NCBI RefSeq assembly: GCF_009914755.1
Contig: NC_060941.1
Reading direction: 5' to 3' (one strand)
DNA from: the human T2T-CHM13v2.0 reference genome, Homo sapiens
DNA: 64,000 nt
Position numbers and translations under genes: made by a program. The notes beneath the pieces were generated by a model. It ran no database searches, was not told the origin of the DNA, and saw only the letters and a list, made by a program, of their open reading frames with translations. Below, piece by piece: positions 1-64,000 of the stretch. How positions within the stretch are numbered: position 1 is the stretch's first letter; the number at the start of each line of letters is the position of its first letter.

Positions 1-801
1 CTGGTGTTTAGGGTTAACCTTCCCACCACCTTCTTTGTCCCCGCTTTGCTGACTACTGGAGCCCCTTGGAAGTGTGGGGTGCAGTTAAGGTGGGGGCTTT
101 AGGAGAGGCGGGGCAGGTGCCACTTTGCTGATGCCAGGTGAGAAGGGTTTCTTTGGTGAACTAGTCTCTTGTTGCCCAAGTTCTGGCCCTTTGTTTCTCC
201 CACCTCCCCTAGTTGTCAGTCCCTGGGTCTCCTCTCCATCCTGGGTGGTGGCTTGAGTGAGTTTAAATACCCAGGGAGGAGTTCTCTGGTTCTTAGGACC
301 AAGGGAGATGAGCAGTGGATGTTCACAGGGGTAACCCAGAGGGCCCCGATGGAGTGCCAGCCCTCACAGACTCGCCATAGACTAGAATCCTCACTCTGTC
401 AGGGCCTGGAGCAGGATCCCTGCTTCTGCCTGCATCTCTTACAGGTCCAGAGAGGCAAAGGGAGTCTCTGGGGCACATAGCTTGTTATCTGGCCCCTTGC
501 TGAGTGAGGATAATTGTGTGTCTCTTTTACCTGGCTGCTACACCTCAGTTTGATGGGCCTTCATGAGGCTCCATTTCTGATTCTCTGTGGGGCCCTCTTC
601 TAGGGCAATGAGAAGGAAATAATCATGACTCCCTGTCCTCCATCTCTCCCAAATCTCTTGTACATCCAGTAGATTGTTCAAAAGACTATGATGCCTTAAA
701 AACATATGTCAAATAAAACAAGCCAGGCACAACAGTACAGGACATAGAGTGTATGATGCCACTTATATGAGAAAATTCATAGTCATAACAAGTAAAATAT
801 A

Positions 802-1106
802 AGCCGGTGTGGTGGCTCATGCCTGTAATCCCAACACTTTGGGAGGCTGAGGCAGGAGGATCGCTTGAGCCCAGGAGTTTCGAGACCAGCCTGGGTAACA
901 TGGTGAAACCCCATCTCTACAAAAAAATTACAAAAAATTAGCCAGGCGTGGTGGCACACACCTGTAGTCTCAGCTACCTGACAGCCTGAGATAAGAGGAT
1001 TGCTTAAGCTTGGGAGATCAAGACTGCAATGAGCCAAGATTGTTCTACTTTACTCTAGCCTGAGTGACAAGGGACTGAAACCCTGTCTCAAAAAAAAAAA
1101 AAAAAA
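802..1106 (+). mobile_element. Alu (J-like), full length
   Basis: Dimeric Alu with GGATCGCTTGAGCCCAGGAG, A-rich linker and A-tail. Confidence 0.9.
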
Positions 1107-1222
1107 GGAAAATAGAGGTTACTAGGGCTGGGGGAGGGGGAAATGGGGAGTTATTTAACGGGTACAGAAAAGGTCAGGAGGTGGATACTGGTGATGGCTG
1201 CACAGCATTTTAAGTGTACTTA

Positions 1223-1579
<357 letters not shown>

Positions 1580-2625
1580 TTACCAAAATAAAATACTTAT
1601 TTCAGAAAAGAAGACTGTGATGCCAAAAGGATTTTTCCCACCCATCACTCTATCCCAAATTTCTGACCCCATTGTTTTTGTCCTCCTCTGCTCATTTTAA
1701 TTCATTTTGGGGGTTATTCAGCACTAAGTTACTAATTCATTGTAAATGCTAATGCATCTGTGAAGTAAAAATGATTATATGTTAAGGAATAACACTTATT
1801 GATAATTAAGTGTTCTGTTGCTTCTTTGCTTTCCCCAAATGGAATAAATAAATATTTTAGACATAATCAAGTTTGTTTTCTCTGCTCGGGCCAAACAGAC
1901 AGAGATGTTGAAATGATATAGGTCTTTAAAACACTGCAAATGAGTCTTGACATTGCTGAATTGTTATGCATCCAGGGTACATAGGCTTGAAATCCGGGCT
2001 ATCTCCTTTAATCAGGAAAATCATTTTTGTGATACTTGAATTTTGAGTCCTGTGGGGTTAGGAAAAGGACCAGCGGGGAGAATATCAGAGTCAGAATTTG
2101 AGATGATGCCCTGAGTCTTGCCCCGACCCTTCCTGGTGCAACAGTCTGCATTTTAATTCCTGTCTCCTACCTCAGTTGCCTTTCTTCCCATCTCAGAGTG
2201 GGAAACTGGGGCATCAGAGAGTCCTGAATTACCATTCAGGGTATGGAGGTGATTTGTGCAGTGGACCAGGAAGGAGTTGGTTTGCAGCAGGAAAGCAGCT
2301 TCCATGGCCGGGAACTCAGCCATGGCCTGCCATGGTGACTTGACTTTACTCTGGCCTGTATTCTAGGATCAAGTGTGGATCTTTGCTTAGCTGCAAGGTG
2401 GCTTTAAACTAGGCTGTCCTCTGGCTCATGGGGCAGTGCCCTTCAGTGGTGGCACTGACTTCATGTTCTTTCCCCATAGCCAGGATGGGTTTTTCTCATT
2501 CATCCACTCTCTCCTGCCTTCAGTCCAGAGCAGCATGATTGGCCAAGTCAGCAGGCCTGGCGGGAGGAGGTTGCGTGCAGCCCCCCTGTGTGGGATATGG
2601 AGGCAGCTGAAACCTAGAACCTTGC

Positions 2626-3071
2626 TGTATTAGTTTTCTGTGGCTGCCGTAACAAATTACCACAAACTTCGTGGCTTAAAACAACAGAAACTTCTTGTCT
2701 CACAGTTCTGGAAGCCAGCGCTGCACTCCCGCAAGAGGTTCTGGGGGACAGTCGTTCCTTGCCTTCTGGAAAACCAGCTTCTTAAGACTCCAGGTGTTCC
2801 TGGTTTGTGGCAGTACCACTCCATTCTCTGCCTACCTCTGTCTTCACATGGCCTTCTTCTCTTTCTCTGTGTCTCAAATATCCCCTGTTTGTCTTTTAAG
2901 GACACCTGTCGTTGGATTTAGGGCCCACCCTAAATCCAGGATAATCTCTTCTCAAGATTCTTAATTAAATTACATTTGCAAAAGCTCTTTTTCCAAATAA
3001 GGTCACATTCATAAATTCCAGGGATTAGGACATGGATGTATGTTTGGAGGGCCACTATTCAACCTGCTACA
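2626..3071 (-). mobile_element. MaLR solo LTR (MLT1 family)
   Basis: TGTATTAGTTT...AACAAATTACCACAAACT...CTCACAGTTCTGGA...TACA, with TG/CA ends and 5-bp TSD CTTGC/CTTGT. Confidence 0.85.
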
Positions 3072-4655
3072 CTTGTCCTAATTAGCAGTGAGGTTCCCTA
3101 AAAACTGGCCTATCCTGGCTTGTTTTATTTGCAAGGTGCCTGGGCGTGGGGGCTGGGGCAGAGGGGTGACCTTCAAAGACAGATGAGACCCAGAGTGCCC
3201 CACAGGCTGGAAGTGAGGGGTGAGAGGGAGACGCTGTCCCTGCATGGGATCCTCTGACTCGTGCCTGTTCGTGAATTGTGCAAGCAGAGGGCCATTGCCT
3301 TGTTGATCTCCACGTCCTTCACAGTGCCTAGCACAGGTGGCAGCTGGTAAACGCAGAAGGAAGAGCGGAATCAGTCTTGAGGCAAAGCAGTGACTCAAGT
3401 GGATTAGCAAGATGCTCAGACCCTGGAGGAGCAGAAATGGCTCATTCAGTCACTCACTTAGCACTTGGTGTGTGTTAGGGGCCCTGTTCCGTCCTGAGGA
3501 CCCTTAGAGGACAAGACCCCAGCATCACCCTCTTGCAGGGCGCTCTGGCTTGAAGGCACGCTGGCCAATTTCCGCGGCCTCCGCAGTGCCACCCCTCCCT
3601 CCCTGTGGGATTGCGGGAGGGTGCTGGCTCTTAATCCATTCTACTGGGGCCAGTTAGGATCTGGGCCCTAGGAGGGTGGGGCTGGGGGAAGGGGATTAAC
3701 CAAAAAGATTAAGTTCCTGGCTGAGTGCTCCAGGGGTCCTTGACTGGGTGGGAGTTTTAACCTGATGTTTTTAAGGCTCCTCCCAACCCAGGATTCCTGA
3801 GACATACCCCAGTAGGGTGAGCTGAATGCCCTCAGGAAACTGAAAGTGCTTAAAGGAGCGCTTGAGGAACAAATACCCCAAAGCCCAAAGAGAAGTGGCT
3901 TGGGGACGTGTCGGTGTGGCTCTTCTCCAGCTCTGCAATGATCAGTGGGACCAAGGGCCAAGGAGAAGGAGATGCCCAAAGAGAGGGAATAGGATAGCGT
4001 TCCCAGCAGCTTTCTCTCAAAGGACCTGGTTTAGGGGGTAGGGGGTATAAACCTGGTGAAAGGTTTTTTTGTTGGACAGCATTTCAAACCACGTATCCTG
4101 TCGGATGTCTGCTTCAGGCCTCTGAGGTAACTGAGAACCTAGCTTTTACTGGGTGACACTGGGAGAAACTCGGCATCTTTGAGCCCCTCCAGCAGACACT
4201 CATGTCCACTTTATGGTACATCTGATGCTGCCTTATGTATCTACAACAGGCTGGACTGTGTATGCTGGGAGCACTGGCCCAGTATTTGGCGGGTGGTGGT
4301 AGCAAATGACATGATAAAGATCACGATTGCTGTGTTTCGTGGTCCTAGCCCTCTGTTTTACTGGAAATGGTTTGAGAGCAGATAGTAGCCTTTTTTATTC
4401 TCATACCGAAGAATCTGCTAGTCCCTGCAGGAGCTATGCTAAAGGAGCTCCACATATCAGCTCCCTGTTTCCTGGTGTTCCTTGGAAGATGGTGATGTTA
4501 GAGTTGGATGCATGAGAGTCAGAAGGGACCTGAGAAATTCCCTCTCCGTCTTGTGTTGCAGGGACCCAAAATAGACACAGAGTTTGAAAAGGAAGCATCT
4601 GTATTTTGCTCATTGACTGGAAACACAATTATCATAATATAATTGTGATAGAACA

Positions 4656-4729
4656 GCCATTCAGTTTTTGTCTTCCTGCTTGGTGTGTCTGGCCATTCAG
4701 TTTTTGTCTTCCTGCTTGGTGTGTCTGGC
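4656..4729. repeat. Perfect 36-bp tandem duplication
   Basis: GCCATTCAGTTTTTGTCTTCCTGCTTGGTGTGTCTG at 4656 and 4692. Confidence 0.95.
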
Positions 4730-4767
4730 TTAGTGTTCAGCCAGGTTCATACCTTTGGGGAGAAGAG

Positions 4768-5130
4768 TGTCTTAGCTGGGGCGGCTATAATGAAGTACCA
4801 TGGTCTAAGAAAAACGGTTTATTTCTCACAGTTCTGGAAGCTGGCAGTTAAGAGCAGGGTGCCAGCATGGTCATTTCTGGGAGGGCCCCCCTTCCTGTGT
4901 ACAGACAGCTGCCTTCCTGTTGCATCCTCGCATGGTAGAGAGAAAAAACAAGCTTTCTAATGTCTTTCTGTAAGGGCACTAATTCCATTTATGAGGGCCC
5001 CATCCTCACGAACTCATCACCTCCCAGAGGCCTGAACTCTTAATACCATCACATTGGGAGTTTGGATTTCAACATGAATCTGGGTGGGGGGTCGGGGGGC
5101 AGCAAGGGGCAGCCACAAACATTCAGATGG
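4768..5130 (-). mobile_element. MaLR solo LTR (MLT1A-like)
   Basis: TTTATTTCTCACAGTTCTGGA, TAAGGGCACTAATTCCATT, TAATACCATCACATTGG. Confidence 0.75.
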
Positions 5131-6227
5131 CAGCAGACAGCCTTGTGAATCCTGATTTGGGCTGTGACAGGAGGTGTGAAACCCAGGGTCCAGTTCTACC
5201 ACCTTCATTTGCAGATGCAAAAGTTGAGGCTCAGAGAGGGGAAGGGGCTCCCCCAGATTAAACATAAAGTAGATGCACAGTGAGAAGTGGAAGCCAGGTC
5301 TCAGTCTCCCCATCAGTGTGTCTGCCCCCATGGCCTGTGCTCCCTCGCCATGTTAACGCTACCATGTGGCAGCTGCATCCCATCCAAGGAGGGTGCAACC
5401 CTGCATGGGGCCATGTGGTAAAGCAGCACTTACTGAGTGGGGTCACAGATGGGGCCACATGCTGGAAACGCTGTCGGAGGCGGGAGGAGAAGAAAGAAAG
5501 GGGCAGGAGGGTAGGAGAGGAACTGAGGATACTGAGCAGCAGTCGCCTGCCAAAATTCTTCAGTGCAGCTTGTCTAGCAAAGCCGGTCTCCAGCAGAGTA
5601 CATACAGTGGATAGCTGACGGGCTGACAGCAGGCATCAAACAGTCTTAAACTGCCCCAAATCCAGAGCGCTTTTGAAGCAGCAGTATAAAAAGGATGCCT
5701 GCGCGGAACAGAGGCCTGAAACTTTTAATAGTTTCTTCCAGGCCTCAGGATGTCCTGATGAGGTATTAGAGGAAGTAATTCAGGAAGAAAAGGACAAATA
5801 ACCACCTCCGTCTGGAGGCCGACCCGAGGGCTGGCCAGGGCTGCTCGCGGAAAGGGCAAGCGTGGCCCCGCAGTGATCCACGAGGCTCTGGTTAGCCCAC
5901 CCGCCTGCTGCCGTGCACAGAGCCACGGGGCTCTGACCCTTGTAAATAACAGACAAGTAAATTTCTTGTTTGCTTCGGGGCAAATGTAAACCACACAGTG
6001 CCCGCTGCATGTGGGTGAAATCATTAACTTTTCCTCGCTGTCGGAAGGGTGCTCAGTACAAATTAGAAATCATTGCCTCCAACCTCAAGGTCCTCCCAAG
6101 GATCCGCCTACCTACCCCCAGACCAGGAGGCTGTCAAGACCTCAGGACGTCAGAGAAAAACCTGGGCCTGCCAGAACTGAACTCACCCCGCCTCTCTTTG
6201 TTTTTTCTTCTCTCTCTTTTCCTTTAG

Positions 6228-6310
6228 GGTTTGGCTTTGTCACTTTTGAGAATGAAGATGTTGTGGAGAAAGTCTGTGAGATTCATTTCCATGAAATCAA
6301 TAATAAAATG
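6228..6310 (+). CDS. MSI2: MSI2 coding exon (approx. exon 8, 83 nt), RRM2 RNP1 region: (G)[27 protein letters not shown]
   Basis: Long pyrimidine tract ending CCTTTAG (AG 6226-6227), perfect donor ATG|GTAAGT at 6311. Translation contains RNP1 GFGFVTF and matches Musashi-2 RRM2. Confidence 0.97.
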
Positions 6311-6469
6311 GTAAGTGTGTAGGGGTTGCGCTGAAATGGAATGCCCCCTTTCTCTACGTACACACCCAGTCTTGCAGACTGGTCCAGCCCATCATCAGGC
6401 TGGAGTGGGCAGGGGTGGGGAAGGGGCTAGATGCTCGGGGTCCAGGCCTGTGAACAGTAGCAGTTGTTT

Positions 6470-6822
6470 CATACTGAGGTGGACAAACTCTGTAAAGGGC
6501 CAAGTCGTGAATATTTTCATCTTTGCAGGCCATAAAGCTGACTGCAGCTACCCAGTTCTGCTGGGTAGCGTCCATAGGCAATGCATACATAAAGCAGTGG
6601 GGCTGTGTTTCAATAAAGCTTTGTTTATGGACACCAAAATTTGAACCTTATGTAATTTTCACAGATCACAAAATATTAATTTTTTAACCACTTAAAATGT
6701 AAAAACCAGGCCAAGCATGATGGCTCATGCCTATAACCTCTGCACTTTAGAAGGCCAAGGCAGGAAAATCACTTGAGGCCAGGAGTTCGAGACGAGCCTG
6801 GGAAACATAGCCAGACCTCATC

Positions 6823-6857
<35 letters not shown>

Positions 6858-7102
6858 AGCTGGGTGCAGTGCACCTGTACCCCACCTACTCGAGGTGAGA
6901 GGATCACCTGACCCCAGGAGGTTGAGGCTGCAGTGAGCCATGATCACACCACTGTACTCCAGCCTGGGCAACAAAGTGAAACCCTGTCTCAAAAAAAATA
7001 AAAATAAAATAAAATGTAAAAGCCGTTCTCAATTCTTGGACTTTACATAAACAGGCAGAAGGGCGGGATTTGACCTATGAGTCGTAACTTGCTGGCACCT
7101 GG
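6470..7102. mobile_element. MER58-type hAT DNA transposon with an Alu inserted
   Basis: CAAACTCTGTAAAGGGCCA...AATATTTT, GGCTGTGTTTCAATAAAGCTTTGTTTATGGACAC. Confidence 0.7.
6709..7014 (+). mobile_element. Alu (J-like) with expanded A-linker
   Basis: Alu dimer, long A run at about 6827-6855, TSD AAAATGTAAAAACC/AAAATGTAAAAGCC. Confidence 0.88.
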
Positions 7103-7365
7103 CTTAGGATATTCTTTTGCTGTGCAGCTTTTGAGAGGTATATCCTAGATAGGAAGTTTACTGCACCAAACTATTTTTCTCTTTGGGTCCTGCTGGAAAA
7201 TTAACATTCCCTCCCTTGCCATCAATTAATTTCTGCCCTCTTGATCAGCTGCTTCCTTCCCTCTCTTTGGCTCTTTAAAGTTCCTTTTTCTGCCACAGCA
7301 GCCTCAAGAGGAAGGGAGGTTGGATTACTGGAAGTTTGGGAAGTCGTGTAGGCCTCCCAGATCAG

Positions 7366-7384
7366 TGGCCACCAGAGGGTGCCA
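7366..7384 (+). promoter_or_regulatory. CTCF-like motif TGGCCACCAGAGGGTGCCA
   Basis: Close match to the CTCF core consensus TGGCCACCAG(G/A)GGGCGC(T/C)A. The notable difference is a C>T at the CpG. Confidence 0.55.
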
Positions 7385-8015
7385 TATCATGCATAGCATT
7401 TGCACACTCACAAACTCCTTTCTTCGGATTGAGTAGGAGGGTGAGAATTCCCTTCTTTGTTGGTTCCAGAAAAATAGAAGCTCAGCAGGTGTTTCTGGAA
7501 CCAGTCCTTTGGAGCAAAAACATTTTGGTTGGCCACGAGAGCCTCCAGCCTCAAGAGAAGAGGGAGGGCAAATCTGTGTTTCAATTGCAGCTGTAACTTT
7601 AATATTTTCTTCCTTTTGTCAAAACATTTCTTGCTTCTAAAACATGCGTTCAGACATGCATTGTATATTGGTCTGATATGTGTTCACCAACTTTAAATTC
7701 AATAATAGAGCTTTTAGTGTGGATAAGATCAAAGCAATCTGCTTAGCATGTGGCGCTACAGGCCTGATTCAATATTTGACTTGCTAATTTTTTCCCAGGG
7801 CACTAAAATAATATTGTTCGTATTGTTCCTTGCCATCATATGCATCTGAAATGAAAATACTCTTTTTTTGCGTACTGTATGTTGGAGGCATCAACTCAGA
7901 CATTAAAATGGTAGGAGGGAGATAAGTGTGACAGAATAACACAGGTCCCCTCATAGGCTTTCTCAGCTCCCCAGATGTCCGTGCAAGTTTACAGTTGGTA
8001 CTTTTCTCTTGGTAG

Positions 8016-8367
<352 letters not shown>

Positions 8368-11300
8368 TGAAACTTGCATCCACTGCCCAGATGCCTTGTT
8401 TATCCTAGCCAGAGCACGCCATTGACAGGCTCCACTAAGGCTGCTGGGCAGTGGGGAATAGAAGAGAGTACTGGCAGATGCCATTCCTGTCTTGCCAAGC
8501 CTTAAGGGTTCATCAGGAAAGGCCAGATGTAGACCGGAAGGACATTGCTCCATTTGTCACCTTGAATGCATATGTGTAGCCCTTCCCTGTTGACAGGCTT
8601 TGAAACAAACCCGAGACACAGATGGGGAAAGGCTTTATCCTGGGAAACTGAGGCTCAGGGGATAGGTCCCAGGCTATCCAGAGAGCGAAGGAGCATAGGT
8701 CTTGAGCTTACTGGTGCCAAAGGAACTATATAGACAGTTGTTGGAGCTTGGGGGTGGGAGGGTGAATCCCCAGATAACCCGGGCAGCAATCAGGAAGTAG
8801 AGCTTCTGCCCCAGAAGAAGAACCCATGGGGCTGGCTTGAAGCCAGAGAGATTTGCAGCCATTTTCCTGTTTCATATTTATCGCCTTCTCTCCCACCCAG
8901 GTGGAGGGTGACTATGTCAGGTGCACGTAACCGGGTTTTTAGTGTAAGGGTTTGTGTTTGCCTTTGAATCTGGGGCTAGTACTTGTTCTTCAAGAGAATG
9001 AGCAAAGATGGAAGTAGACAAGAGGAAGAAGTGGGGGCAGATTGATTCGGATGACAGGCTTTGGAGGTGTTGGTCCACGTTCCCAGCACAGCCCAACAGT
9101 TATGAGCTCCAAGGTGGGGAGTTTAGAGGCCCTGGGAGAGGACTTTGGAGAAGAACACTGGGCCTTGCTGAGCTCCAGTAAGACAGGGCTGGTAATGATA
9201 CTGCCTCATTGGGTTGTTAGAGACTGGGTGACATACCAGGAGCAAAGGGCTTACTTAGCACAGTGTCTGCACAGGGTGCAAGCTTGATCTGTGTTATCTC
9301 TTGCCATTATCCTTGCCATCATCCACGAGTTGTCATTGAGAGAGATTTCTCCAGCCAATTCCCCTCCTCTGAAGAAGGGTGGAATTTAAAGGGTGTTGGT
9401 AGAGAAGCCTGCATCCTGAATTGTTTTGGTTTTTGTGATACTGGTTTCTACTTCTGAGGCCCAAAGAAAAGGAAATGAGTTTAAACTGGGCTATGGACAG
9501 AATTCAAATGAGATATCTGGAAAAACTGAAAACTCAGAGACTGCCAAACAAGAACATGGATGATTGTTAGAATGTGCATAGGAGTGTTTCATAAACAGGA
9601 CTGTGCTGTGAAACCACAGACCCATCTCCTCAAACCCTCGCAATCTTTCTGGGTATTTGGCAGGAAGTGGCAGATAGCTGCACCCCCTGGTACATACTGG
9701 AGCCATGATTTTTTTATATTCACAGATGGGAAAGGTCTTACTGCAGATTAGTCACAGACATAGTACTTGAATCTAGGTCTTCTGGTTCAATCTCATGTGC
9801 CTGGCACTTAGGAGACCCTGTATAAATAATTGTGGACTAAATAAAGGATTCACTGAAGGACCACATGTCTGTGAGGCACATTATAATTCCTAAAGCCATT
9901 GCCCATCTAATTGGGTCGGGGAGTCTCTTCCTGGGCATTTTTTAAAATGGAGTTCCTTCTCTACCATGCAGAAGGGCCAGGAGAAGGCGTGAGTCATTCT
10001 ACTCACAGGGGACCAGGATAGCTGTCTTTGGGAAGTGGGGATCACAGGAATCCTTCCTTCATTCTCCATGTAGGCCCTGCCTTAAGGAGGTTATCTCCAG
10101 GCAGGAGGATGCCCAGAAAGACCCCACATGACACCCTTTCACACATAAAGATCCCACTAATAGCTGACATTGGGTGGTACAAACTACATACTCTACTAAA
10201 CACTTTATGCATCATGCATCTTATTTCATTTGATTTTCACTTACTCTTTAATCATTATCCCCACTTACAGATTGGCAAGGCAAGGCAGAGAGAGGTTAAG
10301 CAGTTTGCCCAAGGTCACATGGTCAGCAAATGGCAGCCCCAGAATTCGAGCCCAGAAAGCTATACTCCAGAGCTCACATCTGTACCCATCAGACTGTGTG
10401 TCCCCTTCAGGCCAAAAGGGGCTTTCAGGGTTATGTAGCTGGGCTGCAGGCCCTCCATCACTGACCACCCTTTCCCAGTCAGCTATGTCGTGGCCCATGT
10501 GGTTCCATGTTCTCCTAGGAGAAGAGCAGAGGAGACAGGCCAGATTCCCAGCTAGGGAGAAGGACCACGCTTGGGTTTTACAGGTCCCAGATCTCCATGC
10601 CTCTTCCTCCACTGCCACAGACACAGATAAGTGACGAGCATGGGTCAGGAGCTGACTGCCACCCAAGCTCAGGGCCAAACCCACAAGCTCTCCAAGCCAG
10701 AGCAAAATGCAAATGTGGCTCTTTATCAATAAACACACACAAATGCATGCACAGAGCTGCCTCGTGACCCACCAGAGAGGGGATCCTCCCTGGCCACTCT
10801 GTGTGCCCCAGTGCGGGTGCAGCTAATAATGCCTCCCGTGGCGTCCCCCTGATTGAAGCAGCCCCTGAGCAGCAGGGACACTTGCTTGATGAGTCACCAC
10901 AGCCCAGCCTTCAAGCGGCCTCCTGACGAGCCGGGCAGCAGCAGGAAGGGAGGTGAGAATTGACAAGAGCCACCTCCAGGCATCCGCAGAGGCCTAGTAC
11001 AGCCTAGAGCTTGAAATGATGTTGGGGAGCCATCACCACCCTCATTGGGTGAGAGCGTGGGTACAGCCTGAAAGGTGCCTAGGACGAGGGCATCTCGGGT
11101 AGAGCCTTTCCTCACGCCTGATTCACCAGAAAGGAATCGGTGCTTATAGGCACTGGGACTGTGCTTTACGTGCGTGCTGTCTCCTTTTGTCCTCACAACA
11201 TCCTGAGCAGGAGTCCTCATCTCATTTTACAGAGGGGTTCACTAGAGCTCAGCAGCAGTGGATCTTCCTTGGTGGGACAGTTCTAAGGGATAGAGCTGGG

Positions 11301-11469
11301 ATTTGAACCTGTGTCATTCTGGTTCCGAACCCTCTGTTCTTCTCATTATACCTTGCTGCCCATTTAGGCAAACCTAGTATTTGAAAAATATGGATTTATA
11401 TGATGAGTGAATATCAAGAAGAGTTTTTATTTGCTTCATACAATACTACTGCAGGATTACTTTAAATCA

Positions 11470-12019
<550 letters not shown>

Positions 12020-12139
12020 ACACCCCTGCTTTAAATAGTCCTTTTTCTTACTCCTTTAAGGTGATAGGATTTACAGAAATTTGCTAAGTAACTCATGGGT
12101 ACAGCTACTTTGGTTGTCCCTTGTCTTGGAATGAGAGGT

Positions 12140-12310
12140 CTGGATGCTGGTAATCAAAGTGTGGTCCATGTACCAGCAGCCTTGGCAGCCCCTAGGAGCT
12201 GGTTAGGAATGCAGAGTCCCAGGACCCACCCTAGACCTACAGAGTCAGAATCTGCATGCTGACAAATCCCCAGTGATTGGCGTGCACATTAAAGTCTGAG
12301 AAGCACCAGG
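12140..12310. mobile_element. MER5A-like DNA transposon
   Basis: TCAAAGTGTGGTCC..ACCAGCAGC...TTAGGAATGCAGAGTCCCAGG...CACATTAAAGTCTGAGAAGCAC. Confidence 0.75.
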
Positions 12311-12985
12311 CAAGGGCCACTGCTAATGACAGATAATGTGGGACTTGTGGGTCATAAATTGCCCAGCCATCATCATCAGAAGGAAGGGACTTGGGAATGA
12401 AGGGAGCACGGAGCCAGGCCAAATGGGGCCAAACCAGGCCTGGCACCTGGACCTCCAGGCCAGTCTGGTGCTCTTGGCACCACTCCATACTCCCTCTATG
12501 GTCAAACAGAGACCAGATTTCCGAAGATCTCCCAGAGGAAGCTCTCAGTGCCAGAGACTGCTCCCGCCCCTCACCATGCCCTACCCCTCTGGGTGCAGGC
12601 CTTGGAGCATTGCTTGCAGAAGACACGTGAGGCATGCATCTCTTGGGGTAAAGGGCTCGATTCTCCTGAGTGAGGTGCACGTGTCCTTGTCCCCAAGTCG
12701 GGACCTGCTGGGTCACTTAGAGGCACCAAGAGAGCCTTGGAACCTGAGCCTGAATCCCAGGTCCACCGCTGGTGATTCTGTAACCACAGGCGAGTGCCCT
12801 ACCTGTCTGCACCAGTTTGCTCCTGTGGGAAATCAGAAGGTTGAGGATGGCTGCCTTTTGCAGCTTATATAAAGCTCTGCTTTGATACCTGGAGGTCTCG
12901 GCCTGTTCTGTTGTAGGGTATGTAATTGGGTAGCCTTGAAGGAATCAGCCCTTGATAACTTCACGTTTCCCCCACTGGGCCTAAG

Positions 12986-13175
12986 CCAGGGGCCAGCAAA
13001 TTTTCTGTAACGGGCCAGAGAGTCTCTGTCACATCTACTCAGCCCTGCCATTGTAGCACAAACACAGTCCAGGCAATATATAAATGAAGGGGCGTGGCTG
13101 TGTTCAAATAAAGCTTATTTGCAAAAACTCATGGCAGCTGGGTTTGGCCTGCTGGCCACAGTTTGTTGACTCCTG
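12986..13175. mobile_element. MER58A-like DNA transposon
   Basis: CAGGGGCCAGCAAATTTTCTGTAA...GGCTGTGTTCAAATAAAGCTTATTT...CAGTTTGTTGACTCCTG (terminal inverted ends). Confidence 0.75.
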
Positions 13176-16100
13176 GACTAAACTAATCTAGCTCAGAGCA
13201 GGCCCAGTCAGGGTGCTCCTTGTCTACAGGGGTCCAATGAAAGGCATTTAGCCAAATGGTCAGCCAGTTTCACTATTGAGCACACATTATTAGGGGCAGA
13301 GTAGAAAGGGGGTGCCCCAAACAGGCACACGAGTTTGGGGATAGCAGCCTGTGGAAAGTATCAGTGCCTTCATTCTTTGGGGGAGCCCCCAGGTGGGGAG
13401 TGACACAATGGTCAGAACAGGGTGCTGTCAACCAGGGCGGCCTTCCTGGTAGAGGGTGCCTCAAGTCCTCAGTGCTGAACCCCCTTCCACTTCCCAGCTT
13501 TGTGGCCTTGGGCAAGTTACTTCTGTGTTTCGGCTCTGTGGTTCCCCTTTCTGTAAAACAGGTTGTGGTAGTGCCTACCTCGGAGAGTGCTGTGACTTAA
13601 GACTTGTAAGGGGTTTGGAACAGAGCCAGGCCATGGCACGCTCTCTATCAGAGTGATAGATTTTTTCACCACTGTCGTCATTGTCATCATTCTTAGAATT
13701 ATTTTACTGAGCAAATAAAGAGTTAGCAGGTAAGGAGGTCCTCAGCAGATTATAAGTCAGTAAAATGCAAGTGGTGCGGGACCTGGGCAGGACTGGGTCC
13801 CGAGCCTGCGGGGCAGGGATGGAGAGTATGAGGTGGGCACTCTCAGTGCCTCTGGGGATGGTCCTAGGAAAGGAGGTGGTGCACCTCCCAAAGCAGGAGG
13901 AACCAAGAGATGTGATTGTCTAGGTCCTGGAAAAGCTGAGTCCCACTCTTCACCTGACTCATTCTTTAAGAAGGTTCCAGAAAAATCCACTTCTAAGAGC
14001 AAAGCCTACTGAGATCTTAGGCCTGCTACCCTTCAGCCCAGGGCATACCTGGGGGATTGACTCGGAACAGGGGATTCTGGGGAAGGAAGGGCAGAAGGAT
14101 AAGAAGGGAGGAGGGTCCTGAGCTGTCCTCTTGGACTCAGGGCTGCGGTGCTGTGACCAGCCCATCCATGGAGGCCAGCCGCAGGCTAGGGTCGGCTTCT
14201 GGGCTCTGCCACCTGGCAAGGTGCCCAGTGATTGGCTCACCCCCCCACTCCTTCCAGCTGCTCCTCCTCAGCCCTGAAGACAACTCAGTCGGGAACCAGC
14301 CCAAAAGTGGTGGGTGTATTTGTGTGTGGGGAGGGGGGCGGGTAATGTGGGTGGAATTAACTAGGCTTCTGTATTCACAATCCTATTTGTAGCATCATTC
14401 TCACTCGTAAGCTAATTTTAGCCATCCATTCTGCTTCTGTTGCCATTTATAAAATGAGAATGTCAAATGCAATATTAAACAAGCAGGATGAAGGCAAAAA
14501 AGGAAATGCCAGAGAGGCATTTAATAAATGAATCTGGTGTTTACGTGGGAGAGGGAGAGATCCTGCCCCCCACGCATCACACACGCAAGCGCGTGCACAT
14601 GCTGTTTGTGTACAGGCTGTGTTAATGAGAGCAGAGTGATTAGTGTGTTGGGGGAGGCCGGGTGGTTCGGTGGTAAATGTTTGTTGCTCTTTAGGCAGAA
14701 GTAATTTGGCCTGCAGGGAGTGGCCTCCCAGTTGCCTGAGTGGTTCGCTTGCCCTTCATCTGTCCTCTGGCGATGTCAGTGTAGGCAGGGCCAGGGAGGG
14801 CAGTGGTCTGTCTCCTCAGTATCTCAGCACCCAGTGCCTCTGGGCTTTTCTGAACGTGCTGCCACCAGCGTCCCCGTACTCCACCCCCAGGGCGCAGGGT
14901 CATGAGAGGGGAGCATGGAGACCACTAGGAGGGGCTGCCCCCCCTTCTCTTCTGCCTCTTCCCCGCGCAGAAGGCAGGGCATGAACAGTCTGCGCCCGTA
15001 TGCAGCTGCAGAGACCAAGCCCAGAGTAGCGTGGCTCTTGCCTGGACTCTTGCCAATTTCTCTTCTAGTTTCACTCTAGTTTCCCCAGGGCCTGGGAGTT
15101 CTGTCCCTGGTTCTTCCTTTGCCCTCTTCTTTCAGCTGCCTCTGCCTAGAAAAGAAGGCTCAAGCCATACCTTTTATTTTCTCCCTCTTTTAAATAAATG
15201 AAGTTAGGCCCCACGCAGGGCCTCTGGCCCAGCCCACCGTGCCCTGGGGTAAGCACTCCTCCAGCCTTGTGGCGGAACCTGAGCACCTGCTGGAGGCTGA
15301 GGTTTCTTTCCACTTTGAAATGCCCTTGCAGGTTCCCAGAAATGAAAAGGAGGACAGCTGCTGCTGCCACCATCAGCTTTTTCCCCAAATAGTGCGGCCT
15401 GGGAAGCTCTCTTTGCACATCCTGCTGATGAAAGCAGGGAGATGGGACCTACCTGGCCGACAGGTGCAGGGAGGGTTAGGGAGAAAGGCAATGACTGTGT
15501 GCTAAGAATCTGCTGTGCTGGGGAGGCTGCTGCTCTCTCTCTTCCTCTTCACTCCCCATTCTGGGATTTCAGTGAACACAGATGTGACCTGACTTCATCA
15601 CCTTCAAAGGCACTCACCTAGGCTCCATGTGGAGAGGGCAAGGTGTGACTCAACCAACTTTATCCAGTGCAAGCACTTTGTAGGATTAGCTCCGAGAGCC
15701 CTATGGGGTAGGCACAGCTGTCACTGTTTTAGAGATGAGAAAATTGAGGTGCAAAGAAGTTAGTCAGCTGGTCTCAGCTCAGAGAGCCGGCAAGTGGAAC
15801 AGAGATTTAAAGCCAGGAGCCTTAGCCCTAGGCTAGACTGCCGTATAACAGACTAGGAGGCACCCACTCTCAGATCTGGGCAGGGTGGGGGCTGCAGTTA
15901 TTGGGGTACATCTCAGGTGATATTGGGGACCAGCTCCTCTCTACCCATTGCCCAGATTCTGAGGACCTCTGAGGGAAGAGCCACATCTCAGCCACATTCA
16001 TTTCTGTGTCCACACCCAGCCGCTGCTTGGTAAATAGTAGATGCTTAATGTTTATTTTTGGTTTATGACCTATTTTACTTTGCCATCACTGATTGTAATA

Positions 16101-17003
16101 AAACACTGAGCAGAGGAAACAATGGATGAAATTAATTCTGGAAGTGGTAAGGAGATCAGTTGTGGAAGCTAGCATCGGGAAAGGCTTTGTGAACTAGACG
16201 CAGATAGGCCTTGAGGGTTGGGTGGAGAGTGTGGGGAAGGGCTGTGTGAGGTGGGGTGATGGGGGGGGGTGGCTGGCAGCCAGAGACCCAGAGGAGGGAG
16301 CAGGGGTTTTGAAGCTGGGGGTCTATGATTGGATTCTGACTGTGCTTTGTGACCTTGGGCAAGTCATTCCTTAGAACTTCTGTGTCCTTTTCTGCTGTAA
16401 CTACGAGGCGGGTAAGGCCATCGCACAGAGGAAATGAGGCTCCATGCAATGAGGGAGTTGACAACCATGGACATTCTTTGAGGACTTCTGTGTGCCAGGC
16501 ACTGTGCTTTATATCCATTATGTGTATATGTTATGTAATATATGAAAATTACAAGGATGTTGTGGCTGTGCCTAGTTATGGATAGCACTCAATAAACAGT
16601 GCGTGCCTTCCTCCCCAGAGTAACCCTCCTGAGTCAAGATTATAAGTCTAACAGGTCTCTCAATGCCTTTTGCAAACAGGTCTGGGCCATTTATAACATG
16701 CATGTGTCCTGGAAGGTAGACATTCCTGCTGCCTGCCTTTCCCTATGGAAGCTGGCAGCTCCATTTCTGTTTGCACAGTAACCCCTTCCTCTGTAGACTG
16801 CATGGGCAGGTCCCACATCCATGAGGACCTTTTTGCAGTAGAACAAGGAAAGTTATCATTTACAAGTAGGTCCCCTGGTCCTTGGCCACACGCTGGTCCC
16901 TGTCCACAAGGACAGTGCCTGATTATGATGTCTGAGAAGGGAGGAGGGAGGGTCTCTTCCGCTCACTTTCCAGTATCCACAGTGACCAGCTGGGAAGCCT
17001 CTC

Positions 17004-17415
17004 TGTGTTAGGCCGTTCTCGCGTTGCTATAAAGAAATACCTGAGACTGGGTAATTTATTTAAAAAAGAAGTTTAGTTGGCTTACAGTTCAGCGGGTTGT
17101 ACAGGCATGGTGCCAACATCGCTAGGCTTCTGGGGTGGGGCCTCAGGGAGCTTTTACTCACGGAGGAAGGCAAAGTAGGAACAGGCACGTCGCTTGGTGA
17201 AAGCAGGTGCAAGCAAGCGAGAGAGTGCAGGGAGGTGCCACACATTTTTAAGCAACTCCGAGTAAGAGCTCACTCATCACCAAGCAGGTGGCCCAAACCA
17301 TTCACAAGGGATCCACCCCCATGAATCAGAGGCTTCCCACCAGGCCCCACCTCCAACACTGGGGAGTACATTTCAACATGAGATTTGGGCGGAGACAAAT
17401 ATCCAAACTATATGA
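17004..17415 (-). mobile_element. MaLR solo LTR (MST family)
   Basis: TGTGTTAGGCCGTTCTCGCGTTGCTATAAAGAAATACCTGAGACTGGGTAATTTAT...CATGAGATTTGG...ATCCAAACTATA. Confidence 0.88.
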
Positions 17416-19535
17416 CTACCTGAGTTTGCAAAGGAGCAGAAGGGCTTGTACCAGTGAGGGAAAAGGACTGCAGAGTGGTTAGGGACCCTTCCCCTGCCAG
17501 ATTGAAGGACCAGGGCTTCCCAGCACAGCTGCCAGGATTTACAGGGGTGCAATTGCTGCCTCACCAACCCCCTAGCCCCTTATTGGCTTCTTAAGGCCTT
17601 GCCCTCACCTGGCCACATACTCACGCTAGTCAGGAATCCATCTTGGCCTCTGGCCCTGGGCAAGAAGAGCAACAGGATGGAATTGAAACCCTGGAGCAGA
17701 TGTTAGAACTGAGTAGAGGTGACCTGGCTCTCTGAAGCTCACGCAGGAGTGATGGTGACATGCCCATCTCAAGTGGGAGCTGCACATGGAGGGCAGCCGA
17801 GGTTCCTGCGTTTCCCTCCCCGGGCCACTCCACCTCCCCTAGGTGGGTTCCACCCCCTCTCCTTGTTACATCATAGCCTCTTTCTCCAACACATTCAACA
17901 GCTCTCTCTCAGCAGTGCCAGCTTCCTGGGTGTAAGGCCTGAGCCGTCGCTTGGCCCTGTCCTCAGAGGCCCCCCACGCTGGTCTAATGCTCTGCTCTTT
18001 GTTGCCGTCTTGCAAATCCTAGTCATTGTTGGTCAAAGGACCCCTTGTCGTCTTTTTGTCATGGGCCCTGTTCGTTCTGCTGTGAGGCTGACTCAGGGCC
18101 AGGTGCCGTGCAGGTACACAGTAGGAGTTGAACTCTGATCAAGGGCTTGTTTTGTGTTTATCTTCCTTGCTTTGCAAGTTCCTTGAGGGTGGGTCTCCCC
18201 GAATCTTGATTATAAACCTGCAAGAGCCTTACAAAATGTCCTGCTTTTTGTGGGGTCTCCAGAAAGGCTTGTGATTGGCAGAGGGGGCAGGAGAGCAGTG
18301 ACCAGGAAGAAAAAAGGCTGTGGCCACTGGATGGCAAAGGAGGGCTGTGCAGGGAGGTATGTGTGACATGTGGTCTCTGGAGGCCAAGCTCACCCCTCCT
18401 GCCTCAGTAGCAAGATGTGTGTAGCTGTCAGGCTCTAGGCAAGACACTTTACACTTGAGTAGCATCTCCCCTCCTCTTCACCATCTCCCTGGGCAGGGCT
18501 CAGGGCCTAATGTCCGGAGGTGAGGATCTTCAGAGAAACAATGTTGGCCTCAAACCCACCAGAACCTGGCTGGGGAAGAGGTCAAGCTGATCAGGCGCAA
18601 GACCAGGTCAGGCCTCTTATGTCTGTTAGGAAACGCCACAGAAGGACAGATACCCACCCTAGAAGCTGCAGGACCTCCTCTCCTCCTGAGCCCTTTCCTC
18701 CCTCTGCTCCCCTCCCCTTTCTGTTAGCCAGACAGTCAGACGGTCAAGGTTGATACCTGAGCACTGGGGAATTTTATCCATCGAAATAGGCCTCTCCCTC
18801 TGGAGGACTAAACAGTCTCAGACACGACCTGTTTGGAGTGAGAAATGAAACTGCAAACACTGGCCTCTTCAGGCCAAACAGGCTTTCCTTGTCCTGGATG
18901 GTACATCAAGGCCACAGGTCCAGGGCTTGGATTTCCCTCTGGGCCCCAAGGCCGCGTGCTGACTGGGTTCTTTTGTACAGAGACCAGGGAAAAACAAAAG
19001 CCCTTTACTTCCCAAAGCTTGGCATACTCCTCAGACTGCCAGCCACCATCCCCAAAGATGCCAGGGCAGTGAGCTTACCTTTGCAAGGGCTTCGGATCCA
19101 CTGGGGAGGAGTGGCCACTCATAGTAGCTGCAGGGAAGCTGTTCTTGCAGAAGCTCCAGCACCTCCTCTGAAAGCCAGTGCTAAGCATTCCCCGCTAGGG
19201 AGAGGGTGTAACGCAGGGCCACAGCACCCACTCTCCTGGCTTGGGCTGGGGCTATAGGCAGATCGGGATTAACATCCCAGCCCTGCACACAGGTACTGGG
19301 TCTGGACCACAGGTTAGATGTCTGAGTCTGAGCCTCAGTTTCCTGCTCCGTGGGATGGATATATAGCTGTAAAGGTCATTATCGGGTCCGCTGGCAAAAC
19401 AAGCGTATGGAAGGTAAAGTATTGCATTAATGTTAAACGTACTGAGACTGATAACTGTGCTATGATTACGTAAGAAAATGCCCTCATGTTTAGGAAACGC
19501 ATACCAACTTACTCTCAAATGGAAAAAAAAATCCT

Positions 19536-19854
<319 letters not shown>

Positions 19855-20038
19855 TCAGACAGTCATTGCTGCCCAAACCACCAGCAGCAAAGACAGAGAA
19901 GAATTAAACAGAGCTGTCAGCCCTGTTCAGTGAGAGGAAGAGTAGGTGGGTTTGTTTAAAACACTCCCATTACAGTCAGTTAACCTTTATGTTCCCTAAA
20001 TGAAAATTGTATAAACCTGAGATTTCCGTTGATCGGGT

Positions 20039-20422
20039 TGCCTAGGAACAGGCAGCAGGTTTTCATAAGACAATGCAGTAGATTGTCACCGATAGGGCTA
20101 TTAGGAAGTGAGCTGGTTAGCGGTATTATTCCCCTTGCTGGTGTTGGCTTTGGGTAATTATCTGTCTGCCTGTGCGAGACACGCCCATCTTCCTAGGCTT
20201 GGGGCAGGTTCATGCAAATGAGATTTCTCAGCCTGCTCCTCTGGAGTCCTGAAGCCAGTTTTCACCCCTGGGCTTAGGAGAGAAACCTAAAAGAGCCAAT
20301 TTGGATGAGTTTGTTGTTTTCAATCACCTTTCCCCCCTACCTGCAATGACAATATTCTAATAGCCCTATCAGTGACAGTCTATTGCATTATCTTACAAAA
20401 ACCTGCTCCCTGTTGCTTAGCA
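20039..20422. repeat. 68-bp inverted repeat (arms 20039-20106 and 20355-20422), 248-nt spacer
   Basis: Ungapped manual alignment of the left arm to the reverse complement of the right arm: 57/68 identical. Confidence 0.9.
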
Positions 20423-21276
20423 GAAAGCTTAGAAAATAACTAGCAAAATGCCCAATTAAAATTTAAAAACAGAGTGATTCTAAGACAACTTTAGTATGTC
20501 TTTTCAGTATTTTTCCCTATATGATATATGCACTTGTTTATTTTTCAAAAAGTCAGTGACATTTGCTGTTTTCCCGCTTGCAGTTAAAGAAACCCATCAT
20601 ACTGGTTTGCCTGGGACTGAGGGGTTTCCCAGTACCAGTGCATGATTATTATCAACACACTTTTTCATAGCTGCATAGCATTCAATCAGTGTGGATAATC
20701 CAAACTCAGCTAATTCCCTGTTCTTCTATATTTTAGGTATTTCCTTTTATTAAAAAAAAAATTCTAATTCCGGTAGGGCAAATTCCTAGAGGTAAGATTA
20801 CTAGGTGTATGTATAAATTTATGGCTTTTGATGTAGTGTCTGGTTGCCCTCCAGAAAAATACGTGCCAATTTCCACCCCTCCACATTATACCCTCAGAAA
20901 CCCTTACATCAAACAATGCTTTCATCACTGTCAATCTGTGGGCAAAAAATATGCTTCATCTTGGGGAATGTGTTCTTTATTAGCCGTCTGTGAATTGTCT
21001 ACTCCTGTCTTTTACCCATGTCTGTTTTGGGATGCTCATCTCTTTTAATCTATAGAACTCTGTATTAAGCATATTAGTCGTGAATGTTGAACCATTTTGT
21101 CCACTTTTTAAGGCATTTGTGGTTATTCTTGAAAGAGCAAGAGTAATACCTGTTGTCCGGTGTCTTTGAAGAAAGGTGACTTATATCTTAGGTAATTATA
21201 GCATCCCCCTAACCTTGAGCACTAAAATATTTTTTGATTGAAGTATTTGGGATGTGAGTATCTCCAAAATGGATAA

Positions 21277-21681
<405 letters not shown>

Positions 21682-21775
21682 TGAACAATAGCAATTTTCT
21701 GTGTTACAGTGATACCTCAGCAGCTGTTGAACTATGTAGAGCTTTTGTTCCTATACCATATGGCCCAGACTGCTC

Positions 21776-21851
21776 TTTAAATAAGATACCTGTTTCTTGT
21801 CTTTTCTCCGTCATTTAAATAAGATACCTGTTTCTTGTCTTTTCTCCGTCA
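21776..21851. repeat. Perfect 38-bp tandem duplication
   Basis: TTTAAATAAGATACCTGTTTCTTGTCTTTTCTCCGTCA at 21776 and 21814. Confidence 0.95.
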
Positions 21852-22346
21852 CTATCAGGCGGCCATGCTGTTTCTTTTGGCTGTTAAAAGCATCCGTGCC
21901 TTACCCTGCAACATCCCATCTTCATCAGCAGTGGGATTGATGACTGGCTAACAATGCTTGTTAAATTTCTCTGTAAACAAAAAGCAAATAAGTGCTAATA
22001 AGCACAGGCCTAAGGCGCTCTGGTAAAACAGTGAAGGAGCTTCCGAGGGCCACAGTTTTACTTATTCCCTGAGGTTTATAGTTCGCATAGTTAAGGTTAT
22101 TAAATAAGTGACCTCTGGGTATACAAGCAGATTAGCATGAAGAAATTTGAGAGTCAGAAGGGAAACAGAAAGGGGAGATTAGCAACCACTTGAAAATGTA
22201 GCTGCAAATGAGAAACTAGTAATCCAGATGAACAGAATCAGTGTTTAATCTTATTACTTCCCTCAGGAGTGTGGTGGTGGTGTAGGTTTTGTGGAAATGT
22301 GGCATTGCTGACCTAGAAATTCTAAAGATCTGGTTTGTAGGCCTGA

Positions 22347-22690
<344 letters not shown>

Positions 22691-23229
22691 AACACAAAAC
22701 TTCTGATGCTCTGTTTTCTCATCTGTGAACTGGAGCTAAGGCTAAGTGGTCTGTCTGTTTAATAAGAGTTTGAATCAGATGGCCTGGCATGAAGAGTCAC
22801 TGGCCTGAGAGAATGTCAGGGGCATTTGTAAATGTGTAAAGGGCTGAAAAATCCTGAGGGATTATTATTATTGCTATTGTTGTTATTATTCACAGACACA
22901 TCCAACAGCCATTGTCTGCCTCCTTATCTGTCATGCTTTCTGCACGAGCGTCAGCCTGAGCTTCAATCTGTGTGTATATCTGCAGCTTACGTCCTTGCCA
23001 CCCCTCCAGAACCCAGTTTCATCCTTGTAGGTTTTTCCGAAGCAGGATTTGCACAAGTGGCGTGTTTTCTTAAGTATTTATTTTGCAGGCCATTTACTCG
23101 GCATGGCTATTTTTACAGTGGGTAAGGAGCAAGGCTAAAAATAACTTAGCTCATAACCAGACAGGTTCTGCATTTGACATTTACGTGGAATTCATTTGCA
23201 TCTCATTTGTTCGCCTTTCTGTTTAACAG

Positions 23230-23344
23230 GTAGAATGTAAGAAAGCTCAGCCGAAAGAAGTCATGTTCCCACCTGGGACAAGAGGCCGGGCCCGGGGACT
23301 GCCTTACACCATGGACGCGTTCATGCTTGGCATGGGGATGCTGG
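23230..23344 (+). CDS. MSI2: MSI2 coding exon (approx. exon 9, 115 nt): [38 protein letters not shown](G)
   Basis: Acceptor TTTAACAG (AG 23228-23229), donor TGG|GTGAGT at 23345. Phase 0 join to the previous exon gives [14 protein letters not shown], the end of Musashi RRM2. Confidence 0.97.
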
Positions 23345-23516
23345 GTGAGTCTGGACAGGACCGCAGGTCACCATGGACTGGGAGGGCTATGGAGGCCTCT
23401 ACTCCCAACTGGGTCACCTACCAGTGGGGCAAACTGCTTCACCTTTCTAAGCCTCAGTTTCCTTGTCTGTAGATGAGGATGATAATTCCCCGTTCCAAGA
23501 CAGTTGTGATGATTAA

Positions 23517-23565
23517 GTGTGGGTGTGTGTGTGTGCATGCATGTGTGTGTGTGTGTGTGTGTGTT
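23517..23565. repeat. Interrupted (TG)n microsatellite containing TGCATGCATG
   Basis: Direct reading, about 175 nt downstream of the exon 9 donor. Confidence 0.9.
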
Positions 23566-24921
23566 TGTATTTATAATATTGCCCCATGCCTGGCTTATAG
23601 GATATGTTAGACTATTTTCTCTCTTTTCCATCTCCTTCCTCAAAAGAAGGAAAAGTCCCCCTCTATCTGCCTCAGCCCTCTCATCTGAGTGGGAGTTCTT
23701 AAGATGTAAGGACTCCTGGCTGACTTGACTTGTGTGGGCTAAGGCTACGTTTTCTAAAACTTGGGAGAGGAGGGAAGTGGTAAGGGTGGGCGATAATCCT
23801 GTCTATTTAAATGATTAACATTTTTCTCTTGGGATATCAAAATTTGCATTTAAATGGATGTTTTAAATAGCCTGTTTTACTCTTTATTTGCCAAAAAAAA
23901 AAAAAAGATGAAAGACAAAGTGTGTTTGTTCTGACTAAAAATGATTTCTCCTGGCTTTTAGAGAAATTGAGTTGCATATTATGTCCCTTTCCTTAAAAGT
24001 ATCTCTGTCCGTCCTGCGTAGATAATTGAAAATCTTACCGCTTAAATGGCATGAAAGATGGAGAAAGCAGTGGAGATGCGTAATGGTGTAGGTCGCAACA
24101 ATAATTAGAAATTTAAAGGCGAGAGAATGGTATTTTAGTGCAAGTTATTGTGTGTCAGGAAAATACTAATTAAGTGGGATAAATGGTAGTTAATGGTAAA
24201 ATTCCATTCAGGCACATGAGCTGTCTAGTGTTAATGGATTTTCATTTGGTTTGGCTAAGAGTCCCACTTCTACATTGTTTGATAAGCCCTTTCTATATTT
24301 TCAGATTTGCTGCTGTTTAAATCACTTCTGGCTTAATTTTAAATTTATAAAACATCTTGTGGTCTGACAAAGAATTGTATCTACTTGTCTGAGGAAATAA
24401 CAAGGGCAGGTAAAACTATTTTGAGGAACTTTATGAAATAGAAAAAGATGCCAGGAGAATATTAAAAATGGCCATGATGTTAATTCTCCTCATATGAATT
24501 TTTTAGGCTTAACAGAGTTTCAAAGAGAAATCCTATTGTAATTTTTTTAAATTGGCCAGATGTTTCTAAAACTTATCCCTGGAAGAAGAAACAAGTGAGA
24601 ATAAATGAGAAAATGTTTTTAAAAAGAGGAATGAGAAAAGACCAACAGTGAGAATGTAACACAAAGCTACAGTAACTAAAACAGTATGGTATATGGGAAT
24701 GCACCAGTTGATAGAAAAGGGTAGAGTCTAAACTAAATATACCTATATTTAAGAGTGTGATTTTAAAAATCAGTGATAATTATTTCCTGGTTCACTACAA
24801 GATAATTCCTTAGCTCCTCCTTTAAAAAATAATTTTTATTAGGTCTTTATGTTTTATATCAAAAGAAACTCTAAGCTGGTAGTTTTAAATGGTGAAATCA
24901 ACCCTGAAAGAAGGAGAGTTG

Positions 24922-25663
<742 letters not shown>

Positions 25664-25692
25664 GAAAAAATATAAAATAAGAAAGAGTTGGG

Positions 25693-26150
<458 letters not shown>

Positions 26151-28694
26151 AAGAAAGAGTTGAGCCTATTACCACCTACTGGGTTTTAGAGTCTTGAATT
26201 TAAAATGAGCATAAAGGCCCTACAGCATAAAATGGAAGACCTTCAGGATCCAACTTCAGGAAATTTCCCACCTTTCTGAGTCTAACTTGGTACCCTCTGC
26301 ATGCTGGGAAGAAGGAACTGGTTTTCATCTGGGAGAAGCAAAGGTGTGAAGCGGAGCCAGCTCAGGTCCTGTCAGTTGACAAAGAGCAAAGAGTGCTCAG
26401 CCTCCCAGACTCCGAGCAAAGGCTCAGGCCCACATCTCCATAATCACCCAAGCAGGGATCCCTGAACAGAAGGGTACCTAACATTTCATCATGGGAACAC
26501 AGGTAGGGAGGCGGGGCAGGAGGCAAGGGGCAAGAGCACCTGCTGCGTGACCAGCCCTGGGTAGCCTTGGGACACAGTGCTTCACAAGCAGATGTGCTTC
26601 CTGCCCTCCGCGAGCTTGTGGTCTATACAGAGAGCCTGATGCGTAACATGAATTGCACAGATGCCTGATGATCATCATAGAGTCTGGGGGTGGTTGGAGA
26701 GCACGTCATGAGGAGTGGAAGCCAGTCTTAGGAATCAGGGAAGTGGCATTTCAGCAGAAATGAGAAGGATGAGTAAGGCAGGGGCCTTCCATTCGGAATA
26801 AACAGGCTTGGAACACGAGGACCCTACTGTGGGACCTTGAGAGCCAACGAGCCTGGCCACGTGTGTGTGGGAAGGTGGGGAGAGGCAGGCCCAGGGGCTC
26901 CAGGGTTGGCTTTGCCTGCAGCTCGTGGGCAGACCCGAGTGGCCCCTTCCTGAGAGCACCTACTGAGGTGGTAGGAGACAGCACTGGTCCCTGCGCTTAT
27001 CTGGACAGCATCTGAACAGCGCCTGCTCGCTGGGGGATGGATATGTGATGCCTGCCAGGAGCTTACTCATCTGCCCAGCTCTTCCCCCGTCTACTCACAG
27101 TTCAAGTTATGACTTCCCCAAGCCACAGTAAAGAAGGGGCTGTTAGGTAAAGATATTGTTGCAGTTCAGAGCCTATTGTTCTTGAGTTATAACCTCCGCA
27201 GCCCCACCCTGCTGCTGAAGGCCTTTGCCTTTTGCCTGCTGTAGCTGTGGTTGTGCCTAACCCCAGACCCTATCCAGCCCAACCCCAGGTCACAGAGGCA
27301 CTAGTCTTCTTCTAACCAAGTAGAGAACCCTTTGGATGGAATGGATGGGGTCAGCCCTAGCCAGAGCAGGGCTCCAGCAAGGGAGGCCGTGTGGTCCAGA
27401 GGCAAGAGCTTGGGACTTCAGAATCAGCAGACCTGGACTCTTCACTCTATCAGCTGTGTGATTTGGGGCAAGTGGCTTAGCCTCTCTATTCTTCATTTAT
27501 CCTACCCATGGGGTAATAATCTTACTTCATGGGGTTGTTCAGGGATAAATGCAACTGTATCTTGCCTGGTAAATGCTGTATTTAGTCTAATCTGAGATGC
27601 CATGGCTAGTAAGATGTATGTTCATGTACTCTTCAGAAAGAAAAAATATGCTATTAATTAAACCGCATAATGCTTTCTTATCACATTGGCTGCAAGATAG
27701 ATCCCACTTTCAGAGAAGTTAAAGTGTGGAAAAGATGTGTGTCTTCAAATCAGCAAGGTATCGTAGCATGTACTCAAGCTGGGAGTTGTTATTAACAAGG
27801 CACTAGGAAGCCCTACCACTTGGACTTCCTTACCACCCAAGGCTGAGAACCTAGCTAGACTCACGAATGTGACCTGTGCTGTGGCAACTGCGGCCTCTTT
27901 CTCCTTGTGGACTCCCAGCCCAAGGAGTTTGGATTATTCTTGAGTAGCCACCTTCTGACAAAGATCTGTGTGCTGGATTCCAGGCCTCATCAGCCCTGGG
28001 CCCTCCTGAATTTCCCAGTGACTGTGGTGAGGCCATCCATATGCACTGAGCAGGGTCTCCTAAGATGTCCCAAAATGTGTCCTTCAGCCAGGAACCAGCT
28101 CAGCCAGAGGTCCAGGCAGAAGGGATGAATCAGATACAGTGTCAAGTTGTATCTGAGGAGATACAGGCCTCCCCAGCCATCACAGAGCCTCCTCCTGAGC
28201 CCTCTGTAAAGCATCCACTGGGAACTCCCTGGGCTGCCCTCTGTTTTGCCCATTGGCCCAGCTTGGCCCTCTGGGTCTATGGACTCTCTAAGCGAGGAGA
28301 CTGCCATTTGCTGTGCTATGATGGAAGCCCTTGACTCTGTCATCAAAGACTGTTTCTCTTTCTTCTTGCTTCTTCCCTCGAAAGTGGTAGTGTAGCATCA
28401 GGCAGAGTCAAATCTTTTGGTAGCATGGCCTGACATGACCCCATCAGTTACATGGGTCACCATCTCCACCGAGCACTATGCCTGCATATTAGTCCTGGAA
28501 GCACTACCATCCTCACCAACAGCAATCTGGCTGATGAACTTGACTCATGCAGAAAAACATTTTCTTAAAGTTAACTAACCAATGAAATTAGACGAGGTTT
28601 CCATGATTTAAACTTTTATTATTGAAAGAGTGGAAAAATAAATAGCACTTCTAGGGATTTTTTAGAAGTGAGACTATAAACCATTAAAACATTA

Positions 28695-28830
28695 AAATTC
28701 ATTCATTCAACAAATATTTATTAAATGAGTACCTACTAAGTGCCAGGCACTGTTCTAGATGCTGAAAATGCAGCAGAAAACTAAGTCTCTGACTTCAGGG
28801 AGCTGACATTCTAGTGAGGAGTCTGAGACA
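28695..28830 (-). mobile_element. L2 3'-end fragment
   Basis: ATTCATTCATTCAACAAATATTTATT...TACCTACT..GTGCCAGGCACTGTTCTAG. Confidence 0.7.
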
Positions 28831-29188
28831 ACCAGCACACTGGTCTGCAAATGACTCGAACACTGTGGAACTAATTTTTAAATATCATTTAAGATTTTCT
28901 CCATACTCTGGGTGGTCTCTTCAGAGGGAGGCTGATAAGCATATAGTTGCACAGTTATTCTATCTTGATCTCTGTTGATATGGCTGCAGACATCCTTGGG
29001 GAAAACCTACACCTGTTTTGGTTTTAGCTTTTACAGCGTTTGACAGAATCACAGAATAATCAACCCAATGGGAATTCCTTAAAAGGAATGTAGAAGAGAA
29101 GAGGAGGGGTTATCCTTAGGCCAGGTCTCCCACCTTTGAGCCGGACAAAACCAGAGTCACCTAAGACTCTTAGGAAAGGTCTTTTGCA

Positions 29189-29483
29189 GGTCAGTGCAGT
29201 GGCTCATGCCTCTACTCCCAGGAGGCCGAGGCGGGCAGATCACCTGAGGTCAGGAGTTAGAGACTAGCCTGGCCAACATAGTGAAAACTCCATCTCTACT
29301 AAAAATACAAAAATTAACAGGGCATGGTGGCGCATGCCTGTAGTCCTAGCTACTCGGGAGGCTGAGGCAGAAGAATCTTGAACCCGGGAGGCTGAGGTTG
29401 CAGTGAGCCAAGATCACACCACTGCACTCCAGCCTGGGTGACAGTGCAAGATTCCATCTCAATAACAAACAAACAAAAAAACA
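29189..29483 (+). mobile_element. Alu (S-like)
   Basis: Dimer with a small 5' deletion and (AAAC)n tail. Confidence 0.9.
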
Positions 29484-30156
29484 GAAATGGTCTCGTGCAG
29501 CCCCTCAGACTTTGCGGCACCGCACCAAGAGGTGCCCACAGTTATCCAGCTCAATGTGATAGAATCTCTTTCATTTTTCTTAATGAAGGTGAACTTAATA
29601 AAAGCAAACACATGATGATTGTTGATATATTTTATTTCTCTGAGCCTTCTCTGCCACATAATCCCACTGCCTTTAACTTTCTTGGCCTCGTCGGGCACAT
29701 GCTGTTTATTTAACATGCTGATACGAGTGTTAGAGAAATAGCACATTGCTGAGCCCTCAAAGAAAAGCTTCACCCTAGCAGGCCCAGAAACGAAGAGAGG
29801 CTGATGATCAGCTAAAGCACGTTAGCCAAAAGCATTCTTAGGTGCAGTCGTACTGAGAAGCCCCGCGTGAAGTCCTGACTCAGTGTTCCCTGACATTAAG
29901 CCCCCTGAAATGTGAGCAAAAAAAAAAAGTATCGTTAAGAACAGGCACTAGGAAGCTGTAATCTGCTGGCGTTCACTAACAGATCAAAAGATTGGAGATT
30001 GGCTGGAACTTAAAACCACATATCTACACTCAATTTCGACGGGGATCTGGCTTTCCCAAAAATATCTGTTTAGGTTATTCTCAAGGAAGTGTTCCTTTGT
30101 TTAGCCGCTTCCTGGTGGACAGAGGAAACTCAGAATTCAGCTCTTCATTGTGCCTG

Positions 30157-30330
30157 TAGAGCAGTGCAGTCCAATAGAACTTCCTGCAAGGGAGGGAAGG
30201 TCCTGTCTGCACTAGCCAATATCACTAGCCGCCTGTGCACGGTAGCTGCTGAGCCCTTGAGTTGTGGCTTTTGCGAATGAGGAACTGGAGCTTTCATTTT
30301 AGATAATTTGAATTAAATTTAAATTGGACG
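30157..30330. mobile_element. MER3-like DNA transposon
   Basis: CAGTGCAGTCCAATAGAACTT...GAATGAGGAACTG...ATTTTAGATAATTTGAATTAAATTTAAA. Confidence 0.6.
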
Positions 30331-32131
30331 GCGCAGGTCTGGAGGAGCCCCTGCAACTCAGGGTGATTCTGGGGGCAAAGCATCTTTGTAGACTTTAGCC
30401 TTCGCGTCCTTGCCTAGGAAGGACTCTTGGCACTTGGTGTTTAGTCTGTTTGCAGACCTCATGGAGCCGATGAGGTGCCCCAGGCAGTGCTCTAAACATC
30501 ACGCAGCAGATATGTCACACTCTGGCAGTTCCCTGGATAAACAGCCCTGTCTCTTGTCTCTTTCAAGTCTGGGGCCTGGTGGGAGCCGTTTTCCATGACT
30601 CTGAGTAGCTGAGTAACAGAGCCCGGGAGAAGATGAGTCATGGACCCGTCTAGAAGGGAAACATCTCTAGGGTTGCAGCAAAGATCTAGAACCAGAACCA
30701 CAGTTTTGACAACTTTGTCAGCATCCCCAAAATGGGGACTCAAAATGAGCTCAGTGGCAAATCCAAATTCTACTGTTGATTTCTGTATTTTTGCTTCTGC
30801 AATGGAAAGCCGATCTGCAAGAGAGGTGGTCACCCTGGCAGAAGCCTTGATTTTTTTTGACTTTAGTGACAAGAGATAATTACTGTGGGATTGATCAGGC
30901 GTCCAGAGTATTGGAGCAGATAAATTGTGCAGTGGCCAGTGTGGGAGGGGCCAGGCTGCTAATGGAAGTGGTGGCTGGGTCATCCCACCGTAATGTGGCT
31001 TGACGGAGCGTCTGCACGGGTCTGCTGTAATGTGCTGTTGATATGCAGCCAGCCAATTTCCCCCGTGTGGCTGGGGCTGTGAACCATTCGAGCAGAGCTG
31101 GGCTGCACAGCAGTAAATGAAGAGGAAAATTGAAGTAATGTTGTATTATAAATTTATGATTTCATCTGCCTGACCTAGAGGATGTTCGGCGATTGGGGGT
31201 GGAGATAAGATCCCCCGCTCTGGCAGATGCCGAATTCTCATCTTTGTGGTTTGGGAGACTATAGTATTGATGTGTCCAGGAAGAGTGGGGTGAGACCCAA
31301 AGTTGGGGTGAACTTGACCATGCTTTTCTTCTTTCTCGTTGAAGCCTTGTAGGAAAGCCAGGAAGAAAGCAGATATAATTGCATTGTATTTGTCACCTAA
31401 GTGCAGGGAGAAACTGGCTGCTCTGCCACTTCCCACCCTCCCTGAGGGAAGGTGACACATGGGCTTATGCTTTTGCTGTCAGATTAACACTAAAATATTT
31501 AAGACCCCCAGCTCTGAAGTTAGAAGCAAAGGAGCCATTTTTCATCTGGAAAGCCCCTAGGCAGCCATGACTTGGCTGTTTGCATATAATCCATTTATCA
31601 ATATTGTTGAAATCATGGTATAAGAAATCTAGTACAAGATCTGATTTGCTAGCAGGTGATTAATTTGGAGGAGAACTGAGCTGCCTAGCCACGAAATAAA
31701 TACGAAGGAAGGCGCCAGTATGCATGTGTCCATTTAAGGCATCTGAGCCCTGGCCTTTGCTGTTCTTCCTTCCTTCTTTCTCCGTCGGGTTGCTGAGCTC
31801 AACATCCCACCGGGCTCCTGCTCCTTAGCTAGCAGTCAGTGCAGAGCTGCTGGGTCCTTCTGCCTCGCTTGGGCAGGCTTCTGTCAATGAGTCACCAAGC
31901 ACCGGGAAATAAGTGCACAGGAAGGAGCAGGTGGCAAGACCCTGTGGAGGTAGAGACAGTTCCATTCAGTGAGTGAGCTGTGACTGCAAATTTGGGAAGG
32001 TTCTGGGGGAAGCAAGGGAAAGGAGCCACAGCTGGTCTCACTCAAGAATTTGGGCACGTCACTGTTGCAAGGGACCCACAAGGCTTTCTACAGGTGACAA
32101 GACTAAGCTCCAAGAGAAAAAGGAAGACTCC

Positions 32132-32477
32132 TATCTTAAGTCGGGTTGCTGTCACAGATTACCATAGACGAGGTGGCTTATGAACAACAAACATTTATTT
32201 CTCACAGTTCTGGAGGCTGGGAAGTAAAGATCAAGGTGCTGGCTGATTCTGTGTCTGGTGAGGGCCCGCTTCCTCATAGATGGCCCCTTCTAACCGTGTC
32301 CTCACGTGTTGGAAGGGGTGAGGGTCTCTCTGTGACCTCTTTGTTAAGGGCACATTCATGAGGGCTCCACCTCATGGCCTCATCACACCCCAAAGGCCCC
32401 ATCTCCTAAGGCCATCACCTTGGGGGTTAAGATTTCAACATAGAAATTTGGGGGAAACACATACATCAAATCATAAC
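32132..32477 (-). mobile_element. MaLR solo LTR (MLT1A-like)
   Basis: CATTTATTTCTCACAGTTCTGGAGGCTGGGAAGT.AAGATCAAGGTGCTGGC, GGGGGTTAAGATTTCAACATA. Confidence 0.85.
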
Positions 32478-34455
32478 AACCCCCAAGGGCATGGTTGGGG
32501 GCCAGAGGCAGGACTGGAACCCAGGTCTCCTGACTTCAGACCCGTGAGTTTCTGCTCTAGGTCTGGTGGCAGATCCACTGATCCTAGGCAGAGGCTACAA
32601 CACCAACATCCACCAGGAAGTGAGGGACGGTGGAGCCCACCTCCAAGGCACAAAAGCTCTGAGTAGGCAGCAGGATGACAAGCAAACTCTGACTCCTGTT
32701 GCCGAGTGCAGGCAAAGTGGAATTTAGTAAGGGATCCTTTTCCATTAGCCCTCACTTGCAGGGTCAGAAAGTGGTCAGTGTGATGTATGAGAAGCCACTG
32801 AGCAGGTGGGTGATAAGACCCCAGAGCTGTGTGTAGGGATGTTTTTAAAGGGTTTGTGTAGAAGGGCAGAGACACCCGTGGAAAGTGTCACTGTTGCCCT
32901 CAATTGCTGGAGAGCCTGGAGGCTGTCATAAGTCCACTCATCAAAGTAATTGTTTGCCAGTGTTTTGATAACAAGCAACAGAAACAACCCTGGCTGCTGT
33001 AAGCAGCAAAGGAGATTATTAGAAGGAGCTTGGGCAGTGCTGGAGAATTGACAGGATGGCTGGAGAACAGGACTCAGAAAACAGGCAGGAACTGGGGGAG
33101 CTGGGTGGTCAGAGCCCCAGCCCTAGCCAAGGGGACAACTCAGGAATGACCTGGTCAGGGGGCCACTGTTGCCAACACTGGATGCCAGATTCTGCTACTG
33201 ACACCAGAATAAATTCGGAGCCAGTCCCTCCTCCTCTGCCCTACCAGCTCCAGAGGCAGATCCTAAGGAGGGCTTCCGTCTGTCGAGCCCAGGTTCACAG
33301 GCCTGCCTCCCAGCCTCCAGCCCCAGGAAGAGCCCTGAGGCCTTCTCAGCTTCTGTGATGGCCGGGGGGGTGGGCCTCTCTCCAAGACTTACACACAGGG
33401 AGAGGCTCAGGGGCTGGGCAGCCAAAAAATGACCACAGACATTCACCTCCAAGGTCAAAGCGAAAGTCACGTTCTCGGTGGTTGGGTGGCCGTGGTGGCA
33501 TCTTAAGAGCAAGAATGTACTGAGGTTACATATACACTGAGTGGAGGGAGGCAGAGTGAGCCTGACCCATACGGCCTTCATTTAGCCTGAATCAGGCAGG
33601 GACTTGAAGAACGAAGTGGCCTGAGCAGCCACAATGACTCCCTGAGAGCTGAATGACACCTCACATCACTGGGGGTTAGTGACAGATCTGAGATGGTCAC
33701 ACCAGCCCCTGGACTTGCCAGCTGAGTTTCTTGTGTGCCCAGTGGCCAGCCCAGTGGCAGTTTCTACAAGTGTCTTTCAGTGAACCACTCACCCCCTAGC
33801 TTGCCTGCTGAGACAGGGGTCTAGAAACAATACGCTTGTGGTGAAACGCCCATCCAGTCACACGGCACGGGGCTCCTGAGTCGGAGCTACACTTTGTGGT
33901 ATGCATCTTAACACATCCAGCCTCTCACCATTCTCCAAAGATCTTGGCACCTCCGTGGAGTGTCAAAACTGCAGTGTGGGCCATGGCTCATCAGGCCCAG
34001 CGTTTTCCAGAGGCCCAGGGTGAGCCCTGAGTTTGGCCGCTAAACTGTGACTCCTGAGTTCGCATGCTCTGTCTGGTGCTGGCTCTGTTGTCCACTGCCT
34101 TGGGAGGATGCATCACGAGGACTTTAATCTCCTACTGTCAATAGCTTTAAGGTAAAGTACATGCAGGGTAAGCTCTCCAAATGTCAGAGCCAGGCGCAGG
34201 CTTTGTGTTTGGTGCTGATGCATGGCATTTACTCTGAAGGTTCAGGAAAGTACATGGGCTTTGCGGGGTCTGGCTGCCCAAATATGGGTTAATTAGCAAC
34301 AGCTGACAGCAGCGCCCCCGGCCACAGGAGAGAGGTGACCCAGACCCTTAATAAAAAAACCCTCATGGGAGACAAATTATTCTGTGAAGGAAAATAACTC
34401 AGGCTTTCCTCATTGCCACCCTCCGTGAGATTTTACCCCAGACCTGAGGCGGCTG

Positions 34456-34462
34456 TACTAAC
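34456..34462 (+). promoter_or_regulatory. Consensus branch point TACTAAC (also a QKI/SF1 motif) for exon 10
   Basis: Exact TACTAAC about 31 nt upstream of the acceptor. Confidence 0.75.
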
Positions 34463-34492
34463 AGGACTCTGATCTTTCTCTTTGTGTTCAAG

Positions 34493-34567
34493 GATATCCC
34501 AACTTCGTGGCGACCTATGGCCGTGGCTACCCCGGATTTGCTCCAAGCTATGGCTATCAGTTCCCAG
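34493..34567 (+). CDS. MSI2: MSI2 coding exon (approx. exon 10, 75 nt): (G)[24 protein letters not shown]
   Basis: TACTAAC branch point 34456-34462, pyrimidine tract, AAG acceptor (34491-34492), donor CAG|GTGAGT at 34568. Phase 1-1, in frame with neighbouring exons. Confidence 0.96.
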
Positions 34568-36400
34568 GTGAGTGGCTTGGTCTCCCAGGGCTTTGGAAGC
34601 ACAAGAGGTGGGCTGCATTTGCGGGGAGGTGAGAGGACCCCTAAAGAGAATGCATTTCTTACATGCATCCACTTGAAAATGACCTATACATGATAAATTT
34701 CAAATCCACTGAAGTTCAAGGCCAGGATGCAGCTCAGAGTTTTTGATTAACTCAGGTATAACTCACTGGTGCCGGGTATTTGAGAACGGCAGCTTTTAAA
34801 GGGAAAGCAGAACGGAGGCAGGAGGCCTCCCTGTGCTCACCTCCTTTTTCTGAAGCCTCTTCCGGGTTTTTTCTCACTGGGGACTGAACTCTAGGCCCAG
34901 GGCTTTCTTTCACCCTCTACCACCCCTTGCCCGCCTCCCCGCTCCCTGTGTCCACCTGCCCAATGTTTGATGTCTCCCCGCCCTTGCTTCCTTTCCTCCA
35001 CCCCTCCTCCTCCTGCTCCGTCCTGACTGCTGTGGCTTCGGCGTCCTTCTGGGCTGTGTTGATGTTGAGCTGCTAGGGGTTGGGACTGCTGTCCATCCTG
35101 GGTGAGCTGTTTAGATTATCCTTTCCTTCTGCGTGGGTATCAAGACTTGAGGCAGAGCCCATGGTGATGCCCGCCACATGCCAGGGCTGCTCCAGCTCCA
35201 ACTCCAGGTAGCTGGCAGGCCTGGGACCTCACCTGGGAGAAGCAGCGAGGGGAAACATGGTCTTGTAGGGATGGGGTAGGGACAATGAAGGAAGCGATGT
35301 TTTACAGGGTATGCTTTTCCCCAGCCTTTCTCAAATCTGGAGTACAGATAAGAATATATTGGGGTGTTTGGGGGTCTCCATGTGCAAAGGACAGCCGAGA
35401 TTCCAGAGGAGGTGTAGGGACAGAGTCTTGTCCCCTGTGGGTTTTCTGCTGAGGGAGGAGGCTCCCTGGGGAGCTGGGCTGCAGGCGGAGTTTCACCCCT
35501 GCCTTGTCGTCATGCCTAGACCTGGAGGTCTGGGAGTGTCAGGGTCTGAGATGAATTAGGAAGCAAAGGGAGTGAAGACGCGTCGCTGGAAGATGGCGCC
35601 CTGACACTGATGACAGGAGGGCAGAGTGAGGGCTTGGCCTGGTCTTTGCCTCAGACCAAGCATTGGGGCGGGAAGGGTGTAGTTGGAGAGATGAGGAGGC
35701 ATTTGGGGGCACCTAGAGCCGTGCTCTATGGCAGACAGATCCTTCAACCAGCGGTGGAAGCCCCAAGCTCTTGTCCTGTCTCCGATACCACCTGGCCAAG
35801 TGGCCATGGGCGGGTCACTCAGCTTCTAGGGCCTTACTTCTCTCTTTTGGAAAAGGGGGTCTACGAGGAATGGTCTTTGGGGTCTGTGCCCCTCTCCGAT
35901 TGTGTGGGTCAGAGGGTGCAGGGAAGGCAGGCACAGAAGCAGAAGTCCAAGATGGAGGAGTTTGAGTGCAGGTGGCTCCCCCACCAGTGTCCCCTGGGGC
36001 TGGGATGGTTCCCCATCTGGGAGGGGCCTCAACAAGACTCCTCGGCCCGCACTAAGGAAGCCGTCCCCAAAGATGCCCCCCAGCAGCAGGCTGCTTCAGG
36101 ATGGCCACAGGCTCCCAGACCTGAAGAAAAGAAGGGCACATGCAAGAAGGACCACCACAAGAGAGGCCAGCACTCAACCAGCCACTGTCATTAGACTTTC
36201 CCATTTCCAGGCAGAGACCCCCACCAGGCACAGGCACAGAGGTAGAAACTCCTTCTGAAGGGGTCACAGTACGCAAGGGGTAGGACCTGCATTTGGACCA
36301 GGCGGTCTGGGCCTTAACTGCCACCCTCCACCATCTCCCTAGTGTCCATTTTTCTGGTACAATAACACTAGCCACAAAGAGCTACTAAAACTTAGGTTTA

Positions 36401-36769
<369 letters not shown>

Positions 36770-39054
36770 TCAGTAACCATGTGTGGCAAGTGGCTATTGC
36801 CAGCACAGAATGTAGAACAGTCACCGTGGAAATTTCTTACGGGCTGGTGCTGTTCCAGTGCCTAAAGGAAGAGGGCTGTTACTGGGGGGTGCACGGTCCA
36901 CACACTCACACATGCGCACCACTCCTTCCTGGAGACACCCATGGGGTCAGTGTCCCTGTGCTTCATTCTCTGCCAGTCTTGCTCAGCCCAGAAGCTGGTG
37001 GCTTTTCCTCTCACTTCCTCCCCTCGCTTCCCCTCCAGGGGATGACAGGTGCAAAGGCTCACGCATCTCGGCCCTCCAGGTGCAGCACTGATCTGTGCAC
37101 TCAGCCTGCACAACCTGCTCCCCTCCGTAATCAGGCTGCCATTGCCCCTGAGTGTGATGCTAGTCCCAGGAGGACAGAGTTGAGGGATCTTAACATGGAA
37201 TAATTGGGAGAGGACATCAATGTGGACCCTATGCTAAGGCCCCTGTCTCATCAGAGGGCCTGCCCCGGGGCCCCCATGAGCTGGCTCAGGAGACATCTAG
37301 TAGAACTCTGCCTCCATGGCCTGCATCCCTGGGCCTGCCCCAGGCAGACGGACATGCAGCAGTGACCAGATTGAGGCTGGGCAGAGTGAGATAGGGTCCC
37401 CTGGGTGCCCAGCCCTTCACCAAAGCCAAGACTTTGGGAACTGGGGGGGCGGGGGATGGACTGGGCTGCAGGAAGGAGGATAGAGTGGGGTTGGAGTGTT
37501 TTTGCCCAGGGCCCATCCGTTTGTCATGGCCACAGTCCCTGCAGCTTAATACAATCAGGTGGGTTTGAATGGGACAGAAATCAGGCATTACAATGTACAG
37601 ACAGCAGCTTCCTGACCTTTGGGAGTTAGCTGCCCTGTTCTCAACCATCAAACTTTTATTTTTCCATCCTTCCCACCTTCCCACTCACTATGGAAGCCTC
37701 TTGATTCTCTTAACTAATGGCCAGAAAGGGGCCACCAGTGGCCACAAGAGTAAGGTTGCCTGCTCTCAGGGAGGGCAAGAGTGGAGTGGCCCTGAACTGG
37801 GAAGGGTGGCCCCATGGCTGGGGCCGCCCACCCCACTCATCTGAGAAGCCAGGCTAGGGTCAGAGTCTATTCCCCTCCTGACCCCCTCCCAAAGGATATG
37901 CTCCTTGTGGAGTGTTGGGTCTGTGCTTATCCCAGATGCCTCCCCAAGCAGCCAAATGTTTCCAGACACAAAGCCTAGGTAGGTCCATGTGTCATTCCAG
38001 TCAAGAGCGCAGGGAGTAGCTGAGCCCCTCTAGAACCAAACTTGATGACTCCTGGAGCCACAGCCTCAGGGCCAGGGCTACAGAGAAGCTTCTGGATGCC
38101 CTGACTTCCATCTGTCACCTCATGCCAATAAGGAAAGTTTCGGGTGGATCTGGCCGAGGCGGCTGGGGTACAGAAGGGGGACCCAGAGATGGGGCAGCCC
38201 AGCCCTCTGCCCTCTCCTCATCCCCATCAGGTAGATTCTGCGAACCCCTGCCATGCCCCGGGGATCCTGTGACTTCGTGACATTACACAGCAGTCATGTC
38301 ACCTCCCAACTATCCTGATGTTTTCTTTGTGGTCTTTCTTTTCAGTGTCCTCACTGTATGCCCACTTTACCCACTTCCCACCTCCGGTCCCCCTCATGCT
38401 GTGCATGGATCCCGAACCTCTCCCAGCCCCTTTCTGAGTCCCCCTAGCAGGGCCATGCAAGACAGCTAGCTGGGAGAAATGAAAGCACGCCCAGGTCCTA
38501 GAGAGCTCCGAGACTCTTCATCCTGGCTGTTCTCACTCATAAACCAGGTAGCCTGGGTCCCCTTTCAGGAAGATGCAATCTGATCCCCTTTATGAAGGGT
38601 CCTCCTTTCCACCTGGACTTACCCTTTCTATGAACATCCATCTCATCTGGTTGGGGGTGCAGATATCACTCTTAGTAGAGCCTCATTCTCACCATGTAAC
38701 ATGGGGCTGCACGGACCTTCCTGGGCCACACAGCTGGTGGCAAGTGGCACCTGGCTGTGCCCATCTTCAGAATTCTGTCAGAATAAATGTTCCTAGAGAA
38801 GGCTAGACACTGGATAGTTTTTAGAGTGGGGAGTAGTTCTTTTCTAGAAAGGCTGGGTGGTGACCAACCACTCTGGGAACAGCTCCTTCTTCCCACATCC
38901 AGGTGTCCACCCCAGCCTGGAATTTGGATCAGGATCCCGTCTTGAATTATTATGGGTTGTGATCAGGGATCTCCCCTGCTTCCTCTCTTTTCCCCACTCT
39001 GGACTTCTCATTTCAGTTTAATCTGTTAATTTCTGTTCTTATTTCACTTTGCAG

Positions 39055-39095
39055 ACTATTTGCCGGTTTCACAAGACATAATTTTTATCAACTAG
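39055..39095 (+). CDS. MSI2: MSI2 alternative last exon, coding part: (D)YLPVSQDIIFIN* (short isoform)
   Basis: Acceptor TTCACTTTGCAG (AG 39053-39054). A phase-1 join to the 34493-34567 exon gives QFP-DYLPVSQDIIFIN and TAG at 39093-39095, which I recognise as the short MSI2 isoform C-terminus. Confidence 0.88.
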
Positions 39096-40450
39096 CTCTT
39101 AAGAGAGGCATAGCAAAGTGGGGGTTGCTACCATTTCTAGAGAGAGAGGACACAGTCCCGGCCTGGGCTGCCCCCGCTCCAGTCAATGCTCACTGAAAGT
39201 CTGTCTTAGCTGCCTGTTTGAATGACTGTTCTTTTTCTCATTTTTAATTCTTGGACTCATGTCCTCATTGCTTCACTCAATTAAAAAAAAATTATTCTCC
39301 AGTCCCCTCCCACTTTGCTTCTTGTATGCATTGTGACCGACCCCACTTCCTCAGAATGTAACGGGGCCAGAGGGAAACTTCTCACAAACTTCGTAGAGCC
39401 TCCTCAGGGGAAGCTAGGAAGAAGACATCAAATGTTTTTAAGTCATGACCAAACAGGCTTGTTGGGGACATATCATGGGGTGAGCTTTGAAGTGCTGGTG
39501 GTCCAGAGGGGTTGCAGATACGTGACTTGGAGCACCCGTGTCTTACGATGGACAGTGATAAAGGTGAACACACAGAGACAGACTATTCTCTAAGAATGTG
39601 AAAAACCTGATCTGGAAGAGGAGCTATATAAACACTATCTGACTATCTTTGTCTTTTGGGGCCAGTGGCTGTTGGCATAATCACAAGCCTGTCTGTCTTC
39701 GAGAAGGGACAGTGGAGTCATCCAGGTGCTGCCACATGACAGGCACGGTGGGCACCGATCCACAGTGGGCCCCGCCTTCCCCAGCTCGCCTCCCTGCCTG
39801 TGCTGGCCTGGCCTTGCCTGCTGGCACCATTGGAGTAGGAGGGGGTGGAACACAGGGGGCCCATCCTGATCAGGCCCCATCTCAAGGTTGGCACTCCTGC
39901 CCATCACCCTTAGAAGGATCTTTTCCCATGGCTTGACTTCCTTCATTTCCCTAACTGAAATACACCCACTCTCTTGGAATAATGACGTACCACTCAGTTG
40001 GACCCTCAAGAGTCACTGCTTTGTCTGTGCTGGTAGTTTGTGAGAAGTGACCCGCACGCTTCCATTTGATGCATTTGATGTGAGTGAATCCATACATTTG
40101 AATGTCATTGTCCTTGAGACCCTACATGTGCAGTTTGGCTCATCTCATTAAAGATGCTTGATGTAATAATTGGTTAGTTTCCTTTTATTTTCCTGCAGGC
40201 TTTTCCATGAGTATTATTTTTTTCAAAGAACAAATCTGTATGGCTTTTCCCCATCTCCATATTTTGTTTTGCTATGAATTGCTTTGCTTTGGTGAACTTG
40301 TCCTAGTATGCTTGCCTCACAAACGTTTTAGCCATTGTGAATTTTCTTCATCTCTGTAAATAGTTCATCTGTGCTTCTCCCTGATGACGTTTTATTTTTT
40401 TTCCCCTGTAAGCAACCGAGGTAGAAAAATAAATTGTTTACCATGGACAT
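39096..40450 (+). other. MSI2: 3' UTR of the short MSI2 isoform (3' end approximate)
   Basis: No recognisable interspersed repeat, increasingly U-rich after the stop codon, ends at AATAAA 40428-40433 followed by GU-rich sequence. Confidence 0.7.
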
Positions 40451-40470
40451 ACTGTGTGCTGCCGTCTCTT
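40428..40470 (+). terminator. Polyadenylation signal AATAAA with downstream GU-rich element (intronic poly(A) site)
   Basis: AATAAA 40428-40433, upstream TGTA and U-rich tract, downstream CTGTGTGCTGCCGTCTCTT. Weaker ATTAAA at 39280 and 40147. Confidence 0.7.
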
Positions 40471-41446
40471 AGCCTGACAGTGTCCTGTTCTCGCTCCGGG
40501 GGAGGTGAATGCACTGAATAACCAGCACCGATGACAGCCTAGTGCAGTTTCTAAAAGCATGCGAACTCCCCCTGGCTGCCGCCTGTTCCCAGCCCTCCCT
40601 GCCTCCTGGCATCCCCTGTACTTGCTTGAGGTGGTCTGTCCTTGAGCAGAGTGGCAGAGCATCTGCATGCGCCAGCTGCACAGTATCGCCCCGATGCTCC
40701 TTCCTCCGCCACGGCTCCCCTCTCAAGTGAAAATGCCACACACATCTGGAGCCCCTCACATCTGTGCACTAGGTGTGTGCGCCGTCTTACCCTCGCGCCC
40801 ACGGGCCTGTGTGTGGTTGTGCACGTGGCCTGCTTTCCTGACTCCCCAGAGCACTGCAGGCAGAGGAGGCACCAGTGGACAGTGGGAATGTTCTTGGATA
40901 TGAAGCCGGAGGACCTGGTTTCCAGGTCCCACTTGGCCACTTAGTAGCCATGTGGCCTTGAGCAAGTCATGTATCCCTCCAAGCCCTGAAGATGATGAAA
41001 GTGCCTAGTTAGTTGAGTTGTTACAATTAAGGGATAACATGTGCATGAATGTGCCTTGTAAGTTGGTAAATGCTATAAAATTGGAAGTTTTAGAAATAGT
41101 GGGCACTGATGTTCTTACTAAGTCAGCTCTCCAGAGTGGTTTTCCCATTTTTATCCCCCATGAGGGATCTGTCATCAGTGAAAGGAATGATACAGGATTC
41201 CTACGTGAAGCTAGAGACTTGCTAGGACTTCCTCCCCACCGTCAGGCCCCATCCTTTCTCTTCCCTCCTTCCCTCTCTTCCCTCTTCATTTTGCTATCAC
41301 CAGGTACTGAAATAGGTACCAGACATCTGGACATGAATAAGACTGACTCCTTCAGATGCTTTTGGGCTACCCAAGGGAGAGAGAAGCAGTGATAAGACCA
41401 ATTGAACATCATGAGACAGGCACTTCACTAGAGAGAGGGAAGCTCT

Positions 41447-41831
<385 letters not shown>

Positions 41832-44800
41832 TCAAAAAGCCAAATAGAATTAGCCAGGTAAAGAAGGAAAGGAAGTATATCCCAGACAGAGAAATGACAT
41901 GCTTAGACATTGAATCAGATAGTTTTAAGAAAGAAGAGAAACACAAAAGTAATAAGACACAAAATAATAATGGACTAAACAAAATAAGAATTCATTTATC
42001 TCTCATGTAAAAGAAGCCTGGATGTGGCTCCATAATACTCATGGTCTGGGTTTCTTCTCTACTCTCATTCTACTCTCTTCAGCATAAGACTCCACCTCAT
42101 AGTCTAAGAAGGCTGCTCAAACTCCAGCCATCACATGTTCATCCCAGAAGACTACATCTCTTCCCTTTAGTAATGCTTCCTATAAGTCATGCAGGACATT
42201 TTGCTTAGATCCCATTGGTCAGAACTTGGTCACATGACCAGTTTCAGCTGCCTGGAAACCTCAGAGGTGTCTTTTTTCCAGGTAGCCATGTGCTCAGATA
42301 AAAATAAAGGATTTTGGTACTAAAAAAGCAGAGTGGAACGGCTACTAGTAGACACTTAGCAATTTCTGCTACATACCTGAGAGAGGAAACATTGCAGGTC
42401 CCAGGGACTGTGAGTAGTTCAGTGCACAGGGAGCTTGCAGAAGCATCTTGGGTGGGAGGAGATCTACAAGGCTGGAGCCATGGTGGCCTCCTGAGTCAAG
42501 TTTAGGAAGTTAAATTTGATCCCCAAAGCACGTGAAGTACTTGGAGATGATTTCACATACAGAAGTGATGTGGTCGAACTTCCATAGTGAGTCAGAGGGG
42601 TTTGGAGAAGTGGGAGGCCATGAGGGTGAGTCTGGAGGATTGTCCCTTCTCTCTGCACCCCATCTCCTCTCCACCTCATCCTCTCTTGGCTCCATCCCTC
42701 TCTCCCTGCGTGGGGCTGGCTGGTGGTTCTTTGAGCCCTGCAGTTCTATGCAGTTCTATGGCCCTAACCGCCAAAAGGCCTCTGGGCCAATATTTTGGCA
42801 ACCAACAGTAGCCTCAGCCACAGAGCACTCGGGGTGGCCAGGAGGCCAAGCTAACGTGTCATGGCTTGGTGCCCAAACCTCCCTCCCAGGATACTGTGTG
42901 CAAACGGCAGGGGCAGCACAGCTCCCCAGGCAGGGAGACCCTTCCCCAGCCTGCTGAGCTTGAACTCTGGTTATAAAAGTGCCAGTTTGTGCTCCTACCT
43001 CTTCAGCAACGGAAAACAGGTTTGCTCTCGGGTCCTGATGCTGACTGATGAGCACTGGATTCCTGGAGCACTGGCTTCAGAATGATGTTGAGGCCAAGTC
43101 CTAGCTCAGCAGAAAGGACGGCTGTGATTAGCGATGTGGCCGATTGCTGTACCAGGAAGGACTCACGGCCTGTCTGCCATGTAGCTTGCCTTCTATATTC
43201 CTGTCCAATGATGGTTCTTCGGCGCCAGGTGATTTTCCATCACTCTAAAAGATACGTGGGGGAGTGGGGAGGGTTGGTGTCTGAGGAGAGGGATCTGCTA
43301 GCTCAGGGATATCCTGTTCCTCTGGAGGGAAGCCGCTGTAGTCCATTGTCTGTAGGGCTGCTTGCAAGGTAAGCTTCAGTCAAGTCATCAGGTCTTTGAG
43401 CAAAGGCAGAGGCTTGTGGTCCGTCTTAGCCTGAGGGGTAGGGCTTGGATGTGGAAATCAGAGTGAAGGGGTCCAAGTTCTCAGGAGGTGGAGGAGCTGG
43501 CGTTAGCAAGGTGACCGAGAGAGAAGCCTTGGCCATAGGCAAGGGGCTGCATCCTGAACCTGCTGTCACTCACCTGCCAGATCTGTCTGGTCATTGACAT
43601 TTTGCAAAACATTCAAAAATGCTGCAGCTGCCATGCTCAAGGCCTAGGACCCTGGCTGGGAGTGGTAACCTGGGCCACCGGGGGGAGCAACTTCAGAGCC
43701 CTTCCATCCACCCCCTCCTCTAGCCCACCCAAGTGGCAGAGACCTCTGCGGTCAGTCCCCACTCAGGAGAGGCGAGACCCCGGGGTGCGCTCAGGGAGCT
43801 GCTTCCTGCCTTGGCGTCTCCTGTGTCCTGCTCTTTCTGGCCTAGTTCAGTGAGAGCACAGAGTTCCCCTCCCCAGGCTCTGTAATCTTGTCTGCGGAGG
43901 CGATTCCAGGCTTGCCTGGACGGCCCCTCATTTTCCTGTAAGTTGAAACTCCCTCTTTCCTCCTGCTTCAGTTTTTAAGGGACTGTTTCCTCATCTCCTG
44001 CCCCAGAAATGCCCTCACTAGGACCCCTGACAGACCCTCAGGCTCTGCCTGGTGCAGTGCTTCTGGTTGGCTTCCAGAATGGAGCCCAACCAGCGAGCAA
44101 TGGCTGGTTTCTTGCTAGTAGGGACACAGATCTTGAAATATCAAGACAGGCTAGTCAGTTTCCCAGGTAGGCTGCCATAAGCATGGACTCGTGCGTCCAG
44201 GGACCCCAGCTAGATGCTGCAGCACTGTAAACAGAAATGCTCCCTGTCAAGAAAAGCCCTCCTGACACAGCAGCCCCCACACATCTGTCTCATCACCAGC
44301 CCTCTAATCTGAACATCCCTTCAGCCCTTGAGCCTCGTCTCTGGGGATTACCCCTTCCCAGATTAGATCCACAGCCAGATTTCAAATCACAAGCGAGCTC
44401 CCTCATGGCCAGCCCACTCCTGCGCCACCTGGCCCTGTGTATACTTGGGGCCTATCCTCTCATTTGAATATTAAAGGCAAGCTTAGACAGGAAAGCATGT
44501 CTGCTGCTTTAAAAGAAGACAGAGAAGTAAAATTCAGTGGCACACCCCAAACCCAGACCGACCGCGGCACGAGGCTCGTCGGGGCTGTGGATATGTTGCC
44601 ACGTTCCTCCCTCGGCGTGGAAAATCAGGAGTTGACTCTATTCCCAGATGAAAGCAGAGCACGGTGCCTAATAGGCACTTAATAAACGTTTGCAGAAATG
44701 AATTGGAGCAATCTGAATTGACGAGAATTGTGGGTTTCACTTCCGATCAGCTTTCTGTGCCTCTTGAAGCTCCTCTGCATAAATAAACGGAAATGTGACT

Positions 44801-45804
44801 AAGTGAGCGCTCAGCTCCCCATGGCAAAGCCCAGAGCCCCGTGTCCTCAGGCAGGAAGCCAGGATACTGAGTTCTTGCCCTTAGCTTGCCAGGAAAATAA
44901 GGCCATCTCTAGGCCTCGGTTTCCCCATCTGTCAAATCAGGCTATTGATCCTTCCTCACAGGTTGTTGAGAGGGTTAGTCGGACCGGGAATGATCTAGTG
45001 CTTTAGAAAAGGTTAGTGTCATGACCAAGGAAGGCAACCCGGCCCAAGGAGCAGAGGGCCCCGCCAGCTATGGCAGGATGGCAGCAGCTACAGTGAGGGA
45101 GGCTGCAGGTGACCCCACACCTCGTCCTCTGTGGACTGAGGCCCCGTGCCCACCAGATCTCATTTTCCTCCACTCCCCACCTGCTTAGGTCCCTGTACCA
45201 CCAGCCTTGCAAAGTCCCCATTAAGTCTGCTAGCAGGAACTTAATCACCTTTCTTCAAGCCCTTCAGTTTTCATTTCCATCAGCAAAAACACGTGAAAGG
45301 CTGCAACTTAAAAAACAAAGCAACAACGAAAAACAGAAAATTACTCAGCATGTGAAATTCTAGGCAAAGAGCAGTGCCAGGCCTGAGGTTCGGGTAGCTG
45401 GTGCCTTCTGGCAGCCAAGGACAAAGCAGAAGGCAAAGATGTGTCCCCCCACCCTCTCCTCTCCAGGCTGAAAGGAATCCTGCACAGAGACTTTTTTGCA
45501 GAGCCCAGGTCAGCTTGAATCCCCTGCCCCTGAGAGACCCCACCCAGCTGGGTCACTGCCTCTGCTCTCTGTCACTTCAGTTGGGGCAAAGGCACATTCT
45601 CTGCAGAGAGCTGGAAATGGTCATCAGCACCCGACCCGAGACAGGGCCTCCTGGGGCACAAGTTGCTGAGCAAGGGTGCAAGGAATTCAGAGCCTGAAGG
45701 AGCATCCCACGTGCGGCCAGATGTGTTCCTGAGTGATTGGAGCAGCTGCACAGGGTACAGAGGGAGCCGTTGACTCTGCTGGACAGCCTTCAGGAAGGGG
45801 TGAA

Positions 45805-46484
<680 letters not shown>

Positions 46485-49400
46485 GGGCAACATCCGAGCC
46501 GAGTTTTGGAGCACGCACAGAAGTTCGCCAGGCAGATGATGAGGGAGGGTATTCCACCTAGAGGGCCAGCAGGAGGCCCAAACACATGATGTGTCTTCCC
46601 TCCCTCGCATTCCTACCTCCATGGATTCCCCATCTGGGCAGAGACTGTCCTAGTACTTGGGCTGAGACAGCTGGACAATAGGTTTTGGCATTGGGAAGCC
46701 AGTGCCACTCTTCTCAAACCCAGGGAATCCCGGACACATGCTTTGTGAGCCGGGGATGCTGACCCCACCTGTGCCATAGGAGGCTGTTCCCCGACTGGGG
46801 CCTTTATGCATACGGCTGTGCAGCCCCAGTGGGCTCTGGATGCCAGCTGGCCAGGGCTGGCTGCCTTTGAGGTGGGAAAGGGAGAGGCAAGTGTAGCCTC
46901 CTGTTCCTTCCACTGAGGTCCTGCTGCCCCACCCTGAGTCTGAGCAGATGCTTGGCTGCCCCCAGGGCACGCCTGGTTTTGCAGGGAAAGGTGTGAGGCC
47001 AGCCCCACAGTTCCCTTAGTGGGGAACCTGCTTAGGGATTCTACAGTCTTTCTCCTGAAACCCAGGACCAGCTTTGAAGGTGCTGGGATTCAGGTAAGGC
47101 CAGGAGCACCTCTCCCCATCCCCCTGTGTCTATCCTGCCTCCTCCACCCATCCATCTCTCCATCCTTCCTTTAGGTGTTTAGCGTATAGTCACCAAGCAC
47201 TATGTCACAGGCCCTGCCCTAGATGCGGGGGACACAGTGGTGAATGAGAGGTGGGCCCCTGCCTGCTTGTTGGGAACAGAGCAGCAAACAGGATTCCACT
47301 CTGGTGGAAGGACCCAGGAAGGCTCCTCTGGTCCAGCCCCTCCTAGAGGAGGTGGGGGGAGCTGGGCAAGACCCTGTTTCAAGGGCAGCACATCAGGGCA
47401 GGAGGGCACTGGGAACCATCAGTCCAGCTGACCAGCACAAGCACTGGGGCTCCAGGCTCCGCATTCATGCCTGTGGTGACCACCTCACAGGGCGATGGCC
47501 ACCCCAGCTGCTTCTCCCTGGCCCTCCGCAAGCCCTTGCCTCCTGCTGTCAGATTAACCCGCCAGAGTTAAGCTCGCACTTCAGATAAGACATACCCCAT
47601 CACTCACAAGCGAATTATCAATGTTATCTATTAAAGCCCTTTGGATGTGAAATGCCATGTAAATTAATAGGATTTTAGAATAGGAAGGCACCAAAGGGAT
47701 TTCTCAGCTCCGCTACAGTTATTACCTTGGGCAATAATAATAAAAATAGAAATAAATGTTATTATTCCACTTACCAAGCAACAGATAACCGTGCTGAGCG
47801 CCCAACGCCATCATCTCACTGAATCACTGATCTTCACTGCAGCCCTAGGAGGAGGTGTCATTAACTGGGTTTTACAGAGGAGGAAAAGGAGGCAGAGAGG
47901 GAAGTTAAGTAACTTGTCTTGGGTCCGACAACTAGTTAAGTGTGGGAGATGGGATTTTAACCACCGTTGTGTACTATTTTCTTTAACCTCTCTGGACCTA
48001 GAATTCTTCATCTATTAAATGGGAATAGTAATGTCTTTCTTGTGGTGTTATAGCAAGGACTCACTGAGATGATGCAGGGACGCTCTGTGGCCATGAAAAG
48101 TGCTCAGATGGTGGCTGCTGTTGTGTTATCATTAGTGTAATGACTATTTTCTCATCATCAAAACCAAGCTCTTCCATTTTACAGGTGAGGAAAGTAAGGA
48201 ATAGAGAAGGCCGTCCTCCCATCCACCTTTTCAACAAGGGCTAGAGTGTAGTGGTATAAACTACTGGCTTGACATTTTTAGGTATTTCTATACTAGCTGG
48301 TAAATGGCTGCTGCCCTGAGCCAAAGTTCCTCCCCACCATGCTGGGCTCTCCCCTGAGACTCCCTGACTGCTCCACAGTCTAGCAGTAAAAGGGTTGGTG
48401 GTGTCTGCCCTTCAACATCTGAAACAACGTCACTCAGGAGACAGAAGTGGTGGAGCATCTAGGGGAGGGAACTTAAGATCACAGATGTTCATCTAATCAC
48501 TGAGCTAGTGATGGGGCCAAAGTAGGAAACCTGGAGTTTTTCAGCAAAAAAAGTCGGAGCGCTCAAGACTTGAGCGTTTGCTGTCCTGGTTGGCAGAGGT
48601 GAGGGCCACTGGACTGGGGTCTAGGATCCTGCTGTGGCGGATTCATTGAAAAAGCCCACGTGACATGAAGCTGGGGAGAAAGCAGGCATGGAGAAGGAAC
48701 CCAGAGAGAGTGTAAGATTTCAGGGGCTCAGCAAGAGACCCTGTTGGAAGGAAGCAAAACTGTGACTCTTCTGGCAGTTGGGTGTCTGAAGTTTTGGGTA
48801 CAGGGAGAAGTGTAAAAAGCATCGGAACAGGGAACTCTGGAAGGATCAATGGTCAGAACATTCGTAGTTTGTCCTGACACTCATTGGTGGTAGATGAGAG
48901 AGTGGCTCAAAATCAGAAATTGCCATTGTTATGAGAAGTTAGGGAAGAGGAGGGTGTGATTGGAAAGAAAAACTGTCAAGATAGTTTGTTGATGCCTCTT
49001 TTGAAGCTAGAATCCCTTCACTTTGAAGGTCTCAGTCTGGGTCTCAGAAAGATAGGCAGATAGATGTTTGTTCTGTGGGGAAGTGGGTGTCCCTGGCCTA
49101 TTGAGGAGCCACAGGCTGCTGGCACAGGGTAGCAAGGGCTGGCTTCAGAATAAACTCCATGTGGACATTCTCTCCCTTGAAGTCCTGCTGGCCAGAGAGT
49201 GACGCTGAACCAAGTGTCCTTGTAGGGCTGGGGGCCAGCGTCGGAGCCCTTGTAATGTGTCAGCCATTCTTGATGCTAGTTGTCTGGCCAGCACTGCAGC
49301 AAAATGCACATCATCCCCAAGGCCCTGGATGGTCAGGCCAATGATGCCTGAGGCTGGAACTCTCCAGGGCCTCTGAAGTCAGGGATCTGTCCCCTGCCTC

Positions 49401-52400
49401 CACCTCAATGGGTAGTAACTAGAAAGAATTACTTGTGTCTTGGTCATGTGTCCAGGGCCCAGCTCAGTAGTTTTTTTTAACTGAATTGAATCAAAGTGGT
49501 GAGACCTTTTGGGGGTAGGTCAAGATCATAGCTATGGCAATACCTCCATTTTCTTTCTCTCTTGCCACTTGATCTTGGAGAAAAGGATTCATTGGAATGG
49601 CCACTCCTGCACTCCCATCTCTGAGGACTGAGTCTTCTGAGTGCTCTCTCTATCTTCAAGTGGCATTTGGTGTAGCCACGCCCAGGTCCTTGAGCTCAGC
49701 TAGAAGACCCTAGAGCAGACACAGCCAATGCCTGGTTCCAACCTAGAGGGGTCCAAAGCACAGGTCCCCCACCTTCTTCCTGGAAGAGTGAGCCACGGCC
49801 TCCTTTAGCCCAGGCCCAGCTTACCATTAGCCAGTTGTCTCTCCTTGGGCAGTTGATCTGTGTGCAGCCTGTCCTGGGACCCCAGTCCCATAAATAGAGC
49901 CCCTTTGCTGTCCACAGCTAGCAACTCTAAGCTCCATGAGGGCAGAGACTGTATGTTGTTCACTGCTATGATTCCAGTGCTTAGAACCGAGCTTGGCCTG
50001 TAGCAAGCACTCAGTATTTACTGGGAGGGCACAGGGCTGAGAATGGGTCTTGAGTTATCAGTTCTGCTGCAGCTCACTGCGGAAGTTCTGGGTGACTGCA
50101 TGCAGGTACTGAATGCTAGGCCCCAGCCCTCTTTGGGGAGGGATTTAGTGATTCAGCGGTAGAATGGGCCCAGGGAGAAGGCTACTGGGCCAAAGTCCCC
50201 AAATAGAGCTTTCTGCTTCCTGCCCCCTGAGAGAGTCGCAGGACACAAACTACCTACTGCAGTGTTCTGAGCTCCAGCTGCAAGTTGGAATTCCCAGGAG
50301 AGCTTTGGCAGTTTCTGTTGCCCTGGTTGCACCTCAGACAGATTATATCAGAATCTCAGGAGGTAGGGCCCAGGTTGTATTTTTCAAGCTCCACAGGGGA
50401 TTTCTGGCTGCAGCCCAGGTTGAAAAGGTACCCTACTGGAAGAGGGGAGGCAGGAGGAATTTCCGTGGAATTCAGCTGTGGGCCTGGAGCACCCCCTACG
50501 AGTGGGATGAAAATGCCCCCTCTCAGAGAGACTGGAGGAAGGCGTGAGCTCTCCCTCCGCAGCCCAAGACACCACGTTCTGTTGTGGAGACAGGTTGAGG
50601 TTGAGACCAAAGCCTATTCTCAAGCCGCAGAATCTGTTTGCCAAAAACAAGATCCAGTGTTGCGAAGGGCCCCGCTGTGGGCAGGCAGGGAGAGGTCTCT
50701 CCCTACTCCTGGTCCTCTGCTGGGTCAGTGGGGTGGGACAGGTGCTCCGCTGTGTTTCCTGAGTGCTTCCCAGTTGCAGGGAACCTGCGGACAGACACAC
50801 ACCTTCCGCTCCTGGCTGGGCCCCCTGGTTCCGCACTTGCCTCTTCTGAGGATTTCTCTGTTGCTTCCCAGGGGTGCTGCCTAACTTCTATTTTATGCTT
50901 CCACAAAGCCATTCATCCAGTCAGAGGTGTCCTGACAGAAACACTTTCTGAAACCTCAACAAAGGTTTGACATTGCGATGCACCTTCCTTTCAGTCCTAT
51001 CAGTCTGAAGAGTTACATACATATCTTTTTTAAAATTAAGCTAAACAGCAGTTGTATTAAAAATTATCTGGGGCACTTTTGTGCCATCCCTGTGTTTTAG
51101 GAACTAACACCCTTAGGGCTCTTGACTGCAGGACCTCTCTCCTTTAGGCAACAGGACCAACCTGAGCCACCAACCTCTCACCCTTCCCAGCAGGCAGGCC
51201 TGGCCTTCACATTTGGCCCCTCTCCGGAGGGACAGATGACAGGTTCCACGTGCCTGTCATTTTCCCAGCTGCAGCTGAGGGCGAGACATTGCCCCCCCAG
51301 GCCATACACTCACTCCCCAGCACCCCCTTCCCCAACCAGCAGCCGCAACCTTCTCTGTCTGGGGGTCCCCATGGGAGTGATGTGTTGGTACCCTTGGGAA
51401 TGTCAGGCTTTCTCCCAAAAAATATGTGTTTAAAACAGATTCCTATTTTAAATGCCAAGGACGCCAGGGTAAGTTGTTTTTTTTTTTTTTTTTTTCAAAT
51501 GGAAATACATCTTCCTTCAAATCAAAATGTGACAGTCTGATCATGTAAGTGTGTCCCTTTGGTTATCAATTGTTCCTCCTCTTTGCACCCCCTGTTCTGA
51601 TGTGAGTCCCTTGGTCCTCCCACTCCAAACATGTGCCATCCACCTTTTTTCCACTCTCTCCCCTTTGCAGCCTCCAGCCACTGTCTTTCTCTGCACAGAA
51701 GTCAGGGCTGTGGATTTCCTTGAAAAGAACCAGCCCTGTCGCATCAGGCTGGTCTGCCCGGGAGGTGGGAGCATCCTGGGCCAGCCAGGATGACAGATGG
51801 CGGTGTTTCCAAACTCTCGTAGGACATGTTTCCTACATTCTGGGTGACAGTTTCTTCTTTTGCTTGCTTATTTTTTAGTGTTTGGATTCGGTGAAGCAAC
51901 ATTGGGTTTAGCCAAGAATGTTTGAACCATCTATAGAAATTGCTGCTGGGGAGATGCAAGCATGCTGGGGAAGGGGGTGGAGAGTGCTTTAAGTAAGCAC
52001 AACATAGGAAAAATTGTTTCATAATGGACCATTCGGGGCCGGTGATGCATATTACAAAAGAGTCTTTTATAAAGATTCCCCTTAATCACACCTATTCAAG
52101 CCAGAAGGAGCCTCAGAATTCTCTCATCTCCTCCTTTGAGAGAGGCACAGAGGGGCCACTGACTCATCCAAGGTCACCAAAATAAGTAGCAACTGGGCCA
52201 GAACCATACCCCAGGCAGTCCACTCCCAGACCAGTGTCTTCTCAGACCAAGAAGGGGAGAGGAGGCAAAGAAAAGGGTTCATGACGTAATACTCCCCAGC
52301 CCATGGGACAGAGGGCAATACCCTTTCAGTGGTAACTAAAAACAAAGACCCCAAAGCTTCCTCTAAATCAAGGGTTCTCTGCCTACACTGTGCATCAGAA

Positions 52401-52680
52401 TCATCCGGAAGGCCTTTAAAAGACACAGAGACCCGGCTCCCACCCGATTCTGTGGGCAGGGTTGGGGCCAGGGTTAAAGCTCCTCCAGGCTGGACTGAGA
52501 CCACTGCACCAAGTGGAGACATCGCATTGGCTCTCACAGGGGACAGGCCACAAGAGTTAGCCCCCTGTATTCTCAGGAGCCCCTTTGCTTCTGCAAAGTG
52601 GAGGGGCTGGCAGACTGAAGATGTGTGCCATAAATTTACTTTTTACAACCTTGGGCTGTACACTGGGGTCATCTGGGAAG

Positions 52681-52989
52681 TTTTTTTGTTTTTTGTTTTT
52701 TGGTTTTTTTTTTTTGAGACAGAATCTGGCTCTGTCACCCAGGCTGGAGTCCAGTGGCGCAATGTTGGCTCACTGCAACCTCCGCCTCCTGGGTTCAAGT
52801 GATAGTCATGCCTCAGTCTCCTGAGCAGCTGGGATTAAAGGTGCCCACCACCACGCCTGGCTAGCTTTTTTTTTTTTATTTTTAGTAGAGACAGGGTTTC
52901 ACCAGGTTGGCCAGGCTGGTCTTGAACTCCTGACCTCAGGTAGTCCTCCCGCCTCAGTCTCCCAAAGGCATGAGACACCACACCTGGCC
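52681..52989 (-). mobile_element. Alu, antisense, within a MER5-like fragment
   Basis: T-tail, Alu body with a small deletion near its 5' end, TSD CTGGGAAG. Confidence 0.88.
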
Positions 52990-54329
52990 CTGGGAAGCTT
53001 TTAAAGGTCCCAGTGCCGAGGCTGCTCTGCAGACCAAGTAATCAGAATCGCAGGGGTGGGACCCAAAAATCAGCATTTGTTAAAGCTTTCCAGGTGGGTC
53101 CAGTGAGCAACCAGGGTTGAGAATCAGCACCCATACAGAGCAGGGCACTCCCATTTGCCATAGCTGTGTCCCATCTGCTGGATGAATCATGCCCCTGGAC
53201 CCCTCCAGGGACGTTGAATGTGCCCCCACTGGGGTGGAGGATCGTGGGACTAGGGAGGCTACTTCTTGTAGGCAGTGCTGCCTTTCAGCTGCAGTTTACC
53301 CAGAGCAGTGACTCCCAGCCCATACCCTCATCCACTGCATCAGAGCATCCTGACCATCATCAACTGATGCTCATTGACAGTCTTCTGTGGGGAAGACTCT
53401 GGGCTAGGTCCTAAGTGGGACATGTGACTGAGTCCCTGCCCTAGAAGAGTTTGTCACCCAGCAAGAGAAATAAGATATGCACACAAAAATAACTGTGCTT
53501 AGGTAAGGAAGAAGCTGGTAAGTGCCAGAGAAGCAATAAAAAGTAAGTGTGGTATCATATCATCCTCAAATTCCCCAAAACCCAAAAGCACCATTGACTT
53601 CTAATTTGCACTAGATCATCACAACTCCAAAAAGTCCAGCAAAGTGTCTCATCCACTGTCAGCAGGTTGGTGACATCTTTCACTTAGATGAGTCACTAAC
53701 CCCAGAGCTGTGTTAGCACCAACCTCAGAGGACTTGGGTTTATCATCCTCCTCCCCGCAGACAAGCTCAAGCAAGGTCTGAGATGAAGGGACGTTAGAGG
53801 TCATCTTGCCCAACCTCCTTGCAACAGAGAAAAGTTACACAGGGCCCGAAGAAGTGAAGTGTCGTGTCCAATTGCACAGCAAAGCAGGGACAGCCAGGGC
53901 TGAAGGCTGGGCTTTGAGGCCAAGGGGGTGATTCTTCTGTTATCCCACTCGAAGGGCAGAGGAACTCCATTCTAGCAAGAATGGGTCTTCGAGTCTGACG
54001 CCCATTAAACAAGATGGTTCCCACAAGCCGTGGCCCCTGTTCATGCCTGGAATTCCACCATTAGTGCTTCTTTCTTTTTTAGCCAGACATCCTCGTTTTG
54101 AATATAAGATTCCCAAACAGAGGAGCATAACACATTCCTAGTACCTAAGTTCCAGGTGGTCAACCTATAGCTCTCAGGCCCTCTGAGATTTGATCAGCAA
54201 AATGATTTTCTCTTTTCTGCTGGATTTACTAACATATGATAGGTATTAAGCCACTAGGGTCATGCCTGACCCCTTGGCCCACTTGTCATTGTTAGAGCTA
54301 AACAGAATGTGTATTCTAATTTTGAGCTA

Positions 54330-55561
<1,232 letters not shown>

Positions 55562-56382
55562 TAGCTCTCACTAATTAAGCTAACTCACTGCCAGGCATTC
55601 ATCTAAGCACTTTGCATATATTAATCCTGCACTAAAATGGTCATCTCCTTTACAGTTGGGGACATCAAGGCAAAGAGAGCATAAGCACCTTGCCCAAAGT
55701 CACACAGCTAGTAAGCGGCTGAGCCAGGCATCGAACCCAGACAGGCTCCAGGTCTGCGTGCTCTGCTGTTTGCTGTGCTGCCCTGCCTCAGGAGGAGGAG
55801 TCTGGTGGCCCCTTCACACATTGGCCAGGGAAGCTATGTTGAGGAGGGACCCCCCCACCACATTTCCAGCAGTGGAGGGGTGATCATTTCCCACTCTGGG
55901 CAGTGGGGTGCTGGGCATCTGTGGGCACCCATGGACCAAGGAGCTCTGCCGCAGCTTTGCTTGGCCCGAGGCCCTATGAAGAAGCCTTGAGCCCTGCCAG
56001 ACCACCTGCCTGGTTCCCTGCAGTCTTCCCCCAAGCACTCTCTGCTAAGGCAGTCCCCTCCTTGATAACCCAGCCCCTGCTTTCCCAAGGAAGTAGCCTG
56101 CCCCAGATGACCCCGGCCTCCTCAGGGCCTGGGGGAAAATGCTGAAGACAGTGCCACGAGGCCACTCTGCCAGGCGTCTCTCCCCTGCATTTCCCAGCCC
56201 TCCCAGGTCCAGCCCCAGAGAGTTGTTTCCACCAGGGGCCTCCTGGTCCTCAGGCCCCTCCTGTGTCCTGTGAAGGGCCTGTCCTGGAGACAGCCTGTGC
56301 CCTCCGTCACCACAGCCTTAGGCTCAGGCCACCAGGATGTTTCTTTGGCCTCTGGCAGCCCCAGCTGGGGTGCCCCTAGTCC

Positions 56383-56848
56383 ACCCAACACATGCACAAC
56401 ACACATGTACTCAACACACACATCTACATATACCCAACACATGTACACAATACGTACACTCAATATACAACACACACACCCAATACATACATACACTCAA
56501 CACACACATCCACATACACCCAACACAGGTACACAATACGTACACTCAACAAACACAACACACACAACACATACATACACTCAACACACATCCACATACG
56601 CCCAACACATATACACAACACATAACACACATGTACTCAACACACACATCCATACACCCAACACATGTACACAACACATTCAATACACACACACACACAT
56701 CCAATACATACACTCAACACACACATCCACATACACCCAACACACATACACCCAACAAACACACATTACACACATACACCTGACACACATACACTTAACA
56801 CATACCCAACACACATACACTTAACACATACACACCCAACACACACAC
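56383..56848. repeat. CA-rich low-complexity / degenerate minisatellite
   Basis: About 465 nt almost devoid of G, with recurring units such as CATCCACATACACCCAACAC and TACACAATACGTACACTCAA. Confidence 0.9.
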
Positions 56849-57907
56849 CCCTTGTATCTGTGCTTGCCCATCTCCCGCAAGCCCAGCCACCAAGAAGAGG
56901 CCTGGCCCTGGGAACTCAGTATCAGGGGCCTGTCTGCCAGGTCATATGGAAAATGTATTTGGCGGGTGAGGGGTGACTGGTGAGGCTGGATGGCCTAATG
57001 GAACAGGAGGGGGATGGCGAGGAGCAGCAGAAGGGGGCCAGGAGGACGGCTGTGCAGGATGCTGGTGCAAGCTCCATCCCTTCCCTACCAGGAGGCTCCC
57101 AAGGGGCTAGGCCAGGTTTTGGCAAGGCCCTGGTGTTTCAGATGTAGGGCACAGAGGCAGTGGGGTGGCGACTATGGAGCTGCTGCCCGTGCTGTGTGAG
57201 GGACAGATTGGGCAGCCCTGCTCCTTCAGCCCCTCTTCTCACACCCTCCCTCTCCAGGGTGGAGATGAAATTCCAGCCCTCAGCAGTGTCTGATGCTCCA
57301 CCTCCAGCAGGAGCCTTTATTTGAGATTAAGGATAATGGATTTCCTTTCTTGGATAAGTTTTTTTTTTCTTCCTCTTTCAGACTTTTTGTCCAAAATGCA
57401 CTCAATTCCAGAAAATGGACCTTTTCTTAACAAGTCTTTATTGACTACACTCCCCTCCCCCACTTCGTTCCTCTTTCCCCCTCCCCCAAGTCTTTCCGTG
57501 CTTCCAAGGAAACCCGCTGTTTTCAGCGCATGGTAAGGAGTGCAAAGGAATGACTCACCTGCACCCTCTCCCTCCAGCATCCCCTGGGCCTTGCTCTTAA
57601 CAGCAGCAGAAGCCTGGGTGTCCTGGGGGTTGGGACAGAGAGAAATAACTTGACTTCTTCCTTGTGTTTCTTCAGCAATTTCTGCCAAGACCCTCATCTT
57701 CAGAAATCTAGATGCTGCCTGGAAGAAATGGGGAGAGGACTTGGTTGGGGGTCCCTCCCTTGGTCTCCCTCTCGGTTCATTGCTGCCTTCTGGGGAAGGG
57801 AGGGCCTCCAGTCACCATGCATGGTCTCCATGGGAGCTTGGAGACCTGCAGCCAGGGACAACCATACATTTATTTCACCTGGATCTTTCTTTTTCCCCCT
57901 TCAACAG

Positions 57908-57931
57908 CCCTATTACCATATTTAAATGCAA
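57908..57931 (+). CDS. MSI2: Candidate 24-nt in-frame MSI2 microexon: QFP-ALLPYLNAS-FPAAAY
   Basis: About 50-nt AG-free zone with TCTTTCTTTTTCCCCCTTCAACAG acceptor, donor CAA|GTATGT, phase 1-1, no stop, followed by 11 UAG motifs. Confidence 0.72.
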
Positions 57932-57959
57932 GTATGTCTCTTTTCATTGACATTTTAAG

Positions 57960-58067
57960 TAGCTTAGCCTGACCTTTTTAGAGTAGCATGTTCCCCCTTT
58001 GAACTTCTTTCCCTTCAGTAGTACCGTGTAGCTAGGACAATAGTCTTAGTGTTTAGTGGGCTTCTAG
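57960..58067 (+). promoter_or_regulatory. UAG-rich cluster, putative Musashi-binding intronic splicing enhancer
   Basis: 11 TAG in 108 nt, including (G/A)T1-3AGT matches at 58018, 58040 and 58051. Confidence 0.6.
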
Positions 58068-59356
58068 TTCGCTCTGTTTGGGGGAGCTTTGTCTCTGCTT
58101 TCTTCCCTCCTCTGCTCCCTGCCCTTGACGGTGCATGTCTTCCTCTCGTCCTGTAGAAATTCCTTGTTTAAAAGGCTCAGTAGCTAAAGTTGAGCAGCCC
58201 TGTTGGGGGCTGTTTATTGAGTTTGCGGCTGGCTTCTGGCACATCATTTAAAACCACAGTGATTGGAAATGGGTCTTGGGGTCAGGCCTCCAAGCATCTG
58301 CCTGGATGGCAGAGGATGTTTGTCTTTATATGTATGGGAGTGTATCTGTGTATGTCCCAGCACGAGGCTGTGCGTGCACGTGCTGGTGGCTGAGAGAAGC
58401 CCAGGGTAGGGAACATGGCATACTTCATCTGGATTCTGCAGCTACAAGAGGTTACCTTGGCCTCCTGACTATTATTCCCGTTGCTGGGACATCCTTGCTG
58501 CCCGGTGCATTTTTAGATAGCATAAGCCTTGATCAAGAAGAAATCCAGGGACCCGTAGGAGACCCTCCAGTGCCAGCTTCATCTAGACCGTGGGGCTCAG
58601 ACCGAAGAGCCACATCTAAATTCCCACAATTGCCTCAGGAGGTTGAAACACCGAGAGATCAAATAAAGCCACAGGGCTCACCCCACATAGACCCCTGCAG
58701 CCCCGCACTCCCTTCCCTATCTGGCTCCATGTGTATGCAATCACCTGGGACCCCCCAATGCTTCACCCTCGGGCCTGGGGCTGTGATGCTGCTGACTTCA
58801 TGTTTTGACAAAAGTCTGGAGTTAAAAAGGCCATGCTAACCTGCAGAGCCTTTGGAGAACAGCTGGAATTAAGCCAGCTCCCGGCCAAGGTGCCTGCTCT
58901 GTCAAGAGGCCGTCCCAAGTGCCTCCTGCCTGTGGCACGGGGCTGACCACTCCGCCATGATCTCTGCCAGGAGCAGTGGGCCAGCCCAGCCATGCTCAGT
59001 TCTACTCAAGACAACCCCAGGGGAGCCACTGTGTCGATGCACGGCCAACAGGGAGCTCAACCCTGCTTCTCAAGAAAAAAATTCCTCCTACAATTCTTGA
59101 ATTATTGTTGTGGGCCTTCTAGAACCAGCTTCTGGGGTGACAAATGGGTGAGAATCAAACGCACCTAAAGATGTTGTGCCTTCCGGAAGCCTGACAGCCA
59201 CTACTCTGTGTCCCTCTCAAAAGCTGCCCTGTGAAAATCCCTTCCCACTCCTGTCTTTGTGTGGAGGGCGGGGGGTTGTGTGGCCCGTGACCTAGGTCTG
59301 TGCCTGGCCCTTTCAAGGATTCCTCCATGACTCAGGCTCCTCTCTCTCCTGACCAG

Positions 59357-59419
59357 GCTTCCCAGCAGCGGCTTATGGACCAGTGGCAGCAGCGGCGGTG
59401 GCGGCAGCAAGAGGATCAG
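59357..59419 (+). CDS. MSI2: MSI2 coding exon (approx. exon 11, 63 nt): (G)FPAAAYGPVAAAAVAAARGS
   Basis: Acceptor CTCTCTCCTGACCAG (AG 59355-59356), donor CAG|GTAGGA at 59420. Encodes the Ala-rich Musashi segment, phase 1-1. Confidence 0.96.
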
Positions 59420-59536
59420 GTAGGAAGGTGTATGGGACAGGCGACTCCCAGGCATGCCCCCAGTGTGCAGGGGGAGGTCAAGGCCCTGTCGGATCTGTGT
59501 GGCTGCATCTGTCCAACACCACTCTCACCACAGCCC

Positions 59537-59580
59537 CGGGGAGGGGGTGGACGGGGAGGGGGTGGACCGGGAGGCGCGGG
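59537..59580 (+). repeat. G-rich 15-mer duplication (CGGGGAGGGGGTGGA x2), G-quadruplex-capable
   Basis: Units at 59537 and 59552, then CCGGGAGGCGCGGG. Confidence 0.8.
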
Positions 59581-62500
59581 CAAGGCCTGGCCACCCAGGG
59601 CACTTGTAGTGGGGTCAGTCACAGTCATGGGACTGCAAACTAAAGGCAGATTATTATTCTCTCCTTGAAAAAAAAAACAAACCTGAGTTTCTTTTTGACT
59701 TTGACCATCCCGTCACCTGACAGCTAGCTTCGGGTACCTGTGGTCATTTCCCTCCTTGGCTTTTGCTAATTCAACAGGCTCCCTTCCTTGGGTCCCTGAG
59801 CCAGCCAGAGAAGTGCTAGGCTGTCCCCTGGGACCCTGCTGCACTGGTAGGTGGGCTTGCTGGTCTGGCTAAACCCCCAGAGCCCCTGAAAGCAGCCATG
59901 GGACCAGCCCTGGGCCTCAGTGAATGAAGCTGCTGTTTCTGGAGCCGCTGTGCCTCCCAGACTCTTCTTAGCCAGACTCCTCAGCTCCAGCTGCCAAGGG
60001 AATTGGGCTTTCTGTCCCATGAGGTTGCTCCAGTCCTTCTGTCTCCAAAGCCAACCTTTTGGAGGTCTGGAACCCCTCAAGTGACATGGGAACACTTTCC
60101 CAGCATTATCATGGGGTCAGGCCAGAGCTGGGATATGTCCAGGGTGCCCGGGGTCCCTTTTGTCCCTCTCCCCAGAATGCTTTCTGCCTTCCCAGGCAAG
60201 CAGGGCTTCTGCTGTGCCCTGGGCTCCCTCCCCACCCCTGCTCCCTGAACTGAGTGGTCATGGTTTGCAGCTCTGTCCCCCCACGCCCCACGGACAGGGC
60301 TCTGGAGCACCCAGGGAAGCGCCTAGTTTGATGTCACAGGGCTCTGAGGAGGGTGGGGCTGGGCAGGGTGGGGGGCTGGTGAGGGTACCAGGAAATAGAG
60401 CATTAAAAGCCCAGAGGGCAAATGCCAAGAACCCACACCCTGGGTGATGAGAAGTTGGCACAGTGAGGCCCATTAGAAAACTTCAGTAAAAATCCGTTCC
60501 ATGCAAACTGGCACTGCCTCGAGCTACAAAGGATCCACTCCCCCGAATCATCCCATTGGGGTTTTGTTTGGAGGGGGCTAGGGAGTTCTCAGGGGTTGCC
60601 GAGGGTCAGTTTGCCAGAGAGCTAGCAAGTGGGCAGACTGGCAGGCAGGTCCAGAGAGTGGGGCCCCCTTCCTGAGCTTCTGCTCACCACAGCCAGTGTC
60701 CAAAGGCCCCACCTGCCCTCTGGCCAGTGTCCCTCAGTCCCCCCAGCCCCGGGCCCCGGGGGCGGGGTGCACAGCTGCCTCGTGTCTCCCTGTGCCATTT
60801 GGTTTTTTAACTTGAGTGCTTTTTGGTATCATTATAAACAAGCCTTGGCCCTACCTGTGCCTGGGGTTGGGGAAAAGATAAAAGAAAACTCTTGAGATTT
60901 TTGAGTGTTGTTGGTTGTTGTTTTCTCCGTTCAGTTTCTTTCTTTTTATAACTTGGATTATGAAACTAAACTTTAACCCAAAATTAACCCTGCCTCTCTC
61001 CCCACCCCACCCCGTTCTCCTTGACTTCATGGCAAGTTTAAAGGGCAGCATGGGGTTCTTTATGAGTCTGAGAGCCGTCTCCCACGGTCTGTGCCCCCTT
61101 CTGCCACCCTACCCTCTCATGGACTCCCAGAGCCAGGTGGGAGTCCCACCCATCCCTCTAACTCCTAACCCCCAAGGTCATCTCCAGTCACACATTTTTT
61201 TTTTTTTTTCGGGATCAATGGTGTTTGATTTGTAGCCATTTCCATCAGGAGCAAAGTCTCTCCCAGCCCATTCTAGGTCAGCCATGCTCATCGCTGCACT
61301 GTTAGTGAACTGTATTCAGGAGTGTGCTCCCAGACCACCTGCCCACACCAGCCTGGGTTAGCGCAAGGAGTAAATCCTCAACTCCGAGGTGCCCGCCCCG
61401 CCCCACAGGGTGCAGGGTCAGCCTGGAAGCTACAGGGCAACCCTGCAGTGCTGCCGGGCAGGGTGTGTCAGGGGCTTGGGATGTGCCCCAGGGCAATGAC
61501 TAGACTGTATCCACCATAGTGAGAGCGCTGCCTAGGCAGGAAGACACTTGCCTGTGTGTAGCCAGGCTACCCTAGTTCCTCAGCCCCACTTTGGACCTGG
61601 AACAGGGTTACAGGTTTGGGAAAGGAAGCGTTCTGCCTTTCTTTCTTTTAACGCATTCTGCCAGTAAGGGGACTGTCACCTCACTCCTTCTAGAAAATGA
61701 TCGGGAAGCCAAGCCTGATGGGATGGCCAATTATTTACCTGTGGGTGGCCTCTCCGTGGCAAAAGCTCTTTGCTCTGAATTTCGAAGACCACAAAGACTC
61801 ACTTGGGTGTGTGCATCAGTCTAGGCCACAGAGGGCTCACTGGGTGTTGATGGCCTAGTTTCACCTTCCCCAGCTCCTGAAGCCCTTACTCACCCCAGCT
61901 CCTCCCCAGGATGCTCCTGCAGCCTCAACTACTGCAGGTCAGCATGAACTCAACTGCATTCCCTTATAGGGAGACACAGGGAGACATTCAGGGAGAGTCT
62001 GTTGAGTACCTACCTTGAACCTGGTACCATGCTAAACCTGGCAGGCAACTCCAAACAGTAGAAAACGTGGCCTCTGCTCCCCAGGGGCTCTCAGGCTTCA
62101 TTTAGGGATCAGACATCATCCTATGGACGGCCCTTTTTTTGTCTTTGATTTTTGTCTAGCTCCAACGTTTGGGTTTTTTTTTTTTTTTTTCCTTCCATTA
62201 TGACTTATAGGGGAAGCTTCCTGAAGTGAGAAGCACTTGCTGAGGGCCGTGGGGTGGGAGGCAGCTTCGTTTTTGCTCAGGGTGGCAACTTGGATCCATC
62301 AGGGCTATGGTGTCAGGGTAGGAGGTCTGGGGGGGCCTTGAGGTCTGTGCCCACCTCAGCCAACTCCTCTGGGCCAGCCTGCCCACCTGTTCCTAATTCC
62401 CCTAGGACCTGAGGTGAGCAGGGCTCAGGGGACCCCACCAGGTGAGGTCCCTGCCGACTCCTAGATAACTTCACTATCAGTGGTCACTTTTCTTTTCCCT

Positions 62501-63260
62501 TCACCTGGTAGTTTGAAATGTCATCTTTTCTTGTGCTCAGTCGAGAGTTTGTTTGTTTATTTTGATCGTATTCATTCAGTTCCAGTGGCCCCATCATGTC
62601 CCACCCAAACCTAAATTCAGTTTGACAGAAGCCTCCCCCGACAGGTGAGGGAAGTGGTTTGGATATTCAGGGTATTTTAGTTTGGGGTGACATTATGGGT
62701 GGGTCCGTGTATCAATCTTAGAGCTTCTGAGCCCCTGGTACCACCCCGTCCCACCTCTCCCCACCCACCCGGCCCCAGCCAGGACCCCTTACTGTACTTT
62801 ATACTTGCCAGCTTTATTCCAATCTAGTAACATGAGCTCCTGATGGTGGTGGTGAGTGTGAGCAGTCATATTTCTGTTGTCTTTTCTCTTGCTTGGTTGG
62901 GGCTGCGGTGAGAGTGTCTCTGAGGCATACTTTCCCGCCTCTCTTACGCTAGGATCTGCACACCTCCTCTCAAACACTCTTCTGAGCACGCTCAGCGGGA
63001 AGGTTTGTCCACACCTATTAATCCTCTCTCAGTGTCCAGCTTCCTGTTAGTACCAGCTGGTTTGCATGTTTTTGCTTGTTCAGATGAAACAGTTCAAGAA
63101 ACAAACTCATATCCAACTCTCAAGAAATGTCTTTTTTTGTACACTTTCGTTTTTGATTTTTTTTATTAGTTACAACTCCAAAACACCTGTTGTCCAGTAA
63201 AACATTTCACACCTCCCCTGCCTGTTCTTAGATTGTATGTATCTGTGGGACTGAACTAAA

Positions 63261-63308
63261 TGCATGCACCGTAGTAGATGTACTGGTAGCCGTAGCTGTA
63301 GTTGTAGT
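63261..63308 (+). promoter_or_regulatory. GUAG cluster plus UGCAUG, putative Musashi/RBFOX intronic element
   Basis: TGCATG 63261-63266, then 6 TAG, each preceded by G, in 63271-63308. GTAGT at 63271, 63298 and 63304. Confidence 0.55.
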
Positions 63309-64000
63309 ACATGCATTGTTGAGTTGATATTACAGGGTCTTTGACGGCTCGGCACAGCACGGCCGTCTGAAGGATAGTGCGGGGACCAGGAAGAGAAGGG
63401 GCTCCATATTTTCAATGTTTCCAAGGGGCTTGGATCCATGTTCTCACCATCAGCCACCACCACCTCCCCTCACACTCCCCGTTCCCCCAGTCCAGAACTG
63501 GGTCACCACCCTCAGCTCTAGCCTTCCTCACTGAGGTCTCTGTTGATATCGTCCAATTATAGTGCAAAAATGGAGCCAGGATTGGAAGGAGTCTTAAAGG
63601 TCTTCCTTGTTCTTGTCTTTCTCATACTATTCTTGAACAGAGCAGATCTTTTTTTATTTCTTAAGGCCTACCAGCAAGACTCCTTCAAGCCCTTCTACTC
63701 CTTGAGTCCTTTGGCAGGTCACAGCCAGCCCTTCAGGGATACGGGTCTATGTGGCAGTCCTGTCTATATGGATTACTTCTTGGGGTGGAGGGGAAATGAG
63801 ACATGGTAAGGAAGGGATTGAGATCTTGAGATCCTTGGTCTGCAGACAGGGAATGCACTTGGCCCTAGTGAATCATTGCTATTTGTTCTTAGGGTTGGTG
63901 AAGGTTAAGTAGGGTGAGAGTGGTGACATTCTTAGCATGGAGGTGACTGGCACAGTTTCGTGGAGACAGAAAGGGAGGTCGGCTTGGAACATCCAAGAGG

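What the first reader, a model, noticed from the sequence alone, without database searches (positions are those of the whole stretch)
57860..63310. Candidate Musashi auto-regulatory splicing circuit: two microexon-like modules with downstream UAG clusters flank MSI2 exon 11
Seen: two modules share the same layout, ATTTCAC (57872, 63204) - pyrimidine tract - AG - tiny exon - GTATGT donor (57932, 63235) - dense UAG cluster starting about 30-40 nt downstream (11 TAG in 108 nt; 6 TAG in 38 nt). I saw no comparable UAG density elsewhere in the window by eye. Established: Musashi RRMs bind UAG / (G/A)U1-3AGU, and Musashi proteins promote inclusion of photoreceptor-specific (micro)exons by binding the downstream intron. 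Inference: MSI1/MSI2 control splicing of MSI2 itself, remodelling the low-complexity C-terminal region (module 1) and possibly setting dosage through NMD (module 2). Individual pieces may already be annotated; the paired architecture is my inference.
Basis: partly seen in the sequence, partly recalled or inferred. Interest (0 to 1): 0.85.

Follow-up and report, generated by a model that had tools for sequence, protein, structure and literature searches.

The report
Musashi switches exons in MSI2 itself
The human MSI2 gene holds a 24-base exon, conserved from ray-finned fish to mammals, whose use in retina rises and falls with the Musashi proteins in published data, plus a stop-codon exon far upstream that would likely let Musashi cap its own amount, while the second look-alike module remains unproven.

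Summary
Both UAG clusters are real (11 TAG at 57960-58067; 6 at 63272-63307). Module 1 is a genuine, already catalogued 24-nt in-frame microexon (57908-57931). It is identical in mouse, and its peptide reaches gar and sturgeon. Published tables give 76-95% inclusion in retina, rods and olfactory neurons, 0 to 34-52% on MSI1 overexpression, and 0.85 to 0.38 in Msi1/Msi2 knockout retina. Musashi control of MSI2 splicing is therefore supported; direct binding is inferred. Module 2 is unproven. Its 3-nt reading is in frame, so it would not trigger NMD; it appears in none of five catalogues searched; and its UAGs form one degenerate hexamer repeat. A better NMD arm lies outside the window: a 78-nt stop-containing exon in intron 4, followed by UAGs, induced by MSI1 (0 to 56%), with a retina-enriched mouse counterpart. 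It is a candidate for the unexplained Musashi dosage feedback reported in 2026. Verdict: a new member of a known kind (splicing autoregulation by RNA-binding proteins). The pieces sit in supplementary tables; I did not find the circuit stated in print.

The parts
57676..57931 (+). Longer 256-nt form of the module-1 exon from an upstream acceptor. It shifts the frame; a premature stop follows if exon 12 uses its long acceptor.
   Evidence: Listed as the alternative acceptor chr17:57650418 in Ling 2020; AG at 57674-57675; stop position computed.
57872..57907 (+). Branch-point-like ATTTCAC, pyrimidine tract and acceptor AG of module 1
   Evidence: Sequence: 20 of the last 25 bases are pyrimidines; the nearest upstream TGC is at -61.
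57908..57931 (+). 24-nt in-frame MSI2 microexon between exons 10 and 11; replaces Gly243 with the 9-residue stretch ALLPYLNAS
   Evidence: Identical mouse exon chr11:88368212-88368235; PSI tables; peptide pattern in 61 of 175 homolog records; residue number.
57932..57939 (+). Donor of the microexon (GTATGT; 8 of 11 matches to a recalled U1 consensus)
57960..58067 (+). Cluster of 11 UAG, three of them (G/A)U1-3AGU; likely Musashi-binding splicing enhancer
   Evidence: no folding beyond shuffles (z 0.72). Binding is inferred.
59357..59419 (+). MSI2 exon 11 (annotated, 63 nt)
   Evidence: Annotation.
62953..63002 (+). It shifts the exon-12 frame and gives a predicted NMD substrate. RefSeq uses the same acceptor for a long last exon (62953-77184).
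   Evidence: 10 of 182 homolog records (rodents, birds, a lizard) splice it to exon 12 in the shifted frame; 62910-63002 is 28 of 31 residues identical to hummingbird.
63170..63234 (+). Possible 65-nt exon from a U-rich acceptor to the module-2 donor; contains a stop codon
   Evidence: Sequence only; not found in any catalogue searched.
63204..63234 (+). Module 2: branch-point-like ATTTCAC, pyrimidine tract with TGC at -13, AG at 63230-63231, and a candidate 3-nt exon at 63232-63234 (in frame)
   Evidence: Sequence; unsupported by catalogues and protein records.
63235..63242 (+). Weak donor-like site (GTATGT; 7 of 11 matches to a recalled U1 consensus, none on the exon side)
63272..63307 (+). 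Array of 6 UAG in a degenerate hexamer repeat, 38-73 nt after the module-2 donor and 270-305 nt after the 50-nt exon; predicted to lie in the loop of a short stem

Best explanation
MSI2 carries a conserved 24-nt in-frame microexon whose inclusion rises with MSI1 overexpression and falls in Musashi knockout retina, likely because nuclear MSI1/MSI2 bind the 11-UAG cluster just downstream and strengthen its weak donor, and the same proteins likely cap MSI2 output through a stop-containing exon in intron 4. Shown (published tables, sequence): the exon, its tissue pattern, its response to Musashi gain and loss, its conservation, and the intron-4 exon's stop codon and MSI1 response. Inferred: direct binding at 57960-58067; NMD of transcripts with the intron-4 exon; a resulting negative feedback. 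The added residues sit 8 residues after the 194-234 segment needed for cytoplasmic localisation and PABPC1 binding, and would tune interactions of the low-complexity tail (untested). Module 2 is probably not a matching microexon. Its most likely functional reading is a Musashi site acting on stop-generating splice choices in intron 11 (the conserved 50-nt exon, or the weak 63235 donor). I put that at about 30%, slightly below a neutral repeat.
For: Mouse exon chr11:88368212-88368235 is base-identical to 57908-57931, with mean vertebrate conservation score 4.36, and lies 1364 nt from exon 11 against 1425 nt in human. PSI: wild-type retina 0.80-0.85 vs 0.38-0.52 without photoreceptors; rods 92.8, olfactory neurons 95.1, most tissues about 0; mouse retina 88.1 vs others 1.2; human retina 75.9, cortex 12.4. 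HepG2: 0 in control, 33.9 with MSI1, 51.8 with MSI1 plus PTBP1 knockdown, 0 with PCBP2. Msi1/Msi2 knockout: 0.83-0.87 falls to 0.29-0.45. Skipping reads rise 2.7-fold while total junction signal falls to 0.64 (gene level 0.69), so this is a switch and not only loss of rod transcripts. Musashi binding is enriched downstream of activated exons in general (PMC9509328 section 9). Peptide pattern in 61 of 175 homolog records, from gar and sturgeon to placentals. Intron-4 exon (L005:9053-9130): HepG2 0 to 56.0/61.2, retina 20.4, cortex 13.0; stop at codon 10; 5 TAG in the next 100 nt; mouse 83-nt exon 1573 nt after exon 4 (human 1623), retina 12.2 vs others 0.08. A feedback that holds MSI protein constant from one allele is reported without a mechanism (PMC13175383).
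Against: I saw no CLIP peak and no UAG-mutation test for either cluster. The HepG2 effect needed the top 1% of expressing cells, a setting that also activates cryptic exons. Inclusion stays at 0.29-0.52 in knockout or photoreceptor-less retina, so other cells or factors include it too. Only 9% of human retinal microexons respond to MSI1 against 71% to SRRM3/4, and I found no SRRM data for this exon. The intron-4 exon is absent from the down, up and unchanged knockout lists searched. It would need to divert about half of the transcripts to explain two-fold compensation, while steady-state PSI is 12-20%. Its placing in T2T used a recalled hg38 coordinate; the plain offset missed by 1.8 kb. MSI2 protein rose only 1.4-fold, not significantly, in Msi1 knockout retina. 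MSI1 also binds the Msi2 3'-UTR, which offers another route for feedback. Five photoreceptor exons (four of them conserved microexons) were dispensable when deleted.
Confidence: 0.65

Rival explanations
1. Module 2 is neutral: a degenerate hexamer repeat that happens to follow a weak donor-like hexamer, with no splicing role.
For: The TAGs form one tandem repeat. The donor has no exon-side match to U1, and 11% of positions have an equally good GT 15-60 nt upstream. No row at this place in Murphy, Matalkah, Ling, MicroExonator or Ciampi tables. 0 of 135 records show the insert.
Against: Of 10 microexon-like layouts in 264 kb, the two richest in downstream TAG are modules 1 and 2. They are the only donors with 7 or more TAG in 20 of 24 strict rule settings; the base rate is 0.32% of positions. 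The rules were written after seeing the modules. The array lies next to a conserved alternative exon. NMD products and 3-nt exons are easily missed by these catalogues.
Confidence: 0.4
2. Module 2's UAG array is a Musashi enhancer for stop-generating splicing in intron 11: the conserved 50-nt exon (62953-63002), or 65/282-nt exons ending at the 63235 donor. Transcripts would be sent to NMD.
For: The 50-nt exon is spliced to exon 12 in 10 of 182 records from rodents, birds and a lizard. Its stop lies 120 nt before the exon 13/14 junction (276 nt with the long acceptor). The 65-nt and 282-nt forms carry stops 231 and 412 nt before it. TGCATG (recalled RBFOX motif) follows both donors, at 63063 and 63261.
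Against: The array is 270-305 nt from the 50-nt exon, beyond the 200-nt zone of UAG enrichment. The exon is in no retina-specific or Musashi-dependent list searched. If exon 13 is skipped, the stop is only 47 nt from the junction and may escape NMD. TGCATG is not enriched in the window (46 found, 49 expected).
Confidence: 0.3
3. Module 2 is a real 3-nt neural microexon (63232-63234) that adds one residue at the exon 11/12 junction, driven by SRRM3/4 through the TGC at -13 and by Musashi downstream. It would be in frame and cause no NMD.
For: Branch-point-like word 22 nt upstream, pyrimidine tract, TGC at -13, a U-rich tract further upstream, and a UAG array 38 nt downstream; frame preserved.
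Against: No row at the expected mouse place in MicroExonator (embryonic data) or in Ciampi's retina lists; 0 of 135 records, including 61 that carry the module-1 peptide; weak donor.
Confidence: 0.15
4. Module 2's array acts after splicing, as a Musashi site in the 3'-UTR of the predicted isoform that ends in the long exon 62953-77184 (stop at 63048-63050).
For: The RefSeq model covers it (hub annotation); most retinal MSI1 sites are in 3'-UTRs (59.7%).
Against: The model may reflect retained intron; homolog records splice out at the 63003 donor instead.
Confidence: 0.15
5. Module 1 depends on Musashi only indirectly (for example through PTBP1, SRRM3 or SRSF9 levels), and the reported dosage feedback runs through the MSI2 3'-UTR rather than through splicing.
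For: Synergy with PTBP1 knockdown; most retinal microexons are SRRM3/4-driven; MSI1 eCLIP peak in the Msi2 3'-UTR; indirect effects are discussed in PMC9509328.
Against: MSI1 alone gives 34% in HepG2 while no ENCODE knockdown listed, PTBP1 included, exceeds about 1%; the densest UAG cluster of 264 kb sits in the canonical activating position; no TGC near the acceptor.
Confidence: 0.2

Closest known systems
Musashi-activated photoreceptor exons (Ttc8 exon 2A, Cc2d2a, Cep290, Prom1; PMC4991804, PMC6952364, PMC9509328)
   Same: UAG cluster in the proximal downstream intron, retina-enriched inclusion, loss in Msi1/Msi2 knockout, gain on MSI1 overexpression. Module 1 is itself a row in these papers' tables.
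   Different: The host gene encodes one of the two regulators. The exon is also 95% included in olfactory neurons and 38-52% in photoreceptor-less retina. Direct binding is not shown for this exon.
RetMIC/RetLONG sets and VastDB events MmuEX0029826 (24 nt) and MmuEX0029825 (83 nt) (PMC9303857)
   Same: The same two mouse Msi2 exons, listed as retina-enriched.
   Different: Most RetMICs are SRRM3/4-driven with an upstream UGC; module 1 lacks a near UGC and responds to MSI1. The main text has no occurrence of Msi2.
Autoregulatory poison exons of RNA-binding proteins (SR proteins, PTBP1/PTBP2, RBFOX, MBNL, hnRNPs; recalled)
   Same: The regulator changes splicing of its own or its paralog's pre-mRNA; conserved stop-generating exons are predicted to feed NMD.
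   Different: NMD sensitivity and dose response are untested for MSI2. Musashi is mostly cytoplasmic and splices only where very abundant, so the loop would be tissue-restricted.
Described MSI2 isoforms: variant 2 with last exon 11b (PMC5599597), exon-12 alternative acceptor (PMC13228403), exon-13 skipping (10.1101/2023.03.01.530580)
   Same: They remodel the same C-terminal low-complexity region and change localisation or regulation.
   Different: The passages read do not describe the 24-nt, 50-nt or 78-nt exons, nor Musashi control of them.

Membership tests
Musashi-activated photoreceptor exon (module 1) | Retina/photoreceptor-enriched inclusion | tested here: met
   Published rows read; also high in olfactory neurons.
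Musashi-activated photoreceptor exon (module 1) | UAG cluster within 200 nt downstream of the donor | tested here: met
   11 TAG in 200 nt vs 0-5 after eight annotated MSI2 exons checked; shuffles.
Musashi-activated photoreceptor exon (module 1) | Falls on Musashi loss, rises on gain | tested here: met
   dilution check.
Musashi-activated photoreceptor exon (module 1) | Direct Musashi binding, and dependence on the UAGs | not testable with these tools
   No CLIP tracks on hand; four supplementary files of PMC9509328 were too large to read.
Musashi-activated photoreceptor exon (module 2) | UAG cluster downstream of a donor | tested here: met
   6 TAG within 100 nt, but one tandem repeat.
Musashi-activated photoreceptor exon (module 2) | Evidence of splicing and of retina enrichment | tested here: inconclusive
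   No row in five catalogues; these are selected lists that miss NMD products and very short exons.
SRRM3/4-type neural microexon | 3-27 nt, frame-preserving, conserved | tested here: met
   Module 1: 24 nt, conserved. Module 2: 3 nt, conservation untested.
SRRM3/4-type neural microexon | UGC close upstream of the acceptor | tested here: not met
   Module 1: nearest TGC at -61. Module 2 has one at -13.
SRRM3/4-type neural microexon | Response to SRRM3/4 | not testable with these tools
   No such MSI2 row in 18 supplementary files of PMC9303857.
Autoregulatory poison exon (module 2, 3-nt reading) | Premature stop more than 50-55 nt before the last junction | tested here: not met
   Stop stays at the normal place in exon 13.
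Autoregulatory poison exon (50-nt exon 62953-63002) | Premature stop and conservation | tested here: met
   120 or 276 nt before the exon 13/14 junction, 47 nt if exon 13 is skipped; conserved in amniotes.
Autoregulatory poison exon (50-nt exon 62953-63002) | Inclusion controlled by the host protein | tested here: inconclusive
   Not in the Musashi-dependent lists searched.
Autoregulatory poison exon (78-nt intron-4 exon) | Premature stop; induced by the host family; conserved position | tested here: met
   The mouse counterpart is matched by position only; its sequence was not seen.
Autoregulatory poison exon (78-nt intron-4 exon) | NMD sensitivity and effect on protein dose | not testable with these tools
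   Needs NMD inhibition and exon deletion.

The most novel reading that the evidence does not exclude
MSI2 holds a three-part Musashi sensor. The 24-nt microexon marks the high-Musashi state in the protein tail. The intron-4 poison exon and the intron-11 element (conserved 50-nt exon plus module-2 UAG array) burn excess transcript through NMD. Together they are the unexplained feedback that keeps Musashi protein constant in photoreceptors carrying a single allele.
Probability: 0.2. Interest if true: 0.7.

Novelty: new member of a known kind. Interest (0 to 1): 0.45.

Why it matters
Musashi proteins are needed for photoreceptor survival and are studied in stem cells and cancer. A 2026 study found that one allele of four keeps protein levels normal through an unknown feedback (PMC13175383). 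The exons named here give that feedback concrete, cheap tests. A poison exon in MSI2 would also be a natural handle for splice-switching oligonucleotides. The microexon gives retina and olfactory neurons an MSI2 form, missing from the human RefSeq models of this window, with a 9-residue stretch almost unchanged since the ancestor of bony vertebrates and no known function. The mechanism class itself is textbook.

Tried and rejected
Repeat or RNA-family origin: no Rfam match in 57000-64000; both modules and the 50-nt exon match only their own place in the human genome (that search skips simple repeats). Structured RNA: none of three downstream regions folds better than shuffles (z 0.72, 1.20, 0.60). 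Shared ATTTCAC as a special signal: rejected; it occurs 5 times in the window and reads as an ordinary branch-point-like word. Dilution as the sole cause of the knockout effect: rejected, since skipping reads rise 2.7-fold. NMD from the 3-nt reading: rejected. A plain hg38-to-T2T offset for the 78-nt exon missed by about 1.8 kb. I then took, among 15 AG-78-GT candidates in intron 4, the one that fits a recalled hg38 coordinate, lies closest to the mouse distance, and has the most downstream TAG. Earlier scan findings were not available. About 170 kb of the middle of MSI2, its last 15 kb, and the MSI1 gene were not examined. The search index counts one 'poison exon' in PMC13175383 that the readable text lacks; I could not see its context. 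The hit in PMC2739200 was a DOI string.

Full report
1. Observation. The module-1 cluster (11 TAG, 57960-58067) is the densest 108-nt window in the 64 kb and in the 264 kb that I held (170 kb at the 5' end of MSI2, the window, 30 kb downstream; about 60% of the gene). The best elsewhere is 8, on either strand. Block-wise dinucleotide shuffles of the window reached 11 in 108 nt in 1 of 200 runs and 6 in 40 nt in 3 of 200. ATTTCAC (5 copies) and GTATGT (11 copies) are common in the window. The module-2 TAGs are one degenerate hexamer repeat.

2. Module 1 is a real, catalogued microexon. The exon is 57908-57931, 24 nt, in frame between exons 10 and 11. It replaces Gly243 with ALLPYLNAS. MicroExonator lists the mouse exon chr11:88368212-88368235 with the identical 24 bases, 'missing in GENCODE', mean conservation 4.36 (PMC7821500, one supplementary row). 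Murphy 2016 gives PSI 0.80-0.85 in wild-type and 0.38-0.52 in photoreceptor-less retina (PMC4991804, supplementary row; that file was cut). Ling 2020 gives rods 92.8, olfactory neurons 95.1, brain 13.8, hair cells 12.3, most others near 0. For the human exon (hg38 chr17:57650650-57650673) it gives HepG2 0, MSI1 overexpression 33.9, with PTBP1 knockdown 51.8, PCBP2 0, retina 75.9 and cortex 12.4 (PMC6952364, supplementary rows). Ciampi 2022 lists it as mouse RetMIC MmuEX0029826, retina 88.1 vs 1.2 (PMC9303857). Matalkah 2022 lists it among exons lost in the Msi1/Msi2 double knockout, 0.83-0.87 to 0.29-0.45 (PMC9509328). That knockout targets Msi2 itself, so I checked for dilution: skipping reads rise from a mean of 35 to 95 (2.7-fold, Welch p 0.016, n 4 and 4, raw counts) while total junction signal falls to 0.64, near the gene-level 0.69. 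This is a switch. The peptide pattern occurs in 61 of 175 homolog records (top 120 of 827; top 120 of 136, a search biased towards it), including gar, sturgeon, caecilian, newt, frogs, echidna, opossum, birds, turtles and squamates. It is almost invariant. Ling also lists an upstream acceptor, window 57676, giving a 256-nt frameshifting form that meets a stop early only with the long exon-12 acceptor.

3. Module 2 is unproven. Longer readings to the same donor (65 nt from a U-rich acceptor at 63170; 282 nt from the annotated acceptor at 62953) contain stops. For function: among 10 microexon-like layouts in 264 kb, modules 1 and 2 rank first and second by downstream TAG. They are the only donors with 7 or more TAG in 20 of 24 strict rule settings, against a base rate of 0.32%. 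These rules were written after seeing the modules, and looser donor rules give many more hits. Against function: the donor has no exon-side U1 match; no row at this place in the five catalogues; 0 of 135 records with the end of exon 11 carry the one-residue insert. These negatives are weak, as the lists are selected and gene predictors rarely model 3-nt exons (own knowledge). I could not test DNA conservation.

4. Ten of 182 homolog records (gerbil, snow vole, seven records from five bird species, a lizard) contain an exon ending at the equivalent of 63002 and spliced to exon 12 in a shifted frame. Window 62910-63002 is 28 of 31 residues identical to the hummingbird record. In human the 50-nt exon 62953-63002 would place a stop 120 nt (short acceptor) or 276 nt (long acceptor) before the exon 13/14 junction, or 47 nt before the junction if exon 13 is skipped. 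This is the anatomy of a conserved poison exon. The module-2 array is 270-305 nt downstream, farther than the 200-nt zone described for Musashi, and the exon is in no Musashi-dependent list I searched.

5. A better NMD arm outside the window. Ling's table has a second MSI2 row, hg38 chr17:57259977-57260054, 78 nt: HepG2 0, MSI1 56.0, with PTBP1 knockdown 61.2, retina 20.4, cortex 13.0. I place it at L005:9053-9130 (T2T chr17:58135053-58135130) in intron 4 (a recalled hg38 coordinate was used, and a plain offset missed). Exon 4 ends on a codon boundary, so the exon reads nine codons and then a stop, which would cut the protein near the end of the first RRM (domain limits recalled). Five TAG follow within 100 nt. 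Ciampi lists a retina-enriched 83-nt mouse exon 1573 nt after exon 4 (human 1623 nt), PSI 12.2 vs 0.08; the match is by position only. It is absent from Matalkah's down, up and unchanged lists.

6. Mechanism. Shown: Musashi level controls the microexon; MSI1 induces the intron-4 exon; both are followed by UAG clusters in the position where Musashi binding activates exons. Inferred: direct binding; NMD; negative feedback on MSI2. Jeong and Stoilov 2026 report that MSI1 or MSI2 protein stays normal from a single allele and propose a feedback without a mechanism (PMC13175383). The poison exon is a candidate, but steady-state PSI is low, MSI2 rose only 1.4-fold (not significant) in Msi1 knockout, MSI1 binds the Msi2 3'-UTR too, and MSI1's own compensation needs its own element, which I did not examine. 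The function of the nine residues is unknown. They lie 8 residues after the 194-234 segment required for cytoplasmic localisation and PABPC1 binding (PMC13228403). Similar conserved photoreceptor microexons were dispensable in mice.

7. Literature. Ten searches found no paper that states Musashi autoregulation of MSI2 splicing; most hits were seen only as listings, and the library lacks most subscription papers. Seen: PMC9509328 abstract, sections 6, 8, 9, passages, a term search of 11 of 12 held supplements (four more too large); PMC4991804 passages and a term search of 10 of 11 supplements; PMC6952364 passages, term searches of 6 supplements and part 1 of one; PMC9303857 passages and a term search of 18 supplements; PMC7821500 a term search of 8 supplements; PMC13175383 first fifth, Discussion and passages; PMC13228403 first seventh and passages; PMC5599597, 10.1101/2023.03.01.530580, PMC10987577, PMC12697546, PMC7948980, PMC13247117 and PMC2739200 passages only. 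The index copy of PMC13175383 holds one 'poison exon' that I could not read, perhaps in review material, so the idea may have been raised there. Unseen supplements (the large Matalkah files, bioRxiv files) and VastDB/ASCOT may list module 2 or the 50-nt exon.

8. Verdict. Observation confirmed; interpretation partly supported. Module 1 is known as a table row and is Musashi-responsive (about 90%; direct about 80%). The intron-4 exon as an NMD feedback arm is about 55%. Module 2 has some function in about 60% of my weight, split over three readings. Splicing autoregulation by RNA-binding proteins is a known class, and this is a new member of it with a direct link to an open question. Interest 0.45.

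Noticed in passing
L005:9053-9130 (T2T chr17:58135053-58135130, about 331 kb upstream of the window): 78-nt exon in MSI2 intron 4 with an in-frame stop at its codon 10 and 5 TAG in the next 100 nt; MSI1-induced in Ling 2020; candidate poison exon, central to this report.
   Followed up: yes
window 39055-40447: The annotated alternative last exon matches the published MSI2 variant 2 exon 11b (PMC5599597). An ATTTCAC lies at 39041 and a looser TAG cluster (6 in 60 nt) at 38794-38853, upstream of its acceptor.
   Followed up: partly
window 57676-57931: Published alternative acceptor giving a 256-nt frameshifting form of the microexon; premature stop only with the long exon-12 acceptor.
   Followed up: partly
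window 62862-63002: Conservation extends upstream of the 62953 acceptor; bird and lizard records use longer forms of this exon.
   Followed up: partly
window 63260-63317: A short inverted repeat brackets the UAG array and would loop it out; not more stable than shuffles. TGCATG sits at 63261 and 63063, also at 58132.
   Followed up: partly
Homolog records P0089-P0172: Reptile, bird, amphibian, marsupial and fish records carry further alternative exons around exon 11 (several different inserts before and after it); squamates pair a second insert with the 24-nt microexon. I did not look for their human counterparts.
   Followed up: no
L008:1679-1786 (about T2T chr17:58157679): The densest TAG cluster in the 5' 170 kb of MSI2 (8 in 108 nt, 5 in 40 nt); no exon looked for.
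   Followed up: no
L004:5266-5400 (T2T chr17:58555266): Donor-like site followed by 8 TAG in 150 nt, downstream of exon 13.
   Followed up: no
L005:9670-9800: A second TAG-rich stretch in intron 4 after a GT site, 540 nt beyond the 78-nt exon.
   Followed up: no
window 57908-57931 (mouse ortholog): Inclusion is 95% in olfactory sensory neurons, as high as in rods; whether Musashi drives it there is open.
   Followed up: no

What the first reader, a model, noticed from the sequence alone, without database searches (positions are those of the whole stretch)
57908..58067. 24-nt in-frame microexon (ALLPYLNAS) followed by 11 UAG motifs
Seen: about 50-nt AG-exclusion zone, strong pyrimidine tract, CAG acceptor, CAA|GTATGT donor, length divisible by 3, correct phase (1-1), no stop. 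It converts QFP-G-FPAAA to QFP-ALLPYLNAS-FPAAA. TAGs lie at 57960, 57965, 57979, 57984, 58019, 58029, 58033, 58041, 58047, 58054 and 58065, against fewer than 2 expected at 1/64 per position. Inference: a tissue-restricted (neuronal/photoreceptor) MSI2 isoform with a hydrophobic short motif inserted in the disordered region.
Basis: partly seen in the sequence, partly recalled or inferred. Interest (0 to 1): 0.8.

Follow-up and report, generated by a model that had tools for sequence, protein, structure and literature searches.

The report
Musashi-switched sensory-neuron microexon in MSI2
This is a real 24-base optional exon of the human MSI2 gene, used in retina and switched on by the sister protein MSI1, likely through the UAG cluster just behind it; it adds a short peptide that is identical from gar to human, is already listed in published data tables, and has no tested function.

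Summary
Confirmed. Window 57908-57931 is a 24-nt, phase 1-1 cassette microexon in MSI2 intron 10. The 11 TAGs behind it are the densest cluster in the window. It is missing from human RefSeq but is catalogued in supplements. Human (ASCOT, hg38 chr17:57650650-57650673): PSI 76 in retina, 12 in cortex, under 0.2 in six other tissues; 0 in HepG2, 34 with MSI1, 52 with MSI1 plus PTBP1 knockdown. Mouse (VastDB MmuEX0029826): rods 93, olfactory neurons 95, pyramidal neurons 0-3; retinal PSI falls from 0.85 to 0.38 in the rod Msi1/Msi2 knockout. The peptide is in 59 of 330 MSI2 protein clusters, identical from gar and sturgeon to mammals. So it is a Musashi-activated retina-enriched microexon on a Musashi gene; direct binding to this cluster is inferred. 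No paper found discusses it. New here: its depth of conservation, a weak likeness to the MSI1 alternative exon in the same intron, and a likely Musashi-induced poison exon in MSI2 intron 4. Peptide function is untested, and four similar conserved microexons were dispensable in mice.

The parts
57908..57931 (+). 24-nt cassette microexon, phase 1-1; replaces G243 of MSI2 by ALLPYLNAS (numbering from the 336-aa python isoform P0246, = 328 + 8)
   Evidence: ASCOT human row chr17:57650650-57650673; mouse chr11:88368212-88368235; peptide in 59 of 330 protein clusters
57856..57907 (+). 3' splice region: 50-nt AG-free zone, pyrimidine tract with TCTT at -24 and -20 (PTBP1-type), CAG acceptor; no TGC within 60 nt upstream
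57932..57937 (+). 5' splice site GTATGT (CAA|GTATGT)
57960..58067 (+). cluster of 11 UAG at +29 to +134 from the donor (10 of 11 are BUAG); likely Musashi-bound intronic splicing enhancer; no stable structure (z 0.62); one GCATG at 57986
   Evidence: binding inferred
57676..57931 (+). longer variant from an alternative acceptor (AG at 57674-57675), 256 nt, frameshifting; listed together with the microexon in the human ASCOT row
34493..34567 (+). upstream MSI2 exon 10 (75 nt; mouse flank also 75 nt)
   Evidence: hub annotation
59357..59419 (+). downstream MSI2 exon 11 (63 nt; mouse flank also 63 nt), encodes the poly-alanine tract
   Evidence: hub annotation

Best explanation
This is a conserved in-frame MSI2 microexon that is included in retina and induced by MSI1, likely because Musashi proteins bind the UAG cluster behind it when their nuclear level is high, so the family likely edits its own MSI2 transcript, and the added peptide is predicted to tune the disordered tail rather than RNA binding. 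Steps: (1) By default the exon is skipped (shown: PSI near 0 in most tissues); PTBP1 on the pyrimidine tract likely helps keep it off (shown: synergy with PTBP1 knockdown; site inferred). (2) High Musashi turns it on (shown: MSI1 is sufficient in HepG2; loss of Msi1/Msi2 in mouse rods lowers inclusion). (3) The 11 UAGs at +29 to +134 are the binding platform (inferred from position and from the mechanism shown for Ttc8 exon 2A). (4) The protein gains 8 residues between the 194-234 PABP/cytoplasmic-localisation segment and the poly-alanine helix, where MSI1 has its own alternative segment Seq1 (position shown). It would most likely change self-assembly or a partner contact of the tail (inferred, about 0.4 on its own).
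For: Human PSI: retina 75.9, cortex 12.4, six other tissues 0-0.17; HepG2 0, MSI1 33.9, MSI1+PTBP1 knockdown 51.8, PCBP2 0, PTBP1 knockdown alone 0, highest ENCODE knockdown about 1. Mapping supported by the second listed acceptor landing on an AG after a pyrimidine tract at 57675. Mouse: same 75-nt and 63-nt flanks, downstream intron 1364 vs 1425 nt; PSI 0.83-0.87 vs 0.29-0.45 in rod Msi1/Msi2 knockout, with raw skip reads rising 35 to 95 while inclusion reads fall 254 to 72; 0.80-0.85 vs 0.38-0.52 in photoreceptor-less Aipl1-/- retina; rods 92.8, olfactory neurons 95.1; mouse RetMIC MmuEX0029826. UAG clusters within 200 nt after the donor mark MSI1-activated exons, and MSI1 eCLIP is enriched there. 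Peptide identical in sturgeon, gar, caecilian, newt, frogs, snakes, turtles, birds, echidna, opossum and placentals. MSI1 Seq1 at this site alters poly-alanine helicity by up to 6%.
Against: No CLIP peak or UAG-mutant minigene was seen for this exon (one search found no peak coordinates; four supplement files were too large and one unreadable). The human PSI row may pool the 24-nt and 256-nt forms. MSI2 is absent from the human, chicken and zebrafish RetMIC lists (18 of 18 files searched) and from ASCOT's human retina-specific table. The knockout removes part of Msi2 itself, so loss of rod transcripts adds to the PSI drop. Retina without photoreceptors still includes it at about 45%. Only MSI1 was overexpressed, and Msi2 loss alone had little effect on rod splicing generally, so this may be MSI1-to-MSI2 cross-regulation rather than autoregulation. 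SRRM3/4 drive 71% of human RetMICs versus 9% for MSI1 and were not tested on this exon. Four conserved photoreceptor microexons were dispensable in mice. AlphaFold gave pLDDT about 25 at the insert, uninformative.
Confidence: 0.8

Rival explanations
1. The exon is real and Musashi-driven, but the peptide has little function. It is a by-product of high Musashi levels, kept because the exon and its surroundings are under splicing-level or weak selection.
For: Deleting conserved photoreceptor microexons in Ttc8, Cep290, Cc2d2a and Cacna2d4 left vision normal. No teleost, lungfish, coelacanth or shark cluster carries the peptide among the hits seen. MSI1 and MSI2 are redundant in adult rods.
Against: 53 of 59 insert-bearing clusters have the identical peptide across ray-finned and lobe-finned lineages, and the 6 variants swap one hydrophobic residue for another. 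This is weak on its own, since leucine codons mutate easily to I, M or F and DNA could not be compared.
Confidence: 0.35
2. Inclusion in vivo depends mainly on SRRM3/4, with Musashi as a booster or acting indirectly.
For: Most retina-enriched microexons respond to SRRM3/4, few to MSI1. About 40% inclusion remains in knockout and photoreceptor-less retina.
Against: No TGC within 60 nt upstream of the acceptor. Mouse pyramidal and granule neurons are at 0-3 and astrocytes at 8; that these neurons are SRRM3/4-rich and astrocytes Musashi-rich is my recall. MSI1 induces the exon in liver-derived HepG2 cells.
Confidence: 0.12
3. In human the main product is the 256-nt frameshifting exon from the upstream acceptor, so the element is mostly a negative-feedback poison exon.
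For: ASCOT lists both acceptors in one row. The upstream acceptor has a good pyrimidine tract and its product shifts the frame.
Against: Mouse tables list only the 24-nt form. The human 24-nt exon keeps the conserved peptide exactly.
Confidence: 0.07
4. Chance splice-like sequence in a long intron.
For: Not in RefSeq RS_2025_08 (hub table); 56 microexon-like candidates exist in the window by loose rules.
Against: Junction-based inclusion in two species and four datasets; conserved peptide.
Confidence: 0.01

Closest known systems
VastDB MmuEX0029826 (mouse RetMIC, PMC9303857 Dataset S1) and ASCOT MSI2 chr17:57650650-57650673 (PMC6952364 Supplementary Data 3)
   Same: The same exon: length, flanking exon sizes, position; ASCOT row maps onto the window.
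   Different: Seen only as table rows; no text discussion, peptide or function found in my searches.
Musashi-activated photoreceptor exons (Ttc8 exon 2A, Cc2d2a, Cep290, Impdh1, Prom1)
   Same: Short cassette, UAG cluster behind the donor, induced by MSI1, synergy with PTBP1 loss, reduced in Msi1/Msi2 knockout.
   Different: The host gene is itself a Musashi gene; high in olfactory sensory neurons too; about 45% included in retina without photoreceptors; direct binding shown for Ttc8, not here.
MSI1 57-nt alternative exon (Seq1 of PMC9054762)
   Same: Same intron and phase, just before the AYGP/poly-alanine exon; its tail resembles the microexon peptide (4 of 7 identical, BLOSUM62 18; empirical p 0.004-0.008 in three nulls, post hoc).
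   Different: 19 aa, charged; about 60% included and unchanged in the knockout; 1 TAG in 136 nt downstream; exon ends are out of register by one codon, so homology is suggested, not shown.
SRRM3/4-dependent neural microexons
   Same: Size 27 nt or less, frame-preserving, long AG-free pyrimidine tract, conserved.
   Different: No proximal UGC; near zero in pyramidal neurons; MSI1-inducible.
Known MSI2 isoforms: variant 2 (exon 11b, PMC5599597) and MSI2-324 (18-aa alternative acceptor, PMC13228403)
   Same: Splicing in the same tail region; an 18-aa change is enough to move MSI2 to the nucleus and stop translational activation.
   Different: Different exons, broadly expressed. PMC13228403 has no occurrence of microexon, retina or photoreceptor.

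Membership tests
Microexon | 3-27 nt, canonical AG/GT, junction-supported | tested here: met
   24 nt; junction-based PSI in human and mouse tables
Retina-enriched microexon (RetMIC) | passes the retina specificity score in VastDB | tested here: inconclusive
   Met in mouse (RSS 76.9); MSI2 absent from human, chicken and zebrafish lists, although ASCOT gives human retina 76 vs cortex 12
Musashi-activated exon | UAG cluster in the proximal downstream intron | tested here: met
   11 UAG at +29 to +134, top cluster of the window
Musashi-activated exon | induced by Musashi gain | tested here: met
   HepG2 PSI 0 to 33.9 with MSI1 (published table)
Musashi-activated exon | reduced by Musashi loss | tested here: met
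   dPSI 0.47 in rod double knockout (published table); partly confounded by Msi2 being the targeted gene
Musashi-activated exon | direct binding (CLIP) and dependence on the UAGs | not testable with these tools
   No peak coordinates in the readable supplements
SRRM3/4-dependent neural microexon | UGC close upstream of the acceptor | tested here: not met
   No TGC in the 60 nt upstream; nearest at 57847
SRRM3/4-dependent neural microexon | broad neuronal inclusion | tested here: not met
   Mouse pyramidal and granule neurons 0-3, motor 1.4, Purkinje 3.6
SRRM3/4-dependent neural microexon | response to SRRM3/4 gain or loss | not tested
   No MSI2 row in the relevant datasets
Paralogue of MSI1 alternative exon (Seq1) | same intron and phase | tested here: met
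Paralogue of MSI1 alternative exon (Seq1) | sequence homology | tested here: inconclusive
   4 of 7 identical, p about 0.004-0.008 post hoc, ends out of register

The most novel reading that the evidence does not exclude
MSI2 carries a built-in Musashi dose sensor that is at least as old as bony vertebrates. Above a threshold, reached in ciliated sensory neurons (rods, olfactory neurons), Musashi splices in this microexon, a descendant of the same ancestral exon as MSI1 Seq1, and gives MSI2 a changed tail that favours its sensory-neuron role as translational activator or splicing factor. At the same time a UAG-flanked poison exon in intron 4 caps its level. This would help explain why a stem-cell repressor acts as an activator in photoreceptors.
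Probability: 0.2. Interest if true: 0.65.

Novelty: already known. Interest (0 to 1): 0.33.

Why it matters
The isoform that likely dominates in rods (mouse PSI 93) is missing from human RefSeq and from the MSI2 functional papers I read, which used forms without it. An 18-aa splice change nearby already moves MSI2 between cytoplasm and nucleus, so the question of why Musashi activates translation in photoreceptors has a cheap, direct test. The exon and its UAG cluster are unannotated intronic sequence that variant screens for retinal disease would overlook. It is also a clean reporter of Musashi activity. It is not a new kind of system.

Tried and rejected
AlphaFold2 of an insert-bearing isoform (25-sequence alignment): residues 187-336 under pLDDT 50, so the helix drawn at 241-250 is not used. 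RNA folding of 57860-58080: no structure beyond shuffles, 143 of 200 fold as well. DNA search of the own genome: single copy, no retrocopy found, though the tool skips common words. Fish search with a skip-form query: 0 of the 120 listed (of 707 hits) had an insert, but that query ranks skip forms first, so it does not show absence; the insert-bearing query (120 listed of 790) found gar and sturgeon, no convincing teleost (Poecilia ALLPSVNR looks like intron read-through), and no shark, lungfish or coelacanth. Human counterpart of the squamate 13-aa exon upstream: none with splice sites in the window, best score 24. eCLIP peak look-up in supplements: nothing. Full-text searches for the peptide or mouse coordinates: 0 papers; searches for a text discussion of the exon gave none in the papers opened. 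Supplements of PMC10987577 were unavailable and bioRxiv supplements are closed. Rejected: chance sequence, SRRM4-type pan-neuronal microexon, novel unreported exon.

Full report
Observation. The 11 TAGs lie at +29 to +134 from the donor, 10 of 11 in BUAG context. Expected at the window's rate: 1.5 (Poisson p 6e-7). Shuffles reaching 11: 1 of 200,000 (mononucleotide) and 259 of 50,000 (dinucleotide, a null that keeps the excess TA and AG). It is the densest TAG cluster on either strand of the window (11 per 108 nt; next 7; opposite strand 6) and first among 56 loosely defined microexon candidates. The region is unstructured relative to shuffles and single-copy.

It is used, in human. ASCOT Supplementary Data 3 (PMC6952364; I saw passages, supplement search rows and part 1 of 11 of that file) has MSI2 chr17:57650650|57650418-57650673. 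The shorter form is 24 nt. Setting 57650650 = window 57908 puts the second acceptor at 57676, directly after a pyrimidine tract and AG, which supports the mapping. PSI: peripheral retina 75.9, cortex 12.4, adipose, bladder, colon, liver, lung and muscle 0-0.17; HepG2 0, MSI1 overexpression 33.9, MSI1 plus PTBP1 knockdown 51.8, PCBP2 0, PTBP1 knockdown alone 0, highest ENCODE knockdown about 1. The row may pool both acceptors; the longer form is 256 nt and frameshifts.

It is used, in mouse. A 24-nt Msi2 exon at mm10 chr11:88368212-88368235 sits between 75-nt and 63-nt exons, as in human; downstream introns are 1364 and 1425 nt. I did not see the mouse DNA; rodent proteins carry the peptide. 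PSI is 0.83-0.87 in control retina and 0.29-0.45 after rod-specific Msi1/Msi2 knockout (PMC9509328 Supplementary Data 12; passages, section 9 and supplement rows seen; four files too large, one unreadable). Msi2 is itself targeted, so loss of rod transcripts contributes, but raw skip reads rise from 35 to 95 on average while inclusion reads fall from 254 to 72, which points to a real switch. Photoreceptor-less Aipl1-/- retina gives 0.38-0.52 versus 0.80-0.85 (PMC4991804; passages and supplement rows), so some inner retinal cells include it too. It is mouse RetMIC MmuEX0029826: retina 88, neural 17, others 1.2 (PMC9303857; passages and 18 of 18 supplement files searched); MSI2 is not in that paper's human, chicken or zebrafish lists. 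ASCOT cell types: rods 92.8, olfactory sensory neurons 95.1, hair cells 12.3, astrocytes 8.2, DRG 4.4, Purkinje 3.6, pyramidal and granule neurons 0-2.8.

Conservation. Three protein searches stored 330 MSI2 clusters (each lists only the best 120 of 921, 707 and 790 hits). 59 of 330 carry the insert: 53 ALLPYLNA, 3 AILPYLNA, 2 ALMPYLNA, 1 ALFPYLNA. Carriers include sturgeon, gar, caecilian, newt, frogs, snakes, lizards, turtles, birds, echidna, opossum and many placentals, which dates the exon to the bony-vertebrate ancestor (about 430 million years, my recall). No convincing teleost, shark, lungfish or coelacanth carrier was seen; these are annotation-based lists, and one search was biased to skip forms, so loss is suggested, not shown.

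Mechanism of inclusion. UAG clusters just behind the donor mark Musashi-activated exons; direct action was shown for Ttc8 exon 2A, and MSI1 eCLIP is enriched at this position across the class. Gain and loss data for this exon fit. Direct binding here is inferred: no peak table was readable. The SRRM3/4 route, which drives most RetMICs (review PMC10987577, passages), fits poorly: no TGC within 60 nt of the acceptor and near-zero inclusion in pyramidal neurons. Whether MSI2 acts on its own exon or only MSI1 does is open; Msi2 loss alone changed rod splicing little (PMC7948980, passages).

Effect on the protein. The insert replaces G243, eight residues after the 194-234 segment needed for PABPC1 binding, cytoplasmic localisation and translational activation, and shortly before the poly-alanine tract; an 18-aa alternative segment after that tract sends MSI2 to the nucleus (PMC13228403, parts 1-3 of 7 read plus a term search). 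PMC9054762 (parts 1-3 of 6 read) states that MSI2 lacks MSI1's Seq1 at this place and that deleting Seq1 raises poly-alanine helicity by up to 6%. Human MSI1 has a 57-nt phase 1-1 exon in the same intron; its tail VLPELTA matches LLPYLNA at 4 of 7 (score 18; 4 of 840 permutations, 57 of 6,816 window 7-mers, 0.4% of 20,000 shuffles; post hoc). That exon has 1 TAG in 136 nt downstream and is unchanged in the knockout. My best guess is that the insert tunes tail self-assembly or a partner contact (about 0.4). AlphaFold was uninformative (pLDDT about 25). The main rival is little function: four conserved photoreceptor microexons were dispensable in mice.

Novelty. The exon is in VastDB and in the supplements of four papers, and predicted vertebrate isoforms contain it, so it is known; human RefSeq RS_2025_08 lacks it (hub table). 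Full-text searches for the peptide or mouse coordinates gave 0 papers, and led to no text discussion in the papers opened (also passages of PMC5599597, PMC12697546, PMC7917623 and bioRxiv 2021.08.04.454918). The library lacks most subscription papers, and unread supplements may hold more. Added here: the conservation depth, the MSI1 likeness, the olfactory-neuron parallel, and a second MSI1-induced MSI2 exon (ASCOT chr17:57259977-57260054; 0 to 56 with MSI1, retina 20) whose best match among 13 candidate 78-nt AG/GT stretches is G000:C17:58135053-58135130 in intron 4, with 7 TAG behind it and an in-frame stop at codon 10, likely a poison exon; that mapping is by fit only.

Verdict: real, well supported, ordinary in kind, unstudied in function. 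Interest 0.33.

Noticed in passing
L015 = G000:C17:58135053-58135130 (+), MSI2 intron 4, outside the window: Likely the second MSI1-induced MSI2 exon of ASCOT (78 nt; HepG2 0, MSI1 56, retina 20, cortex 13). CAG acceptor, TAG|GTAACG donor, 7 TAG in 140 nt downstream, in-frame stop at codon 10: likely poison exon giving negative feedback. Mouse has an 83-nt retina-enriched Msi2 exon (MmuEX0029825). Mapping to T2T is by best fit among 13 candidates.
   Followed up: partly
window 57676-57931: Alternative acceptor 232 nt upstream sharing the donor; 256-nt frameshifting form; no stop before the end of exon 11.
   Followed up: partly
window 63229-63305: Second-densest TAG cluster (7 per 108 nt) inside the alternative last exon 62953-77184; possibly Musashi sites in an MSI2 3' UTR.
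   Followed up: no
window 38794-38845: Six TAGs spaced 7-12 nt apart, about 200 nt upstream of the alternative terminal exon 11b acceptor at 39055; could bear on variant 2 choice.
   Followed up: no
proteins P0038, P0055, P0086, P0275-P0278, P0318, P0322: Squamates have a further 13-aa segment (VLSVGSSIKPSYP or close) just upstream of the microexon, usable with or without it; no human counterpart with splice sites in the window. By eye, this segment plus the microexon resembles the whole MSI1 alternative exon; not scored.
   Followed up: partly
L014 (MSI1, G000:C12:120334400-120344300, - strand): 57-nt alternative exon in the intron matching MSI2 intron 10, same phase, no UAG cluster.
   Followed up: yes
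window 57818, 57986, 58132: RBFOX-type (T)GCATG elements on both sides of the exon, one inside the UAG cluster.
   Followed up: no
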